The notes beneath the pieces were generated by a model. The model did not search any database and was not told the origin of the DNA. It was given only the letters and a program-made list of their open reading frames with translations. Positions 1-51,096 of a stretch of 51,096 bases of DNA are shown piece after piece (position 1 is the stretch's first letter; every line of letters starts with the position of its first letter). The position numbers were made by a program, and so were the translations under genes. Origin of the DNA: a virus (lineage: Duplodnaviria > Caudoviricetes); the IMG/VR virus record IMGVR_UViG_3300035148_000158, positions 1 through 51,096 of that record. The stretch is one strand, 5' to 3'.

Positions 1-106
1 GCTCATGGGGCGAGCTACCCAGTATGGGAAGGATTGTTCCCATTTTGGGTTACGCAACAAAAACCGGGTCAGGGGGGTGGAGGGGGTGGTTGGTCAGTTG
101 TCAGGC

Positions 107-136
107 AAAAAAAGACCCCCGGGGGTACCGGGGGCC
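107..136 (-). terminator. Intrinsic terminator after the Pro-rich gene
   Basis: CCCCCGG/CCGGGGG stem (116-134) followed on the minus strand by a T7 run (107-113). Confidence 0.75.
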
Positions 137-166
137 GCGAAGCGACTCCGATGGCTAAGGAGTCGA

Positions 167-206
167 GGAGTAGCTGGTGTGGAGTAGCTGGTGTGGGGTA
201 GCTGGT
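167..206. repeat. 14-bp tandem repeat GGAGTAGCTGGTGT, about 2.9 copies
   Basis: Copies at 167-180, 181-194 and a partial one at 195-206. Confidence 0.85.
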
Positions 207-847
207 TAGGCAGCCGGGGGAACCGGCGGCTCTTCCACGGGCGGCTCGACCGGAGGCTCGATGGGCGGCTCCACCGGAGTCGGCTCCACCGGAGCGGGTT
301 CGACCGGGGCAGGCTCCACGGGTGCGGGTTCGACCGGCGGAGGTGCCACGAGGTTGGGGGCCTCTTGGCCGAAGTTGACGCCGAGGATGTCCACGGCCTC
401 GCCCGACACGATGTTCACCGAGAAGACTTCCTCGATGGTCTTCACCCCGGAGGTCAGGTCGGCGTCCACCGTGAGCTTGAAGGAGGCGACGTTGTTGGCG
501 GGGTTGTCGTCGATGGGGCGCGAGCGGACGGGGTTCACCCAGCCGTCGAAGCCGTCGGCCGCCCCCGGTTCGAACACCGCGATGTCGGGGTTCAGGGCCT
601 CGACCGTCGGCAGGCCGTCCACCTTGGCCTTGTTGCCCAGCTCGTCCACCGGGGTTCCGAAGACGACATGGACCTTGCGGTTCACTTTCAGATCATACAT
701 GGTCAGCTCCTTGCAGTTGAAACGCTCACCGGACTCCGTCGTCACCGAGAAGGGGAACCGATAGACTCGGGGCCTCTCCAGAGCACTCAGGACACGATCC
801 CGCTCAGGCCCGGTAAGCGTCAGGGTAAGGAGAAGTCGATTCTCCAT
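206..847 (-). CDS. Hypothetical protein, beta-rich core with a (PVEPA)n Pro-rich tail
   Basis: ORF 206..919, likely start MENRLL at 847; about 8 PVEP-type repeats at the C-terminus; followed by a terminator. Confidence 0.7.
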   Translation of the reverse strand: MENRLLLTLTLTGPERDRVLSALERPRVYRFPFSVTTESGERFNCKELTMYDLKVNRKVHVVFGTPVDELGNKAKVDGLPTVEALNPDIAVFEPGAADGFDGWVNPVRSRPIDDNPANNVASFKLTVDADLTSGVKTIEEVFSVNIVSGEAVDILGVNFGQEAPNLVAPPPVEPAPVEPAPVEPAPVEPTPVEPPIEPPVEPPVEEPPVPPAA

Positions 848-964
848 GGTAAGGGGTCCCCTGTAGTTGTGGGCACTTGGGCAGGCGAGACAGCATGATG
901 GCATAGTACCTTGTACCATGCAATCCTCAGTGCAGTCTTCAGGGCAGGAAAAAGGGAGAATGGC

Positions 965-1228
965 TCACCTCCACATCGGGACGTACAGTGGGTCCTCACG
1001 CAGACCGAAGGTGGTTTCGAACTCCATGGTCCCCGACTCGATCTGTCGGCTCACCTTGATGCGGTACCCATTGGGGGCTTCCACACAGGAGTGTACCTCG
1101 TACACTGCTCCGTCGCTCTTGCGTTGGAGGAGCAAGCCGCCCCCCCGCCGCCAGTACTGCTTGAACGCTTCCATGCACGGGTGAGGCTCGACATGGTCTT
1201 GGGGCCTCAGCTTGAGATTCACGGGCAC
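965..1228 (-). CDS. Hypothetical protein
   Basis: ORF 965..1285; GTG at 1228 preceded by GGAGG. Confidence 0.55.
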   Translation of the reverse strand: MPVNLKLRPQDHVEPHPCMEAFKQYWRRGGGLLLQRKSDGAVYEVHSCVEAPNGYRIKVSRQIESGTMEFETTFGLREDPLYVPMWR

Positions 1229-1249
1229 GGCATTCCCTCCGATGGATTG

Positions 1250-1281
1250 AAAGTACGAAGGCCCGGGGGGTGCCCGGGCCT
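1250..1281 (-). terminator. Possible terminator after the 267-aa gene
   Basis: AGGCCCGGG/CCCGGGCCT stem with a weak T tail. Confidence 0.5.
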
Positions 1282-1308
1282 CCACTTCTTCACGTGCCGC
1301 CCCGCCCC

Positions 1309-2112
1309 TTAGAAGGCCGGTTCCTCTGCGGCAGCCAGCGGCTCGACGTTGACACTGTAGTCCTTGCCGAAGGCGACGTCCACCGCTTCGAAGACCTTCT
1401 CGATCCCCAGCTTCTGGAACAAGGCACCCAGACCGGCCGCATCGGTCGGCAGGGAGGCTTCCGGCATGGCGAGCGCATCACCGAGGTAGGCAATGGCAAT
1501 GTACTCCAGAGCCACCGTGTCGAAGTCCGTGTTGCCTTGCGCCTTGGCCTTGTTCAGGGCCGACTTGATCGTGGCGGCCTGATCGGCATGGCACTTGAAC
1601 TTCAGGGTCTCGATTTCGTCGGTGGTCTTGTCCTTGTCGCCGTCGTCCTTGCTGCCCTTGAGGAGGGCGAGGAGTTCCTTGACGGTCAGCGGCATGGCCT
1701 TGGCCACCCACTCGTCCACGTTCTCCGTCGTCAGCACCGGGGAGAGGGCGCGGAGCTTGGTCCAGCCGAGGGGAGCCACCTTCTCGTACGGGATGGCCTT
1801 CTCGATCAGGTTGACGTAGATTTCGATCAGGTAGAAGGCCTTGCGCTTCTGGAACCCGTAGCGTTCGAAGACGAAGTCCCCGAAGTCTTCGAAGCCCTCG
1901 TACCACTGGTTCTCGTTGATGACCTTGAGGACGCCACCCAGCTTGAAGTAGTTGGTCTCGACGTCGTTGGCCAGATCGGCCGCCATGGTCAAGGCCTTGG
2001 CCTTGGTGAGGTTCTCGACCTCGTTGGCGACAGACAGGAACAGGTCACCCTCGACCATCTTGGCCTTCTTGGTCTTGACCTTGGGGGTCACCACTTGCGT
2101 TGCTTCGGTCAT
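1309..2112 (-). CDS. Putative DNA-binding protein (DUF3102-like helical/HTH N-terminal region)
   Basis: YFKLGGVL...WYEGFEDFGDFVFERYGFQKRKAFYL pattern; GGAG RBS; has its own promoter. Confidence 0.55.
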   Translation of the reverse strand: MTEATQVVTPKVKTKKAKMVEGDLFLSVANEVENLTKAKALTMAADLANDVETNYFKLGGVLKVINENQWYEGFEDFGDFVFERYGFQKRKAFYLIEIYVNLIEKAIPYEKVAPLGWTKLRALSPVLTTENVDEWVAKAMPLTVKELLALLKGSKDDGDKDKTTDEIETLKFKCHADQAATIKSALNKAKAQGNTDFDTVALEYIAIAYLGDALAMPEASLPTDAAGLGALFQKLGIEKVFEAVDVAFGKDYSVNVEPLAAAEEPAF

Positions 2113-2157
2113 GGCTTTTCAGCTCCTTCCATGGTTGTTGATCGGGGCCACATGAGT

Positions 2158-2186
2158 ATTATCTCACAGTCCCCCTGCTTTGTCAA
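2158..2186 (-). promoter_or_regulatory. Sigma70-type promoter
   Basis: TTGACA-N17-GATAAT on the minus strand; shares TTTGACAAAGC...GATAATACTC with the promoter at 12054. Confidence 0.8.
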
Positions 2187-2806
2187 ATCGGTGTTTCTGC
2201 CGTGACGGCCTTCATGGCCTTGGCTTCCTGCTTCAGGTCCCGGGAGATAGCCCGATCCCTCTTGAAGGCCCCCTCCGGGTAGCGGGCCTTGAGCTTGGCT
2301 ACGTTCTGGGCGACCAGAGCATCGGGCGTCAGAGCATACAGGGACCAGCACAGGGCGTACAGGGTCTGCACGGCCTTGGGCAGCAGGTCCGCGAGCTTGG
2401 TCTCGTTCAGTGCGGACCCGTACATGGTCTTCTTGAAGATGTCGAGCATCTCGGTGGCGATGCCGTCCAGCGAGAGGATCAGCACGAGGATCGTGTCCTT
2501 GCTCTTGATCCGCTTGTTGAAGGAGGGCAGCCGCACCTTGAGAGAGTCCGACATCAGGGTCAGGAAGTACAGGGCGTCCCCCAGCTCCTCCTTGGTGTGC
2601 AGGATCATGTGGGGCGTGATCTGGTAGCCGTTGAGGTAGGGGGCCATGGAATGGATCAGCTCCCCCGTCTCGGCCTTGAAGCCCAGAATGCCGTGCGAGA
2701 GGTTGGCCACCCGCTTGGTGCGAAAGGCTTGCCTCAGCCCAGAGCGGATGGTGGTTGGCGGTGACGCCAAGGTGCGCACGAAGCGCCGATACTCAGAGGT
2801 CTTCAA
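2183..2806 (-). CDS. mazG: MazG-like nucleotide pyrophosphohydrolase
   Basis: HGILGFKAETGEL, KEELGDALYFL and NVAKLKARYPEGAF motifs. Confidence 0.75.
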   Translation of the reverse strand: MKTSEYRRFVRTLASPPTTIRSGLRQAFRTKRVANLSHGILGFKAETGELIHSMAPYLNGYQITPHMILHTKEELGDALYFLTLMSDSLKVRLPSFNKRIKSKDTILVLILSLDGIATEMLDIFKKTMYGSALNETKLADLLPKAVQTLYALCWSLYALTPDALVAQNVAKLKARYPEGAFKRDRAISRDLKQEAKAMKAVTAETPI

Positions 2807-3275
2807 ACCGGACTCCTTCCTTGCCCGCGTGGTTCACCTCCGCGAGCCTCTGGGCCATTCTGGCGAGGGCATAGGCGTCGACAACGTCGTCGTTCTTGGA
2901 GTAGAAGTCCCACTTCGCCCGTACCGCTGCGCCCATGTCGGCCTTGGTTGCATTGCCCTTCCCGGTCACCCACTTCTTCAGCACGGGAGGAGCAACCTCC
3001 GTCCACAGGATGTTGCGCTTGTACAACTCGACGCGGATGACCGTCCCCACCTCGACCAGAGTCACCAGCGTGTTGACGTTACCGTAGGCGTATCCCTCGA
3101 TGCACACCCCGTCGGGTTGCCACTCGTCCAGCAGCTCCCCCACCCGTTGGGCGATCATCATGATCCGGGGCATCCCCTTCGCCTTGGCGAAGTGCACGAG
3201 GTGCGGGTCGGGCATGCCTTCAGAGAGACAGACCATCCCGGTGTATGTCGACGGATCGATGCCCACGAACCTCAT
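2793..3275 (-). CDS. ruvC: RuvC-like Holliday junction resolvase
   Basis: MRFVGIDPS, CIEGYAY, KKWVTGKGNATK, DDVVDAYALA; ATG at 3275 with GGAG RBS. Confidence 0.88.
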   Translation of the reverse strand: MRFVGIDPSTYTGMVCLSEGMPDPHLVHFAKAKGMPRIMMIAQRVGELLDEWQPDGVCIEGYAYGNVNTLVTLVEVGTVIRVELYKRNILWTEVAPPVLKKWVTGKGNATKADMGAAVRAKWDFYSKNDDVVDAYALARMAQRLAEVNHAGKEGVRFEDL

Positions 3276-3288
3276 TGCTACTCCATTC

Positions 3289-3306
3289 TGTGCACTTGAG
3301 TGCACA
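3289..3306. repeat. Dispersed palindrome copy 1 (TGTGCACTTGAGTGCACA), intergenic
   Basis: Perfect 8-2-8 inverted repeat between the Cas4-like stop and the ruvC RBS. Confidence 0.95.
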
Positions 3307-3307
3307 A

Positions 3308-4207
3308 CTACTCTACCACGTTGTTTTTCGGGTGTACAGTTCCTGCGGGAAAATCCCCCGAAAAGCATTGTTTTTTCATGGGGCAGCCCGTTGCGTGCTT
3401 GTCAGTGGCCACCTTGCAGATGCCAGCCGGGAGCTTCCCTTCCTTGGTCCATGCCGCCGAAGACAGGCCCAGCTTGACGAAGGCCTCCGTGTCCTTGTCG
3501 TTGCGGTCGACCACGAACTCCTTGAACGGCATCACCTCATGGAACTCGGGATGCTTCTTCCCCGCTCCACGTGAAACGTAGAGGATGCGCCCCTGCTCGG
3601 TGTTGATGGAGGACTTGTAGACACTGTCGGACTCCTCCACCAGCCGCAGGTAGAGGCTCGTGCGCAGACGATGCTCCGCGAGCGGGGCCACCAGCTCGTT
3701 GAAGGCGTCCGGGGCCATGATCTTCAGCTCGGTCACCCAGAGCTTAGGCCCGCCGAGACGCACCAGAACGTCAATGCTGCCCTCGATGCCCGACACCATG
3801 GAGCGGAATATGACCTCGTCATAAGTCCAGCGGTGGTTGCCTGAGGTGCACTTCCCCTTGGCCGGAGGGCGGGGCGAGAAGTACTTGGTGGCGTTGCACT
3901 TCATGCAATGCCAGTGCCCCACAGCCGCCTCCCCCAACCACTTCTCCCGCACCAGATCAGACACGGCATGCCCCATGTCGAAGGTGGTTCTCAGGTACAC
4001 CGGGATGTACTGATCCGGGAGAGTCTTGTCATGAACGTCCAGCAGGGCGAGCTTGCGCGGACAGAACCCGTCCTTGGTGACATCGGAGGCGTGGACCGTC
4101 TTGTGGCACCGCGCCTTCTCCATCCCCGCGACGTTCGCCTTGATGGTCGAAATCACGGAGGCCGAGGCCAGCATGCTCTTGGTGTAGCTGTCCGACAGGA
4201 ACTTCAC
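3308..4207 (-). CDS. Cas4-like PD-(D/E)XK exonuclease
   Basis: FCPRKL, GSIDVL, TELKIM, YL motifs and C-terminal Cys cluster (C..C..C); GTG start overlaps the upstream TGA. Confidence 0.75.
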   Translation of the reverse strand: MKFLSDSYTKSMLASASVISTIKANVAGMEKARCHKTVHASDVTKDGFCPRKLALLDVHDKTLPDQYIPVYLRTTFDMGHAVSDLVREKWLGEAAVGHWHCMKCNATKYFSPRPPAKGKCTSGNHRWTYDEVIFRSMVSGIEGSIDVLVRLGGPKLWVTELKIMAPDAFNELVAPLAEHRLRTSLYLRLVEESDSVYKSSINTEQGRILYVSRGAGKKHPEFHEVMPFKEFVVDRNDKDTEAFVKLGLSSAAWTKEGKLPAGICKVATDKHATGCPMKKQCFSGDFPAGTVHPKNNVVE

Positions 4208-4386
4208 TTCCTCGCCCCCTGCATGCGCAGCTCGATGTCCACCGACAGGGCCAGAGCGGCCTTCATCAGGCCCTCCGCGCACTCAAGTGCACGGGAGTAG
4301 TCCTTCTTGTCGATGATCTGGATGTGGCACTCGCTGAGGCACTTGTGGGCCTCCAGCATGGACTCAGAGTAGTCGGGGGTGGTCAA
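4204..4386 (-). CDS. Small hypothetical protein (60 aa)
   Basis: Overlaps both neighbours by 4 bp, consistent with translational coupling. Confidence 0.6.
   Translation of the reverse strand: MTTPDYSESMLEAHKCLSECHIQIIDKKDYSRALECAEGLMKAALALSVDIELRMQGARK
4276..4293. repeat. Dispersed palindrome copy 2 (CGCGCACTCAAGTGCACG), intragenic and degenerate
   Basis: Core GCACTCAAGTGC is intact; encodes RALECA. Confidence 0.8.
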
Positions 4387-4736
4387 AGGAACTTCTCCTT
4401 GAAGAGGGACTCAGGGACGAGCACCCACCGGCCGTTGAACCGGGGCGTACCTTGGGCATCCTCCACGAAGGTGAGGGACACCGCAGGGTGCTTGCGCTCG
4501 TTGAAAGCCTCCGAGGAAATCTTGACCAGCCACGAGTACTCAAGGGACATCGATGCGTGCTTAGTGCTCTTGGACTCCACGAGGAAGTCCCCCGCGTGCA
4601 TGTCCCCCTTGATGGTGGGCATGGCACCGGATGCGGGTGTGAGCTTGGCCCCCAGCCTCTTGGCGGTCTTCTTCTCAGAAGCCTTGCCGTGTCCGGATGC
4701 CCCCCGCTTGGCTGCCTGCTTCAGGTAGCTGTTCAC
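4383..4736 (-). CDS. Hjc-like PD-(D/E)XK nuclease/resolvase
   Basis: GKASEKKTAKRLG...SGA...KGD...FLVESKST. Confidence 0.7.
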   Translation of the reverse strand: MNSYLKQAAKRGASGHGKASEKKTAKRLGAKLTPASGAMPTIKGDMHAGDFLVESKSTKHASMSLEYSWLVKISSEAFNERKHPAVSLTFVEDAQGTPRFNGRWVLVPESLFKEKFL

Positions 4737-4981
4737 TGCCCCGCTTCCACGATGATCCAGTCAGAAGCCAGCATGTCCGTCTGCGAAGCGAGCCACGGCA
4801 CCAGCTTGCCGTCGACTGTCCGCATGTACAGGTAGGGCAGCGACATCTTGCTGTGGGCGTCCGGGGTCTGGAGTTTGATCCACATGCCCCTTCCGTTCCA
4901 CCCCATGCGCGAGACAGCTCGACCCTTCTTCAGCAGCTCCAGAGCCTCCCCGAACGTCAGCAACCGCAGCTCGTTGGTCAT
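4733..4981 (-). CDS. DUF2829 family protein (Tad2-like anti-defence signal sponge)
   Basis: FGEALELLKKG..VSRMGWNGRGMWI...VPWLASQTDMLASDW is the DUF2829 signature. Confidence 0.85.
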   Translation of the reverse strand: MTNELRLLTFGEALELLKKGRAVSRMGWNGRGMWIKLQTPDAHSKMSLPYLYMRTVDGKLVPWLASQTDMLASDWIIVEAGQ

Positions 4982-6093
4982 TCCGGCGTCTCCTCAGGCG
5001 TGGCCTTGTTGGCCGCCTTCTCAGTCTCGTCTTGGATGAAGAACGTCTTGTCCCCCAGCAGGGCCACAACGTCCGCCTGCATCTTGGCCGCGAACCCCGG
5101 AGTGTTGAGGTAGGCTTCCCGCAGGGCTTCCTGATTGGGGTACTTGACTCCATCGTACAACCATCCCCCCTTGGTGGCCTCGACCTTCTCGTGGGCCTTG
5201 AGGTGATCCAGCACGGCCTTGAAGGAATCGGACTGCCCGATCTTGAGGCCCTTGTGGGGGTAGACCACCATGTCGTAGGAGGTCTTCACCTGCCGCACCC
5301 GCACCTTGGCCTTCTTGAGGATCACCGACGTCTCCCGGAACACAGGGAGGTCGGGGTGGATGTCCTTGTCCATCTTCGCCTTGGCGTACAGGCGCACGTT
5401 CAGGGACAGCAGGAACCGGATGGTGTTGCCCCCGGGGTAGGTCTCGGGGTCCCCGAACATCACTCCGATCTTCATGCGGGTCTGGTTGATGAAGATCAAA
5501 GTCGGGAAGTGGTCCCGGTTGCGCTCGTCCGCGAGAGCTGCGGCGATCTTGTTGCACAGACGCTTGATCAGGATGGCCGCCGTGCCGACGTCCGCCGACT
5601 CGACCGACTTCTCCAGCTCCTTCTGGGCCGTGATCATGGCGAGAGAGTCGACCACCACCAGCCCCACATCCCGGGCCTGCATCAGGCCGATGATCATGTC
5701 GACGGCCTCTTCCCCATAGCCCGGGGTCACCACGTAGAGTTGATCTAGGTCAACCCCGAACTGCCCCACCCACGAGGGGTCGAAGGTGCCTTCAAGGTCG
5801 ACCCACACCACCTTGTTGTTGGGTCCCGGCTCGCGTTGCATGGCCGCGACAGCAAGATAGGCGAGGTTGGACTTGCCGCTGCCCTCAGGCCCGTAGATTT
5901 GCGACACCCGGGCCTTGGGGAAGCCTCCTCCGGTGGCCAAGTCGAATTCGAACAGGCCTGTGGCCAGCCTCTGCACCGGAGGGATGGCATTGGCCTTGGT
6001 GATGACCCGGTCGCCCTTCTCCTTCTGGATGGCAGAGATGATCTGCAAGACCTCACTGCTGCCGTCATGCTTCTTCAGCGATACGGGCATCAT
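4978..6093 (-). CDS. recA: RecA/UvsX-like recombinase
   Basis: IYGPEGSGKS (Walker A), VVVDSLA (Walker B), IFINQTRMKIGVMFGDPETYPGG. Confidence 0.95.
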   Translation of the reverse strand: MMPVSLKKHDGSSEVLQIISAIQKEKGDRVITKANAIPPVQRLATGLFEFDLATGGGFPKARVSQIYGPEGSGKSNLAYLAVAAMQREPGPNNKVVWVDLEGTFDPSWVGQFGVDLDQLYVVTPGYGEEAVDMIIGLMQARDVGLVVVDSLAMITAQKELEKSVESADVGTAAILIKRLCNKIAAALADERNRDHFPTLIFINQTRMKIGVMFGDPETYPGGNTIRFLLSLNVRLYAKAKMDKDIHPDLPVFRETSVILKKAKVRVRQVKTSYDMVVYPHKGLKIGQSDSFKAVLDHLKAHEKVEATKGGWLYDGVKYPNQEALREAYLNTPGFAAKMQADVVALLGDKTFFIQDETEKAANKATPEETPE

Positions 6094-6752
6094 CCCCCCT
6101 TGATGTCTTTGGTGGCGGCGGCGATCTTGTCGCTCACCCAGTCCGACGCGAACTCGTAGGCATTGGTGATGTCGTCCTTGTGGCAGGGGAACGTGACTCC
6201 CACCGTGATCTTGGCCGACTCGTAGTTGCCGAGGTTGATGGTGGTAGTCCCGCTCACGTGCACATTGGCCAGCAGGTGCGGAGGCAGGAGGGCAGAGTCC
6301 ATCACCTTCTCCTGCGTCGTCTGATCGACATGGGGAGCACTCTCCGCCGCCATCTTCTTCTGCACGTTGACGGTGGCATTCACCGGCTTGCCCACCATCG
6401 TGCCGGTGGGACCCGCTCCAAGGTGGTCGGAGAACTCGGACTTCTTCTTGATGTTGACGGGCATGTCGTCTCCAAGGGAGTTGAATGGCAAGGTGTTGGT
6501 CACAAAGCTGCCGGGATAGATGGAGCTGCTCTTGTTATCCAGAGCGGAACGCAGCTTGAGGAACTCGTCCTGTAGCTTCTGCTTCAGCATGTCGGACAGC
6601 TTGACGTAGGTCTTGTCGAACCAGTAGGCCAGCACCGGGTCGACCCCGTTCTCCACCAGAGCCATGTCGTCCATCTGGAACTGCATGGCCAGAGCGGGCA
6701 CCTCGACCCGTGCCTCGTACCCGTGATTGAAGGCGTTCTTCTGGATGTGCAT
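6090..6752 (-). CDS. Hypothetical protein (second likely start at 6464, MPVNIKKK)
   Basis: C-terminal TINLGNYESAKITVG is typical of phage proteins; internal GGAG-N6-ATG. Confidence 0.65.
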   Translation of the reverse strand: MHIQKNAFNHGYEARVEVPALAMQFQMDDMALVENGVDPVLAYWFDKTYVKLSDMLKQKLQDEFLKLRSALDNKSSSIYPGSFVTNTLPFNSLGDDMPVNIKKKSEFSDHLGAGPTGTMVGKPVNATVNVQKKMAAESAPHVDQTTQEKVMDSALLPPHLLANVHVSGTTTINLGNYESAKITVGVTFPCHKDDITNAYEFASDWVSDKIAAATKDIKGG

Positions 6753-7171
6753 TACCAGTTCGCCCGGATCAAGTCCTTCAGGTCTTCGAACTCTTCCATC
6801 TGCGCCCCTTGACGGCTGCCGTGCTCTTCGAAGAACTCGGCAATGCGCAGCACCCAGCCCACCTGCGACTCGGTGAATCGGAAGACCATGCCGAACAGTT
6901 TCGGCCGGGGGTAGTAGCCCTTCTTCATCCAGTCCCGCAGCGTGTCCACCGACAGGTTGGCGGAGTAGGCCGCGTCCACCATGGTGAACTGGTACTCGGG
7001 TGGCCAGCTAGGCTCGGCCTTGACAGGGTTCTCCCGGCGATAGCGCTTGGCATTGGCCTTGGCCTTCTCCCGGTAGGTCTTGTCGGTCTTGTAGCGCTTC
7101 CGACGCAGGGCAGAGTAGGACTCTCGGTTCTTCTCGTACCAGCGTTGCCACGCAGTCTTTTCTTGGCTCAT
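6752..7171 (-). CDS. MerR/excisionase-like HTH DNA-binding protein
   Basis: Basic N-terminus then FTMVDAAYSANLSVDTLRDWMKKGYYPRP...FRFTESQV; ATG overlaps the helicase stop. Confidence 0.7.
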   Translation of the reverse strand: MSQEKTAWQRWYEKNRESYSALRRKRYKTDKTYREKAKANAKRYRRENPVKAEPSWPPEYQFTMVDAAYSANLSVDTLRDWMKKGYYPRPKLFGMVFRFTESQVGWVLRIAEFFEEHGSRQGAQMEEFEDLKDLIRANW

Positions 7172-8526
7172 GGTGACTTCATCCTGACGATGTCCGCTTC
7201 CACTTCGTAGTACTGCTTTTCCCGCTTGTTGTAGAACCTGTGGAAGATCGAATCGGAATCCACGAGGTCCAGCACCACAGGCTGGGGCTTGCCTTCCTTG
7301 AACCGCATCACCCGGCCAATGGCCTGCTTGACGTTGCTCCGGGGGGTTGCCATCACCAGCGTGTCCCACTCAGGGACGTCGGTACCCTCCGCGCACATCT
7401 GGTAGGTGGCCAGCACCACCGGCTTGGTCTTGGCTATCTCCAGCTCCGCCTTCTTCCTCCCCCCGACGTAGAAGTCCATGTCGTTGCCGGGGATGCCTTC
7501 CTCTGCGAAGGTGTGGAACAGGGGCTGGAGGTGATCCTCGATCAGGTCCGACATGACCACCACCCGTCGGCCTCTACTATACGCGAGTTTGACGAACTCC
7601 GCGATAATGGAATTGCGCTCGGCAGACGCAGCGAGCTTCTTGGTGATGGGCATCATCCTGCCCGGGTCCACTTTCATGTTGCCCTTGGTCCACTTGCCGT
7701 CCTCCATCACCCAGCCCTTGGGAATCTTCCACCCCGTGGACTTGACCAGCACCTTGGGAGACATGGGAACGGAGGAACCCCGGAACATCACAGGGCCGAG
7801 GTGAGCTTCGAAGAGCCTCTCCTTGCCGTCCCAGCGCTTGGGCGTGGCACTCAGCCCCAGACGGTGGCGGGCGGGGAACATGTGGCAGATGGTGGAGAAG
7901 CCATCCGCCCCCAGTCGATGCACCTCATCGAACAGGACGGTACCGAAGTAGCCCCGCAACATGGGGTAGTCGTCGTACCTTCCCGGGATCACCAGCGAGT
8001 GCAGCATGCCGATGACAAACCACTTCTCTTCGAAGTCGCACTTGTCCTGTTGGATGTAGCCAATCTTGTCCACGGGAATGCCCAGCAGGTCCCGCAGAGT
8101 CTTGAACCATGAGTCGATCAGGTCTTGCTTGGGCACCACGATCAGGGTGGTGCGTTGCAGCTTCTGGGCCACCATGGCCCCCACGTAGGTCTTCCCGAAC
8201 CCGGTCGGGGCCTCGATGATGTGGTCCTCGTTCTTCAGGTGGGCCGCCACCGAAGCCTCGATCAGCAGCTTCTGCTCTTCACTGCGGGGAGGTTGTGCAC
8301 TTGAGTGCACTCCCGGGATGGTGAAGCCGAGGGAAGTGAGGTCCTTGTCCCCTTGCACGAACAGGTTGCGGGGGGCGAGCATGGTCTTCCCATCTTGGGA
8401 GACCTCCGCCATGTCGACCTGCACCCCGGCAGAGTCAAGGAACCGCAGGGCCTCCCGCGTATAGGCGCAGAAAGGCACCTTGGCCAAGGCCCCGGTGCTG
8501 ATCGGAACAAGGGAGAACTTCTTCAT
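7168..8526 (-). CDS. Superfamily 2 (UvsW/DEAH-like) helicase
   Basis: APTGFGKT, FDEVH, GLSATP, QAIGRVMR. Confidence 0.92.
   Translation of the reverse strand: MKKFSLVPISTGALAKVPFCAYTREALRFLDSAGVQVDMAEVSQDGKTMLAPRNLFVQGDKDLTSLGFTIPGVHSSAQPPRSEEQKLLIEASVAAHLKNEDHIIEAPTGFGKTYVGAMVAQKLQRTTLIVVPKQDLIDSWFKTLRDLLGIPVDKIGYIQQDKCDFEEKWFVIGMLHSLVIPGRYDDYPMLRGYFGTVLFDEVHRLGADGFSTICHMFPARHRLGLSATPKRWDGKERLFEAHLGPVMFRGSSVPMSPKVLVKSTGWKIPKGWVMEDGKWTKGNMKVDPGRMMPITKKLAASAERNSIIAEFVKLAYSRGRRVVVMSDLIEDHLQPLFHTFAEEGIPGNDMDFYVGGRKKAELEIAKTKPVVLATYQMCAEGTDVPEWDTLVMATPRSNVKQAIGRVMRFKEGKPQPVVLDLVDSDSIFHRFYNKREKQYYEVEADIVRMKSP
8294..8311. repeat. Dispersed palindrome copy 3, inside the helicase gene
   Basis: TGTGCACTTGAGTGCACT; encodes VHSSAQ. 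Confidence 0.95.
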
Positions 8527-8549
8527 CGGGACGCAACCCTCCGTGGTGG

Positions 8550-8583
8550 AAAAAAGGGGGCGAGACTTTCGGCCCGCCCCCCC
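8550..8583 (-). terminator. Intrinsic terminator after the SSB gene
   Basis: GGGGGCG/CGCCCCC stem followed by T6 on the minus strand. Confidence 0.75.
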
Positions 8584-8600
8584 TGTCGACTGCGACAGGC

Positions 8601-9377
8601 CTACAGGTGCTCTTCGTAGTCGTCGGAGGCCGCCGCCTTCTTGGCTGCCCCACCCGGCTTGAACGAGACGCCCGTTTGCACGGTTTTCCCGAAGCCCAGA
8701 CCACGCAGCTCCTCGTCCGTCATGAAGACGATTTCACTGTCGTAGTCGGCCGGTTCGTAGGCCGTCTTGGTGCCGGTCACCTTGCCCGTCTGCGGGTCGA
8801 TCACATCCATCTGGAAGGCCTCCTTGAGGGCCTCGATGTCCGTGTGCTTCTCCCGGAAGTCGAACATGCTGCCGACGGCTGCCGACTTGTCACCGACGCG
8901 GCTCACATCGAACGTGCAGTTGGCCAGCCCGCCACGCTTCTGGGCCAGCTTGTTCAGCATGTCGAACGTGATCGGCTTGGCGACGAAGAGCTTCGGCCGG
9001 TTGGCGTAGGTCTTGGTGCCGTCCTTGGACTTGAAGGTGCGGTGGTCGATCACCGTGAACAGGGCCACCAGTGCGGGGCGGTCACCTTGCTCGCAGATCG
9101 GGCACTTGTATCCCTCGTCCGGGCGCGTCTTCTCGGGGCAGACGTAGTTGACGTACTTGCCGCCTTGCTCGACGGTGTGTTCGAAGTAGCGCGGGGGGAG
9201 GAGGATGCCTTCCGGGGAGAGATTGCCATCCACGAAGGTGATCTGGCACTCCTCTTCGGGCTTGAGGAAGAAGCGGAACATCTTGCCGCTCGCCGCCTTG
9301 CGGGCGGCCTGCTCGGCCTGCTCTTGTTGCTGCATGGCCTTCGAAGCGGTACCACGGTTGAGCCACTTGACAGACAT
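8601..9377 (-). CDS. Single-stranded DNA-binding protein (gp32-like, Zn-binding)
   Basis: FRFFLK, H...C...CPIC Zn motif, acidic C-terminus DDYEEHL; lies in the replication module. Confidence 0.75.
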   Translation of the reverse strand: MSVKWLNRGTASKAMQQQEQAEQAARKAASGKMFRFFLKPEEECQITFVDGNLSPEGILLPPRYFEHTVEQGGKYVNYVCPEKTRPDEGYKCPICEQGDRPALVALFTVIDHRTFKSKDGTKTYANRPKLFVAKPITFDMLNKLAQKRGGLANCTFDVSRVGDKSAAVGSMFDFREKHTDIEALKEAFQMDVIDPQTGKVTGTKTAYEPADYDSEIVFMTDEELRGLGFGKTVQTGVSFKPGGAAKKAAASDDYEEHL

Positions 9378-9428
9378 CGTTTTGTCTCCTGAGGTAGTTA
9401 TCGTGTCCAAAGGGAGCACGTGGGAAAC

Positions 9429-9457
9429 ATGCTACACGTTCACCCGTGTTTTGTCAA
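9429..9457 (-). promoter_or_regulatory. Sigma70-type promoter for SSB
   Basis: TTGACA-N17-TAGCAT. Confidence 0.7.
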
Positions 9458-10453
9458 ACTGGAGAAGGTGTCCTTGAGCCATTCTTCCGGGGCCTCGCCT
9501 GCATCCTTGGCCCCCTCCGGCAGCTCGATCACCCCCACCCGAACACCCTTGTCCATCAGGTTGCGAATCCAACCCTTGTCGCCCCCCTGCCCGTAGAGCT
9601 TGGCCTTCCCCGTCTCATCGTTGTCCAGCATCAGCAGGACCTCGTCTTCACTGGAGAGCTTGGCCATCTTGTAGGGGGTGGTCTTGGCGGACAGGATCGC
9701 CATCACCTTGGGGTAGTACCGGGCCACCCGCATGCAATCGAACTGCCCCTCCACAATCACCATAGGACCGTTCATGTTCATGACCCGCTCGTTGAACCAG
9801 ACCAGATGCGAGTTGCGCACCCCGTTCCACGAGTAGTCGTAGTGCTTCAGGGGGGTTCTCGGTTCCACCTCCCCCGGCAGCTCGATCCTTCGCCCCCTCG
9901 CGCCGGAGAGCCTGTTCTCGACGTCCCAGATGGGAGCGATCAGCTTGTCCCGGTCGGCGTCGTAGCGGAGGTCGAAGTAGTCCGCCACATCCGGATGGAT
10001 GTTCCGGTGCAGCACGTAGTCGTGACTGCGCTTGAGCATCCTCCACACCGGGAAGGTCTCCAGCCACCACATCGGCCACTCCTGATACTCGGTGTAGGGG
10101 GAGGGCACCAGTGCTTCGTAGTCCGGGAGCACGAGGGCCTTGGACTCCTCCGCTGCCAGTATCTCCCGGGCCTTGGCGAGGTTGTAGCGGTGCCGTAGCT
10201 CGGGGCGGTTGGCGAGGTACATGTCCAGCGTCCCCACCAGTGCCGACATCGATCCGGAGTTGCACACGAAGCAGTTGTAGTTGCTCGTCTCCGTGTCGCT
10301 TACGTGGATGCCGAACGAGGGAGTGGAGTCCTTCCCGCCCTTGTGGGTGAAGGGGGCCAGTGGACAGGAGGCTTGCGCCCATCCGTGCCCGGAGTACTGG
10401 ACGTTGAAGACGCCCAGCGTGGCCATGAAGGCCTTCACCTGCTCGATGTTCAC
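9440..10453 (-). CDS. DNA primase (Zn finger + TOPRIM)
   Basis: CPLAPFTH...YNCFVC; IVEGQFD; LMLDNDETG; KDAGE. Confidence 0.9.
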   Translation of the reverse strand: MNIEQVKAFMATLGVFNVQYSGHGWAQASCPLAPFTHKGGKDSTPSFGIHVSDTETSNYNCFVCNSGSMSALVGTLDMYLANRPELRHRYNLAKAREILAAEESKALVLPDYEALVPSPYTEYQEWPMWWLETFPVWRMLKRSHDYVLHRNIHPDVADYFDLRYDADRDKLIAPIWDVENRLSGARGRRIELPGEVEPRTPLKHYDYSWNGVRNSHLVWFNERVMNMNGPMVIVEGQFDCMRVARYYPKVMAILSAKTTPYKMAKLSSEDEVLLMLDNDETGKAKLYGQGGDKGWIRNLMDKGVRVGVIELPEGAKDAGEAPEEWLKDTFSSLTKHG

Positions 10454-10590
10454 TTGGAGAGGGTCCGCATGCAGTAGAGGAAGCTGTGGGTCTCCCGGCA
10501 CTCGGACCAGACGGAGTACTCGGCGTATCCCGCAGCAATGATGATCAGCAAAAGCACTGCCAAGAACAGAAGGGGACTCAGGTTCCTCAT
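10450..10590 (-). CDS. 46-aa membrane protein (not in the ORF track)
   Basis: Manual translation MRNLSPLLFLAVLLLIIIAAGYAEYSVWSECRETHSFLYCMRTLSK; 4-bp overlaps at both ends. Confidence 0.65.
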   Translation of the reverse strand: MRNLSPLLFLAVLLLIIIAAGYAEYSVWSECRETHSFLYCMRTLSK

Positions 10591-10733
10591 GGATACACCG
10601 TAGGCTTGAGACGGGCGTTGCGTTCGAACTGCCGGATGTAGTCCGTCATGGCCATGCGCTCATGGAGACCAGCGAAGAAGCTGCTCGGGAAGGCGTAGGG
10701 TAGCACCCGCTTCCGGTTGAACTTGCTCCGCAT
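10587..10733 (-). CDS. 48-aa hypothetical protein (not in the ORF track)
   Basis: Manual translation MRSKFNRKRVLPYAFPSS...KPTVYP; ATGA overlap with the next gene. Confidence 0.5.
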   Translation of the reverse strand: MRSKFNRKRVLPYAFPSSFFAGLHERMAMTDYIRQFERNARLKPTVYP

Positions 10734-10734
10734 G

Positions 10735-10959
10735 CTACGCCTTGGGGATCGCCGCATTCTTCTCTCCGTAGAGTTCCAGAATGGCCTTGGCCACCAACAC
10801 GGCCATGTACTGCGGCATGGCGAATCTCAGGTTGGGGGCACTGCTGTCTTGCAGCTCCACCAGCTCCAGACCGTCGGAGTCGGGTCCCACTTGGAAGTAG
10901 TCCCCGGTGTCGTCGTTGTAGATGCGAATGAAGCGCTCGATGCTGTGGGGTGTGGTCAT
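10735..10959 (-). CDS. 74-aa hypothetical protein
   Basis: MTTPHSIERFIRIYNDD...; TGATG coupling to the HD gene. Confidence 0.65.
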   Translation of the reverse strand: MTTPHSIERFIRIYNDDTGDYFQVGPDSDGLELVELQDSSAPNLRFAMPQYMAVLVAKAILELYGEKNAAIPKA

Positions 10960-11558
10960 CAGCCCTCCTTGACGGCTTGGTCGATGCTGTTCAGGTTCTC
11001 CCGGAAGGCCTGCTCCCGGTAGTCGGTGAGGAACCCCTTCGCCCGCTCGTACAGCAGCAGGTCGCCCTTGGTGAGCACCTTCATCAGCTCGGTCTTCTCC
11101 CGATAGAACACCCGCGAGAAGTTGGGATCGTGCTTGAAGATGCTCGGAGCGTTGTCGATCAGGTCGGCCAGCTTGATGCTGTGCACTTCCCCCGGGCAGT
11201 CCACGAATCGATTCAGCACGTAGGCCTTGCGGGCCGCTCGATTGCCGAACACGGGTCCCGGATCGGTCAGCATCAGCACGTAGTAGTGCACCAGCCCGCC
11301 GAAGTGCTCCTTGATGGTGTACTCGGTAACCGAGGTGTCTTCCAGAACGTCGTGAAGGAGGGCAGCCTCGATCATTTCGATGCTGCGCCCCGTCGTCTGA
11401 GAAATGGTGGTCGCCACCCGGGCCACGTGGTACCAGTACGGCTCGTCCACGTAGCGGCGACGTTGGGCACCGTGCGCCTGAACGGCGAACTCCAGTGCCC
11501 GGTCGTAGCGAAGACGCTCCCACGGCTCCAACGCGGGAGGCGTGATGATGTCGGTCAT
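10959..11558 (-). CDS. RelA/SpoT-type HD domain protein, small alarmone ((p)ppGpp) hydrolase-like
   Basis: FAVQAHGAQRR..EPYWYH, AALLHDVLEDT, IKLADLIDN. Confidence 0.88.
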   Translation of the reverse strand: MTDIITPPALEPWERLRYDRALEFAVQAHGAQRRRYVDEPYWYHVARVATTISQTTGRSIEMIEAALLHDVLEDTSVTEYTIKEHFGGLVHYYVLMLTDPGPVFGNRAARKAYVLNRFVDCPGEVHSIKLADLIDNAPSIFKHDPNFSRVFYREKTELMKVLTKGDLLLYERAKGFLTDYREQAFRENLNSIDQAVKEG

Positions 11559-12016
11559 TCCTTGGCCTTCACCGACAGGAGGCGACGGGAACCGAAGTCC
11601 TGCTCCACGAACGCGGCCAGCTCGGCCTCGCTCAGGTACTGCTTGGCGTCCGTCAGGCTGATCGAAATCAGGGCCAGCAGGGCCTCATAGCCGATCTTGG
11701 CCTTGAGAGCGCCGATCAGGCCTTGCATGTCGGTGACCTTCGTGACCGTCGACTTGGGCGAGAACTCGACCGTCCCCTTCGATCCCGTGAGGATCACCTT
11801 CTGGTCCCCGGCGTACTGGTCGCCCGCCGCTTCCGAGGCGAGGACCTTCTTGGCCGCGTCCTGTTCCTTCATCAGGGGCTTGATCGCCGCGAGCTGCTCT
11901 TCCAGCTCGATCATCTGGTCGACGGCAATGGCAATCGGGTCCGTGACCGTCTCCTGAAGGAGGTCGGGCTTCTGGACCTGTTGGGGGGCCTGCTTCTGAA
12001 TCAGCTTGACCGGCAT
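11555..12016 (-). CDS. Hypothetical protein with coiled coil
   Basis: GGAGG RBS and own promoter. Confidence 0.7.
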   Translation of the reverse strand: MPVKLIQKQAPQQVQKPDLLQETVTDPIAIAVDQMIELEEQLAAIKPLMKEQDAAKKVLASEAAGDQYAGDQKVILTGSKGTVEFSPKSTVTKVTDMQGLIGALKAKIGYEALLALISISLTDAKQYLSEAELAAFVEQDFGSRRLLSVKAKE

Positions 12017-12053
12017 TTCACCCTCCGTGGTTGATTGGGTACATCACGAGAGT

Positions 12054-12082
12054 ATTATCGCCCCTCTCTCGGGCTTTGTCAA
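12054..12082 (-). promoter_or_regulatory. Sigma70-type promoter
   Basis: TTGACA-N17-GATAAT. Confidence 0.8.
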
Positions 12083-12088
12083 ATAGTC

Positions 12089-12106
12089 TGTGCACTCAAG
12101 TGCACT
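12089..12106. repeat. Dispersed palindrome copy 4, overlapping the dnaB stop, 6 bp upstream of a -35 box
   Basis: TGTGCACTCAAGTGCACT. Confidence 0.95.
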
Positions 12107-13373
12107 AGATGCTGGAGGTGTCGTAGTCGGCCTTCTGTTCTTCCTCCGTCACCTGCGAGAAGTCCATCATGGTGAAGTCCCAGCGAATCCGGAACTGCCC
12201 AATCTCCCCGTTGCGACCCTTCATCACATCCACCAGCCGGGTCTGCATGGTCTCGATCCCATCCTCCTGCATGAGGCCCAAAGCAATCGTGCTGATCTGG
12301 CCAATGGCATCGGAGTAGCCGATGTCTTCCAACCCCGCCTTCTCCTGCTTCTTCTTCTTGGTGGCTTCCCGGGAGAATTGGAAGGAGGCCAGCGTGCCGA
12401 GGTCGAGGTCCGAGGAGAAGCGCTTCATGGCCTCCACGTTTTCAGCAACCTTCTCGTAGCGTCCCAGTCGGGGGTTGCGGTTGCGCAACAGGTAGCCGCC
12501 GTCCACCAGCACCAGCGGGCACTTGAGCTGCACGGCCAGCGTGTAGATGTCCTCAGGGTCGGCCGCGAGGTTGCCGTCCACGATGTAGAGCTTCCCGGTT
12601 TCCTTCTCCGCCTCGCTGATCCGCTCCCGGAACAGGCCGAGGGAGTGCGAGGAGAAAGTAGCCGACTTGAGCTGCGTGAGGTTGATGTGCGTGTACATGG
12701 AGGACGTCCGTTGCGCAATCGCAAGCGTGTTCATCTCCATGGACACGAACAGCACGTTCTTCCCGGCCAGCCAGTTGTGGATGGCCACGTAGAGCATCTT
12801 GAAAGACTTGCCCATGGCCGGTCGCCCGACGATGGAGATGAAGTCCCCCGGGAGGATTCCGCCACTTGAAACGTCGAGGTACGGCCACCCGAAACTCGCC
12901 GGGGGGTCGATCTGCTTCATGGTGTTGTAGTAGTTCTGGAGGACGAGGTCCTTGCCCTCCGCCCCGAAGTCGGTGATGCGGTGCCGGTACTTCTGCTCGG
13001 CCACCTCCGCCACGGCCTGCTGCAACACCTTCACGGCAGCGTCAACCGCCGTCGGGTCTTCCTTGAGAATCTCGTGCGATTCCTTGTTGGCCTTGGCCAC
13101 CGTGTCGTACGAGAAGCGCTCGGCCAACTTGTCGACGTAGTACTTGGAGGTCTCCGCCGCATTGACGGGTCCCAGCTCGGGGAACTTCTCCAGCACCAGT
13201 GCCAGCGTGGGCACCGACTGGTACTTCCTCAGGTGGCCGTCCACGAACAGGAACAGGCCCCGCTCCAGATCGCCCTTGAACAACTTCTCCGTCAGCTTGG
13301 CGTGGTGAAACGCCAGTGCGTTGCCTTCGGCCACCAGCGCACGGATGGCCTTCAATCCCAGTCCGTAAGACAT
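12105..13373 (-). CDS. dnaB: DnaB-like replicative helicase
   Basis: VGRPAMGKS, FVSMEM, LVDGGYL, ASFQFSRE, IGYSDAIGQ, MKGRNGE; start at 13373 by TGATG coupling. Confidence 0.92.
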   Translation of the reverse strand: MSYGLGLKAIRALVAEGNALAFHHAKLTEKLFKGDLERGLFLFVDGHLRKYQSVPTLALVLEKFPELGPVNAAETSKYYVDKLAERFSYDTVAKANKESHEILKEDPTAVDAAVKVLQQAVAEVAEQKYRHRITDFGAEGKDLVLQNYYNTMKQIDPPASFGWPYLDVSSGGILPGDFISIVGRPAMGKSFKMLYVAIHNWLAGKNVLFVSMEMNTLAIAQRTSSMYTHINLTQLKSATFSSHSLGLFRERISEAEKETGKLYIVDGNLAADPEDIYTLAVQLKCPLVLVDGGYLLRNRNPRLGRYEKVAENVEAMKRFSSDLDLGTLASFQFSREATKKKKQEKAGLEDIGYSDAIGQISTIALGLMQEDGIETMQTRLVDVMKGRNGEIGQFRIRWDFTMMDFSQVTEEEQKADYDTSSI

Positions 13374-13909
13374 CAGTTCGCCCGGTAGTAGTTGTCTTGC
13401 AGGTTCTGTGCGAACAGCTTGCCGTAGGCCGACTCCATGGCAGCCATGCTCTCCACGTACACACACGTGGGCCGGTTCCGGGACTGTCGATGCAGCAGCA
13501 AGTCGTAGAGGTCCTGCACCTGCCAGTCAGGCAGGGACTTGCCCGCCGTCTTCTGGAAGACGTTGGGGATCATCAGCACCGTCGGGTCGATGCTGCCCTC
13601 CTTGTCGGACAGCACGGTGTTGAGCAACACCACCCGGGCGTCGATGTAGTTCCTCAGCAGGGCGCACGTAGCCGCCCGCATGACCCGCAGGGGACCATGA
13701 GGGACGTCCCCCACCAACAGGAACCCCTCTCCCCGCTCAAGGTGCTCAGGGAAGTTCACCAGCCACTCCAGCAGCTCCGGAGTGACCCACGGCTTGGCTG
13801 AGGTCTTCAGCAGCTCTGTGGTGACCCCTGCCCGCTCGCACACGTGGACGATGTCTTCCAAGATGCGGCGGTGCTTCTCGGGGGTAAGGACCGAGGTCTC
13901 TTCCGTCAT
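13373..13909 (-). CDS. DnaC/IstB-like helicase loader, degenerate ATPase
   Basis: Sits between the initiator and dnaB; LYDLLLHRQSRNRPTCV resembles the DnaC C-terminal part; no canonical Walker A. Confidence 0.55.
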   Translation of the reverse strand: MTEETSVLTPEKHRRILEDIVHVCERAGVTTELLKTSAKPWVTPELLEWLVNFPEHLERGEGFLLVGDVPHGPLRVMRAATCALLRNYIDARVVLLNTVLSDKEGSIDPTVLMIPNVFQKTAGKSLPDWQVQDLYDLLLHRQSRNRPTCVYVESMAAMESAYGKLFAQNLQDNYYRAN

Positions 13910-14934
13910 GGATTCTTCCCGAACAGGATGGCTTCGACTTCTTCGACAGTGGCCGGAACGTGCTCCGGGGCCTTGGCCTTGGAGGCTGGCTTGGGGGTGC
14001 TCACAGGAGCAGCCTTCTTCACCGGCTTGGTCTTCTCGGCCATCAGCTTGGCGGCGGACTTCCAGTGGGTGACGAGGTAGCCCAGCGAAGGCTCAGCGGG
14101 CCTGCTCTTCTCCCCGGCATCCATGGAGGCCTCAAGGGTGAACTCCGCCCAGTTGGCCACGGCAAAGGACATGAGGCCTGCTGCCTGCCCTCCGGCTTGC
14201 TTGACGAGGGCACGGATGAAGCCGACTTCCTTGGCGGGGAGGTCGAAGGCGTACACCTTGTTCCGCTCGCTGATCAGGGCCTTCCACAGAATCTTGAGCT
14301 TGCTGATCTTGGTGGAATCGCGGGGCTTCTTCTCTACCCCCTGTTTTTCCCTCACCCCTTTTAGGAAGTTGTCTAGCTCGCCCATGATCTTGTCGGCGTC
14401 AGCCGATGAAGTTCTGAAAGTCTCTACTGCTGTCACTACTGTACTACAGGATTTGCTCAGTTTGAGCGCTTCTGAGGATTGCTCAGTTTGAGCACTCGAT
14501 GTGGTCAATTTGACACTATGAGATTGGGTAGTGTGGGATGCCTCCGGATATTGGGGGATAGTCTCCACCCCCTCCATGAGCTTCTCCAGCACTTCGAAGT
14601 CGATGGTGTACCAGAGGGTGTGGTCCCGGTTGTCTCCGGACAGCTTCTTGGTGATCAGCACGCCGCTGGACCTGAGGTTGTCCACGATCCTGCGGATGGT
14701 GGCATTGGACCAGAAGGGGAAGTCCGCGTGCCACTGCTCGTAGGTGTTGTACATCCAGCTTCGGTCCTCGTGCTGATTCTGGCCCCTCTGCTCGTTGAAC
14801 ATGATCCAGAAGTACACCCTCTGGAGGAACATGGCCTCGTGCAGGCCGAGGGCTAACGCCAACGGGCGGGAGGTACCCACCATAGGCTCCCCCGCCAGTC
14901 CGTGGACTGCCGGAACCTTCACGTTCTTGGCCAT
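13906..14934 (-). CDS. Replication initiator (winged-helix, lambda O/replisome-organiser-like)
   Basis: LALALGLHEAMFLQ...WMYNTYEQWHADFPFWSNATIRR...TLWYTIDF. Confidence 0.8.
   Translation of the reverse strand: MAKNVKVPAVHGLAGEPMVGTSRPLALALGLHEAMFLQRVYFWIMFNEQRGQNQHEDRSWMYNTYEQWHADFPFWSNATIRRIVDNLRSSGVLITKKLSGDNRDHTLWYTIDFEVLEKLMEGVETIPQYPEASHTTQSHSVKLTTSSAQTEQSSEALKLSKSCSTVVTAVETFRTSSADADKIMGELDNFLKGVREKQGVEKKPRDSTKISKLKILWKALISERNKVYAFDLPAKEVGFIRALVKQAGGQAAGLMSFAVANWAEFTLEASMDAGEKSRPAEPSLGYLVTHWKSAAKLMAEKTKPVKKAAPVSTPKPASKAKAPEHVPATVEEVEAILFGKNP
14453..14516. other. Putative replication origin iterons inside the initiator gene
   Basis: TTGCTCAGTTTGAGC at 14453 and 14479 plus related TGGTCAATTTGACAC at 14502, in a locally AT-richer tract. 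Confidence 0.65.
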
Positions 14935-14942
14935 GCGGCCTC

Positions 14943-15209
14943 CTAGCTGATACGCAGCTCGACCGCCCCTTCACCGAGGTCTGCCCGGGGGGACTTGGTC
15001 CACTGAACCGACTGGGGGCGGACCCCCACTTCCTTCAGGATGGACGCCACCACCCCCTTGGCGGCTCGGATGGCCTTGGCCCGGTCGGGGTGGGCCTCAC
15101 CGTCCGTGGTGATCCTGCCCTTGTTCTCGATGTGCCAGTGCCACGGCTGGTCGCTCGCCTTCCGGGAGGTGATCTGATCCGGAAGGGACTTGAACACGAT
15201 GATCTTCAT
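14943..15209 (-). CDS. Small protein, DUF1508/YegP-like
   Basis: WHWHIENKGRITTDGEAHPDRAKAIRAA pattern. Confidence 0.5.
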   Translation of the reverse strand: MKIIVFKSLPDQITSRKASDQPWHWHIENKGRITTDGEAHPDRAKAIRAAKGVVASILKEVGVRPQSVQWTKSPRADLGEGAVELRIS

Positions 15210-15302
15210 GGAGCTTTCCTTTCAGATGGGCGCACCGCCCACACGTTGCCTGCCGCTCGTTGTTGAACTTCAGGTGGCAGATTTTGCACCGGTACGACAT
15301 GC

Positions 15303-15869
15303 CTACTCCAGACCGGACGAGGAGGAGAACTGCGGGGGCTGATAGACCCCGGTGTTGGAAGAGAGGGGAATGTCGTCCGCCGGAGCGTCGATCAGGTTCT
15401 GGAGGGTACCCTCTTCGACGCACAGGGTCCCGCCATCGGCCTCCACGGCCTCCTTGAGGGCCTTGCACAGGTCCGGACCGAAGGTGCTCTTGTAGAACTC
15501 GGCAAACTGCCTCAGGCCGTTCTCGCACCGGGTGAGCAGGAAAAACTGCTTCACCTTCCAGAACGGGGCCTCGTTGTTGCTGCCGTCCCACTGCGCCACC
15601 TTGAAGGAGGGGAAGGGGTTGTTCGACATGCTACCCCCGTAGATGCGGATGCGCACCGCCGCCGCGAACACCGGCAGCAGCTTCTCGTCCCCCGTGGGGG
15701 AGACCTCCTTGCGGGGGTACGGACCCCAGACGATGTTCACCCAGAGGCTGCCCTGCCCGTCCTTGCCGGTGGCCACCTTGGTGTACTTGCCGAAGCTGGA
15801 GGGCTTGGTTTCCAGAGTCGTGTCGACCGGGACGTCGAGACCGGGGACGATGTCGCTGAGGTTCTTCAT
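15303..15869 (-). CDS. Hypothetical protein
   Basis: 188-aa ORF with GAGAGGA RBS and upstream promoter. Confidence 0.7.
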   Translation of the reverse strand: MKNLSDIVPGLDVPVDTTLETKPSSFGKYTKVATGKDGQGSLWVNIVWGPYPRKEVSPTGDEKLLPVFAAAVRIRIYGGSMSNNPFPSFKVAQWDGSNNEAPFWKVKQFFLLTRCENGLRQFAEFYKSTFGPDLCKALKEAVEADGGTLCVEEGTLQNLIDAPADDIPLSSNTGVYQPPQFSSSSGLE

Positions 15870-15887
15870 AGTTCCTCTCCGTAGGTT

Positions 15888-15905
15888 TGTGCACCTGAGT
15901 GCACT
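15888..15905. repeat. Dispersed palindrome copy 5, in a 5' leader
   Basis: TGTGCACCTGAGTGCACT (one internal mismatch). Confidence 0.9.
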
Positions 15906-15923
15906 GGGTTGTAGATTACTTCA

Positions 15924-15952
15924 ATCTTACCCAATACAACTCCTTTTGTCAA
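15924..15952 (-). promoter_or_regulatory. Sigma70-type promoter
   Basis: TTGACA-N17-TAAGAT. Confidence 0.75.
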
Positions 15953-17127
15953 ATCCATTGGTGCGTCTTGATGGTCTGGTAGACCAGCTCAGCCACACTC
16001 GCGTGCGCTGCGGGGAGCGGCAGCTTGGTCGACGCAATGGTTGCGTGCAGCACCGATGCCCGGTCGAAGTTGGCTGGGGTCGGGAACACCGTCTGGTAGA
16101 CCTTCTGGGCGAACTCCTCGACTTCCTTGTCCGTCTTCAGCCCGAAGAGCTGGAAGCTGCGGTCGATCCGCCCAGCCCGGTACAGTTCCTTGGGGATGAT
16201 GTCGATGTCGTTGCTGGTCATCACAGTGAAGACTCGGGACTTGTGCTCTGCCAGCCACCACAGCAGTTGCGACAGCAGACGCTGGATCACCCCGGAGTCG
16301 TCCTTGGACCCGAAGAGCTTCTCGACCTCATCGATCAGCACCACGCACGGAGCCTCGCGCTCGATTATCTCCAGCGCACGGGCAAAACGGGCCTCTGAGT
16401 CGCCCATGTACCTCACGAGGGTGGTAGCCATGTCCATGCGGTACAAGGGCACCTCAAAGGCCTTGGCAATGGCCTTCGCGCCCATGGTCTTACCCACTCC
16501 GGGATCACCGTGGAGAAGCACCCCCCGGGGAATCAGCCGGGGATGCACATCCGCGAGGAAGTAGGGTTGATTTAGGTCAACCCACTCCTTCAGCTTGGTG
16601 GGCCACCAGTAGAACTCGTAGGCCGTGTCGACCTGAGCCAGCCCCTGCGTCGTTCCCATCACCATGGTGCGGGTGAGGCGCACTTCAGCAGGCTTGGTGC
16701 CTCCGGTACGGGACTGGGTGATGGCCAGCACCTCCATCACGGCCTTGAGGGACAGGCCCCGGAGGACTCTCATCAGGGGACGAATCTCCGCCGTGTGGAC
16801 CTGCTCGGCCAACGCTGAGGAGAGCATGGTGTCCGGGACGGGAAGCTCGCCCGCATCGAACACCAAGTTATTCGGACTCGTGTTGACTGCAATCAACTGC
16901 TTGCTTGCAGCAACGAAGTGCCGGTACAACTCCACCGTCACCTCATCATCCTTTTCCGTCCAGAACAGGTTGTTCTGGGTCATGACCTGAGTGGCCGACT
17001 TCGGGTTGGGCGGCAGCCTCATCACCTTGGTGGAGGCCAGCTCCCGGACCACTGCTTCGAAGTTCACCATGTCATCAGTGCGCACACCGATGATCGGAAG
17101 CCCCGCGTTCAATGCGGTTTCGAACAT
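15949..17127 (-). CDS. AAA+ ATPase (Ycf46-like)
   Basis: LLHGDPGVGKT, VLIDEVEK, MTSN, YRAGRIDR; ATG at 17127 with GGAG. Confidence 0.85.
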   Translation of the reverse strand: MFETALNAGLPIIGVRTDDMVNFEAVVRELASTKVMRLPPNPKSATQVMTQNNLFWTEKDDEVTVELYRHFVAASKQLIAVNTSPNNLVFDAGELPVPDTMLSSALAEQVHTAEIRPLMRVLRGLSLKAVMEVLAITQSRTGGTKPAEVRLTRTMVMGTTQGLAQVDTAYEFYWWPTKLKEWVDLNQPYFLADVHPRLIPRGVLLHGDPGVGKTMGAKAIAKAFEVPLYRMDMATTLVRYMGDSEARFARALEIIEREAPCVVLIDEVEKLFGSKDDSGVIQRLLSQLLWWLAEHKSRVFTVMTSNDIDIIPKELYRAGRIDRSFQLFGLKTDKEVEEFAQKVYQTVFPTPANFDRASVLHATIASTKLPLPAAHASVAELVYQTIKTHQWI

Positions 17128-17177
17128 TCCCACTCCATTAGAAAGAACGGGGCAAGAAGGTTTCCCCGCTTGCCCCA

Positions 17178-17205
17178 AGTATACCCCTTCTGCTAGGTTT
17201 GTCAA
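17178..17205 (-). promoter_or_regulatory. Sigma70-type promoter
   Basis: TTGACA-N16-TATACT. Confidence 0.7.
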
Positions 17206-17271
17206 ATCCGCTTACACTCTTTGCTTGCGGAGATTGGGCCACCTCCTCTCGCGGGTTACTCACCTCACACG

Positions 17272-17613
17272 TTACTGAGGCGCGGCCCTCGGAACAACAT
17301 CGTGAGGAATCCACCTCACGCATAGCACCTTGTACATGCCTCCCACCCGGGAGACCTTCGGCTCGACGCATCCCTTCAGCGTGAAGACTGGGACGCTTTC
17401 CCCCACGCAATAAACCTCGACGTCGTTGCCGTTGCGCTTGAAGCGCATGACGGGAGATTCACCGCAGGCCTTGAACTCCAGCGGCGTCGAGGGCCTCTGC
17501 ACCACAGAAGGAGACCCTCGTGGCTCCACCACTTGTGCACTTGAGTGCAACGCGAACAGAAGGAGGCATAAGCCGACAAGGGCCAGCGTCAGCCAGAAGT
17601 AGTGAGTCTTCAT
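17272..17613 (-). CDS. Hypothetical exported/membrane-anchored protein
   Basis: N-terminal hydrophobic signal-like segment; four Cys in the mature part. Confidence 0.6.
   Translation of the reverse strand: MKTHYFWLTLALVGLCLLLFALHSSAQVVEPRGSPSVVQRPSTPLEFKACGESPVMRFKRNGNDVEVYCVGESVPVFTLKGCVEPKVSRVGGMYKVLCVRWIPHDVVPRAAPQ
17534..17551. repeat. Dispersed palindrome copy 6, intragenic
   Basis: TGTGCACTTGAGTGCAAC; encodes LHSSAQ. Confidence 0.9.
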
Positions 17614-18389
17614 TCGACGGGCACCTCCACTTCGACCGGCGGGGCGGGAGTGGGTGCGGGGGCCGGTGCAGGCGTGGGCTTGTTGTACTCCTTGTTCTTC
17701 CAGTGCTCATCCCACTCCCGGTCGGAGCGGGCCTTGGCGTCCTTCTCCTCTTGGGTGAGGTAATCCGTCACGTGGTAGATGCGATCCGCCGCCTCCGGCC
17801 AGTTGGAGCCGTCCTCCTTGAAGCCGCCAATCTTGAGGAACGTGGGGGACGCGGCGAGGATGAGCGACCCCAGCGTGTTGTTCACCTCCTGCTCCCGGCC
17901 AAGCTGCCACGACACCCGCTGGCAGTAGCCCATGAACATCTCTCCCAGATCGGGACGCGCCTTCGACAGCACACGGCCCTTCGGCGTCTTCACCCCAATC
18001 GGACAGTCCTCATCGATGGGAGGGTCGATGCGGGCACCGCTCGGGTGAATCTTCACCTTCACCCCCTTGGAAGTGCGCAGCAAGCCATTCGGCTCGTACT
18101 GGTACTTCTCAGGCGGAGGCGTAACCGGGGCCGGAGCGGGGGCAGGAGTGACGACAGGGGCCGCGCCGGGGACAGGCCACATCGATGGGCGACCTTCCTT
18201 ATGGCCCCACATGTCCCAGTGCTCCTTGGGGTGGTCCTTGAACCACGGGTGGGCCGCCACATCGGCGTTGCTCCGGAGATAGAACTGCTCCGGGGTCTCG
18301 GTTGCGGGCTTCTCCATCACCACCTTGGTGAGGGCAGCCACCTGATCCGTGATGGCCTTGAGTGCTGCGAGGATTGCTGCTTGTTCCAT
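17610..18389 (-). CDS. Hypothetical protein with Pro/Ala linkers
   Basis: YLRSNADVAA...HWDMWGHKEGR module, two PAPAP linkers. Confidence 0.7.
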   Translation of the reverse strand: MEQAAILAALKAITDQVAALTKVVMEKPATETPEQFYLRSNADVAAHPWFKDHPKEHWDMWGHKEGRPSMWPVPGAAPVVTPAPAPAPVTPPPEKYQYEPNGLLRTSKGVKVKIHPSGARIDPPIDEDCPIGVKTPKGRVLSKARPDLGEMFMGYCQRVSWQLGREQEVNNTLGSLILAASPTFLKIGGFKEDGSNWPEAADRIYHVTDYLTQEEKDAKARSDREWDEHWKNKEYNKPTPAPAPAPTPAPPVEVEVPVE

Positions 18390-18399
18390 GGTGGTGCTC

Positions 18400-18888
18400 C
18401 TACAGGAAGCCCTTCGGGGGCGTGACGACAGAGACTACCTTGTTGGTGGGAAGCGGGGTAGGGGGTAGTTGGGAGAGGGCGGCAAGCTGCTCTTGGATCA
18501 GCTTCCTCGCATCAGTCAGCTCCCTCTCCTGTTGCAGGATGATGCGGTGCTGAGCGATCAGGGTCTTCTTGAGTTCAGCAACGTCCTCGTTCGTGATGAC
18601 CGAGAGGACTGGCTCGACCTTGTCCGGGAGGGGGTCCTGCTTCTCGTTGGCGGCAGCCCTCCGGGTGAGGTCCTGCACGAACTTGTCGACGTCCCCGCTC
18701 TTCTTCTTGGCCTTGCTGAACACCTTGGAGAGCTTCTCCTTCACCTTGGTCAGCCGCTCGGGGTGGCCCTTGAAGTAGAAGATGTAGGCCAGCACGGCCA
18801 CGAGGATGCCAACGATCAGGAAACCTTCGAATCCGAACTGGCCTCCCGACTTGGCGGCGGTCACCAGAACCACTTCACCTTGGCTCAT
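18400..18888 (-). CDS. Membrane protein with coiled coil
   Basis: One TM (FLIVGILVAVLAYIFYF); ATGA overlap with the o-spanin stop. Confidence 0.65.
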   Translation of the reverse strand: MSQGEVVLVTAAKSGGQFGFEGFLIVGILVAVLAYIFYFKGHPERLTKVKEKLSKVFSKAKKKSGDVDKFVQDLTRRAAANEKQDPLPDKVEPVLSVITNEDVAELKKTLIAQHRIILQQERELTDARKLIQEQLAALSQLPPTPLPTNKVVSVVTPPKGFL

Positions 18889-19199
18889 TTCTTCTCCTCT
18901 CCAGCGCATGCCCTCAGCAGGGCGTCCACCTTGGTCGCATAGGCCCGCCACTTCAGCAGATCGGCCTCCACCAGCTCCCACATGGCTTCAGGCTCAGGGA
19001 GAGGCCTCAGATCGGTCGAGGGGATCGGAGGGATGTCCTTACTGGTTACGCACCGGAGGAGCACCGGCACCTTGAGCTGAACCGACTGCGCTCCCCCCAG
19101 TACCACTTCCTGCTGGGGGACGCTCGCGCAGCTCGCGGTCAGCAAGGCCACGCATGCGAGTACCAAGGTTCGACAGACGTTGTTCACAGGTCTCTCCAT
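18885..19199 (-). CDS. Outer-membrane spanin (Rz1-like lipoprotein)
   Basis: Hydrophobic signal ending in TASC, Pro-rich body, overlaps the i-spanin 3' end. Confidence 0.75.
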   Translation of the reverse strand: MERPVNNVCRTLVLACVALLTASCASVPQQEVVLGGAQSVQLKVPVLLRCVTSKDIPPIPSTDLRPLPEPEAMWELVEADLLKWRAYATKVDALLRACAGEEKK

Positions 19200-19578
19200 T
19201 CAGTTGGAACTGCTCGGCGCGGGCGAGGGCTTCCTGCCTCTGCGTCTCCAGCTTCACCAGATTCTTGCCGGTGATCTGGAGGGCCGCATCCTTGGCCGCC
19301 TGCGTCTTCTTGCTTTCTTCCTCGATCCTGCCTACCTCAGCGTTCACCACCTCGATGTCCGCCTTGATCTGATCGAGGTCCTTCCGCAAGGTCTCGTTGG
19401 CGGTCTTGGCGGTCTGGAGGTCGGTCTTGCACTGCTGAATGATCACGAGGTCGGCTTCCATCTGCGCCTTGGCTCCCTCCTCCCGGAGGTTGCTGGTCCA
19501 CGTGTGATAGCCGAACCACAGGCTGGCAGCAACCGCTGCCCAGATGCCCATCTGGATCAGTCCAGAGATGCTTCCCAT
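19039..19578 (-). CDS. Inner-membrane spanin (Rz-like)
   Basis: N-terminal TM plus long coiled coil, in the lysis cassette. Confidence 0.75.
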   Translation of the reverse strand: MGSISGLIQMGIWAAVAASLWFGYHTWTSNLREEGAKAQMEADLVIIQQCKTDLQTAKTANETLRKDLDQIKADIEVVNAEVGRIEEESKKTQAAKDAALQITGKNLVKLETQRQEALARAEQFQLNGETCEQRLSNLGTRMRGLADRELRERPPAGSGTGGSAVGSAQGAGAPPVRNQ

Positions 19579-19638
19579 TGCTCACTCCTTGGGTATGTTC
19601 CAGCCTACTACGGTTTGTCAAAGTAGGCAAGACCCCCG

Positions 19639-20085
19639 TCAACGAGGTGGCTCGGACGGAGGTTCGATGGCGACGTCCCCAGACAAGGGGTTGACCTTGG
19701 GGGGGCCTGCGTGGCTCTTGGGGGGTGCTCCCCCCTCGTAGAAGTGATCAGGCTTGTTGGAGAGGGTGCTGGCCACGGAATTCACCAGACGGCTGCCTAC
19801 GAAGATGCCCAGCCCGCCAAGGAGGAGAGTCTCCACCGGTTTGTCCCGGAGAGCAAGCCATACCACCGTCCAGCAGGTGAGCACCGCCATTACCACTACC
19901 ACGTGCTTGTAGAGGTCGGCCTTGCCCTCCGACATCACCATGTCCCACACGTTGTACGTGTTGCCCTCGTTGCGGTGGAACTTGAAGATGAGGTAGGCGA
20001 CGTAGATGCCAAGGGCCACCAGAGCCACCTGCATCCACGGGATTTCGGAGAAGAAGAACTTCACTCCAGCAACGAACTTCTCCAT
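19639..20085 (-). CDS. Putative holin (3 TM)
   Basis: Three hydrophobic segments, adjacent to the endolysin. Confidence 0.55.
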   Translation of the reverse strand: MEKFVAGVKFFFSEIPWMQVALVALGIYVAYLIFKFHRNEGNTYNVWDMVMSEGKADLYKHVVVVMAVLTCWTVVWLALRDKPVETLLLGGLGIFVGSRLVNSVASTLSNKPDHFYEGGAPPKSHAGPPKVNPLSGDVAIEPPSEPPR

Positions 20086-20088
20086 GGG

Positions 20089-20559
20089 TCACACCCTCCG
20101 GTACATGGCCACCTCGCGCTGCCTGCGCTTGGTGAGGCCGTCAAGGACTTCCAGCATTCCCGTGTCCGGGTTGCGGTACTTGTTCCACTTCAGGAACTCT
20201 GCCGCCGCCGCTTCGTCGTCCCCGGCGTTGAATCGCTCCAGCAGAGTTGAGTCTGCGAAGTCGCCCTTCTTGCCGTCCTTGATCCCCACCCCGGTGTTGT
20301 AGGTGAGGCTGACCATGGCATCGAACTGCCCTTGGGTGGGCTGCCTCTTGAGGAGAGGCATCAGCTTGTAGGAGAACTTGGCGAGGTCGCCAATGAGGAT
20401 GGCCTCCGCCTCCGCACGGGAGAGGAAGCTGTAGGTGTCTCCGGGGAGCTTGGCGTGCCCGTAGCCGATGGTCCACACCCCGGCGGGGCACTTGTACCAC
20501 GTGGGACGATACCCCTCGCTGAGCTTGATTTCCTCGATGGCCTCCTGAGAAGGAAACAT
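20089..20559 (-). CDS. Endolysin, GH24 phage lysozyme
   Basis: EGYRPTWYKCPAGVWTIGYGH, QFDAMVSLTYNTG, GLTKRRQRE; start is uncertain (20559 or 20625). Confidence 0.92.
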   Translation of the reverse strand: MFPSQEAIEEIKLSEGYRPTWYKCPAGVWTIGYGHAKLPGDTYSFLSRAEAEAILIGDLAKFSYKLMPLLKRQPTQGQFDAMVSLTYNTGVGIKDGKKGDFADSTLLERFNAGDDEAAAAEFLKWNKYRNPDTGMLEVLDGLTKRRQREVAMYRRV

Positions 20560-20581
20560 CACCGAGGCGGGGGGGATCAGC

Positions 20582-20893
20582 TTACTGGCTGAGGAGGGCG
20601 TCCGAGAGCTGGCGGCGGAGGTCATCGTTGTGCTTCCTCACCTGTTCCAGCTCCTGCCTAGTGGCATGAAGCTCGTCCCGCAAGCGGTGAATCTCGGAAC
20701 GCATGGTGTCCAACACCACGGACAGGGACTTGGAGACCCCCTCCTCGACAACGTCTACGTGCTTTAGGCGGCGGACATGGAAGCGCCACGTGATCCCCGC
20801 AAGGACAGCAGAAATTGCAGCTCCCAGTGCCGTCCAGAGAGTGTGTTCTCCCACTTCGTTTCTCCCGATCCACCTTGGCAGATAGACGTTCAT
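20582..20893 (-). CDS. Single-TM coiled-coil protein (holin/antiholin-like)
   Basis: One TM plus coiled coil directly upstream of the endolysin. Confidence 0.5.
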   Translation of the reverse strand: MNVYLPRWIGRNEVGEHTLWTALGAAISAVLAGITWRFHVRRLKHVDVVEEGVSKSLSVVLDTMRSEIHRLRDELHATRQELEQVRKHNDDLRRQLSDALLSQ

Positions 20894-20901
20894 GAGACCT
20901 C

Positions 20902-21138
20902 CTATACGAGGTCGATGGTGTGCTCGCTTAGGCCGGTAGGGGCGAGTCCTACGATCCTTCCTTCTTGGACAAAAACCTTGAGGTTCGATCCCGTCGCGTA
21001 CTGAACGTCAGAGGTCACTTCTTGGGTTCCACCATCTTGATGCTGAACATTATAGACGGGGTGTGTGCCACCTAAGATTGTCACCACAACCAGAGGTTGT
21101 TTGGGCATTAGGTCCAGAAAACGTCGCCAGAGGTTCAT
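20902..21138 (-). CDS. Small tail-tip-associated protein
   Basis: Coupled (TAATG) to the tail-tip gene; beta-rich. Confidence 0.6.
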   Translation of the reverse strand: MNLWRRFLDLMPKQPLVVVTILGGTHPVYNVQHQDGGTQEVTSDVQYATGSNLKVFVQEGRIVGLAPTGLSEHTIDLV

Positions 21139-23156
21139 TAGTAGTGCCTTTCGATGCCAACAGCCTGAGTCACCGTGATTTCCCGGTCAGCCGCCGAGGC
21201 AGTTAGGGTGATCGAACGGGTCAATCCCTTCCACGCAGTTTCTTCGGCCGTCGGGTCGGTTATCACCACCAGCTTTCCGGGGGTGATAAGGCCAAGGTTG
21301 ATGGTCGGGTCAAGGGGTACGTTGATGCTCACAAGGGCCTGCTTGCCCCCTTCGGAGATGATGTTCTTGCCCTTTTCCCGGGCCGCGTACTGGTCAGTCA
21401 TGTACCGGTTGACGTACTGCGGGGCTTGCAGGTCTGGAGTGATGTCGGTGTTCCGCACGAGGGCGTTGACCCCCTCCCGCTCCCCGGTGACGTACACCCG
21501 ATTGTAGGCAGGCTTCTCCATCCACTGGAGAGAGTCTGCGAGGATGATCGACTTCGGGATGGACAGCTCCGCAGAAGTCGTCGCCCAGTCCCACGGGGGC
21601 ACCGGGTAGGACGAACTGACGATCAGCTTGGGCAGCTCGTTGTGGGACTGCACGTAGCCTCCCACGGACCCGATCAGCTCGTTGATGGCCTGCATCGGGG
21701 TTTTGCCGGAATACGTGTGTACTCCTTGGGGAACCTGCCAGCCGAGGTTGAGGCCGTCGTCGGCTTCCCAGCGTCGACTGACGACAGGGTCCCCTGCCGT
21801 GGGCCAGTCCAAGGCCCACGTTCCCGGCATGAGGGCCAGCTCCGCCTCCACCAGTTGCTTGGAGTAGTAGGACTGATCCGAGGCGTAGTTGCGCACCGGG
21901 GCGTAGGGGGCATCCAGCTCGGCCGTGATGGACCGCCCCTTGAGGGTCACTTGGGTGTCCCCGAACGTCCGCCTGCGGTCGTAGCTCTCCACGAGGAAGT
22001 TCCACTTGACCCCGTTGATGTTGATCTGGACCTCGACCGGGCCGGAAGGCGTAGGCTCGACAAGGTAGAGATGCTTGGCGGCAATGTTGGCCTGCATGCT
22101 CCACGCCCACGAGTTCTGGTCCGTGGACAGGGAGCACGAGAAGAGCTGGATGGGTTCGTTGCTGCCCACCACCTTCATGCTGATCTGGTTGAGAATCATG
22201 TACAGCCTCCTGATCGGGATGATGAGGCCCACCCCGGCTTCTGGGCAAGGAATCGAGTCGAAATGGATCGGGATGTCGGTCAGCCCGTAGTCGACCCACG
22301 GACAGATGAACTCGATCAGCACGCCCTTGGTAGAGCGTGGAGGAACAGGCGGAGGAGGTCCCGGCGGTCCCGGCGGGGGAGCAGAGATACCCGGGTAGGG
22401 GTACCGGGCTTCCCGCCACGGAATCTTGTGGCCGCCCAGCAGCACGCCCGGGTCCTTGGCCGTCAGCCAGCGGCCCTTGTCCCATTGGTGGCGAAGCAGC
22501 TTCAGCAGGGCTGCCCCCACGCGCCACGGGGCCTCCTTGGCGACCTTGCGACTGGGTAGGTTCCCGTGCCACGGTTGTGCACTCAAGTGCACAGACAGGG
22601 GGGCCGCCTTGTCCCACTCCACGTTGATGCCGTAGGGCCGTTCCTTCCTGCCCTCGTGGTGGTGGGCTTGCCAGTCGTCCGCTACCGACTGTCCCAGTGC
22701 CCACGGGATGCGGCTGTCCTTCCGGGGAGAGCGATCAGCATCGGACCACAACCCATCCTTGGTGGGGTTGAGAAGGGCACCCAGCTCCCATGGGATGTCC
22801 TTGGTGGGCCGCTGCGTCCTAAGCGAGTCCACCCACCCCGCCGTCTTCCGGTTGTCTCCGATGTAGTTGCCCAGATCGTGCTTGAACCCCCAGAAGTTGG
22901 CGATCCCGGGGCGATACACGTTGTTGTCGTAAACGATGTCGTGTTCGTAGCGGGGCTTCGGGAAGCGGAACTCGATGGTGATTTCCCGAACGTGCTGGAT
23001 CGAGAGAGCCAGCTTGTGGATCGGGTATCGGAACCCGATGTCGGCAATGAAGTCCCCTGCGGTGATGACCGGTCCGAAATGGACGATCACCCCCTTGGTG
23101 CTGCCAGCGGAGGCAGACCCGGTGAAGTGGACTACTACGTTCTTGGTGTCGGGCAC
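21138..23156 (-). CDS. Tail tip/hub virion protein
   Basis: Trp-periodic N-terminal half, Pro linker, hub-like C-terminal half (LKGRSITAELDAPYAP, YNRVYVTGE). Confidence 0.7.
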   Translation of the reverse strand: MPDTKNVVVHFTGSASAGSTKGVIVHFGPVITAGDFIADIGFRYPIHKLALSIQHVREITIEFRFPKPRYEHDIVYDNNVYRPGIANFWGFKHDLGNYIGDNRKTAGWVDSLRTQRPTKDIPWELGALLNPTKDGLWSDADRSPRKDSRIPWALGQSVADDWQAHHHEGRKERPYGINVEWDKAAPLSVHLSAQPWHGNLPSRKVAKEAPWRVGAALLKLLRHQWDKGRWLTAKDPGVLLGGHKIPWREARYPYPGISAPPPGPPGPPPPVPPRSTKGVLIEFICPWVDYGLTDIPIHFDSIPCPEAGVGLIIPIRRLYMILNQISMKVVGSNEPIQLFSCSLSTDQNSWAWSMQANIAAKHLYLVEPTPSGPVEVQININGVKWNFLVESYDRRRTFGDTQVTLKGRSITAELDAPYAPVRNYASDQSYYSKQLVEAELALMPGTWALDWPTAGDPVVSRRWEADDGLNLGWQVPQGVHTYSGKTPMQAINELIGSVGGYVQSHNELPKLIVSSSYPVPPWDWATTSAELSIPKSIILADSLQWMEKPAYNRVYVTGEREGVNALVRNTDITPDLQAPQYVNRYMTDQYAAREKGKNIISEGGKQALVSINVPLDPTINLGLITPGKLVVITDPTAEETAWKGLTRSITLTASAADREITVTQAVGIERHY
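22576..22593. repeat. Dispersed palindrome copy 7, intragenic
   Basis: TGTGCACTCAAGTGCACA; encodes VHLSAQ. Confidence 0.95.
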
Positions 23157-23183
23157 GGGTAGGTCCTTGGAGGCTCAGAGGAC

Positions 23184-23588
23184 CTACACCTCTCGGAGCT
23201 TCGCGCTCGCAGTCTGTAGCGTGCCGCCGACGTAAACGGTCAGGTCATCGAACTCGATTTCAGCCCCTGACCCCACCAGTCCGCAATCCATGTCGCAGAT
23301 GAAGTTGTTGTCGGAGTCCACCAGCCGCGCCCAGTTGGCGGAGCCTGCTCCAACGCAAACTACGTTGGCGGGGTCGATCAGGATGGCCTCATCCGTGCCC
23401 CACGAATCGAAGATGCTGGTGGCGAAAGTGATCGTGGCCAGTAGCGTCTGGGTGGTGATCGCCGCGCCCTCTGCGGGACGGGCAGCGGTGTAGATCAGAA
23501 CCTTGGGTCCAGTAGCCCCAGCCTCCATCAAATTGATGGTGGCCTGAAGCCGTGCCTGTACCGCTGCGGTGCTCCAGCCAGAAGCCAT
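23184..23588 (-). CDS. Virion structural protein
   Basis: GSANWARLVDSD...DMDCG motif typical of tail-module proteins. Confidence 0.65.
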   Translation of the reverse strand: MASGWSTAAVQARLQATINLMEAGATGPKVLIYTAARPAEGAAITTQTLLATITFATSIFDSWGTDEAILIDPANVVCVGAGSANWARLVDSDNNFICDMDCGLVGSGAEIEFDDLTVYVGGTLQTASAKLREV

Positions 23589-23590
23589 GA

Positions 23591-24607
23591 TCAGGTGCTC
23601 TTCAGGTAGTCGTGTGCAACAGCATCGTAGGTACGGGTGTAGTCGTTGCCCACCACCATGTACACCCGCTGGCTGCTCACTCCTTCAAAGCGGAAGTAGC
23701 CGGTGGTAGCGTCACTCCACGTAGCAGCAATCAAGTGCCCGGTCTGGTCATCATATAGGCGCACCTTCCTCTGAGCAGGTACCCCAGCAACATCCACATA
23801 CCCATCCACGTAATCGGTGCCCCTGTGGTACTGAGGAATGCTGGTGTGTTGCATTAAGTCTTGGTCAAGGTACCCGGCCCGAGCCGTCCCATCTGGAAGG
23901 ATAGTCGCGTCGGGCTGCTCACCGAAGTACTGGTGAATCCATTGGAACTCCTTGGCAATCGGATCAGGAATGTCCTCCGTGTCCCACGCCGAGAACCCAG
24001 AGGGAATGCCGTACACCAGATCGCCTGCTCGCGCACGGAGACGGTAATCCCACGTGGTAACGCCAGAGTAGTTGGTGTTGAGTTCAATGAGCGGCATCAT
24101 CGTGTTGGCCCGCTCGTAGTTCGATCCACTGGTGATTCCCGTGTAGCCACCCGTCGGAGTGGCCGGGTTCCAGCCCTGTGCCCACGTACCGTTCTTGCGA
24201 AACCAGATAGTGCCCGCAGTGGGGTCGTACGCCACCCCGATGTTGTCTCCAGCAGCCCACGTACCTGCGTTGGCGGGAGTGTCGAGCTGATTGTTGTTGT
24301 TCCGGTAGATGCCCGTCGTCGCCCGCCACACGTAGTGATCGTAGGTGGGGTACGTGGCTTGGCTGGTGCCTCCGAAGATTTTGTTCCCCAGTCCGATTGC
24401 CCCCGTGGCAGAAACGTCCGCGATCACCTCGACCTCAAAGTACCTTTTGACATTAGGAAGCGGTAGTGGCCCCGCAATTGCCGTGTGGTAGACGTTGTGA
24501 GCAGTGGATTGCTTGACCCACTTCACGCGCCTTCCCAGCTCCGACAGCTCCGGATGAACATAAGAGATACTGCCCATCCCCACCCACCACCGAATCAAGG
24601 CACTCAT
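23591..24607 (-). CDS. SPRY/ConA-like domain tail/receptor-binding protein
   Basis: KRYFEV, GDNIGVAYD..GTIWFRKNG, PSGFSAW; C-terminal beta-sandwich (RKVRLYD..TG...WSD..GYFRF). Confidence 0.7.
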   Translation of the reverse strand: MSALIRWWVGMGSISYVHPELSELGRRVKWVKQSTAHNVYHTAIAGPLPLPNVKRYFEVEVIADVSATGAIGLGNKIFGGTSQATYPTYDHYVWRATTGIYRNNNNQLDTPANAGTWAAGDNIGVAYDPTAGTIWFRKNGTWAQGWNPATPTGGYTGITSGSNYERANTMMPLIELNTNYSGVTTWDYRLRARAGDLVYGIPSGFSAWDTEDIPDPIAKEFQWIHQYFGEQPDATILPDGTARAGYLDQDLMQHTSIPQYHRGTDYVDGYVDVAGVPAQRKVRLYDDQTGHLIAATWSDATTGYFRFEGVSSQRVYMVVGNDYTRTYDAVAHDYLKST

Positions 24608-25977
24608 CGCCACTCACCTGTCAGATCGAAGCCAAGGGTCACGTAGTTGCTCCCGCCGTTACCCAAGAACTGCCCCGTCCCCAGCACGGCGATCTGAGTG
24701 CCACCAGTGCCGGAAGGGTGGTTCTCGGACCAGAATCCACGAATCACCAATCCTGTCCGGTTGGTCGCTCCACTGGAGGCATACGGAGACAGAAACTCGT
24801 ACCCTTTCGCCTCCGAAGGCATCCAATTTACCGTCGCCACCCCGGGGACCTTCCCAAGCAGGTAAGAACCGACGTAGAGCATCCACGGGGAACTCATGTG
24901 AATCTGCTGCTGACCTGTGAAGGGTCCAGAGAAGTGTCTTCCGGTACCTTGACTACCGGTAACGTCCCACGGGTCTAGTATTACAGGCCACCCCCGCCTT
25001 ATTCCCCACAGCCGATAGGATTGCCCGTTTTGACCATCACCGAGCACGAGAGGTTGTTGGTGCCTCGCCGCACCGAAGGACTTACCGCTCCGCCACCAAT
25101 AGTTGGAACTGTTGCCCACGGGAGAACCAGAAGCTCGGCTAGTCGTACCGATAGGAGAGTGGCTGTCGTAACCGTAGTTGGCGGCGGTGTTGTATCCCGT
25201 ATCAGCAAGCATCCCGCTGCGAAACGGAAGCTCGTCATAGGTTTGTGGGCAGACCAACTCACCGAAGTAGTAGGGTTGGTACTTGTGGTACGCCGCTCTC
25301 GTGCCTCCACTGAAGACATCGTAGGGGTCCTGCACCAGCACATGGAAGCCCCTGTCGTCACCTACCAGCCCCCACTGAGCCGAAGAAGAGCCTGCCCCAC
25401 TCATTCCCTTGTAGATATAGCCACGGCAGGTCTCAATGTAGTTGCCGCTAGAGTCCCCGTACCACAGCTCATTCACCTCCACCGCACGGTATTGCACCGC
25501 CGGGTATAGGTCCCCGCCCTGCCAAGGCACCACCCCGTTGGCAGGCTCGTAGAGCCTGTACAAGCATCCCTCCCCAGCAGGGGACTGAACGATCAAGGTA
25601 TCCGAGGTGCTGTAGATCGCCGTCCACCCGAGAGAGGCAGCCTTGGCGGTGATCGTTCCGGTGGCGGGAGTAGCAGGCGAGCCTGCCACCGTGTACGTGA
25701 AGTTGTTCGCGTCCACGTAGGTGATCTCGTATTCGCCGTTGTAGGCCGTCTCGTTGGCCCCGGCGATTAGCACCACCTGCTTGTCCTTGAAGCCGTGCCC
25801 GGTGGACACGTACACGTTGGCCGTGGTCGAGGTGCGGGTGAGCGTGCTCACCGACTTCAGGTTGAAACCGTCGCACAGAGCCAACTTGAGCTGGGCGATC
25901 AGGCTCCCGACGTTCGTCGGGTGATACGTCCCCAACCCAGTGTGCTCGTTGCTCAAGTAGAACTTAGGCTTGCTCAT
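24604..25977 (-). CDS. Tail fibre/receptor-binding protein, paralog 3
   Basis: Shared N-terminal module; ends GFDLTGEWR. Confidence 0.75.
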   Translation of the reverse strand: MSKPKFYLSNEHTGLGTYHPTNVGSLIAQLKLALCDGFNLKSVSTLTRTSTTANVYVSTGHGFKDKQVVLIAGANETAYNGEYEITYVDANNFTYTVAGSPATPATGTITAKAASLGWTAIYSTSDTLIVQSPAGEGCLYRLYEPANGVVPWQGGDLYPAVQYRAVEVNELWYGDSSGNYIETCRGYIYKGMSGAGSSSAQWGLVGDDRGFHVLVQDPYDVFSGGTRAAYHKYQPYYFGELVCPQTYDELPFRSGMLADTGYNTAANYGYDSHSPIGTTSRASGSPVGNSSNYWWRSGKSFGAARHQQPLVLGDGQNGQSYRLWGIRRGWPVILDPWDVTGSQGTGRHFSGPFTGQQQIHMSSPWMLYVGSYLLGKVPGVATVNWMPSEAKGYEFLSPYASSGATNRTGLVIRGFWSENHPSGTGGTQIAVLGTGQFLGNGGSNYVTLGFDLTGEWR

Positions 25978-27263
25978 CGCCACGGCCCCGTGATGTCGAT
26001 CCCAACCGTCCCCCTGCGTTCCGAACCTCCAGTATGGAACGTCAGCAGTTTCCTGATGGAACCATTGGGAGCACGGTACTTGATGATGGGACTAATGTGG
26101 AAGGGGTCGGCGCTGCTAGTGACCATTCTGGTTGTCCACGTAACCCCTTGGTCGATCAGCCCCGGCATCTCCCCAAAAATCTGCGGCAGAGGCCACAGAT
26201 ACCCAATGTAGATCGGCTGGAACCAGTTGGTGACGAGCGTGTTCCCTTGCACGGCACTGAAGGTGCCCATCTCCTGAAGGCCAGTAGAGCCAAGGGTTCC
26301 TGTGAAGCCTCCAACCCTCCACGCATGAACATGGGGAGTGGCTTGGGAACCCTGAGATGCTTCTCCACGTGTCATACAGGAAGCCATTCCCAGCGCAAGA
26401 CCATTTGGCGGGTAGTTTCCGCCTTGCGTGAGGATATACGAATGAACCCCGTGGTTGGCTAGGGGATTGTCGTAGGTGTAGATGGGCGCATTAGCCGACT
26501 GTGACCCCCACGCGCCCATTGCAAAGGAGGGCTTGAAACCCGTGGCACCATTCCACGGCAGGTAGTCTCCAAACCCACCGTAACCAAACCACGTGTAGGC
26601 CCCAGCGTAGTAGATGGCGTAGTACATCGTGGTGTCGTCGCCCACAATGATCAGCCGGTTGCCGGAGGTGGCCACGCCACGCAAGAACATGGTCTTGCCC
26701 ACCTCCGTGCCGGTATCCACATCCGACATCGCGGTGAAAATGCCGCACCGCATGGCGTAGGTGCCTGCGTGGGTCACAGCCTGCCCGTAGGTGTTGCGAT
26801 CCCACGTGAGCGTGGCAGCGGAGTCGTCCAGCCTGAAGTAGTGCTGGGAGGAGCCAGTGTTCGCGCTCTGGTACACGGCCTTGTTGGTGCCGGAGTAGGG
26901 CTTGCTCCAGCCCAGCGGGGCCACCTTGGCGGTGATGGTTCCGGTTGCAGGAGTCGCAGGCGAGTTGGCCACGGTGTAGGTGAACGTGGTCGCACTCGTC
27001 ACCGTGATCACGAACTCCCCGTTGTAGTCGGTTTCGTTCGCTCCCGCGATCAGGATCACCTGACCATGTAGGTAGTTGTGAGAGGTCGAAGTTGTGACCG
27101 TAGCCACCGTTCCGCTGCGGGTGATGCTGGACACGTTGACTTGATTGAAGCCCGCGTACAGGGCCAAGTCGAACGGGGTCAGCAACGCCCCGGCGACGTT
27201 GCACGCGCCGAGAGTGAAGCCGCTATGGAAAGCGGTGTCGAAGTACTTGACTTGGTTGCTCAT
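25974..27263 (-). CDS. Tail fibre/receptor-binding protein, paralog 2
   Basis: Shared N-terminal module; ends GIDITGPWR. Confidence 0.75.
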   Translation of the reverse strand: MSNQVKYFDTAFHSGFTLGACNVAGALLTPFDLALYAGFNQVNVSSITRSGTVATVTTSTSHNYLHGQVILIAGANETDYNGEFVITVTSATTFTYTVANSPATPATGTITAKVAPLGWSKPYSGTNKAVYQSANTGSSQHYFRLDDSAATLTWDRNTYGQAVTHAGTYAMRCGIFTAMSDVDTGTEVGKTMFLRGVATSGNRLIIVGDDTTMYYAIYYAGAYTWFGYGGFGDYLPWNGATGFKPSFAMGAWGSQSANAPIYTYDNPLANHGVHSYILTQGGNYPPNGLALGMASCMTRGEASQGSQATPHVHAWRVGGFTGTLGSTGLQEMGTFSAVQGNTLVTNWFQPIYIGYLWPLPQIFGEMPGLIDQGVTWTTRMVTSSADPFHISPIIKYRAPNGSIRKLLTFHTGGSERRGTVGIDITGPWR

Positions 27264-28462
27264 CGCCAAGGGCCGGTAAGGTCAACGCCCCACGCCCCGT
27301 AGGAAGAAGCGTGTACCGCGAGAACAAGCATCTTGCGCCACTCTTGCGTGTTCCAATTCCTCACTTGGATTTCCATCTGCCTGTTCTCATTCACGCCCGG
27401 AGCAAAGCCGGAGTTCAGCAACCCCGGGTAGATGCCACGAATGCCACCAGAACTGGTACCTACCAGCACGGGAAAGCCATACGCCCCTTGATCCACCGGA
27501 TTCGGATAGGTCAGGCTCGTACCCAAGTAGGTGCCCGAGTACATGCTACAAATAACACCCATTTCTCCCGGGTAAATGCCGTTCCAGCTACGGGCGAATT
27601 GAAGCTGGCAGGCCACCGTAGTGGAGAACGCCAAAGTTCCCATGTAGGAGGAGATGTAGGTGGTGTTGTCCATCGCGTTGGTAGCCCCTGCGATCCCCAA
27701 GCGACAGTGCATTCCGTAGCACCACGCATCCATTCCAGAAGGCGAAATCCAATCTCCGAAGTACTGAGGAATCCAGTACTTGGGGGCGGTCAAGTTCTCC
27801 GACTCCATAAAAAGGAAAAAGCCACGGTCGTCCCCCACAATGATGATGTTCTGGGGGTTGGTGTTGGCCGTATTGCGCCCCTTCTGGATGTAGCCCCAGC
27901 ACTGGACCTCATTGCCGACATCCACACTGGACATCGTGTCGTACACCTCCACCTTCACTGCTTTGCCAGTGAAGTTCGTGGCGGCCATCGACTCGTTCCG
28001 AGTGACGGTAATAGTGGCGGGGTCCTCAAAGCGGTAGTACGCACGAGGACTGAGCACGTTAGGCGAGCGAAACACCGACTTGTTGGTGCCGGTGTACACC
28101 TCGTCCCATCCCAGTGGAGCCACCTTGCAGGTGCCAGCGTTTGCCGTTCCCGGCGTGCCAGTCACCGTGAACGTGAACGTGTTCGCGCTGCCCGTGGGGA
28201 CAGTGATGGTGAACTCGCCGTTGTACTCCGTGATGCCGGTGCTCTCCAGCAGCAGGGTCTGCCCCGTGACGTAGTTGTGGGTGGTCGTCGTGGTGCAGGT
28301 GGCGGTCGACCCGCTACGGGTGATCGTGGAAACGGTCTTGGAGTTGAAACCGGTGTTCAGGCACGCCTTGATGATCGACAGCACCGAGTTGGCATTGTCG
28401 GGAATCCACGTACCCATCCCCGTGTGCAGGGCGGAGTTGAAGTACTTGACCTTGTTACTCAT
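27260..28462 (-). CDS. Tail fibre/receptor-binding protein, paralog 1
   Basis: Shared N-terminal module; ends GVDLTGPWR. Confidence 0.75.
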   Translation of the reverse strand: MSNKVKYFNSALHTGMGTWIPDNANSVLSIIKACLNTGFNSKTVSTITRSGSTATCTTTTTHNYVTGQTLLLESTGITEYNGEFTITVPTGSANTFTFTVTGTPGTANAGTCKVAPLGWDEVYTGTNKSVFRSPNVLSPRAYYRFEDPATITVTRNESMAATNFTGKAVKVEVYDTMSSVDVGNEVQCWGYIQKGRNTANTNPQNIIIVGDDRGFFLFMESENLTAPKYWIPQYFGDWISPSGMDAWCYGMHCRLGIAGATNAMDNTTYISSYMGTLAFSTTVACQLQFARSWNGIYPGEMGVICSMYSGTYLGTSLTYPNPVDQGAYGFPVLVGTSSGGIRGIYPGLLNSGFAPGVNENRQMEIQVRNWNTQEWRKMLVLAVHASSYGAWGVDLTGPWR

Positions 28463-28474
28463 GCTCTGGACTCC

Positions 28475-28492
28475 TGTGCACTTGAGTGCACG
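28475..28492. repeat. Dispersed palindrome copy 8, filling the gap between a stop codon and the next RBS
   Basis: TGTGCACTTGAGTGCACG. Confidence 0.95.
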
Positions 28493-31400
28493 TTACGCAT
28501 CGACGTCGCCGCGAACCTGCATCTGGAAGTAGTCCTGCGTCTCGCTGGCATCCCCCTGCTGAACCGTACGAGCTACCCAGATCGGGAAGTTCGCTGCGAC
28601 GGTATTGAAGCGCAGCGTGTTGCCGGAAGACCACCCGGCCCCCCACCCCAGAGCGTTCAGGCTGAAGTACGGCTGGCCCGTGTTGGGGTTGTTGGGGGTG
28701 AGGTTGGTCGAAGTATTGCCGGTGGCGATCAGGCCGACGTTCTCGCCAATCACGTTGAAGGTGGTGGAGCCGGTGAACACGATGGCCCACCGCTCTTGGA
28801 TGCAGTCCTTGTTCTCGACCGTGATCGGGTAGGTGATGTCGTTGAAGGTGCCGTTGGCGGACCCGCCCGACTGGGTATCGGACCAGACGTTGCTCCATGA
28901 GGCTTGGTCGAACACGTTCGTCACCCGAGCCGTCTGATCGCCCATGATCAGGGCCGTGGAGACGTAGCTGGTGTTGGCCGGGTAGGTGTGGCTGATCTGC
29001 CGGGTGAAGGCAAGGTCGCCCGTGATCTGCACATCAGCCAGCAGGGCCATGTCCTCGATGCGGTGCTCCACCTTGATCGGCGTGGTGTAGTCCCCCGGGA
29101 CGTAGCCTGCGGTGAGCGTCACCGTACCGGCATCCATGTCCACCGTGTAGTCGGAGGGGTCCACCGTCACAGGAGTTGCTGCGGAGTCGTACACCTTGAG
29201 GGCAGCGATCCGTTGGCGGCCCAGATTCAGCACATCCAACGCAACCGCGCCGGGGAACGAAGTCACCTGCGTGTTGTGGATGACCGCCACCTGACCGACT
29301 TGGAAGATCGGCACCCGCCCATCTTGCGGCAAGCGAACCGGATCGAGACCGAGGATGTCGGCATCCAGAGGGATGTACTGGGTGGCGACTGCGTTGTAGG
29401 TCAGGTCCGCCGCATTCACCTTGATCGGAAAACGCACATACCCGTTGGTGCCCGACACGGTGCTTCCCGGGTAGTTGGTCTCGATGGTGGTCAGCTCACC
29501 TGCCGTGTAGCCCGTGACGCGGCACCATGCTTGCAGCTTGGCCACGCCAGTCTCGTAGTTGATCGTCCCCGTGATGGCCGGATAGACCAGAATGTCGCCT
29601 CCCGGAGCAGCTTGCGTAGGAGTGGAGACGATGCCATTGGAGTCTGCCGTCGCCGCCACCGTTTGGGCGGTCAGGGCATAGTGCTCGTAGTCCGATCCCT
29701 TGAGAGAAAGGCCCGAGGGATAGCTGCCCGTCAGGAACGGGGCGTACCACTCGTATTCCTGTGCTGCGAAGTCGCAGTTGACTTGGAAGCTGCCGTTGAT
29801 GATGGGGGCCGAGCTGATCCGGAAGTGGGTCTTGTCCACCATCAGGGACGACAGTTGCGCCACCGAGGCCGTGAAACTGGGACGAGAGGTTCCTGCCACC
29901 CAGTCCGACAGGGAGATGATCCCGTTGTTGAGGTTCACGGTCCCGACGTTCGTACCCGTGTTGGTCATGATGTTGTGGTTCTTGTACACCACCCCAGCAC
30001 GGTCGTAGTACTTGTCCCCGCCCCACGTGAAGCGCACCGAACCGGAAACGATGGACCCCAGCTTGCCCAGCGAGCTGATGTCGATCTTCAGCGTGGTGAG
30101 GTTGATGCTGCCGGTCTGCGGAGTGTTGCCGATGGAGCCGGTGCAGTAATGCAACGTCCCCGTGGATGTCGTGATCGTACCGGTGCGGGTGTTGGTGACG
30201 TACCCGCTCCAGAAGTTGGTGGAGCCTTGGAAGTTGGGCTGCTCCACCATCACCGTGATGGTGGTGCCTCCGAACGTCACGATGCCCGTGCCGTAGTTGA
30301 TTGTGGCACCAGACACCACCGTCCCGTTATACAGCAGGCCACCGTTACCGTTGTCCGTGGTGCGAATCCACGTGAAGCCAGCGGTAGACGACGGGATCGA
30401 CTCCAGCACCCGGTAGTACTCCTTGCCGGGGAAGGCATAAGCCACCCCGTTCACCTCTGGGAGGACTTCTGAGGTGGAAACGGGAATGTACAGCTCGATG
30501 GTGCCCGGAATGATGTTAATCATCCCGAGGTTGATGGTGCGGGGGGAGCCGCTAGGCGTAGCACTACCTTGCTGGGTGGTGCTGGCGTTCGTCGTGTTGA
30601 TGGTGTAGTTGATCGCGGTGTTCTCGTTGGGGAATCCCGTCGCCCACACCTTCACCGTTCCGCTGGAGTAGTCGATCTTCCCAGAGGCATACCCCGTCAG
30701 GTTGCCGTTGCCGTCGTCCGTCACCGTACGCGCCACCCCGTCATTCCACGTGATACTGATCGTGCCGGGAACAATGGCCTTCCCCGGGAGGGGAGTGATT
30801 TCGAAGTACGGGGTCACGTTGGTGGGCGAGCTGATCGTGCGGTAGCCCTGATTGGCTTGCCCCGCATACCAGAGGATGTCGCTGCCCACATCCGGGAGAG
30901 CGCCCAACGTCACCGAGGCCGTGCCGGTGGCGTAGTTGATCGTGCCGGAACCGATGTTGGAGTCAGCGTTGGTGAGGCCGCCCGTGCCGTTGTCGTAGAG
31001 GTCGTACCAGCGACCTTGTGCCCGGTAGGAGACCATCACCGCACCGGGAGAGGGCTTTTCCGGGAACGTGTAGTTCCACACGTAGGCCCGATTGATCACC
31101 GTGACCGGAGACGAGTTCGTGAAGGCTGCCGAATTCGGGTAGGCCGCCCCCTTGTAGGTGAACGTCGTCGTTCCCGAGTAGGAAGGCGAGCCGTCCTTGA
31201 ACTGGATTGCCCCCGTGCGGTAATCGATGGTTGCCACCGCAGTGGAGCCGTCCTTCAGCTCCCCAGCTTGATCCGTAAAGTTGGTCGAGCCGTTGACTGC
31301 CGTCAGAGAGCCGGGATAGATCGGCCCCGGAAGGGTCACCACATCTCCCGCGTCCAGCGTGGTGCTGGTGGCGTACACCTCGTCACTGCCCGTGACCGTG

Positions 31401-32254
31401 CTCTGGATGGCCGAAGACAGCACCGTGGCCCCCTCCACATCCACCAGCGGGACTTCGACGTTTCCAGAGGGCACGAGCTGCGTGAAGATGTCGCCCACCT
31501 TGGCCGTGGTGTCCCCGAGGTCCACCTGTTCCGTGAGCTTGGTGATCCCGTAGTACACCGCAGCGTTGGCCACCACCGTGGAGCGTGCCCATGCCCGGAC
31601 ACCCGGGTAGTTGTCGTACGGCAGCGGATCGGGGCCGAAGTAGTCGTCCCGCAGGGCATCCCCGAACTCGTAGATGATCAGGTCGGCGTCGTACGTGTAC
31701 ATGGCGGAGTTCCACACCACCGTGTACGTCTGCCGGGTGATCGTGCGCTTGGTGATCCGGATGAACTGGCTCTTTTCTCCTGCCAGCCCCTCGTCGTTCA
31801 CGAGCACGAGAGCATCACCCACATCGGGGTAGACCCGCCCGAGACGGAAGATCATGGCAATCGACTTCTGGCCAGCGAGCTGGGTGCCGAGGAGCTGGCC
31901 CGACAGGCGGGGACCCCGGGCGAGATAGGACTCCATGCGGGAGCGGGCGTCAGTGCGAACGTCTGCCCAATCTTCCGTGCTGAACAGGGTGACCGACACA
32001 TTCGGGTCCGCCGGGGGCTTCGTGATGATGGCGTGCGATCCGAGGTAGGTGTCCACGTTGTCCGTGTTGACCGCCGCGAACACCTTGCGGAGAGCCACGC
32101 GCCCGTAGGTGCGGTCCAGTTCCGAGATGTCGGGGAACATGTTGTTCTCCACCCCGTCCACCACCTCGTTGGCCGTGATCATGCCGCCACCGTCAGTGGT
32201 GTCGAGCATCACCTGTGACTTGAACAACCGGATGTCACCCGCAAGGATTGCCAT
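28493..32254 (-). CDS. Large tail-tip/baseplate virion protein (1253 aa)
   Basis: N-terminal DGGG...NNMFPDISELDRTYGRV.LRKVF and repeated D.G.G...G.I.Y.TG beta modules. Confidence 0.8.
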   Translation of the reverse strand: MAILAGDIRLFKSQVMLDTTDGGGMITANEVVDGVENNMFPDISELDRTYGRVALRKVFAAVNTDNVDTYLGSHAIITKPPADPNVSVTLFSTEDWADVRTDARSRMESYLARGPRLSGQLLGTQLAGQKSIAMIFRLGRVYPDVGDALVLVNDEGLAGEKSQFIRITKRTITRQTYTVVWNSAMYTYDADLIIYEFGDALRDDYFGPDPLPYDNYPGVRAWARSTVVANAAVYYGITKLTEQVDLGDTTAKVGDIFTQLVPSGNVEVPLVDVEGATVLSSAIQSTVTGSDEVYATSTTLDAGDVVTLPGPIYPGSLTAVNGSTNFTDQAGELKDGSTAVATIDYRTGAIQFKDGSPSYSGTTTFTYKGAAYPNSAAFTNSSPVTVINRAYVWNYTFPEKPSPGAVMVSYRAQGRWYDLYDNGTGGLTNADSNIGSGTINYATGTASVTLGALPDVGSDILWYAGQANQGYRTISSPTNVTPYFEITPLPGKAIVPGTISITWNDGVARTVTDDGNGNLTGYASGKIDYSSGTVKVWATGFPNENTAINYTINTTNASTTQQGSATPSGSPRTINLGMINIIPGTIELYIPVSTSEVLPEVNGVAYAFPGKEYYRVLESIPSSTAGFTWIRTTDNGNGGLLYNGTVVSGATINYGTGIVTFGGTTITVMVEQPNFQGSTNFWSGYVTNTRTGTITTSTGTLHYCTGSIGNTPQTGSINLTTLKIDISSLGKLGSIVSGSVRFTWGGDKYYDRAGVVYKNHNIMTNTGTNVGTVNLNNGIISLSDWVAGTSRPSFTASVAQLSSLMVDKTHFRISSAPIINGSFQVNCDFAAQEYEWYAPFLTGSYPSGLSLKGSDYEHYALTAQTVAATADSNGIVSTPTQAAPGGDILVYPAITGTINYETGVAKLQAWCRVTGYTAGELTTIETNYPGSTVSGTNGYVRFPIKVNAADLTYNAVATQYIPLDADILGLDPVRLPQDGRVPIFQVGQVAVIHNTQVTSFPGAVALDVLNLGRQRIAALKVYDSAATPVTVDPSDYTVDMDAGTVTLTAGYVPGDYTTPIKVEHRIEDMALLADVQITGDLAFTRQISHTYPANTSYVSTALIMGDQTARVTNVFDQASWSNVWSDTQSGGSANGTFNDITYPITVENKDCIQERWAIVFTGSTTFNVIGENVGLIATGNTSTNLTPNNPNTGQPYFSLNALGWGAGWSSGNTLRFNTVAANFPIWVARTVQQGDASETQDYFQMQVRGDVDA

Positions 32255-32264
32255 GAGCTACTCC

Positions 32265-32282
32265 TGTGCACTCAAGTGCACT
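32265..32282. repeat. Dispersed palindrome copy 9, overlapping a stop codon and abutting an RBS
   Basis: TGTGCACTCAAGTGCACT. Confidence 0.95.
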
Positions 32283-32709
32283 ACTCTGCTTCCACGAAAC
32301 GAAGGATGATCCTGTACCAGTCATCATCCGCGTGCTGGGGGAATCCCTTGACGGGATCGGCTTCGATGGCACCGGCCTCATGCCTGAATACCACCACAAA
32401 CTGCCTAGAATCGGTGGGATATTCTAGCACCAGCTTGAACCTCCGTTTTGGAGTGCTGGCCCAGTCCCGGAGCTTGGTAGCCGTTGCCCGGGACACCCAT
32501 GCCATGTCTGTCTGCGGTTGAAGCGTGATGGGTCGCCCGAGGAGCTTCGATGCCGTCTCGATCACCAATGCTCCGGTGAGTGCGTAGGTGGGCTTGCTCA
32601 CCGCCGGGACCCACTTCATCTCGTCCACCCAGAACATGTCATCGGGCAGCGTCACCGTGTCCAATACGGTCGTTGCCCCGGGGGTAGTACCTAGATCATG
32701 GAGCTTCAT
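32281..32709 (-). CDS. Distal-tail-like virion protein
   Basis: Immediately after the tape measure gene; LPDDMFWVDE..W...LTGALVI...GRPITL. Confidence 0.7.
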   Translation of the reverse strand: MKLHDLGTTPGATTVLDTVTLPDDMFWVDEMKWVPAVSKPTYALTGALVIETASKLLGRPITLQPQTDMAWVSRATATKLRDWASTPKRRFKLVLEYPTDSRQFVVVFRHEAGAIEADPVKGFPQHADDDWYRIILRFVEAE

Positions 32710-35700
32710 GCTGCGGTTCCTTGAGCATCTGCCAGCAGGCCGAGGAGGGCGTCCTCATCCCCACTGTTGACGGCTGCCGACACCTTCTTGCCCCCCGAGG
32801 AGAACTCTACCTTCACCACCTTCTCCACCGGCTTGCCGAAGAAGGCGTTCTCCCCTTCCGGTTTCTTGCCTCCGAACCCGGCCGCGATTTCAGCAGCAGA
32901 GGCATTCAGGAGACGGTTGGCAATCGACCCGGGCTGTCCCACCCCTCCGGTGGCAAAGCCACCGAGGATGCGTTGCTGGGCCGTGAGACCCGCATTGGGA
33001 TCACCACCACGAGCACCTCCCGTGAGGGGTTGCGCCCCCACGCCCAGACCCAGACCCCCGCCCGTGGACCCACCGTCGTCGGCGTAGGCGGCCTTCTCCT
33101 TCTTGATCTGGTCCATCCGCTCGTCGTGGGTCTTCTGCTGCTCCGCCCGTTGCGACTCTTCGGACTTCCGGCGTTCAGCTTCAGCACGCCGAGCCTGCTC
33201 CAGCTCGATCTGCTCCAGCTTGTCCAGATCAGACACAGCCTGACGGTAGCCTTGCCGAACCTGATTCAGGTAGGCAGCCAGATCAGCCGCCGCGTCACTC
33301 AGTCCAGCCGCCTTGGCTTGGATGATGGCCGCCTGAATCTTGATTTCCAGCAGGCGTTCTTCGATGGCGAGCTGCTGCTTCCGGCCGATGTAGTTCAGCC
33401 GGATGGCTTCCTGCTCTTGGCCTTGGGCGCGAAGGAGCTGCTCACGAATCCCGTTGACCGAGTTCATGAAGGCCAGCGCAGATTCCTTGGCCCCCCGAGC
33501 GGCATCCCTCGCCTGTTCCGACACCCGAGCCATGGCAGCGGCCCACGCATCCGATCCGGAGACCGCCGTCTGGGTCGCCGCAGCTCCATCCACGATGGCT
33601 TCCGCCGCCGAGGTGGCTCCGCTGAAGACCCGCTCCATGCCAGCCGCCCAGCGCTCTGCCTCCTCGCGGTCGGCCTTCATCCGCTTGCCAGTCTCGACCA
33701 TGTCGTCGTAGAACTTGGCTTGCGTGTTCAGGAGCTGGAACCACTCCTGAAGCCCGTAGTCGAGCTGCCGGGTCACCTGCATCCACTCTGCATGCAGTCG
33801 CTCCGCTTCCTTGGCCGCGTCCGCAGTGGTCGCTCCTGAGGCCTCCAGCAGGTCGTTCATCATGCCCACGGAGTAGCCCGCCGCCCCCACCGACTCCCCG
33901 AACTTCTTCATGGAGGGGTCGATGTCGTCCGCTTCCTGACCGGCCTTGGCGAGGTTCTCCTGAATCCGGCGGGCTTCGTCCGCAGAGTCGGCCAGCTCGT
34001 TGGTCACTTGCTGCTGGATGGCGACGTTCTCGGAGGTCTGCTGCACCACTTGCTGGGCACTACGGACCCGGTCTTCCTGCATTTCCAGTTGGCTACGCAG
34101 GGACTCGTTGTCCTTGTCCCGCGACAGGGCCATGGCAATCCGTTCCTTCTCGTTCGTCTCGTAGACGAGCTGAGAATTGGCAATGGCTTCCTGCCCGCGA
34201 CGACGCTCCAGCTCGACGTTGGCCCTCGCCACCGCTTGCTGGGCCTTGGCCACTTCCACGCCCTGCTTGGCCGCTGCCGTGCCTTCCTTGCGGTACTTGA
34301 CCATGGCCTCTTCGACGTCGGCCGTGGCCTGAATCTCCTGCCGCTCCGCCTTGCGCACCTCGCGCATGGCATTGGCCACGCCTTGACTGGCGTCGAACTG
34401 GGCCTTCTGGGCCTTGGCCAGCCGCTCAGCTTCTTCCTTCGCTCCGGAGATGGCGTCCCGAACCTCACGGAAGGCCTGCGACATGCGGGTGCCGCTGATC
34501 ACCCCCGCCTCTCCGGCGGCCTGCACATCCTTCTTGAGCTGTTCGAACTTCTCGCGGGTATTGGCGGCCTTGAGCTGGGAAGCGAACAGCTCCTCCCACT
34601 TCTCCTTGGTGGCCTCCAGAGCGTTGCGGAACCCGTCTTCCCCGAGCTTGGCCTTCACCTCGTTGTCGTTGATGGCCGCGAAGTAGGCCTGCACCTCCTT
34701 CAGCGAAGAGGCGGCAGTGATCTTGATGTCGAACACCTTCCGCACCTCTTCCGAGGTGGTGGCAGCGCTCTTGGCGTACTTGGAGAAGGACAGGATGGCA
34801 CTGTTGACGGCCTTGTCCAGTTGCCCCCTCGACTGCTCAGCGGAGACACCCATCTCCTTCAGGGCATCGGACACCTCGTCCTTGATCACATCCCCCACCC
34901 CGTCGAACTTCTTCGACAGCTTCTCCACCTCTTCGGAGTAGAGCTTTCCGGACATCCCAGCCTGAAGCATCTCGTTCTTGAGCTGCTGGGTGATGCGCAT
35001 GAACTCGTTGCTGCTGATTTCCCCCTTCTTGAACTGCTGGGTCAGCATGGAGATGGCGAGGTCGAAGTTCTTGAACTCCTCCGTGGGAGTGTACTTGCCC
35101 TCCGCCACCTTGTTCTTGGCTTCCTCCAGCCGACGGATGTAGTTGGCCATGGCCGTGTCGCCACGGACGAAGGCGTCCCGTACGGCATCGGACTTGGCTT
35201 GGCTCTCCGCCCCAAACTTGCGGTATTCGGCAGAGGCCTCGCGCAGCTTGTCGGCCAGCCCACCGAACCCGGCCTTGCCTGCGAGGTTGGCCGCCGCTTC
35301 CGAGAGCTGGGCCAGCCCCTCGCTCATCAGGGCCATGAGGGAGAAGAACAGGCCCTTGATGAAGGTGATCCCATCACGGATGGCCGCCACCCCCAGCCCC
35401 ATGATTTCGAAAATCTGGTTCAGGAGCTTGCCGTCTTCCGCTGCGTTGGCGAGACCCTCGCCCATGCCGAAGATGTCTTGGACGAGGTTGGCAACCTCCT
35501 CCGCCATGGCCGCGAAGCCCTCGGTGGATCGGGCGATCACCTCCGCGATGTATTCGAACACCGCGCCAACCCGGTCGGCCACCCCGGACACTGCCGCCCC
35601 GAGACGCTCCGCGAAGGTAGAGCCGGAGACGAACTCGTTCACCAGAGCCTTCATGCGGTCCAGCACCCGATTGGCCGCATCGAGGATGCCCTTCCACGCC

Positions 35701-36572
35701 GGGAGGAGCTGGTTGCCGAGAGACACAGCCACCGCTTGGGTGGCATCCTTGAGCTGGTTGGTCTTGGCGAAGACCGTGTCGGCCGCCTTGGCCGCCGCGC
35801 CTTGCTGCTTGGCCATCTGCTCCGTGGCAGCGTTCAGCAGGGCTTGCTTCTTCTCGGCGTCGGACAGGAGCCGGGGGGCCTGCCCCAGCTTCTCAAGGTA
35901 CTTCTGCTCCGCCTCCTCCGTGTTGATGATGATGCCGTAGCGCTTGAGGAGGCGCATGTTGCCCATTTCGATGGCACGGGCAATGTCTTGGAAGACCTCG
36001 TCCTCGTCCTTGCCTGCCGCTACCGCAAGGTCCTTCGCCCCCTGTGCCAGTTGCTGGGCAGCAGTGAGACCGTCCTTGGAGGTCTCAGCAAGGTCGACCC
36101 CCGCCCGGGCGAGACGAATCAGCCCCTCGTAGGTGTCGCCTTCGGCAATGCCGATGGCCTGCACGCCTTCGGCAATGGTCTTGAGCTGCTCCGTGGCGTA
36201 GCCAGCGTTCTCGCCCACCGTCTGGAAGGCGAGGGAGAGCCGCTCGACATTGGCGGCCTCATTGACCAGTTGCTTGAGGCCTTGGATGCCCAACAGGGCG
36301 ACGAAGCTCTTGGCGACAAAAGACACAGCCTTGGCCAGCCCTTCCGCTTCCTTGCGGAGGGCCTCCATGTCGTCCCCGAGCTTCTTGAGGTTGCCACCGG
36401 ACCGCTGGACCGTGTTGTTGGTGTTGTCCAGCTCTTCATTGGCGTTCTTGGTCTGATCGCCCGTGTTCTGAGTGGAGTCGCCAAGCCCCTTGATGGCATT
36501 GGTCAACTCCGTGAGGGCTTCGATGCCCTCCACGAGTGCACGGATTTTCAGTTCAAGATTGCTTTCAGCCAT
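32706..36572 (-). CDS. Tape measure protein
   Basis: 1288 aa, Ala-rich and helical, following the tail chaperones. Confidence 0.92.
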   Translation of the reverse strand: MAESNLELKIRALVEGIEALTELTNAIKGLGDSTQNTGDQTKNANEELDNTNNTVQRSGGNLKKLGDDMEALRKEAEGLAKAVSFVAKSFVALLGIQGLKQLVNEAANVERLSLAFQTVGENAGYATEQLKTIAEGVQAIGIAEGDTYEGLIRLARAGVDLAETSKDGLTAAQQLAQGAKDLAVAAGKDEDEVFQDIARAIEMGNMRLLKRYGIIINTEEAEQKYLEKLGQAPRLLSDAEKKQALLNAATEQMAKQQGAAAKAADTVFAKTNQLKDATQAVAVSLGNQLLPAWKGILDAANRVLDRMKALVNEFVSGSTFAERLGAAVSGVADRVGAVFEYIAEVIARSTEGFAAMAEEVANLVQDIFGMGEGLANAAEDGKLLNQIFEIMGLGVAAIRDGITFIKGLFFSLMALMSEGLAQLSEAAANLAGKAGFGGLADKLREASAEYRKFGAESQAKSDAVRDAFVRGDTAMANYIRRLEEAKNKVAEGKYTPTEEFKNFDLAISMLTQQFKKGEISSNEFMRITQQLKNEMLQAGMSGKLYSEEVEKLSKKFDGVGDVIKDEVSDALKEMGVSAEQSRGQLDKAVNSAILSFSKYAKSAATTSEEVRKVFDIKITAASSLKEVQAYFAAINDNEVKAKLGEDGFRNALEATKEKWEELFASQLKAANTREKFEQLKKDVQAAGEAGVISGTRMSQAFREVRDAISGAKEEAERLAKAQKAQFDASQGVANAMREVRKAERQEIQATADVEEAMVKYRKEGTAAAKQGVEVAKAQQAVARANVELERRRGQEAIANSQLVYETNEKERIAMALSRDKDNESLRSQLEMQEDRVRSAQQVVQQTSENVAIQQQVTNELADSADEARRIQENLAKAGQEADDIDPSMKKFGESVGAAGYSVGMMNDLLEASGATTADAAKEAERLHAEWMQVTRQLDYGLQEWFQLLNTQAKFYDDMVETGKRMKADREEAERWAAGMERVFSGATSAAEAIVDGAAATQTAVSGSDAWAAAMARVSEQARDAARGAKESALAFMNSVNGIREQLLRAQGQEQEAIRLNYIGRKQQLAIEERLLEIKIQAAIIQAKAAGLSDAAADLAAYLNQVRQGYRQAVSDLDKLEQIELEQARRAEAERRKSEESQRAEQQKTHDERMDQIKKEKAAYADDGGSTGGGLGLGVGAQPLTGGARGGDPNAGLTAQQRILGGFATGGVGQPGSIANRLLNASAAEIAAGFGGKKPEGENAFFGKPVEKVVKVEFSSGGKKVSAAVNSGDEDALLGLLADAQGTAA

Positions 36573-36578
36573 GATTTC

Positions 36579-36872
36579 CTACTTGGCCAAGTCGTCTAGG
36601 TACCGGTTGATCGCATCCTCGTTCCCTCGATGTGCGACAAATTCTAGGTGGAATTGCTCCGCCGAGCGACCTCGCTGAATCCTCCCGACTCCCTTCGTGA
36701 AGGCCACGAAGGTGCCGAAGGGATACTCTAGGATGTCGGCGTAGCGGTGTCCTTCGGAGATGAGGTGCTGGAGGGCAACTGCCCACGAGTATTTCTGCCC
36801 ACCTCTTTCACGACGCCGCTTATGGCTGCCGTCGCCTGTAACAACGACGGGAGCACGTTCTGGACGAAAAAA
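36579..36872 (-). CDS. Tail assembly chaperone GT, -1 frameshift extension
   Basis: Slippery T-TTT-TTC at 36866-36872; the -1 frame is open to TAG at 36579 (...YSWAVALQHLISEGHRYADILEYPF...LAK). Confidence 0.75.
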   Translation of the reverse strand, partial: FFRPERAPVVVTGDGSHKRRRERGGQKYSWAVALQHLISEGHRYADILEYPFGTFVAFTKGVGRIQRGRSAEQFHLEFVAHRGNEDAINRYLDDLAK

Positions 36873-37180
36873 TCGAGGTTCACCTCAAGCACCGTGACGA
36901 AGAGATTGATGCCGTCCGGGACATCGAGGTTGTCGACCCAGTCGCGGGACTTCTTGGTGCAGATGGCGATCAGGTCGAGAATGTCGTCGGTGTGTTCCAT
37001 GAACAGCACCTTCGGATCGAACTTCCCGTCCTCTACCGCAGGCAGAAGACGGTGCGACACCCGGAGCACATCCGGGAGCTGGCCCACCTTGATCTGGTTC
37101 ACCAGCACGGTTTCCTGCTGACCATCGACAGTAACGGTGACCGTCACTGGAGACGGAATGACCTTCTCCAAATCAGACAT
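36728..37180 (-). CDS. Tail assembly chaperone G
   Basis: Between the tail tube and tape measure genes; LEVNLDFF. Confidence 0.8.
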   Translation of the reverse strand: MSDLEKVIPSPVTVTVTVDGQQETVLVNQIKVGQLPDVLRVSHRLLPAVEDGKFDPKVLFMEHTDDILDLIAICTKKSRDWVDNLDVPDGINLFVTVLEVNLDFFVQNVLPSLLQATAAISGVVKEVGRNTRGQLPSSTSSPKDTATPTS

Positions 37181-37190
37181 GCTCTCTCCA

Positions 37191-37222
37191 TGAAGAATGG
37201 GGGGACGGTTGCCCGCCCCCCC
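37191..37222 (-). terminator. Probable terminator after the major tail gene
   Basis: G-rich/C-rich stem followed by ATTCTTCA on the minus strand. Confidence 0.55.
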
Positions 37223-37258
37223 GAGTATCACCTACGCGCCCAAGGGCGGCAAGCTCGA

Positions 37259-38284
37259 TCAGTTGAGCTTGGTGATCTTCCAGTACTTCGAACCGGTCGG
37301 CTGGAGCGGGTCGGCCAGCACCGAGCCTTCCAGCGTGAACTGCTGGACACCGTCGGAGATGAGGTCGAGTTCCTTCAGCGGGTCGGTCGAGAACGAGAAC
37401 ACCTCGATGACCACCGGGTCGTTGTTCTCCGCCGTGTTCAGGCCTTCGAAGCGGAGGTACAGGGTCGGCGCACCTTCGGTCAGCGCATCCACGCGGAACT
37501 GGTCGGCGTAGTCGTACGTGGCCAGCAGTGCGATGGCAGCCGTCAGGTTCACAGCCTTGCCCGAGCCGAGGGTGATCGTCTTGGTCGCCGTGTTGATGTT
37601 GACCGCGAACGACACCCCGGCAACCACCGTCGTCACCGTGCCGGTCTTGCCGTTGATGTCGGCCGCATCCGCACCCGTGAAGCCACGGAAGAGGATTTGG
37701 TCGCCCAGAGCCACGGTGTGGCCAGCGGCAGCGAACGAGGTGGTGGCACCCACGGTGATGCCCGTGATGGCCACGCCCAGCGACAGACCGGCATGGGCGA
37801 GCACCGAGCCGTCGTTCAGTTCGAACGAACCGGCGTCGAGGTTCACCTTGTAGTCGTACGGGGTGCTGTCGTTGGTGTAGGCCGTGAGAGCCGTCGCACC
37901 TTGCTCCAGCACGAAGTTCGACACCTTGATGTGGTCGAGCGGGCTGACGGCACCAGCGAAGCCGTTGACCGCATCGTCCGTCATCGTGGTACCGGGCATC
38001 TCCACGTACGAGCCACGAAGGGCCGAGGCGAGGTTGCGGGCGATGTAGTTCTCCATGACCATGGAGAGGCTCGCCTTGATTTCCGTGGTGAGGCGGAGGT
38101 CGGTACCGCGAGCGCCGGTCTGCGACTCCTTGTGCTCCAGCACCGAGGTCGTCACGCCGATCTTCAGCGACGACACGTTGCCGACAGCACGGAGAGCCTT
38201 CGGCTTGCCCGTGGCGTCCCGCTCACCCATCAGGACCACACCCTGACCGGAGAAGTAGTGATTCGTTGCGTCCCAAGTTGCCAT
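37259..38284 (-). CDS. Major tail (tube) protein with an inserted beta domain
   Basis: YFSGQG.V..., HKESQTG.R..D, LRFEGLNTAEN, LEGSVLAD. Confidence 0.85.
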   Translation of the reverse strand: MATWDATNHYFSGQGVVLMGERDATGKPKALRAVGNVSSLKIGVTTSVLEHKESQTGARGTDLRLTTEIKASLSMVMENYIARNLASALRGSYVEMPGTTMTDDAVNGFAGAVSPLDHIKVSNFVLEQGATALTAYTNDSTPYDYKVNLDAGSFELNDGSVLAHAGLSLGVAITGITVGATTSFAAAGHTVALGDQILFRGFTGADAADINGKTGTVTTVVAGVSFAVNINTATKTITLGSGKAVNLTAAIALLATYDYADQFRVDALTEGAPTLYLRFEGLNTAENNDPVVIEVFSFSTDPLKELDLISDGVQQFTLEGSVLADPLQPTGSKYWKITKLN

Positions 38285-38316
38285 GTTCAGTCTCCCGTCT
38301 TCTTCAGGTCAGGGGG

Positions 38317-38961
38317 TTAGCGCTTGTTGAACCAGACCACCATCACCTGCTTGGCGGAGAGGTTGTCGGTCGACTTGAAGCCGCCGGTCGCCGTGCCGCC
38401 CGCGAGGGTCGCACCCGAAACCGCGATGTTCGTGCCCGTCTCGGCCAGCGTGATGGCGTTGCCCGCCGTGCCTTCGACCACTGCCGTGACCGTGACCACA
38501 CCCGCGTTGCTGGTGGCGACCACTTGGCGACCGCCGAAGCGGGCACCTTCGTAGGCGTTGATCGCGTTCTTCAGGTTGGTGGCGGCAGCGGTGATCGACG
38601 CGCCGAGAGCGACGTCGGTGTACGGAGCACCCGGGGTCGTCTTGTGGGTGTAGACCACCCCGTTGACCGTGACCGTCTCGCCGTTGGACGGGGCCGCGAC
38701 CGAGTAGGTGACCGTGCCCGAGGCCTTCACCGACTGGATCGTGATGTTGGCGAGCGTGAGTTCCGTGTTGTCGGTCAGGTTGACCGCACCGACGATGGTG
38801 TCCTCGTCGCGCATGGCGGCGATGTCCATCTTCGTACCTGCGGTAGCACCAGCGACGACGTTGACCTTGAGACCTTGCAGCTCCGTGAAGAGGCTCTTCA
38901 GGTCGTCCGCGACCTTCGCACCACCACGGCCGAGCTGGCTGTTGATTGCATGGAATGCCAT
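38317..38961 (-). CDS. Virion structural/decoration protein
   Basis: Thr/Ala/Gly-rich beta protein; strong AGGAG RBS. Confidence 0.65.
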   Translation of the reverse strand: MAFHAINSQLGRGGAKVADDLKSLFTELQGLKVNVVAGATAGTKMDIAAMRDEDTIVGAVNLTDNTELTLANITIQSVKASGTVTYSVAAPSNGETVTVNGVVYTHKTTPGAPYTDVALGASITAAATNLKNAINAYEGARFGGRQVVATSNAGVVTVTAVVEGTAGNAITLAETGTNIAVSGATLAGGTATGGFKSTDNLSAKQVMVVWFNKR

Positions 38962-39009
38962 GGCATTTCTCCTGTCTGTTTATCCGAACCAATGACTACT
39001 GGCCACCGA

Positions 39010-39040
39010 AGTGTAGGTTTTTCGCCACTTCCGAACAAAC
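39010..39040 (-). promoter_or_regulatory. Putative late promoter
   Basis: TTTGTTCGGAAGTGG-N9-TACACT, shared with 43720 and 44385. Confidence 0.65.
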
Positions 39041-39044
39041 AGCT

Positions 39045-39062
39045 TGTGCACTCAAGTGCACT
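39045..39062. repeat. Dispersed palindrome copy 10, overlapping a stop codon next to the late promoter
   Basis: TGTGCACTCAAGTGCACT. Confidence 0.95.
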
Positions 39063-39513
39063 ACGGAGTGAGGATGGCGGGGCAGGTCCAGCGCTGGAGC
39101 CACATCACGTTGCCGTCTTTCAGCACCGCCGGGGCCTCCACCAGAAAGCGCCAGAAATGGCCGCTGGGGGACCGCCGGTCCTTCAGGGTGTCCCGAACCG
39201 CATCCAGCAGTCGGGTGGCATTCAGGAAGTTGCTGGGGTCCCCGGTGGGGCTGTCCCGGAACAGGGCTACCACGGCCACCAGCAGTTCAGCATCAGCACC
39301 CACCCGGTGGCTGTCCCGGGGAGTCCGCTCGACAGATCGAATGCCCTCGTAGACCACCCCCACGGCCGGGAACACCAGAGCCACGGAGTCGTCCGTCAGA
39401 TCGTCTGCGTTGTACAGGGTGAACAGGGTCTTCCCAGCGAGCTGGGAAATGGGAGTGATGGCCGCCTTGATGTCGTCCACGCACTTCTCTGCGAGATGAG
39501 CTACTCCGGGCAT
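39061..39513 (-). CDS. Tail terminator-like protein
   Basis: Position in the neck module; PAVGVVYEG. Confidence 0.6.
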   Translation of the reverse strand: MPGVAHLAEKCVDDIKAAITPISQLAGKTLFTLYNADDLTDDSVALVFPAVGVVYEGIRSVERTPRDSHRVGADAELLVAVVALFRDSPTGDPSNFLNATRLLDAVRDTLKDRRSPSGHFWRFLVEAPAVLKDGNVMWLQRWTCPAILTP

Positions 39514-39977
39514 CAGACTTCTCCGAGGTTGAGCCGCTTGGCGAACAACTTCTGCATCATCGAGACGTCGTCTGCACTGGCACCGATGAACGTGCGGGGC
39601 GGCTGAAGGGGGAGCTTCGGGTTGTCGTACGCATGCCAGCCCCCCTCCTGAATCTTCTTGGCATAGGGCACTCCGGCACCGATGGTCCGCTCACCCGGGG
39701 TAGAAGAGTGGAGCTGAATCGACCGCCACAGGTCGCCCGAGTCGAACAGGGTTCCCGTGCCTCCTTTGGCCCGACGGGCGAGGCCCGCCGCTGAGGGCAC
39801 CCATGGGTTGCTGTCGACGTCGATTTCCTTGAGGAAGCGCTCCCGAATCCGATTCAGGATGATGGCTGCCCCCTCATCGAGGACGGCTTCCACCTTTTGC
39901 TGGGTCGCCTTCTCCATCACGGAGATGGCTTGGAGCATCTCCGGGAACCCCCTGACTTCGAATTCCAGCCGCACCAT
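39513..39977 (-). CDS. Virion morphogenesis / tail completion protein (Mu gpG-like)
   Basis: ERFLKE.D....W.P...TLFDSGDLWRSI...YA..IQEGG...PPRTFIG. Confidence 0.8.
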   Translation of the reverse strand: MVRLEFEVRGFPEMLQAISVMEKATQQKVEAVLDEGAAIILNRIRERFLKEIDVDSNPWVPSAAGLARRAKGGTGTLFDSGDLWRSIQLHSSTPGERTIGAGVPYAKKIQEGGWHAYDNPKLPLQPPRTFIGASADDVSMMQKLFAKRLNLGEV

Positions 39978-39982
39978 GGTGC

Positions 39983-40702
39983 CTACTCCAGATGGAGGTA
40001 CGGGGAGAGTACGAAGGCCCTCTTGCGCAGATAGGGGGAGAGCACCCGGAAGGCATGCTCTCCAGCCTTGAGTGCGATGGGTTGGGCTTCACCCGCCCGC
40101 TTCGTGGTGGGGCCGATGTTGAACAGGATCGGAGCAATCGACACGATGGCCTCCTTGAGGTAGGCCGGGATGGTGTCGTAGTCCGGAAGGGTGGCCGGGA
40201 CCGTGTACGGGGGGTCTCCCGGCTGGGGGTCGGCCGGAGGGTTGTAGGCCGGGTTGGGGACGGTGTGCGACCGCTGCCATCCCGCCTTGTAGGTGACCCG
40301 AATCCTCATGCTGCCGTAGAGGGGATCGACCATTACCACACCCTGCTGCTCCAGAATCTGGTAGGCCGTGGCAGGCACCGCAGACCACGTACCGGCGGAG
40401 GGGATCACCGTCTCCGCATCCGAGGACTCCACCACCGGGGTGTACTCGTCGGTGCGGACGAATCCGCGAGTCAGGAAGAGCCTGAACACTCCCCCATGGA
40501 GGACACCGTTGTTGGCATCCTCGTCCAAGAGGAAGTAGTCCGTGACTGCCGTCTCCGTGAACTGGAGCCGGGTGTTGAGCATGTTCTCGACCTCGTGCTG
40601 GGCACCGAGGATTGCGGACTCGTAGACCGGAGACGTCTGGAGAGTCACCGGGTCGAGAGCCATGCGGGCCGCCAATTCAGCGGCAGTCACGTACAGGTCC
40701 AT
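39983..40702 (-). CDS. Head-tail adaptor protein
   Basis: YVTAAEL, IRVTYKAGW, IPAYLKEAI, VLSPYLR. Confidence 0.7.
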   Translation of the reverse strand: MDLYVTAAELAARMALDPVTLQTSPVYESAILGAQHEVENMLNTRLQFTETAVTDYFLLDEDANNGVLHGGVFRLFLTRGFVRTDEYTPVVESSDAETVIPSAGTWSAVPATAYQILEQQGVVMVDPLYGSMRIRVTYKAGWQRSHTVPNPAYNPPADPQPGDPPYTVPATLPDYDTIPAYLKEAIVSIAPILFNIGPTTKRAGEAQPIALKAGEHAFRVLSPYLRKRAFVLSPYLHLE

Positions 40703-40704
40703 GG

Positions 40705-41115
40705 CTACACCTTCACGCCACCGTTGAGGTCGGAAAGCGACATGTCTCCGCCGCCTTCATCGAGGTTGATGCCCGCCTCTGCCAGCTCCTCCGGGGTGAA
40801 GTCGACCTCGACCTTGTTCTGGCCTTGGGTGACTCGCACCTTCGGGGCACCGGTGGTCATGTCGACCACCACGGGGCCTTGCTGATCCAGCCGCTTGGCG
40901 ACCGGCTTGGGCTTCCACCGACGAAAGACCGGCAACCCCCTGTCGTCTTGCAGGCGCAGCATCGTCTCGGCCTGCTCCGGGGTGAATTCGTAGGCCCGTC
41001 CCTTCTCGTACAGGACTCCGTGGACCACGTACCGGCTGATCACCGTCAGTTCCAGCAGGACCTTCTCCATTGCGGGGGCCTGCGGACTGTCCTTCTTCGT
41101 CACTTGAACACCCAT
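40705..41115 (-). CDS. Hypothetical protein
   Basis: AAGGAG RBS; lies in the head-neck region. Confidence 0.65.
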   Translation of the reverse strand: MGVQVTKKDSPQAPAMEKVLLELTVISRYVVHGVLYEKGRAYEFTPEQAETMLRLQDDRGLPVFRRWKPKPVAKRLDQQGPVVVDMTTGAPKVRVTQGQNKVEVDFTPEELAEAGINLDEGGGDMSLSDLNGGVKV

Positions 41116-41181
41116 GTTGCTCACTCCTTGTGGCGGGATTATCCCCGCAGAATTGTCACCACTTGTACAGCAGAATGCAAC

Positions 41182-41424
41182 CTACTCGTCCAATTCGACC
41201 AGAGAGTCGGCTTTTTGGCCCGGAAGCATCTCTTCTCGCCGGATCAGCCGGAGGTTGATGTTCCCCAGATTGAAGAGCTGGGTGAGGATGGCAAGGAGCA
41301 TGGCCCAGATGGCCCACCACCCCTCCCCCTCGATCATCTTCCAGAGGGAAATGAAGACGATCACCGCCGGGGCGATCAACGAGATTCGAAGCATCCAGAG
41401 TTCCGCTTGCCGAAAGCGTCCCAT
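41182..41424 (-). CDS. Small two-TM membrane protein
   Basis: MGRFRQAELW... with GAGGA RBS; two hydrophobic segments. Confidence 0.55.
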   Translation of the reverse strand: MGRFRQAELWMLRISLIAPAVIVFISLWKMIEGEGWWAIWAMLLAILTQLFNLGNINLRLIRREEMLPGQKADSLVELDE

Positions 41425-41438
41425 GAGTCCTCTCCACG

Positions 41439-41467
41439 AAAAAGAAGGCCCCCGGGTAGGGGGCCTC
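41439..41467 (-). terminator. Intrinsic terminator after the major capsid gene
   Basis: AGGCCCCC/GGGGGCCT stem then TCTTTTT. Confidence 0.8.
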
Positions 41468-41490
41468 CTCACCTACTTCCCGGCCGGGGG

Positions 41491-42438
41491 TTAGGCCGCG
41501 AGGTTGATGTACTTCACGGCAGCGTCTTCCTGCTCGACTTGGAAGTCGACGCGGGCCGTCACGACGATGATGAAGGTGCGGGTCGTGATGTCCTTGTCGT
41601 ATTCCATCAGGATGTTGCGCCAGATGCCGAAGATGCAGTTCATCGGGTTCGTGAAGAAGCCCGAGGTGGCAGGCATCAGCGAGGCACCCTTGACTTCCGA
41701 GCCGTGCACGTAGAGCGCTTGCACTTGCTGGAGGTTGGTGTCACCGAACGAGCCGATCCGGTTGCTGAACTGGTCGCGCAGCTCCGTCTCGTTGTTGACC
41801 GAGACGAAGTGCTTCATCGAGGCACGGTCCCGCAGGTACTTCGCGGGCATGGCCTTGAGGGCCGACTTGATCGTGTCCTTGGTGAAGGTGGCCGAGGAGG
41901 CGTCCACGACGTTCGTGGTGAACCGCTTCAGGAAGCCGTCGGTCACCGCGAGGTACGAGTCGCCCGAGCCGGTGTCGCCTTGCAGCGCCAGCTCTTCCAG
42001 ATCGACCGCGACACGTTCCGCGATCATGTCGACCAGCGTGTTGTGCAGGCCACCCGGCGAGGACTGGAGCGCAACATTCGGGTTGCCGCCCTCGATGTTG
42101 TCTTCCAGAACGTCGTACGGGATGCGCACTTCCGCGATCAGCTCTTGGGCGTTCAGCGAGACGCTGCCGAACGTCGGCTTGCTGCGGTTGCCTTGCGCCA
42201 GAGCCGAACCGACGGGGGCGTCGGCGGCGGCCGAGTGCAGGATGCGGCTGCCGAGGCCGATCTTGTTCAGCTTCATCTGCGGGGCACGCATGGCGACCGT
42301 CCGGACGTTCTGGAGGATCGTCGGCGCATCGATGAGCTGACGGATGAAGCGGTCCGTCTGGTCCGGGTTGAGCTTGCCAGCCGACGAGATGTCCGCGAGG
42401 GCAAGGTCGGCCTTCTGAATCAGTTGCTTGTTGTCCAT
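41491..42438 (-). CDS. Major capsid protein (HK97 fold)
   Basis: GKLNPDQTDRFI, YDVLEDNIEG, DLEELALQGDT, DGFLK; strongly biased codons; downstream terminator. Confidence 0.9.
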   Translation of the reverse strand: MDNKQLIQKADLALADISSAGKLNPDQTDRFIRQLIDAPTILQNVRTVAMRAPQMKLNKIGLGSRILHSAAADAPVGSALAQGNRSKPTFGSVSLNAQELIAEVRIPYDVLEDNIEGGNPNVALQSSPGGLHNTLVDMIAERVAVDLEELALQGDTGSGDSYLAVTDGFLKRFTTNVVDASSATFTKDTIKSALKAMPAKYLRDRASMKHFVSVNNETELRDQFSNRIGSFGDTNLQQVQALYVHGSEVKGASLMPATSGFFTNPMNCIFGIWRNILMEYDKDITTRTFIIVVTARVDFQVEQEDAAVKYINLAA

Positions 42439-42475
42439 CGTGATTCTCCTGTCTGAGTGTGAAACCGACTTTGCC

Positions 42476-43693
42476 TTACTTGTGCCTGATGAAGGCCGTG
42501 TCGAAACAGCCGGAACGGGGATCGCTCGACTTCTGGACGGTCACCGAACCACCTGCCGGTGCATCACCACCCCGGGGGGCGGCAACCACCGTGCTCTTGA
42601 CGGCCTTCTCGATTCCTTCGGACTTCTGCGAGAGGGCTGCCACCTGCGCACCCTGCTCCTTCTGCGCCTTGACGACGCTCTGGAGCTGGGCACCGAACTC
42701 GTTCAGCTTCTGGGCGAGGGGTTCGACCGCCGCCTTCATGGCAGCGACCATGGCCTTCTCCTTCTCTTCCTCGTCCTCTTCTTCCACCGGAGCCGCTGCC
42801 GCCGGAGCCGCCGCAACCGCTGCCGCACCGTCGTTGCACTTCTCGGCCTTCTGGGCACCTTGGCTCGACCAGTTGAGGATGGCGAGCTTCTGCTCTGCCG
42901 TCATGGTCTCCCAGACGCCCTTGTCGAAACCGGCGGGGCCGTCCTTCGGAACGCTGTCCGAGGCACCCGCGTTGCCCGAGTCGGTGGCGAGGGGTTCCGG
43001 GCTGCCTTGGACTTGGGCCGCGCCACCCGCCGTCGGGGCCGGGGTCTTCTCGCCGTCGGTCATCGAGCCGGTGGTCAGCACCTTCGGGTCGTTCAGGGTG
43101 CCGCCTTGCGAGACCCGCTCCGCCTTGGCAACGGCTTCGGCCGCCGCTTGGGCTTCTTGCGGGATGGTGTCCGTCAGGACGCGGGCGTAGTCGATCACCT
43201 CTTGGGCGTCCGAGTACTCCGACTTCTTGGCCAGCTTCGCCGCCATCTCTTGGGCCGCCGCAGGACCGTGCAGGAAGCCATCGGCCTTCAGGGCCGGGTG
43301 GACGTCCAGCTCCGGCATGTTGCGCACGAGGGCGACCACGTGGTCGTTCATGCGGATGACCGTGGAGCCGTCTTCCGGGTCCGACTTCTGGACGATCAGG
43401 GCCGAGCCGTCCGGGTTGTCCACGATGTTGTCGACCGACAGCCCCGCCTCTTGGATGGCGGCCTTGACGGCTTCGAACTTGTCGGTCTTCTCGACAACGA
43501 GAGCCGTGACTTCCGGCACGCGAGCATCCGCTTCACGCTTCAGGACGCGGCTGATACTGGTCAGATCGAGCATGTGATTCTCCTTGTCCCGCTTCATGAT
43601 GCGAATGGGAATGCGATTGGCACTGCGGGTCACGAGGGATACGAAGTGCGCATCTGCGTCCTTCATTTCCCGAAGTTTTTTGGTGATTTTCAC
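42476..43693 (-). CDS. Capsid scaffold protein with an N-terminal protease-like segment
   Basis: Ala/Glu/Lys-rich with C-terminal coiled coil, upstream of the capsid gene; N-terminal FVSLVTRSAN; internal RBS and ATG at 43573. Confidence 0.7.
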   Translation of the reverse strand: MKITKKLREMKDADAHFVSLVTRSANRIPIRIMKRDKENHMLDLTSISRVLKREADARVPEVTALVVEKTDKFEAVKAAIQEAGLSVDNIVDNPDGSALIVQKSDPEDGSTVIRMNDHVVALVRNMPELDVHPALKADGFLHGPAAAQEMAAKLAKKSEYSDAQEVIDYARVLTDTIPQEAQAAAEAVAKAERVSQGGTLNDPKVLTTGSMTDGEKTPAPTAGGAAQVQGSPEPLATDSGNAGASDSVPKDGPAGFDKGVWETMTAEQKLAILNWSSQGAQKAEKCNDGAAAVAAAPAAAAPVEEEDEEEKEKAMVAAMKAAVEPLAQKLNEFGAQLQSVVKAQKEQGAQVAALSQKSEGIEKAVKSTVVAAPRGGDAPAGGSVTVQKSSDPRSGCFDTAFIRHK

Positions 43694-43719
43694 AGTGTCG
43701 TATTCAGTCGTTCGCGGGA

Positions 43720-43751
43720 AGTGTAGCGGGAGTGCCCACTTCCTAACAAAA
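43720..43751 (-). promoter_or_regulatory. Putative late promoter
   Basis: TTTGTTAGGAAGTGG-N10-TACACT. Confidence 0.65.
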
Positions 43752-44351
43752 TCAGTCGATGATTTCCAAGGAATCGACGCTGGAGAAGCGGTGGCGATGA
43801 CCGTCCATCTCCTCCGTTACCGTCCCACCCTTGATCGTGTGCCTATGCCCGTTGACCGTGTCGGTCACGCCCCCGAGGAAGTCTCCCTCCGGGGAGTAGT
43901 TCACGAAGAACTGGTGCTCGTGGTTCTCGGACTTGGTGGTGCGGCCGGAGATGACAGGGGGGAGCTGGAGAGTCACTTCCTTCTCCTCGCGTCCCACCAG
44001 AGCTTCCACGGACAGGCCGTTCAGCTCGCCTTTCTTGATCCGGTTCCACGTGTCGGTGTGGTCGACATGGATGCCCAGCACCCAAGACCCGGGGATGAAG
44101 TCCGGGTCACCCTTGCGGGCGATGAAGGACTCCACCGCTTGGACTCCATCGATGGTCTTGTTGTCGTGCTGGACGTCGATCTGCTTGAGGCGGCCCTTCT
44201 TGACGAAGTCGTGAGCCATCTTCTCGATGGTCTCGGCCGTCATGAACTCCCCGTCGGAGTCTGGGCGATTCGGCGCGTACACCTCCGCGTAGACCATCCG
44301 CTTCTCGGCGGGAACGGACTTGCGGACGATGAGCTTGACTTCACGGGTCAT
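43752..44351 (-). CDS. XkdF-like prohead protease
   Basis: RMVYAEVYAPN..DSDGEFM...IDVQH...VESF...GSWVLG...IKKGELNGLS; C-terminal HxH repeats. Confidence 0.85.
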   Translation of the reverse strand: MTREVKLIVRKSVPAEKRMVYAEVYAPNRPDSDGEFMTAETIEKMAHDFVKKGRLKQIDVQHDNKTIDGVQAVESFIARKGDPDFIPGSWVLGIHVDHTDTWNRIKKGELNGLSVEALVGREEKEVTLQLPPVISGRTTKSENHEHQFFVNYSPEGDFLGGVTDTVNGHRHTIKGGTVTEEMDGHRHRFSSVDSLEIID

Positions 44352-44365
44352 GGAGGGCGGCAGCT

Positions 44366-44383
44366 TGTGCACTTGAGTGCACA
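44366..44383. repeat. Dispersed palindrome copy 11, directly downstream of a -10 box
   Basis: TGTGCACTTGAGTGCACA. Confidence 0.95.
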
Positions 44384-44384
44384 G

Positions 44385-44415
44385 AGTCTACTCAGCCCCC
44401 CACTACCGAACAAAC
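44385..44415 (-). promoter_or_regulatory. Putative late promoter
   Basis: TTTGTTCGGTAGTGG-N9-TAGACT. Confidence 0.6.
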
Positions 44416-44441
44416 AAAAAAGGGACCCTAAGGTCCCCTTT
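44416..44441 (-). terminator. Intrinsic terminator after the deacetylase gene
   Basis: GGGACC/GGTCCC stem with T6 on the minus strand. Confidence 0.75.
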
Positions 44442-44457
44442 CTGTCCTCCTCCCGGC

Positions 44458-45309
44458 CTAGATGTAGGCTTGGAAGGCTTCCTCCAAGGTGGTGTCGTGG
44501 ATGTCCAGCACCTTCTCGATGGGGTCTTGGTACCCTCCGGCGAGGGTCCAGACCAGAGGAATCCCGTGGTTAGCACAGGATTCGAACACCATCCGGTCCC
44601 GCTGGGCAAGTTGCTCGCTCGTCAGGAACCCTCCCAGAGGATCAGCAATGTGGGCATCCGCCCCTGCTTGGTAGAGGATCAGGTCGACGTCCCGGTACTT
44701 GTGCAGGGTCTTCTTGAGGTCATTGAAGAAGTCGTTGGCCTGAGACGGTTCGAAGTACGCCTCCCCGGCAGACCAGTGGCGGACCAGAGCCACCATGTCG
44801 GACGGGTGCCGGTCAAGGATGTCCTGCGTCCCATTCCCCCAGTGGTAGTCGCAGTCCAGAATCAGCACCGAGTCCACTTGGTTGTGGTTGAGAAGGGTAG
44901 CAGCCGTGGCCATCAGGCCGTTGAAGGTGCAGTATCCCCCGCCGAAGTCCATTCCGGCGTGGTGAAATCCCGAGTAGGGAGCACAGGCCACCGGGAATTT
45001 CTCTTCCTGCTCCAGCGTCCACATGGCAGCCTCCAGTACCCCACCACAGGTGTACAGGCAGGAGACGGCGATTTCAGCACTGGGGAAGTCGAACCCGGTG
45101 TCGATGGTCCCGCGAAGGACCCCGTTCACGTAGCCGGGATCGTGGACCGTGATGAGGTCGGCCGGATCGAAAGCCTTGTGCTCGATCACCTCGATCCCGT
45201 TCTTGAACTTCTCCTTCCACCGGGCCACTACCTTTTCAGGCTTGGACGCCGAGGGGGAGAAGGACTTGGGATGAGAGACGGCCTTGGGGGTGTAGAACAC
45301 CGGCAGCAT
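44458..45309 (-). CDS. Zn-dependent histone deacetylase family (HDAC/AcuC-like) enzyme
   Basis: VHDPGYV, GFHHAG, GGYCTFN, LDCDYHWGNGTQDI, YQAGADAHIADPLGG, LAGGY; the catalytic motifs appear complete. Confidence 0.92.
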   Translation of the reverse strand: MLPVFYTPKAVSHPKSFSPSASKPEKVVARWKEKFKNGIEVIEHKAFDPADLITVHDPGYVNGVLRGTIDTGFDFPSAEIAVSCLYTCGGVLEAAMWTLEQEEKFPVACAPYSGFHHAGMDFGGGYCTFNGLMATAATLLNHNQVDSVLILDCDYHWGNGTQDILDRHPSDMVALVRHWSAGEAYFEPSQANDFFNDLKKTLHKYRDVDLILYQAGADAHIADPLGGFLTSEQLAQRDRMVFESCANHGIPLVWTLAGGYQDPIEKVLDIHDTTLEEAFQAYI

Positions 45310-47123
45310 TACTTGCCGCCCAGTGCTTTGATCAGGTCTTCCGGGAGGCCCAGCTTCTTGGCCAGTTCCGCCGACGTCTCAGCAACGTCAGGCTCGTCGC
45401 CCAGAAGGTAGTTCATGACCGCCCCATTGGAAGGGGTGCCGTTCTTCAGGCAGTGGAAATCACCGCCCGCAGCGGGTTGTTGTTTGGACTTCATGACCAC
45501 AGTATAGCCCAATTTGACAGCTTCGTCAAATTTGCGGGCACCCGGCTTGGGAGGTGCGCTCTTGCGTGCCCGGATGTAGGCCTCCATCCGCTTCCGATCC
45601 GGAGAGTTCTTGTCGAGGGAGATGCGGGCCTTGTAGTCCGTGTTGTAGAACACGTGCTTCATGAAGCTGGAGTTCTCTTGCAGGTACTCCTGCGTCACCC
45701 CAGACACCAGCTCGTCCAGTGCGGGGGTCTTCAGGTCCACCAGCATCTGGTTCACCCGCAGGTCCTTGGTGGACAGCAGGTCCCCGATCATCTTGATTTC
45801 CCGCTTCTGCTCCGAGGTGAGGTTCTGCACCCCAGCCGTGGAGCGGATCAGGTTCTGCATGTTCTCACGAACCCCGGGAACGACACCCGGCCTGCCCTCG
45901 ATGTGGACTTCCCGGTCTTCGTCGCTCTTATACGCGAATCCGTATTTCGCCCAAGTATACGCACCCATCTCAAGGGAGGCCTGCGTAGTGATGGTTTTCA
46001 GGCCCATTTTGTCGTACAAGGCCAGCGAATCACCAAGCAGGCGAGCTGCGGTGGCTCCCCCCGCGTTGTTGAGCTTGAAGCGGAGGTAGTCGTGGTAGAC
46101 GTCCTTCTCCGCCATGTCGAAGTAGCGAGAAATCCAGTTGACTTCCGTGCCGTGAATCTTGGTGTTGTGCCCTTGCACGCCCCAGTACTTCTTGCCGTTC
46201 TCGATCTTGGTCACCACGGACCATTCCTTGGCGTCGAAGTCATCCCCAGCGAAGGTGCCGAAGATTTCCTGAGCCGTGGCCGCGTTGCCGATCTTGGCTT
46301 TGAACTCCGCCTCGTTCCATTCCTCGATTTCGTCCGGGAAGACGAAGCGGCCGGGATTCACCTTACCGACAGGTTCTTCCTTGTCTTCCCCACCCCCACC
46401 CCCGGTGCCGCTCGTCCACTGGTTTCCCCTGAACGGGTGGCCCTCGTAGTCGCCCTTCTTGGCCATGTGCTTAGCCACTGCCGGAGGCATGGGTAGCTTC
46501 TGGGCCTTGATGCCTTCAGCAAGGATGGGGAACATGAACGGCCCGACTCGCTCCAGAAACTCTGGCTCCGTCCATGCCAACCCGTAGGCCTCAGCCACAA
46601 TCTCTCCCGGGGTGGTTTGTCCGTTCAGGCTGCCGTGGGGAAACTTCTCGGCCAAGTCCCAGTCGTCCTTGTTCTTCAGGTACCACATGTCCAGCTCGTT
46701 GAAGTGGGCGGCCTCATGAATCAGCACATGACGTTGCTGCTCCTTGTCCAACCCCTTGAACTTGGGTCCCACTTCCACGTGCCGCCCAGACAGGGTGGTC
46801 GCCTCATTCCCCAGCCGAGGGTTCTCCTTCACCGGGATGGTCTTCAGGAAGGTGTCCAGCTCCTCCACGGAAGCCCCGCCGCCCCCCGTGTACTGATTCC
46901 CACGGAAGGGATGACCTTCGAAGTCGCCCTTTCGGAGGAGACTCCGGTACCCGGGGGAGGCCCCCGAGAGAATCTGCTGGGCCTTGGGGAGCTGGTACCC
47001 GGCCACGTGGATCAGCACATCGAGGTCCTTCTCCGTCGTCGGCTTGGCTTTGCCGAGGATGCGGTTGAAGGCAACCTGAGTGAGGTCGCGGCCCTTGCGG
47101 ATGATGGAGGCGTAGCGGGTCAT
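45309..47123 (-). CDS. Putative capsid-internal polyprotein: two GHPFRGNQ repeats, HEXXH peptidase-like domain, GNAT-like domain
   Basis: KGDFEGHPFRGNQYT (46887-46931) and KGDYEGHPFRGNQWT (46413-46457); IHEAAH...AEAY; HDYL...YDKMGLKTITTQASLEMGAYTWAKYGF. Confidence 0.6.
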   Translation of the reverse strand: MTRYASIIRKGRDLTQVAFNRILGKAKPTTEKDLDVLIHVAGYQLPKAQQILSGASPGYRSLLRKGDFEGHPFRGNQYTGGGGASVEELDTFLKTIPVKENPRLGNEATTLSGRHVEVGPKFKGLDKEQQRHVLIHEAAHFNELDMWYLKNKDDWDLAEKFPHGSLNGQTTPGEIVAEAYGLAWTEPEFLERVGPFMFPILAEGIKAQKLPMPPAVAKHMAKKGDYEGHPFRGNQWTSGTGGGGGEDKEEPVGKVNPGRFVFPDEIEEWNEAEFKAKIGNAATAQEIFGTFAGDDFDAKEWSVVTKIENGKKYWGVQGHNTKIHGTEVNWISRYFDMAEKDVYHDYLRFKLNNAGGATAARLLGDSLALYDKMGLKTITTQASLEMGAYTWAKYGFAYKSDEDREVHIEGRPGVVPGVRENMQNLIRSTAGVQNLTSEQKREIKMIGDLLSTKDLRVNQMLVDLKTPALDELVSGVTQEYLQENSSFMKHVFYNTDYKARISLDKNSPDRKRMEAYIRARKSAPPKPGARKFDEAVKLGYTVVMKSKQQPAAGGDFHCLKNGTPSNGAVMNYLLGDEPDVAETSAELAKKLGLPEDLIKALGGK

Positions 47124-48778
47124 CGGAACACCGAGCGGAAGCGGTCCAGAGCTTCCCTGTCCGCCATGGACAGGGCACCCATGAAGTCGACATCTCCCAG
47201 CACAGCCCGCCCCACCGGCTGGCCGTTCACCGTAGCCGTGAGGGCAATGAGACCGAAGGCTGCCCGGGGGTCTTCCGAGTTTAGCAAGTCCGTGACCGCC
47301 GAAAGCTGAATCTCATCGAGCTGGTCGAGGAACTCATCCAGACGGCCCCCGGGTTCAAGGTCCCGAAGAGCCTGTCGGCGCATCCGATCCCAATCGGCCT
47401 TGCCGGGGAGGAACCCCGCCTTGATCATGGCCTCCGCATTGGAGTTGTTCACGCTGACCGCCACAGCCGAAGCCCCCACGTGCTTGGCCAAGGCCACCGA
47501 GCCACGGAAGACGTTCCTGATCGTGCGCTCCGCTTCCGCGCCCGTGAGGTTCTCCATCTCGATTCGGTTCTGGTAGAAGATGCCCTCGTCCGGGTCGTAG
47601 TCACTGTCGACGTCCACCCGGCCCCGCCCCACCTTGCCCCGGGCGGCGAAGCGGTACCCCGCCGCAGTGATCAGGGTCTCCATGCTGATCTTTCCCGACA
47701 TGATGTCGACGGGATCGAACCCGGTCGCCTTCGACAGGGCCATGGCCGGGACCAGACCGATGTCCTTGTTCCACCCCTCCACCTCCTGCTGGGACACCAC
47801 CTGCTCCATCTCATCGAAGGTCTGGGGGGTGACGAAGGTAACGGGTCCGAGGTCCTCCACTTCTTCAGGCTCAGGCTCCGCCTGCTCCATGGAGGGGGGC
47901 ATGATCACCTCCTCCCCGGTCTTGACCAGCATCGTCCGACACCACGGATGGAACGGGGGGATGAGGATGCCCTCAGCCTCCAGCTCGTCCTCCGTCATGT
48001 TGGCGTAGCGCTCGATGGAGTCCTTGTCCTGATCCGGCCACGGGTGGACGAACTTCAGCTCGTCGTCGTTCTCGACCGACAGGGCGCGGTTCACCAGACG
48101 GCGGGCCGACTCTACTTCGAACTCCCGGCCGTCGATCATCTGGCAGAAGTCCGAGGTCCGGTTGTCGATCTGGGCTTCCAGACGGTAGCGGGTGAGGCCG
48201 ATCACCTCTGCCTCCGCCACGAACCCCCACGTGGACAGCCGTGAGGTGTGCAGGGCGGACCCCATCATGAGCTGCCGGTCGCCCTGCTCGCTGAAGTCCA
48301 CGAACTCCCGGACGTAACGCTTCTCGGCCTTGAAGACAGCCTCCTGAAAGCTCTTGACCGCCCGTTCCTTGTTGAACTCCTCCTGCACCTTGCTGATCTG
48401 CCGATCCGCGAAGTCCCGGAGCTGCATGGAGGCTTGGTTGCTCACCCAGTTCTGGAAGGAATCCACCACCCGGTTGAGGAGAGGCTCGTGGCCGCCGATG
48501 GTGTAGACGACGTCCTTGGCATTCGTGTGGGCGTTGATGGCACCCATCTTCCCCGCCGCGTAGAACATGAACTTCACCCACTCACGATTCTGCCGAACCG
48601 CCGAGTCCATGTTGATGTGGCGAGCGAGGTCCCGGGCGTCATTGAACCGCCCCTTCCCCACCTGCTCCTTCATCTGCACGAACAGGCCCGCTGCCGTGGG
48701 CTGCCATGTGCGCAGCAGCCTCCGGTTGAGAGCCGACTCGATGTGCAGGAAGTTCTGGAGGTTCTGGGTGTTGCTCAT
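47120..48778 (-). CDS. MuF (SPP1 gp7-like) minor head protein with C-terminal extension
   Basis: DNRTSDFCQMIDGREF and PPFHPWCRT MuF motifs, followed by about 260 extra residues. Confidence 0.85.
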   Translation of the reverse strand: MSNTQNLQNFLHIESALNRRLLRTWQPTAAGLFVQMKEQVGKGRFNDARDLARHINMDSAVRQNREWVKFMFYAAGKMGAINAHTNAKDVVYTIGGHEPLLNRVVDSFQNWVSNQASMQLRDFADRQISKVQEEFNKERAVKSFQEAVFKAEKRYVREFVDFSEQGDRQLMMGSALHTSRLSTWGFVAEAEVIGLTRYRLEAQIDNRTSDFCQMIDGREFEVESARRLVNRALSVENDDELKFVHPWPDQDKDSIERYANMTEDELEAEGILIPPFHPWCRTMLVKTGEEVIMPPSMEQAEPEPEEVEDLGPVTFVTPQTFDEMEQVVSQQEVEGWNKDIGLVPAMALSKATGFDPVDIMSGKISMETLITAAGYRFAARGKVGRGRVDVDSDYDPDEGIFYQNRIEMENLTGAEAERTIRNVFRGSVALAKHVGASAVAVSVNNSNAEAMIKAGFLPGKADWDRMRRQALRDLEPGGRLDEFLDQLDEIQLSAVTDLLNSEDPRAAFGLIALTATVNGQPVGRAVLGDVDFMGALSMADREALDRFRSVFR

Positions 48779-49308
48779 TCCTCGTCCTCCATCTCGGCCA
48801 GCATCATGGCCAGCACTTCTTCTTCCAGTCGGGTGTAGTCGACGTATCCACGGACCCCCGGGACACGATGGCGACGTTCAATCGGGTAGCACGCCCCGGT
48901 GAGGATGCCCTTGCCGAGCGGAGCCATGATCTGTGCACTTGAGTGCACGGAGGGCACCACGATCTTGTTGCGCCCGCGACCTTCCATCGGGGCGATCTGG
49001 TGGTGATTCTCCACCACCGGGATGCGCATCGTCCGGGCAGGACGCTCTTCCGGCTTCCAGCGGGCGAGGCGACTCCAGTACCAGAAGCCTCCCCGGCCAC
49101 CAGCACCTTCCTCGACCGGGGGTTCAACCGGCGGCTGTTCGTAGCAGGGTCCAATTCCCTGAACCGCAGTGAGTCGAGGCCCATACCCAATGCCCTGCAC
49201 TGCGATCTGTCGAGCGCAGACCCCCTCCCCGACGGGAGGTTGCACGGCATTGAATACCTCTGACCCCGCAATGGGGGCTGAGGAGATGGGCCAGATGCCA
49301 AACATCAC
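48775..49308 (-). CDS. Hypothetical protein
   Basis: MFGIWPISSAPIA start; 4-bp overlaps with both neighbours. Confidence 0.55.
   Translation of the reverse strand: MMFGIWPISSAPIAGSEVFNAVQPPVGEGVCARQIAVQGIGYGPRLTAVQGIGPCYEQPPVEPPVEEGAGGRGGFWYWSRLARWKPEERPARTMRIPVVENHHQIAPMEGRGRNKIVVPSVHSSAQIMAPLGKGILTGACYPIERRHRVPGVRGYVDYTRLEEEVLAMMLAEMEDEE
48932..48949. repeat. Dispersed palindrome copy 12, intragenic
   Basis: TGTGCACTTGAGTGCACG; encodes VHSSAQ. Confidence 0.95.
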
Positions 49309-49583
49309 GCACCACCGTCGTCCACTGCGTTGGTGTACTGCCCCGCCCTGCCGTCAATCTGTCCGCCCCCTTGCAGGAAGGCGAGGAGCTGGGCCTGAAG
49401 GTAGGGCCACGGCTTCTCGTTGGCGTACGGGAAGGTCATCTCAAAATTGTCCAGCTTCTGCCCGCCCGCCACCACGATGAAGTGCCCGGTGTATCCCTCG
49501 TCCTTGTGGACGTAGGCCCTCAGCACCCTGATCTTGGCGGGGAAGGAAGTGCCGAACACGTTTGCTGTACAGTCGATTGCCAT
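49305..49583 (-). CDS. Hypothetical protein (fibre-associated?)
   Basis: 92-aa ORF with GGAG RBS. Confidence 0.6.
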   Translation of the reverse strand: MAIDCTANVFGTSFPAKIRVLRAYVHKDEGYTGHFIVVAGGQKLDNFEMTFPYANEKPWPYLQAQLLAFLQGGGQIDGRAGQYTNAVDDGGA

Positions 49584-49593
49584 GTCTGCTCCA

Positions 49594-50259
49594 TCATGAA
49601 GTGTAGTGGACCACGATGCGGGGGGTATTGCAGTAGAAGGTGACGTACCCGGAAGTTAGCCCATCCACATAGGCCTGCACCAGCAGGCTGAAGTTAGCCG
49701 AGTTCACCTCCGTGTAGCTCCACGTTGTGCCCCACATGTCCTTGTACCCGCCCAAGTAGTTATGCGTGGGCGGACCCGAAGTCCAGTATTGGGTGCCAGC
49801 GATGTTGCTGCCGTCCTTGGACAGGCCCCATCCAAGTAGAGCTGTACCGTCACTCTGGTTGTCTATCCACCCACCCTCTATCCCAACGGCGATGCCCCGG
49901 ATGGTGGCCCCTGAAGGAATGGCGAACCCGATGCTTGCCAACTTGAGGAAGCCACTGTTGCCGTTCGCATCCAGAGTGATGTCGGCGTAGGACGCATCCC
50001 CAGAGAAGTCGGCGGGGTTGTTCCAGTCCCCAGCACTGCCGGTCCCCTCCAAGTACTTGGACACGCACGTGTGACCGTAGAAGTCCGTGCCTAGCGAGGT
50101 CTGGGTTCCGTTCGTGTCTCCGTTCAGCTCGTGGTTGCAGTAGTCCAGCCCGTAGTAAGTCGCCGGGAGGATCAACTCCATGAGGTCTTGCGGTCCGGCA
50201 TTGTTGCCGAACAGACCGATGGCACCACTAGCAGGAGTGGACCGGGTAGTGGTGGTCAC
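49594..50259 (-). CDS. Beta-rich fibre-associated protein
   Basis: GFAIPSGATIRGI...GGYKDMWGTTWSYTEVNSANF; overlaps the S74 gene stop. Confidence 0.6.
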   Translation of the reverse strand: MTTTTRSTPASGAIGLFGNNAGPQDLMELILPATYYGLDYCNHELNGDTNGTQTSLGTDFYGHTCVSKYLEGTGSAGDWNNPADFSGDASYADITLDANGNSGFLKLASIGFAIPSGATIRGIAVGIEGGWIDNQSDGTALLGWGLSKDGSNIAGTQYWTSGPPTHNYLGGYKDMWGTTWSYTEVNSANFSLLVQAYVDGLTSGYVTFYCNTPRIVVHYTS

Positions 50260-51096
50260 TTGTGCCCCTTGGCGATCAGCACTTCGCGCTCCAGCCTGCG
50301 AATGCGCTCGTCTTGCTCCTTGACCGCTTCGATCAGCAGGGCCACGAGGTTGCCATACGCCAGAGAGTAGCGGTCGTTCTCATCGTGCTGCACCACCTCC
50401 GGGACCACACCCTCCACCTCTTGGGCGATCAAGCCCATCTGGCGAGGCTTGCCTTCGATGTCGGTACGGTTGTACGTGTAGCCGGTGAGCTGGCGAACCA
50501 GCTTCATGGCGTCGTGGATCACCTCCACGTTTTCCTTCACCCGGCGGTCGGAGTAGGCCGTGACGTTGCCCGTCACCGTCAGGTCGGAAGCCGTGGTTGT
50601 GGTGAGTACGGTGTCCCACGAGATGGTGTTGGGGTTCGTCCCGGCAGCTTTGCGGTAGTAGGTGATGACATCGGACACCGCAAATAGACCGGTGGGTGTC
50701 GATGATGCGTGCAGGTACTTCCACGCCCCGTCATAGTAGCAATTTGAGGCCAGATACGCCGACTGGTTAAACGACATCGTGGCGGCGTAGGCCCCGTGGT
50801 AGACACCAATCGCCCCACCAGCCATGGCGGGCACTGAGTCGTACCCAAGAGAGGCCGTTGTTGCAGAGTGAACTGTGAGGCCAGCCGTGTTGCTCGGACG
50901 CAGCTTCACAGCCGAACCGCCCACCTCCACGGGGAGCCAAGCGGTGTTGGTGCGGTCGTAACCGAAGAAACGGGCTGTCCCAGAGAGGTAGTCCATCTCC
51001 GCGCCTGCACCACCCCCACCACCATCGGAGGCTGCCTGCGACCGGATGCCGCCTTGCACATCCAGCTTCTGGCCTTCCGTGAGCGTGCCGATGGAC
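50256..51096 (-). CDS. Fibre protein with C-terminal peptidase S74 intramolecular chaperone (5' end outside the window)
   Basis: YSDRRVKENV...GLIAQEVEGVVPEVV...SLAYGNLVALLIEAVKE; frame stays open to the window edge (SIGTLTEGQKLDV). Confidence 0.88.
   Translation of the reverse strand, partial: SIGTLTEGQKLDVQGGIRSQAASDGGGGGAGAEMDYLSGTARFFGYDRTNTAWLPVEVGGSAVKLRPSNTAGLTVHSATTASLGYDSVPAMAGGAIGVYHGAYAATMSFNQSAYLASNCYYDGAWKYLHASSTPTGLFAVSDVITYYRKAAGTNPNTISWDTVLTTTTASDLTVTGNVTAYSDRRVKENVEVIHDAMKLVRQLTGYTYNRTDIEGKPRQMGLIAQEVEGVVPEVVQHDENDRYSLAYGNLVALLIEAVKEQDERIRRLEREVLIAKGHK

What the first reader, a model, noticed from the sequence alone, without database searches (positions are those of the whole stretch)
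44416..48778. Candidate capsid-delivered acetylation writer/eraser system: MuF, GNAT-like polyprotein and histone deacetylase
Seen: MuF, the 604-aa protein and an HDAC-family enzyme are translationally coupled (ATGA at 47120-47123, TAATG at 45307-45311) and closed by their own terminator before the protease/capsid genes. The HDAC retains the HH dyad, DxDxH, GxD...D and GGY motifs. Known: MuF-linked genes in head modules can carry polymorphic toxin domains followed by an immunity gene. Inferred: the region around 45935-46130 (HDYL...NNAGGATAARLL...YDKMGLKTITTQA...GAYTWAKYGF) resembles a GNAT acetyltransferase fold, and the MuF C-terminal extension (LAKHVGASAVAVSVNNSNAEAMIKAGF) looks like a second degenerate copy. 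The phage may inject an acetyltransferase and encode a deacetylase that reverses it (immunity or a timing switch), or use the HDAC against host GNAT toxins. Caveat: the canonical Q/RxxGxG acetyl-CoA motif is degenerate, so the GNAT call is tentative.
Basis: partly seen in the sequence, partly recalled or inferred. Interest (0 to 1): 0.88.

Follow-up and report, generated by a model that had tools for sequence, protein, structure and literature searches.

The report
Phage acetyl toxin with dual immunity
A phage head-gene cassette encodes an acetyltransferase-fold protein, likely carried in the virion as a toxin, followed by a small partner protein and a deacetylase behind their own predicted promoter, which would block the toxin and likely erase its mark: an acetylation version of known phage toxin/double-immunity sets.

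Summary
The three genes, their overlaps, the terminator and the HDAC motifs are real. The GNAT call holds: the AF2 model (pLDDT 89) returns GNAT-fold acetyltransferases throughout the top 50 structural matches, and the 436-member family has a QGxGxA consensus. The MuF tail is a decayed copy of the same domain.

(1) The last 61 aa of the 604-aa protein belong to a small family found beside 78 of 123 such GNATs, often antisense: the likely immunity protein. (2) A conserved sigma70-type promoter inside the gene (45529-45501) would transcribe this tail plus the HDAC up to the terminator. (3) A HEXXH zincin-like module and two repeated leader motifs mark a polyvalent virion protein.

The best reading is a MuF/polyvalent acetylating effector with a binding immunity protein and an HDAC eraser, analogous to Bxa/Bsi/BAH and Apk2/BcTis1/Aph1.

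The HDAC link is real but rare (5 of 108 viral GNAT loci, 3 of 80 viral HDAC loci). Its nearest solved relatives barely act on peptides, and this GNAT copy has a worn acetyl-CoA loop. No activity has been tested.

The parts
47903..48778 (-). MuF-type minor head protein, N-terminal domain (aa 1-292 of ORF 47120-48778)
   Evidence: PF04233 E 0.015, TIGR01641 E 6e-7, PHROG head hits. 35% identical to DLP3/DLP5 gp2 N-terminus; DLP3 gp2 was seen by mass spectrometry of particle preparations, which the authors note also held non-structural proteins (PMC7326821, passages).
47123..47842 (-). Decayed copy of the GNAT domain at the MuF C-terminus (aa ~313-552); lacks the family H, QGxG and GxYxW motifs; likely inactive
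   Evidence: Family HMM E 8e-9 (Z=1e6), L076 MuF E 1e-15. MuF proteins of the same subfamily (P0223, P0272, P0235, P0213) carry intact copies.
45309..47123 (-). 604-aa polyvalent protein: leader / zincin-like module / leader / GNAT / partner tail
46893..46931 (-). Leader motif 1, KGDFEGHPFRGNQ (aa 65-77); likely capsid-loading or maturation-cleavage signal (inferred)
   Evidence: Repeated at aa 223. Analogous short motifs (KGAPxGNxNA, KxNPxHDxxGRF, HPRDxxGxF) precede modules in homologues.
46461..46874 (-). Zincin-like HEXXH module (HEAAH aa 136-140, EIVAE aa 174-178), likely a metallopeptidase
   Evidence: Motifs in the sequence; Pfam SprT-like E 0.13; Atlas rows mostly zincin families, all under the naming bar. 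A lead, not a firm family call.
46419..46457 (-). Leader motif 2, KGDYEGHPFRGNQ (aa 223-235)
45543..46361 (-). GNAT-fold domain (aa ~255-527), RimJ/RimL-like best matches; acetyl-CoA loop reads A354-G-G-A357 against family Q-G-x-G
   Evidence: AF2 pLDDT 88.8; VIA best Z 8.2, rmsd 3.5 A over 144 aa, top 50 rows all acyltransferase-fold; family conservation.
45501..45529 (-). Internal sigma70-type promoter TTGACG-17-TATACT; ATG 45494 lies 6 nt after the -10 box (would be leaderless)
   Evidence: Only consensus hit in 43000-51096; only minus-strand site of at least 10/12 above position 17205. Same position in L076, L052, L063 and L087.
45309..45494 (-). 61-aa partner domain (aa 544-604), fused in frame; likely immunity protein
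   Evidence: Matches a profile built without the window clade (12.2 bits; 0 of 1000 shuffles as high). Family next to 78 of 123 GNAT loci and 16 of 28 held-out loci.
44458..45309 (-). Zn-dependent HDAC-family amidohydrolase, class IV / cluster-5-like, catalytic residues intact
   Evidence: closest solved structures 9GKV (VcHdaH) and 9RJE.
44416..44443 (-). Intrinsic terminator closing the tail+HDAC unit
   Evidence: an equivalent hairpin follows the HDAC in L076 (z -3.3).

Best explanation
The 604-aa protein carries a GNAT-fold domain that is likely loaded into the phage head and delivered on infection as an acetylating effector, while a predicted internal promoter would separately express its 61-aa tail, likely a binding immunity protein, together with the HDAC, which likely removes the acetyl mark. 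Shown: the folds, the gene order, the conserved promoter and terminator, the near-universal small partner and the recurrent HDAC neighbour. Inferred steps: (1) The late head operon makes MuF and the polyvalent protein, whose repeated Lys-led leader motifs would let the maturation protease split off modules. (2) The fused tail would keep the GNAT blocked during late synthesis until a Lys-rich linker (aa ~519-530) is cut. (3) In a lysogen or early in infection, host RNA polymerase would read promoter, tail, HDAC, terminator, giving a blocker plus an eraser against incoming GNAT from the same or related phages. (4) The acetylated target is unknown; given the HDAC class, a non-peptide amine is at least as likely as a lysine. 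Step odds: GNAT fold 0.95, virion cargo 0.75, tail as immunity 0.75, HDAC erases this family's mark 0.5, this particular copy still active 0.55.
For: Fold; family consensus QGxGxA and AN.d.GgYaW.ryGF over 197 domains. Cargo context: family members are fused to MuF, ADP-ribosyltransferase, Acb1 and NUDIX domains and match 'minor head/capsid' genes of cultured phages PBC5 and R7M. DLP3 has the same MuF N-terminus with a ParB-like tail followed directly by the protease, so the slot is polymorphic. Immunity-like partner: 78 of 123 loci (43 of the 78 were in the profile); 41 separate sense, 24 antisense, 7 at the start of longer ORFs, 6 fused; 66 of 78 net acidic. Held-out test 16 of 28. A Bacteroidota-type promoter box (motif recalled) lies upstream of 16 of 24 antisense copies against 206 of 3552 background windows. 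Promoter before the partner in window, L076, L052, L063, L087; L052 and L063 have a second promoter before the HDAC. HDAC link: L076 repeats MuF-GNAT+tail-HDAC-terminator. L052 and L063 keep GNAT-partner-(RelA)-HDAC at only 21-23% GNAT identity. Precedent: Bxa/Bsi/BAH and Apk2/BcTis1/Aph1 (PMC11699363, PMC10083569, passages).
Against: HDAC is absent near most family members: 5 of 80 (3 of these were in the query alignment), 0 of 28 further viral loci, 0 of 42 GTDB loci. GNAT is absent near 77 of 80 viral and 80 of 80 metagenome HDAC loci (41 with more than 1.5 kb upstream). Phage HDACs often have their own upstream promoter anyway (27 of 77 against 325 of 2708 background windows). A single origin of the window-clade and L052/L063 HDACs is not rejected (p-AU 0.32). 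The L131/L151 pairing is loose, and their sister HDAC L370 has no GNAT in 8.4 kb. The nearest solved HDACs (class IV clade A) show little or no activity on acylated peptides (PMC13325672, PMC11532494, passages). The window GNAT has Ala at G357 (3 of 197 homologues) and Ser at N383 (9 of 197). L132, L133 and L142 have fused tails with no sigma70 promoter found. No lysogeny genes were recognised in this 52%-complete record.
Confidence: 0.5

Rival explanations
1. GNAT effector plus small immunity protein as above, but the HDAC is an unrelated passenger (a moron acting on host or phage acyl-amines) that entered the slot once and uses the ready promoter and terminator.
For: HDAC is found in many unrelated phage contexts and often has its own promoter. 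It is absent from 103 of 108 viral GNAT loci. One origin is not rejected. Clade-A-like enzymes lack peptide activity (PMC13325672).
Against: The neighbourhood is kept across very divergent phages (GNAT 21-23% identical) and, in L063, across an inserted RelA/SpoT gene. Both families are rare in IMG/VR (194 and 154 confirmed stretches among 2.9 million contigs, pattern-limited), so 3 of 80 far exceeds chance. Writer/eraser pairing has precedent in MuF systems.
Confidence: 0.27
2. Host-takeover or anti-defence switch rather than a killing toxin: the injected GNAT acetylates a host machine (as the phiKMV Rac GNAT does to RNA polymerase alpha), and the early-expressed tail and HDAC limit and reverse it as a timer.
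For: Co-fusion with Acb1, ART, RelA/SpoT and NUDIX modules. Iyer et al. propose this role for polyvalent GNATs (PMC5512222, PMC7824862, passages). The family also occurs in Bacillus phages JL and CP-51.
Against: A dedicated small partner, often antisense with its own promoter, is the hallmark of toxin-immunity pairs (PMC5576092, passages). This rival overlaps the best explanation in everything but purpose.
Confidence: 0.13
3. This copy is a decaying relic: both GNAT copies are inactive, the tail has fused through loss of a stop codon, and only tail+HDAC expression is still selected.
For: The MuF copy is decayed. The window GNAT deviates at Q354, G357, K360 and N383.
Against: R333, H344, Y370, G374, A382, G387, Y389, W391, G395 and F396 are retained. 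The fusion is shared by P0004, P0005 and L076 at about 40% identity, and these keep G at the 357 position.
Confidence: 0.1

Closest known systems
MuF toxins with two immunity proteins: Bxa/Bsi/BAH (ADP-ribosylation; PMC11699363) and Apk2/BcTis1/Aph1 ((p)ppApp; PMC10083569); passages read
   Same: Head-module effector, small binding-type partner and an enzyme that would reverse the product, in adjacent genes.
   Different: Chemistry is acetylation (GNAT plus HDAC). The intact effector domain has moved off MuF to the next gene, the partner is fused to the effector and has an internal promoter, and nothing is tested.
Phage polyvalent proteins with GNAT and MPTase domains (Iyer et al. 2017, PMC5512222; passages read, online supplement not seen)
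   Same: Multi-module late-gene protein with HEXXH zincin and Rim-type GNAT; relatives pair the GNAT with ART domains (L052, L063), as that paper describes for one GNAT family.
   Different: In the passages read that paper has no deacetylase (0 occurrences of 'deacetylase') and names no small partner for the GNAT. Identity with their GNAT family 1 could not be tested.
MuF polymorphic toxins (Jamet et al. 2017, PMC5576092; passages read, supplementary tables not read)
   Same: MuF with variable C-terminal extension followed by a small ORF, in the head module.
   Different: No acetyltransferase domain in the main text (0 occurrences of 'acetyl'). The supplementary domain tables might list one.
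Class IV / cluster 5 deacylases VcHdaH (9GKV) and chrHDAC11-1/A (9RJE)
   Same: Best PDB sequence matches (E 5e-25, 1e-21); same loss of the RPP motif (PYSGFHH here, SGGYHH in VcHdaH) and an xGGY loop.
   Different: Cellular enzymes of unknown substrate, only distantly similar; no phage context reported in the passages read.
phiKMV Rac acetyltransferase (seen only as cited in PMC7824862)
   Same: Phage GNAT acting on a host protein.
   Different: Not described there as head-module cargo with an immunity partner or eraser; relationship to this family not tested.

Membership tests
GNAT superfamily | GNAT alpha/beta fold | tested here: met
   AF2 model pLDDT 88.8. VIA best Z 8.2, rmsd 3.5 A over 144 aa; the 50 rows shown are acyltransferase-fold chains. 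Foldseek PDB rows are acetyltransferases, best E 2.7e-3. Pfam GNAT hits in 5 of 74 alignment members.
GNAT superfamily | Acetyl-CoA loop Q/RxxGxG/A (motif recalled) | tested here: inconclusive
   Met by the family (Q 132, R 21, G357 165 of 197), degenerate in the window copy (A354, A357).
GNAT superfamily | Acyl transfer activity | not testable with these tools
   Needs an assay.
MuF polymorphic toxin system | MuF domain in the head module | tested here: met
   Weak but consistent hits below curated cut-offs; lies before protease, scaffold and capsid; portal-MuF order in L076 and DLP3.
MuF polymorphic toxin system | Intact toxin domain fused to the MuF C-terminus | tested here: not met
   The window MuF carries a decayed GNAT and the better-preserved copy is in the next gene. 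Met in relatives P0223, P0272, P0235.
MuF polymorphic toxin system | Variable C-terminus on a shared N-terminus | tested here: met
   DLP3/DLP5 gp2 shares aa 6-292 but ends in a ParB-like domain.
MuF polymorphic toxin system | Small immunity ORF right downstream | tested here: met
   Partner family at 78 of 123 and 16 of 28 held-out loci; fused here. Protective function itself untested.
MuF polymorphic toxin system | Temperate phage | tested here: inconclusive
   No integrase or repressor recognised in the 52%-complete record. Nearest cultured relatives DLP3/DLP5 (capsid 58%) are temperate (PMC7326821, passages).
Phage polyvalent proteins | Two or more effector-type domains in one late-gene polypeptide | tested here: met
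   Zincin-like plus GNAT here; ART/Acb1/GNAT combinations in relatives.
Phage polyvalent proteins | Packaged and injected | not testable with these tools
   Needs virion proteomics.
Zn-dependent HDAC family | HH dyad, DxDxH, second Asp, xGGY | tested here: met
Acetylpolyamine amidohydrolase | Closest similarity to APAH enzymes | tested here: inconclusive
   APAH 3Q9B matches at E 1.5e-11, far below class IV enzymes at E 5e-25. PMC9992855 found viral APAHs only in Imitervirales (passages). Substrate untested.

The most novel reading that the evidence does not exclude
A widespread, unannotated family of capsid-delivered acetyltransferase toxins with its own 60-aa immunity family exists across phages of many phyla, and one lineage has added an HDAC as an enzymatic eraser and fused the inhibitor to the toxin, so that head maturation arms the toxin while an intragenic promoter supplies free inhibitor and eraser. 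This would be the first phage writer/eraser pair for acetylation and could reveal the natural, probably non-peptide, substrate of orphan class IV HDACs.
Probability: 0.3. Interest if true: 0.85.

Novelty: new variant of a known kind. Interest (0 to 1): 0.66.

Why it matters
It would extend the toxin + blocker + eraser design of MuF systems, known for ADP-ribosylation and (p)ppApp, to acetylation. It defines an effector/immunity pair that Pfam, PHROGs (604-aa protein), NCBIfam and PADLOC do not name, present in cultured phages such as PBC5, so it can be tested at once. It also offers a cognate writer for a class IV-like HDAC, a group whose substrates are an open question (PMC13325672).

Tried and rejected
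Single-sequence AF2 of the domain gave a poor model (pLDDT 42) and was not used. A profile search of PDB sequences found nothing. The single-protein HDAC scan of viral contigs found nothing. The search for longer fused homologues returned nothing and is weak evidence. An Atlas row suggests an 82-member, 628-aa HDAC cluster (Thermodesulfobacteriota) with a structurally similar domain (TM 0.64), but I could not retrieve it, and no HDAC fusion was found among 150 GNAT-family proteins: a lead only. A complex prediction of GNAT with the tail was not available, so there is no structural verdict on binding. No RNA data could be examined, so the transcription start is untested. APAH identity was considered and is not favoured. 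Earlier findings of this scan: none in three look-ups. Literature searches found no phage GNAT-HDAC pair; the library is open-access only and supplements were not read. Duplicated contigs were not removed from the 123-locus count (104 clusters at 90% identity).
Full report
Setting. The window is a 52%-complete linear virus record. Head, tail and replication genes are all on the minus strand. The nearest cultured relatives are the ~96-kb Stenotrophomonas siphophages DLP3, DLP5 and Summit (capsid 57-58% identical); DLP3 is temperate (PMC7326821, passages read). The host of this phage is unknown. In DLP3 the order is portal, MuF with a ParB-like tail, protease. Here the same MuF N-terminus (35%) has a different tail, and two extra genes sit before the protease, so the cassette fills a variable slot.

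Observation. The ORFs, both overlaps, the terminator (z -4.9) and the HDAC motifs are as described. Translational coupling also links the 177-aa ORF upstream to MuF.

The GNAT call. A phmmer search of 1.84 billion representatives gave 436 hits at E up to 0.001; the best 150 were retrieved. An alignment of 74 sequences gave an AF2 model with pLDDT 88.8. All 50 listed VIA matches are acyltransferase-fold chains, led by RimJ/RimL-like proteins (best Z 8.2, rmsd 3.5 A over 144 residues). Foldseek against the PDB gave acetyltransferases at E 2.7e-3 and above. The Z values are modest, but the rows agree with each other and with the family consensus QGxGxA and AN.d.GgYaW.ryGF. The window copy keeps R333, H344, Y370, G387, Y389, W391 and G395, but has Ala for Q354 and G357 (Ala in 3 of 197 homologues at 357) and Ser for N383. 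Its activity is therefore uncertain, although its closest relatives keep the glycine. The MuF tail matches the family profile at E 8e-9 (Z=1e6) and lacks the conserved motifs. Four MuF proteins of the same subfamily carry intact copies. The simplest history is a MuF-GNAT fusion whose function passed to the downstream gene (inference).

A polyvalent cargo protein. Residues 84-221 hold HEAAH and EIVAE, and the Atlas neighbours are mostly zincin families, all under the naming bar. Each module is preceded by KGD(F/Y)EGHPFRGNQ (aa 65 and 223). Relatives use analogous Lys-led leaders before ART, Acb1, RelA/SpoT and GNAT modules. Zincin plus Rim-type GNAT, often beside ART, is the polyvalent-protein repertoire of Iyer et al. 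2017 (PMC5512222, passages). A role of the leaders in loading or cleavage by the head protease is my inference. The HDAC has no such leader.

What was missed: the partner and its promoter. In most family loci the GNAT ends the protein and is followed by a 55-85-aa ORF. A profile of 28 such ORFs, built without the window clade, matches the last 61 residues of the 604-aa protein (12.2 bits; 0 of 1000 shuffles as high). A wider profile finds the family within 450 nt of 78 of 123 GNAT loci (43 of the 78 were in the profile): 41 separate sense, 24 antisense, 7 at the start of longer ORFs, 6 fused; 66 of 78 are net acidic. It was found in 16 of 28 held-out loci and weakly in PBC5 gp5 behind a MuF-GNAT. 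Of the 24 antisense copies, 16 have a TAnnTTTG box (Bacteroidota promoter motif, recalled) within 120 nt upstream, against 5.8% of background windows. In the window, TTGACG-17-TATACT (45529-45501) lies 6 nt before the tail's ATG. It is the only minus-strand site of at least 10/12 above position 17205, and it resembles the five such sites of the replication region. L076 has the same arrangement and spacing. In L052, L063 and L087 the promoter precedes a separate partner ORF. Separate expression from a host-type promoter, in several gene layouts, is what an immunity gene needs (PMC5576092, passages). Three fused-tail loci showed no sigma70 site. No family library names the partner.

The HDAC link. 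From the HDAC side, 3 of 80 viral loci (of 194 confirmed) carry this GNAT: L076, L052, L063. None of 80 metagenome loci do (41 with more than 1.5 kb upstream; the scan covered 18 of 64 parts). From the GNAT side, 5 of 80 viral loci (of 154), 0 of 28 further viral loci and 0 of 42 GTDB loci have an HDAC within 5-6 kb. L076 repeats promoter, tail, HDAC, terminator. L052 and L063 keep the order at 21-23% GNAT identity and add a second promoter before the HDAC. The two top pairs of unnamed homologues share contig lengths, which suggests but does not show linkage. The linked HDACs fall in three places on a quick tree, but joining the first two groups is not rejected (p-AU 0.32), and the third (L131, L151) is loose, with an unlinked sister. 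Both families are rare, so the overlap exceeds chance, but the HDAC is optional. Phage HDACs often have their own promoter anyway (27 of 77 against 12% background). The nearest solved enzymes are VcHdaH and chrHDAC11-1/A, which show little or no activity on acylated peptides (PMC11532494, PMC13325672, passages). An eraser role may therefore concern a non-peptide product.

Mechanism and comparison. Two MuF systems already pair a small binding immunity protein with a reversing enzyme: Bxa/Bsi/BAH and Apk2/BcTis1/Aph1 (PMC11699363, PMC10083569, passages). This cassette has the same anatomy with acetyl chemistry. It works like them by inference. It fails strict MuF-toxin membership on one point, because the better-preserved effector domain is on the next gene. 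I put the full model at 0.5, the HDAC-as-passenger version at 0.27, a takeover/timer purpose at 0.13 and a relic at 0.1. Binding of the tail, transcription from the promoter, packaging and all activities are untested. My searches of the open-access library found no phage GNAT-HDAC pair and no description of the partner family; supplements of Iyer 2017 and Jamet 2017 were not seen and may list the GNAT family. Verdict: new variant of a known kind, interest 0.66.

Noticed in passing
window, 12 sites: 3291, 4278, 8296, 12091, 15890, 17536, 22578, 28477, 32267, 39047, 44368, 48934: A 14-bp near-palindrome TGCACTCAAGTGCA occurs 12 times in both orientations (0.05 expected), mostly before genes or beside promoters. 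A variant TGCAATCAATTGCA recurs in DLP3, L076, L052 and L063. Likely an operator or parS-like site. None lies at the internal promoter.
   Followed up: partly
L054, L062, L069, L071-L075, L077, L079, L080: A distinct clade of phage HDACs, usually behind a near-consensus sigma70 promoter. Several lie next to a conserved 187-aa gene (RACHVRRWH) and before a conserved ~415-aa gene; possibly a nucleotide-modification cluster (guess).
   Followed up: no
L146, L149, L178, L185, L188, L196, L206 and others: In Bacteroidota-type prophages the small partner gene is convergent to the MuF-GNAT gene with its own promoter-like box.
   Followed up: partly
L052:3331-7634, L063:2241-7637, L087:2152-5648: Arrays of leader-motif cargo genes with Acb1, ADP-ribosyltransferase, RelA/SpoT and GNAT modules, next to a terminase-like gene in L087.
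   Followed up: partly
L111:5452-6018; L116, L148, L159, L137: Tandem partner genes, and partner domains fused to the N-terminus of the next leader-bearing cargo protein.
   Followed up: no
ESM Atlas row 5: An 82-member cluster of 628-aa HDAC proteins (Thermodesulfobacteriota) has a region structurally similar to this GNAT domain (TM 0.64): a possible writer-eraser fusion.
   Followed up: no
HM114277.1 gp202; OR553905.1 gp204: Cultured phages Rhodococcus E3 and Microbacterium Magritte encode distant HDACs; only 7 of 50,697 phage records matched.
   Followed up: no
window 48775-51096: A tail-fibre-like S74 chaperone gene and three unknown ORFs (221, 92, 177 aa) lie upstream of MuF where L076 and DLP3 have the portal gene.
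   Followed up: no
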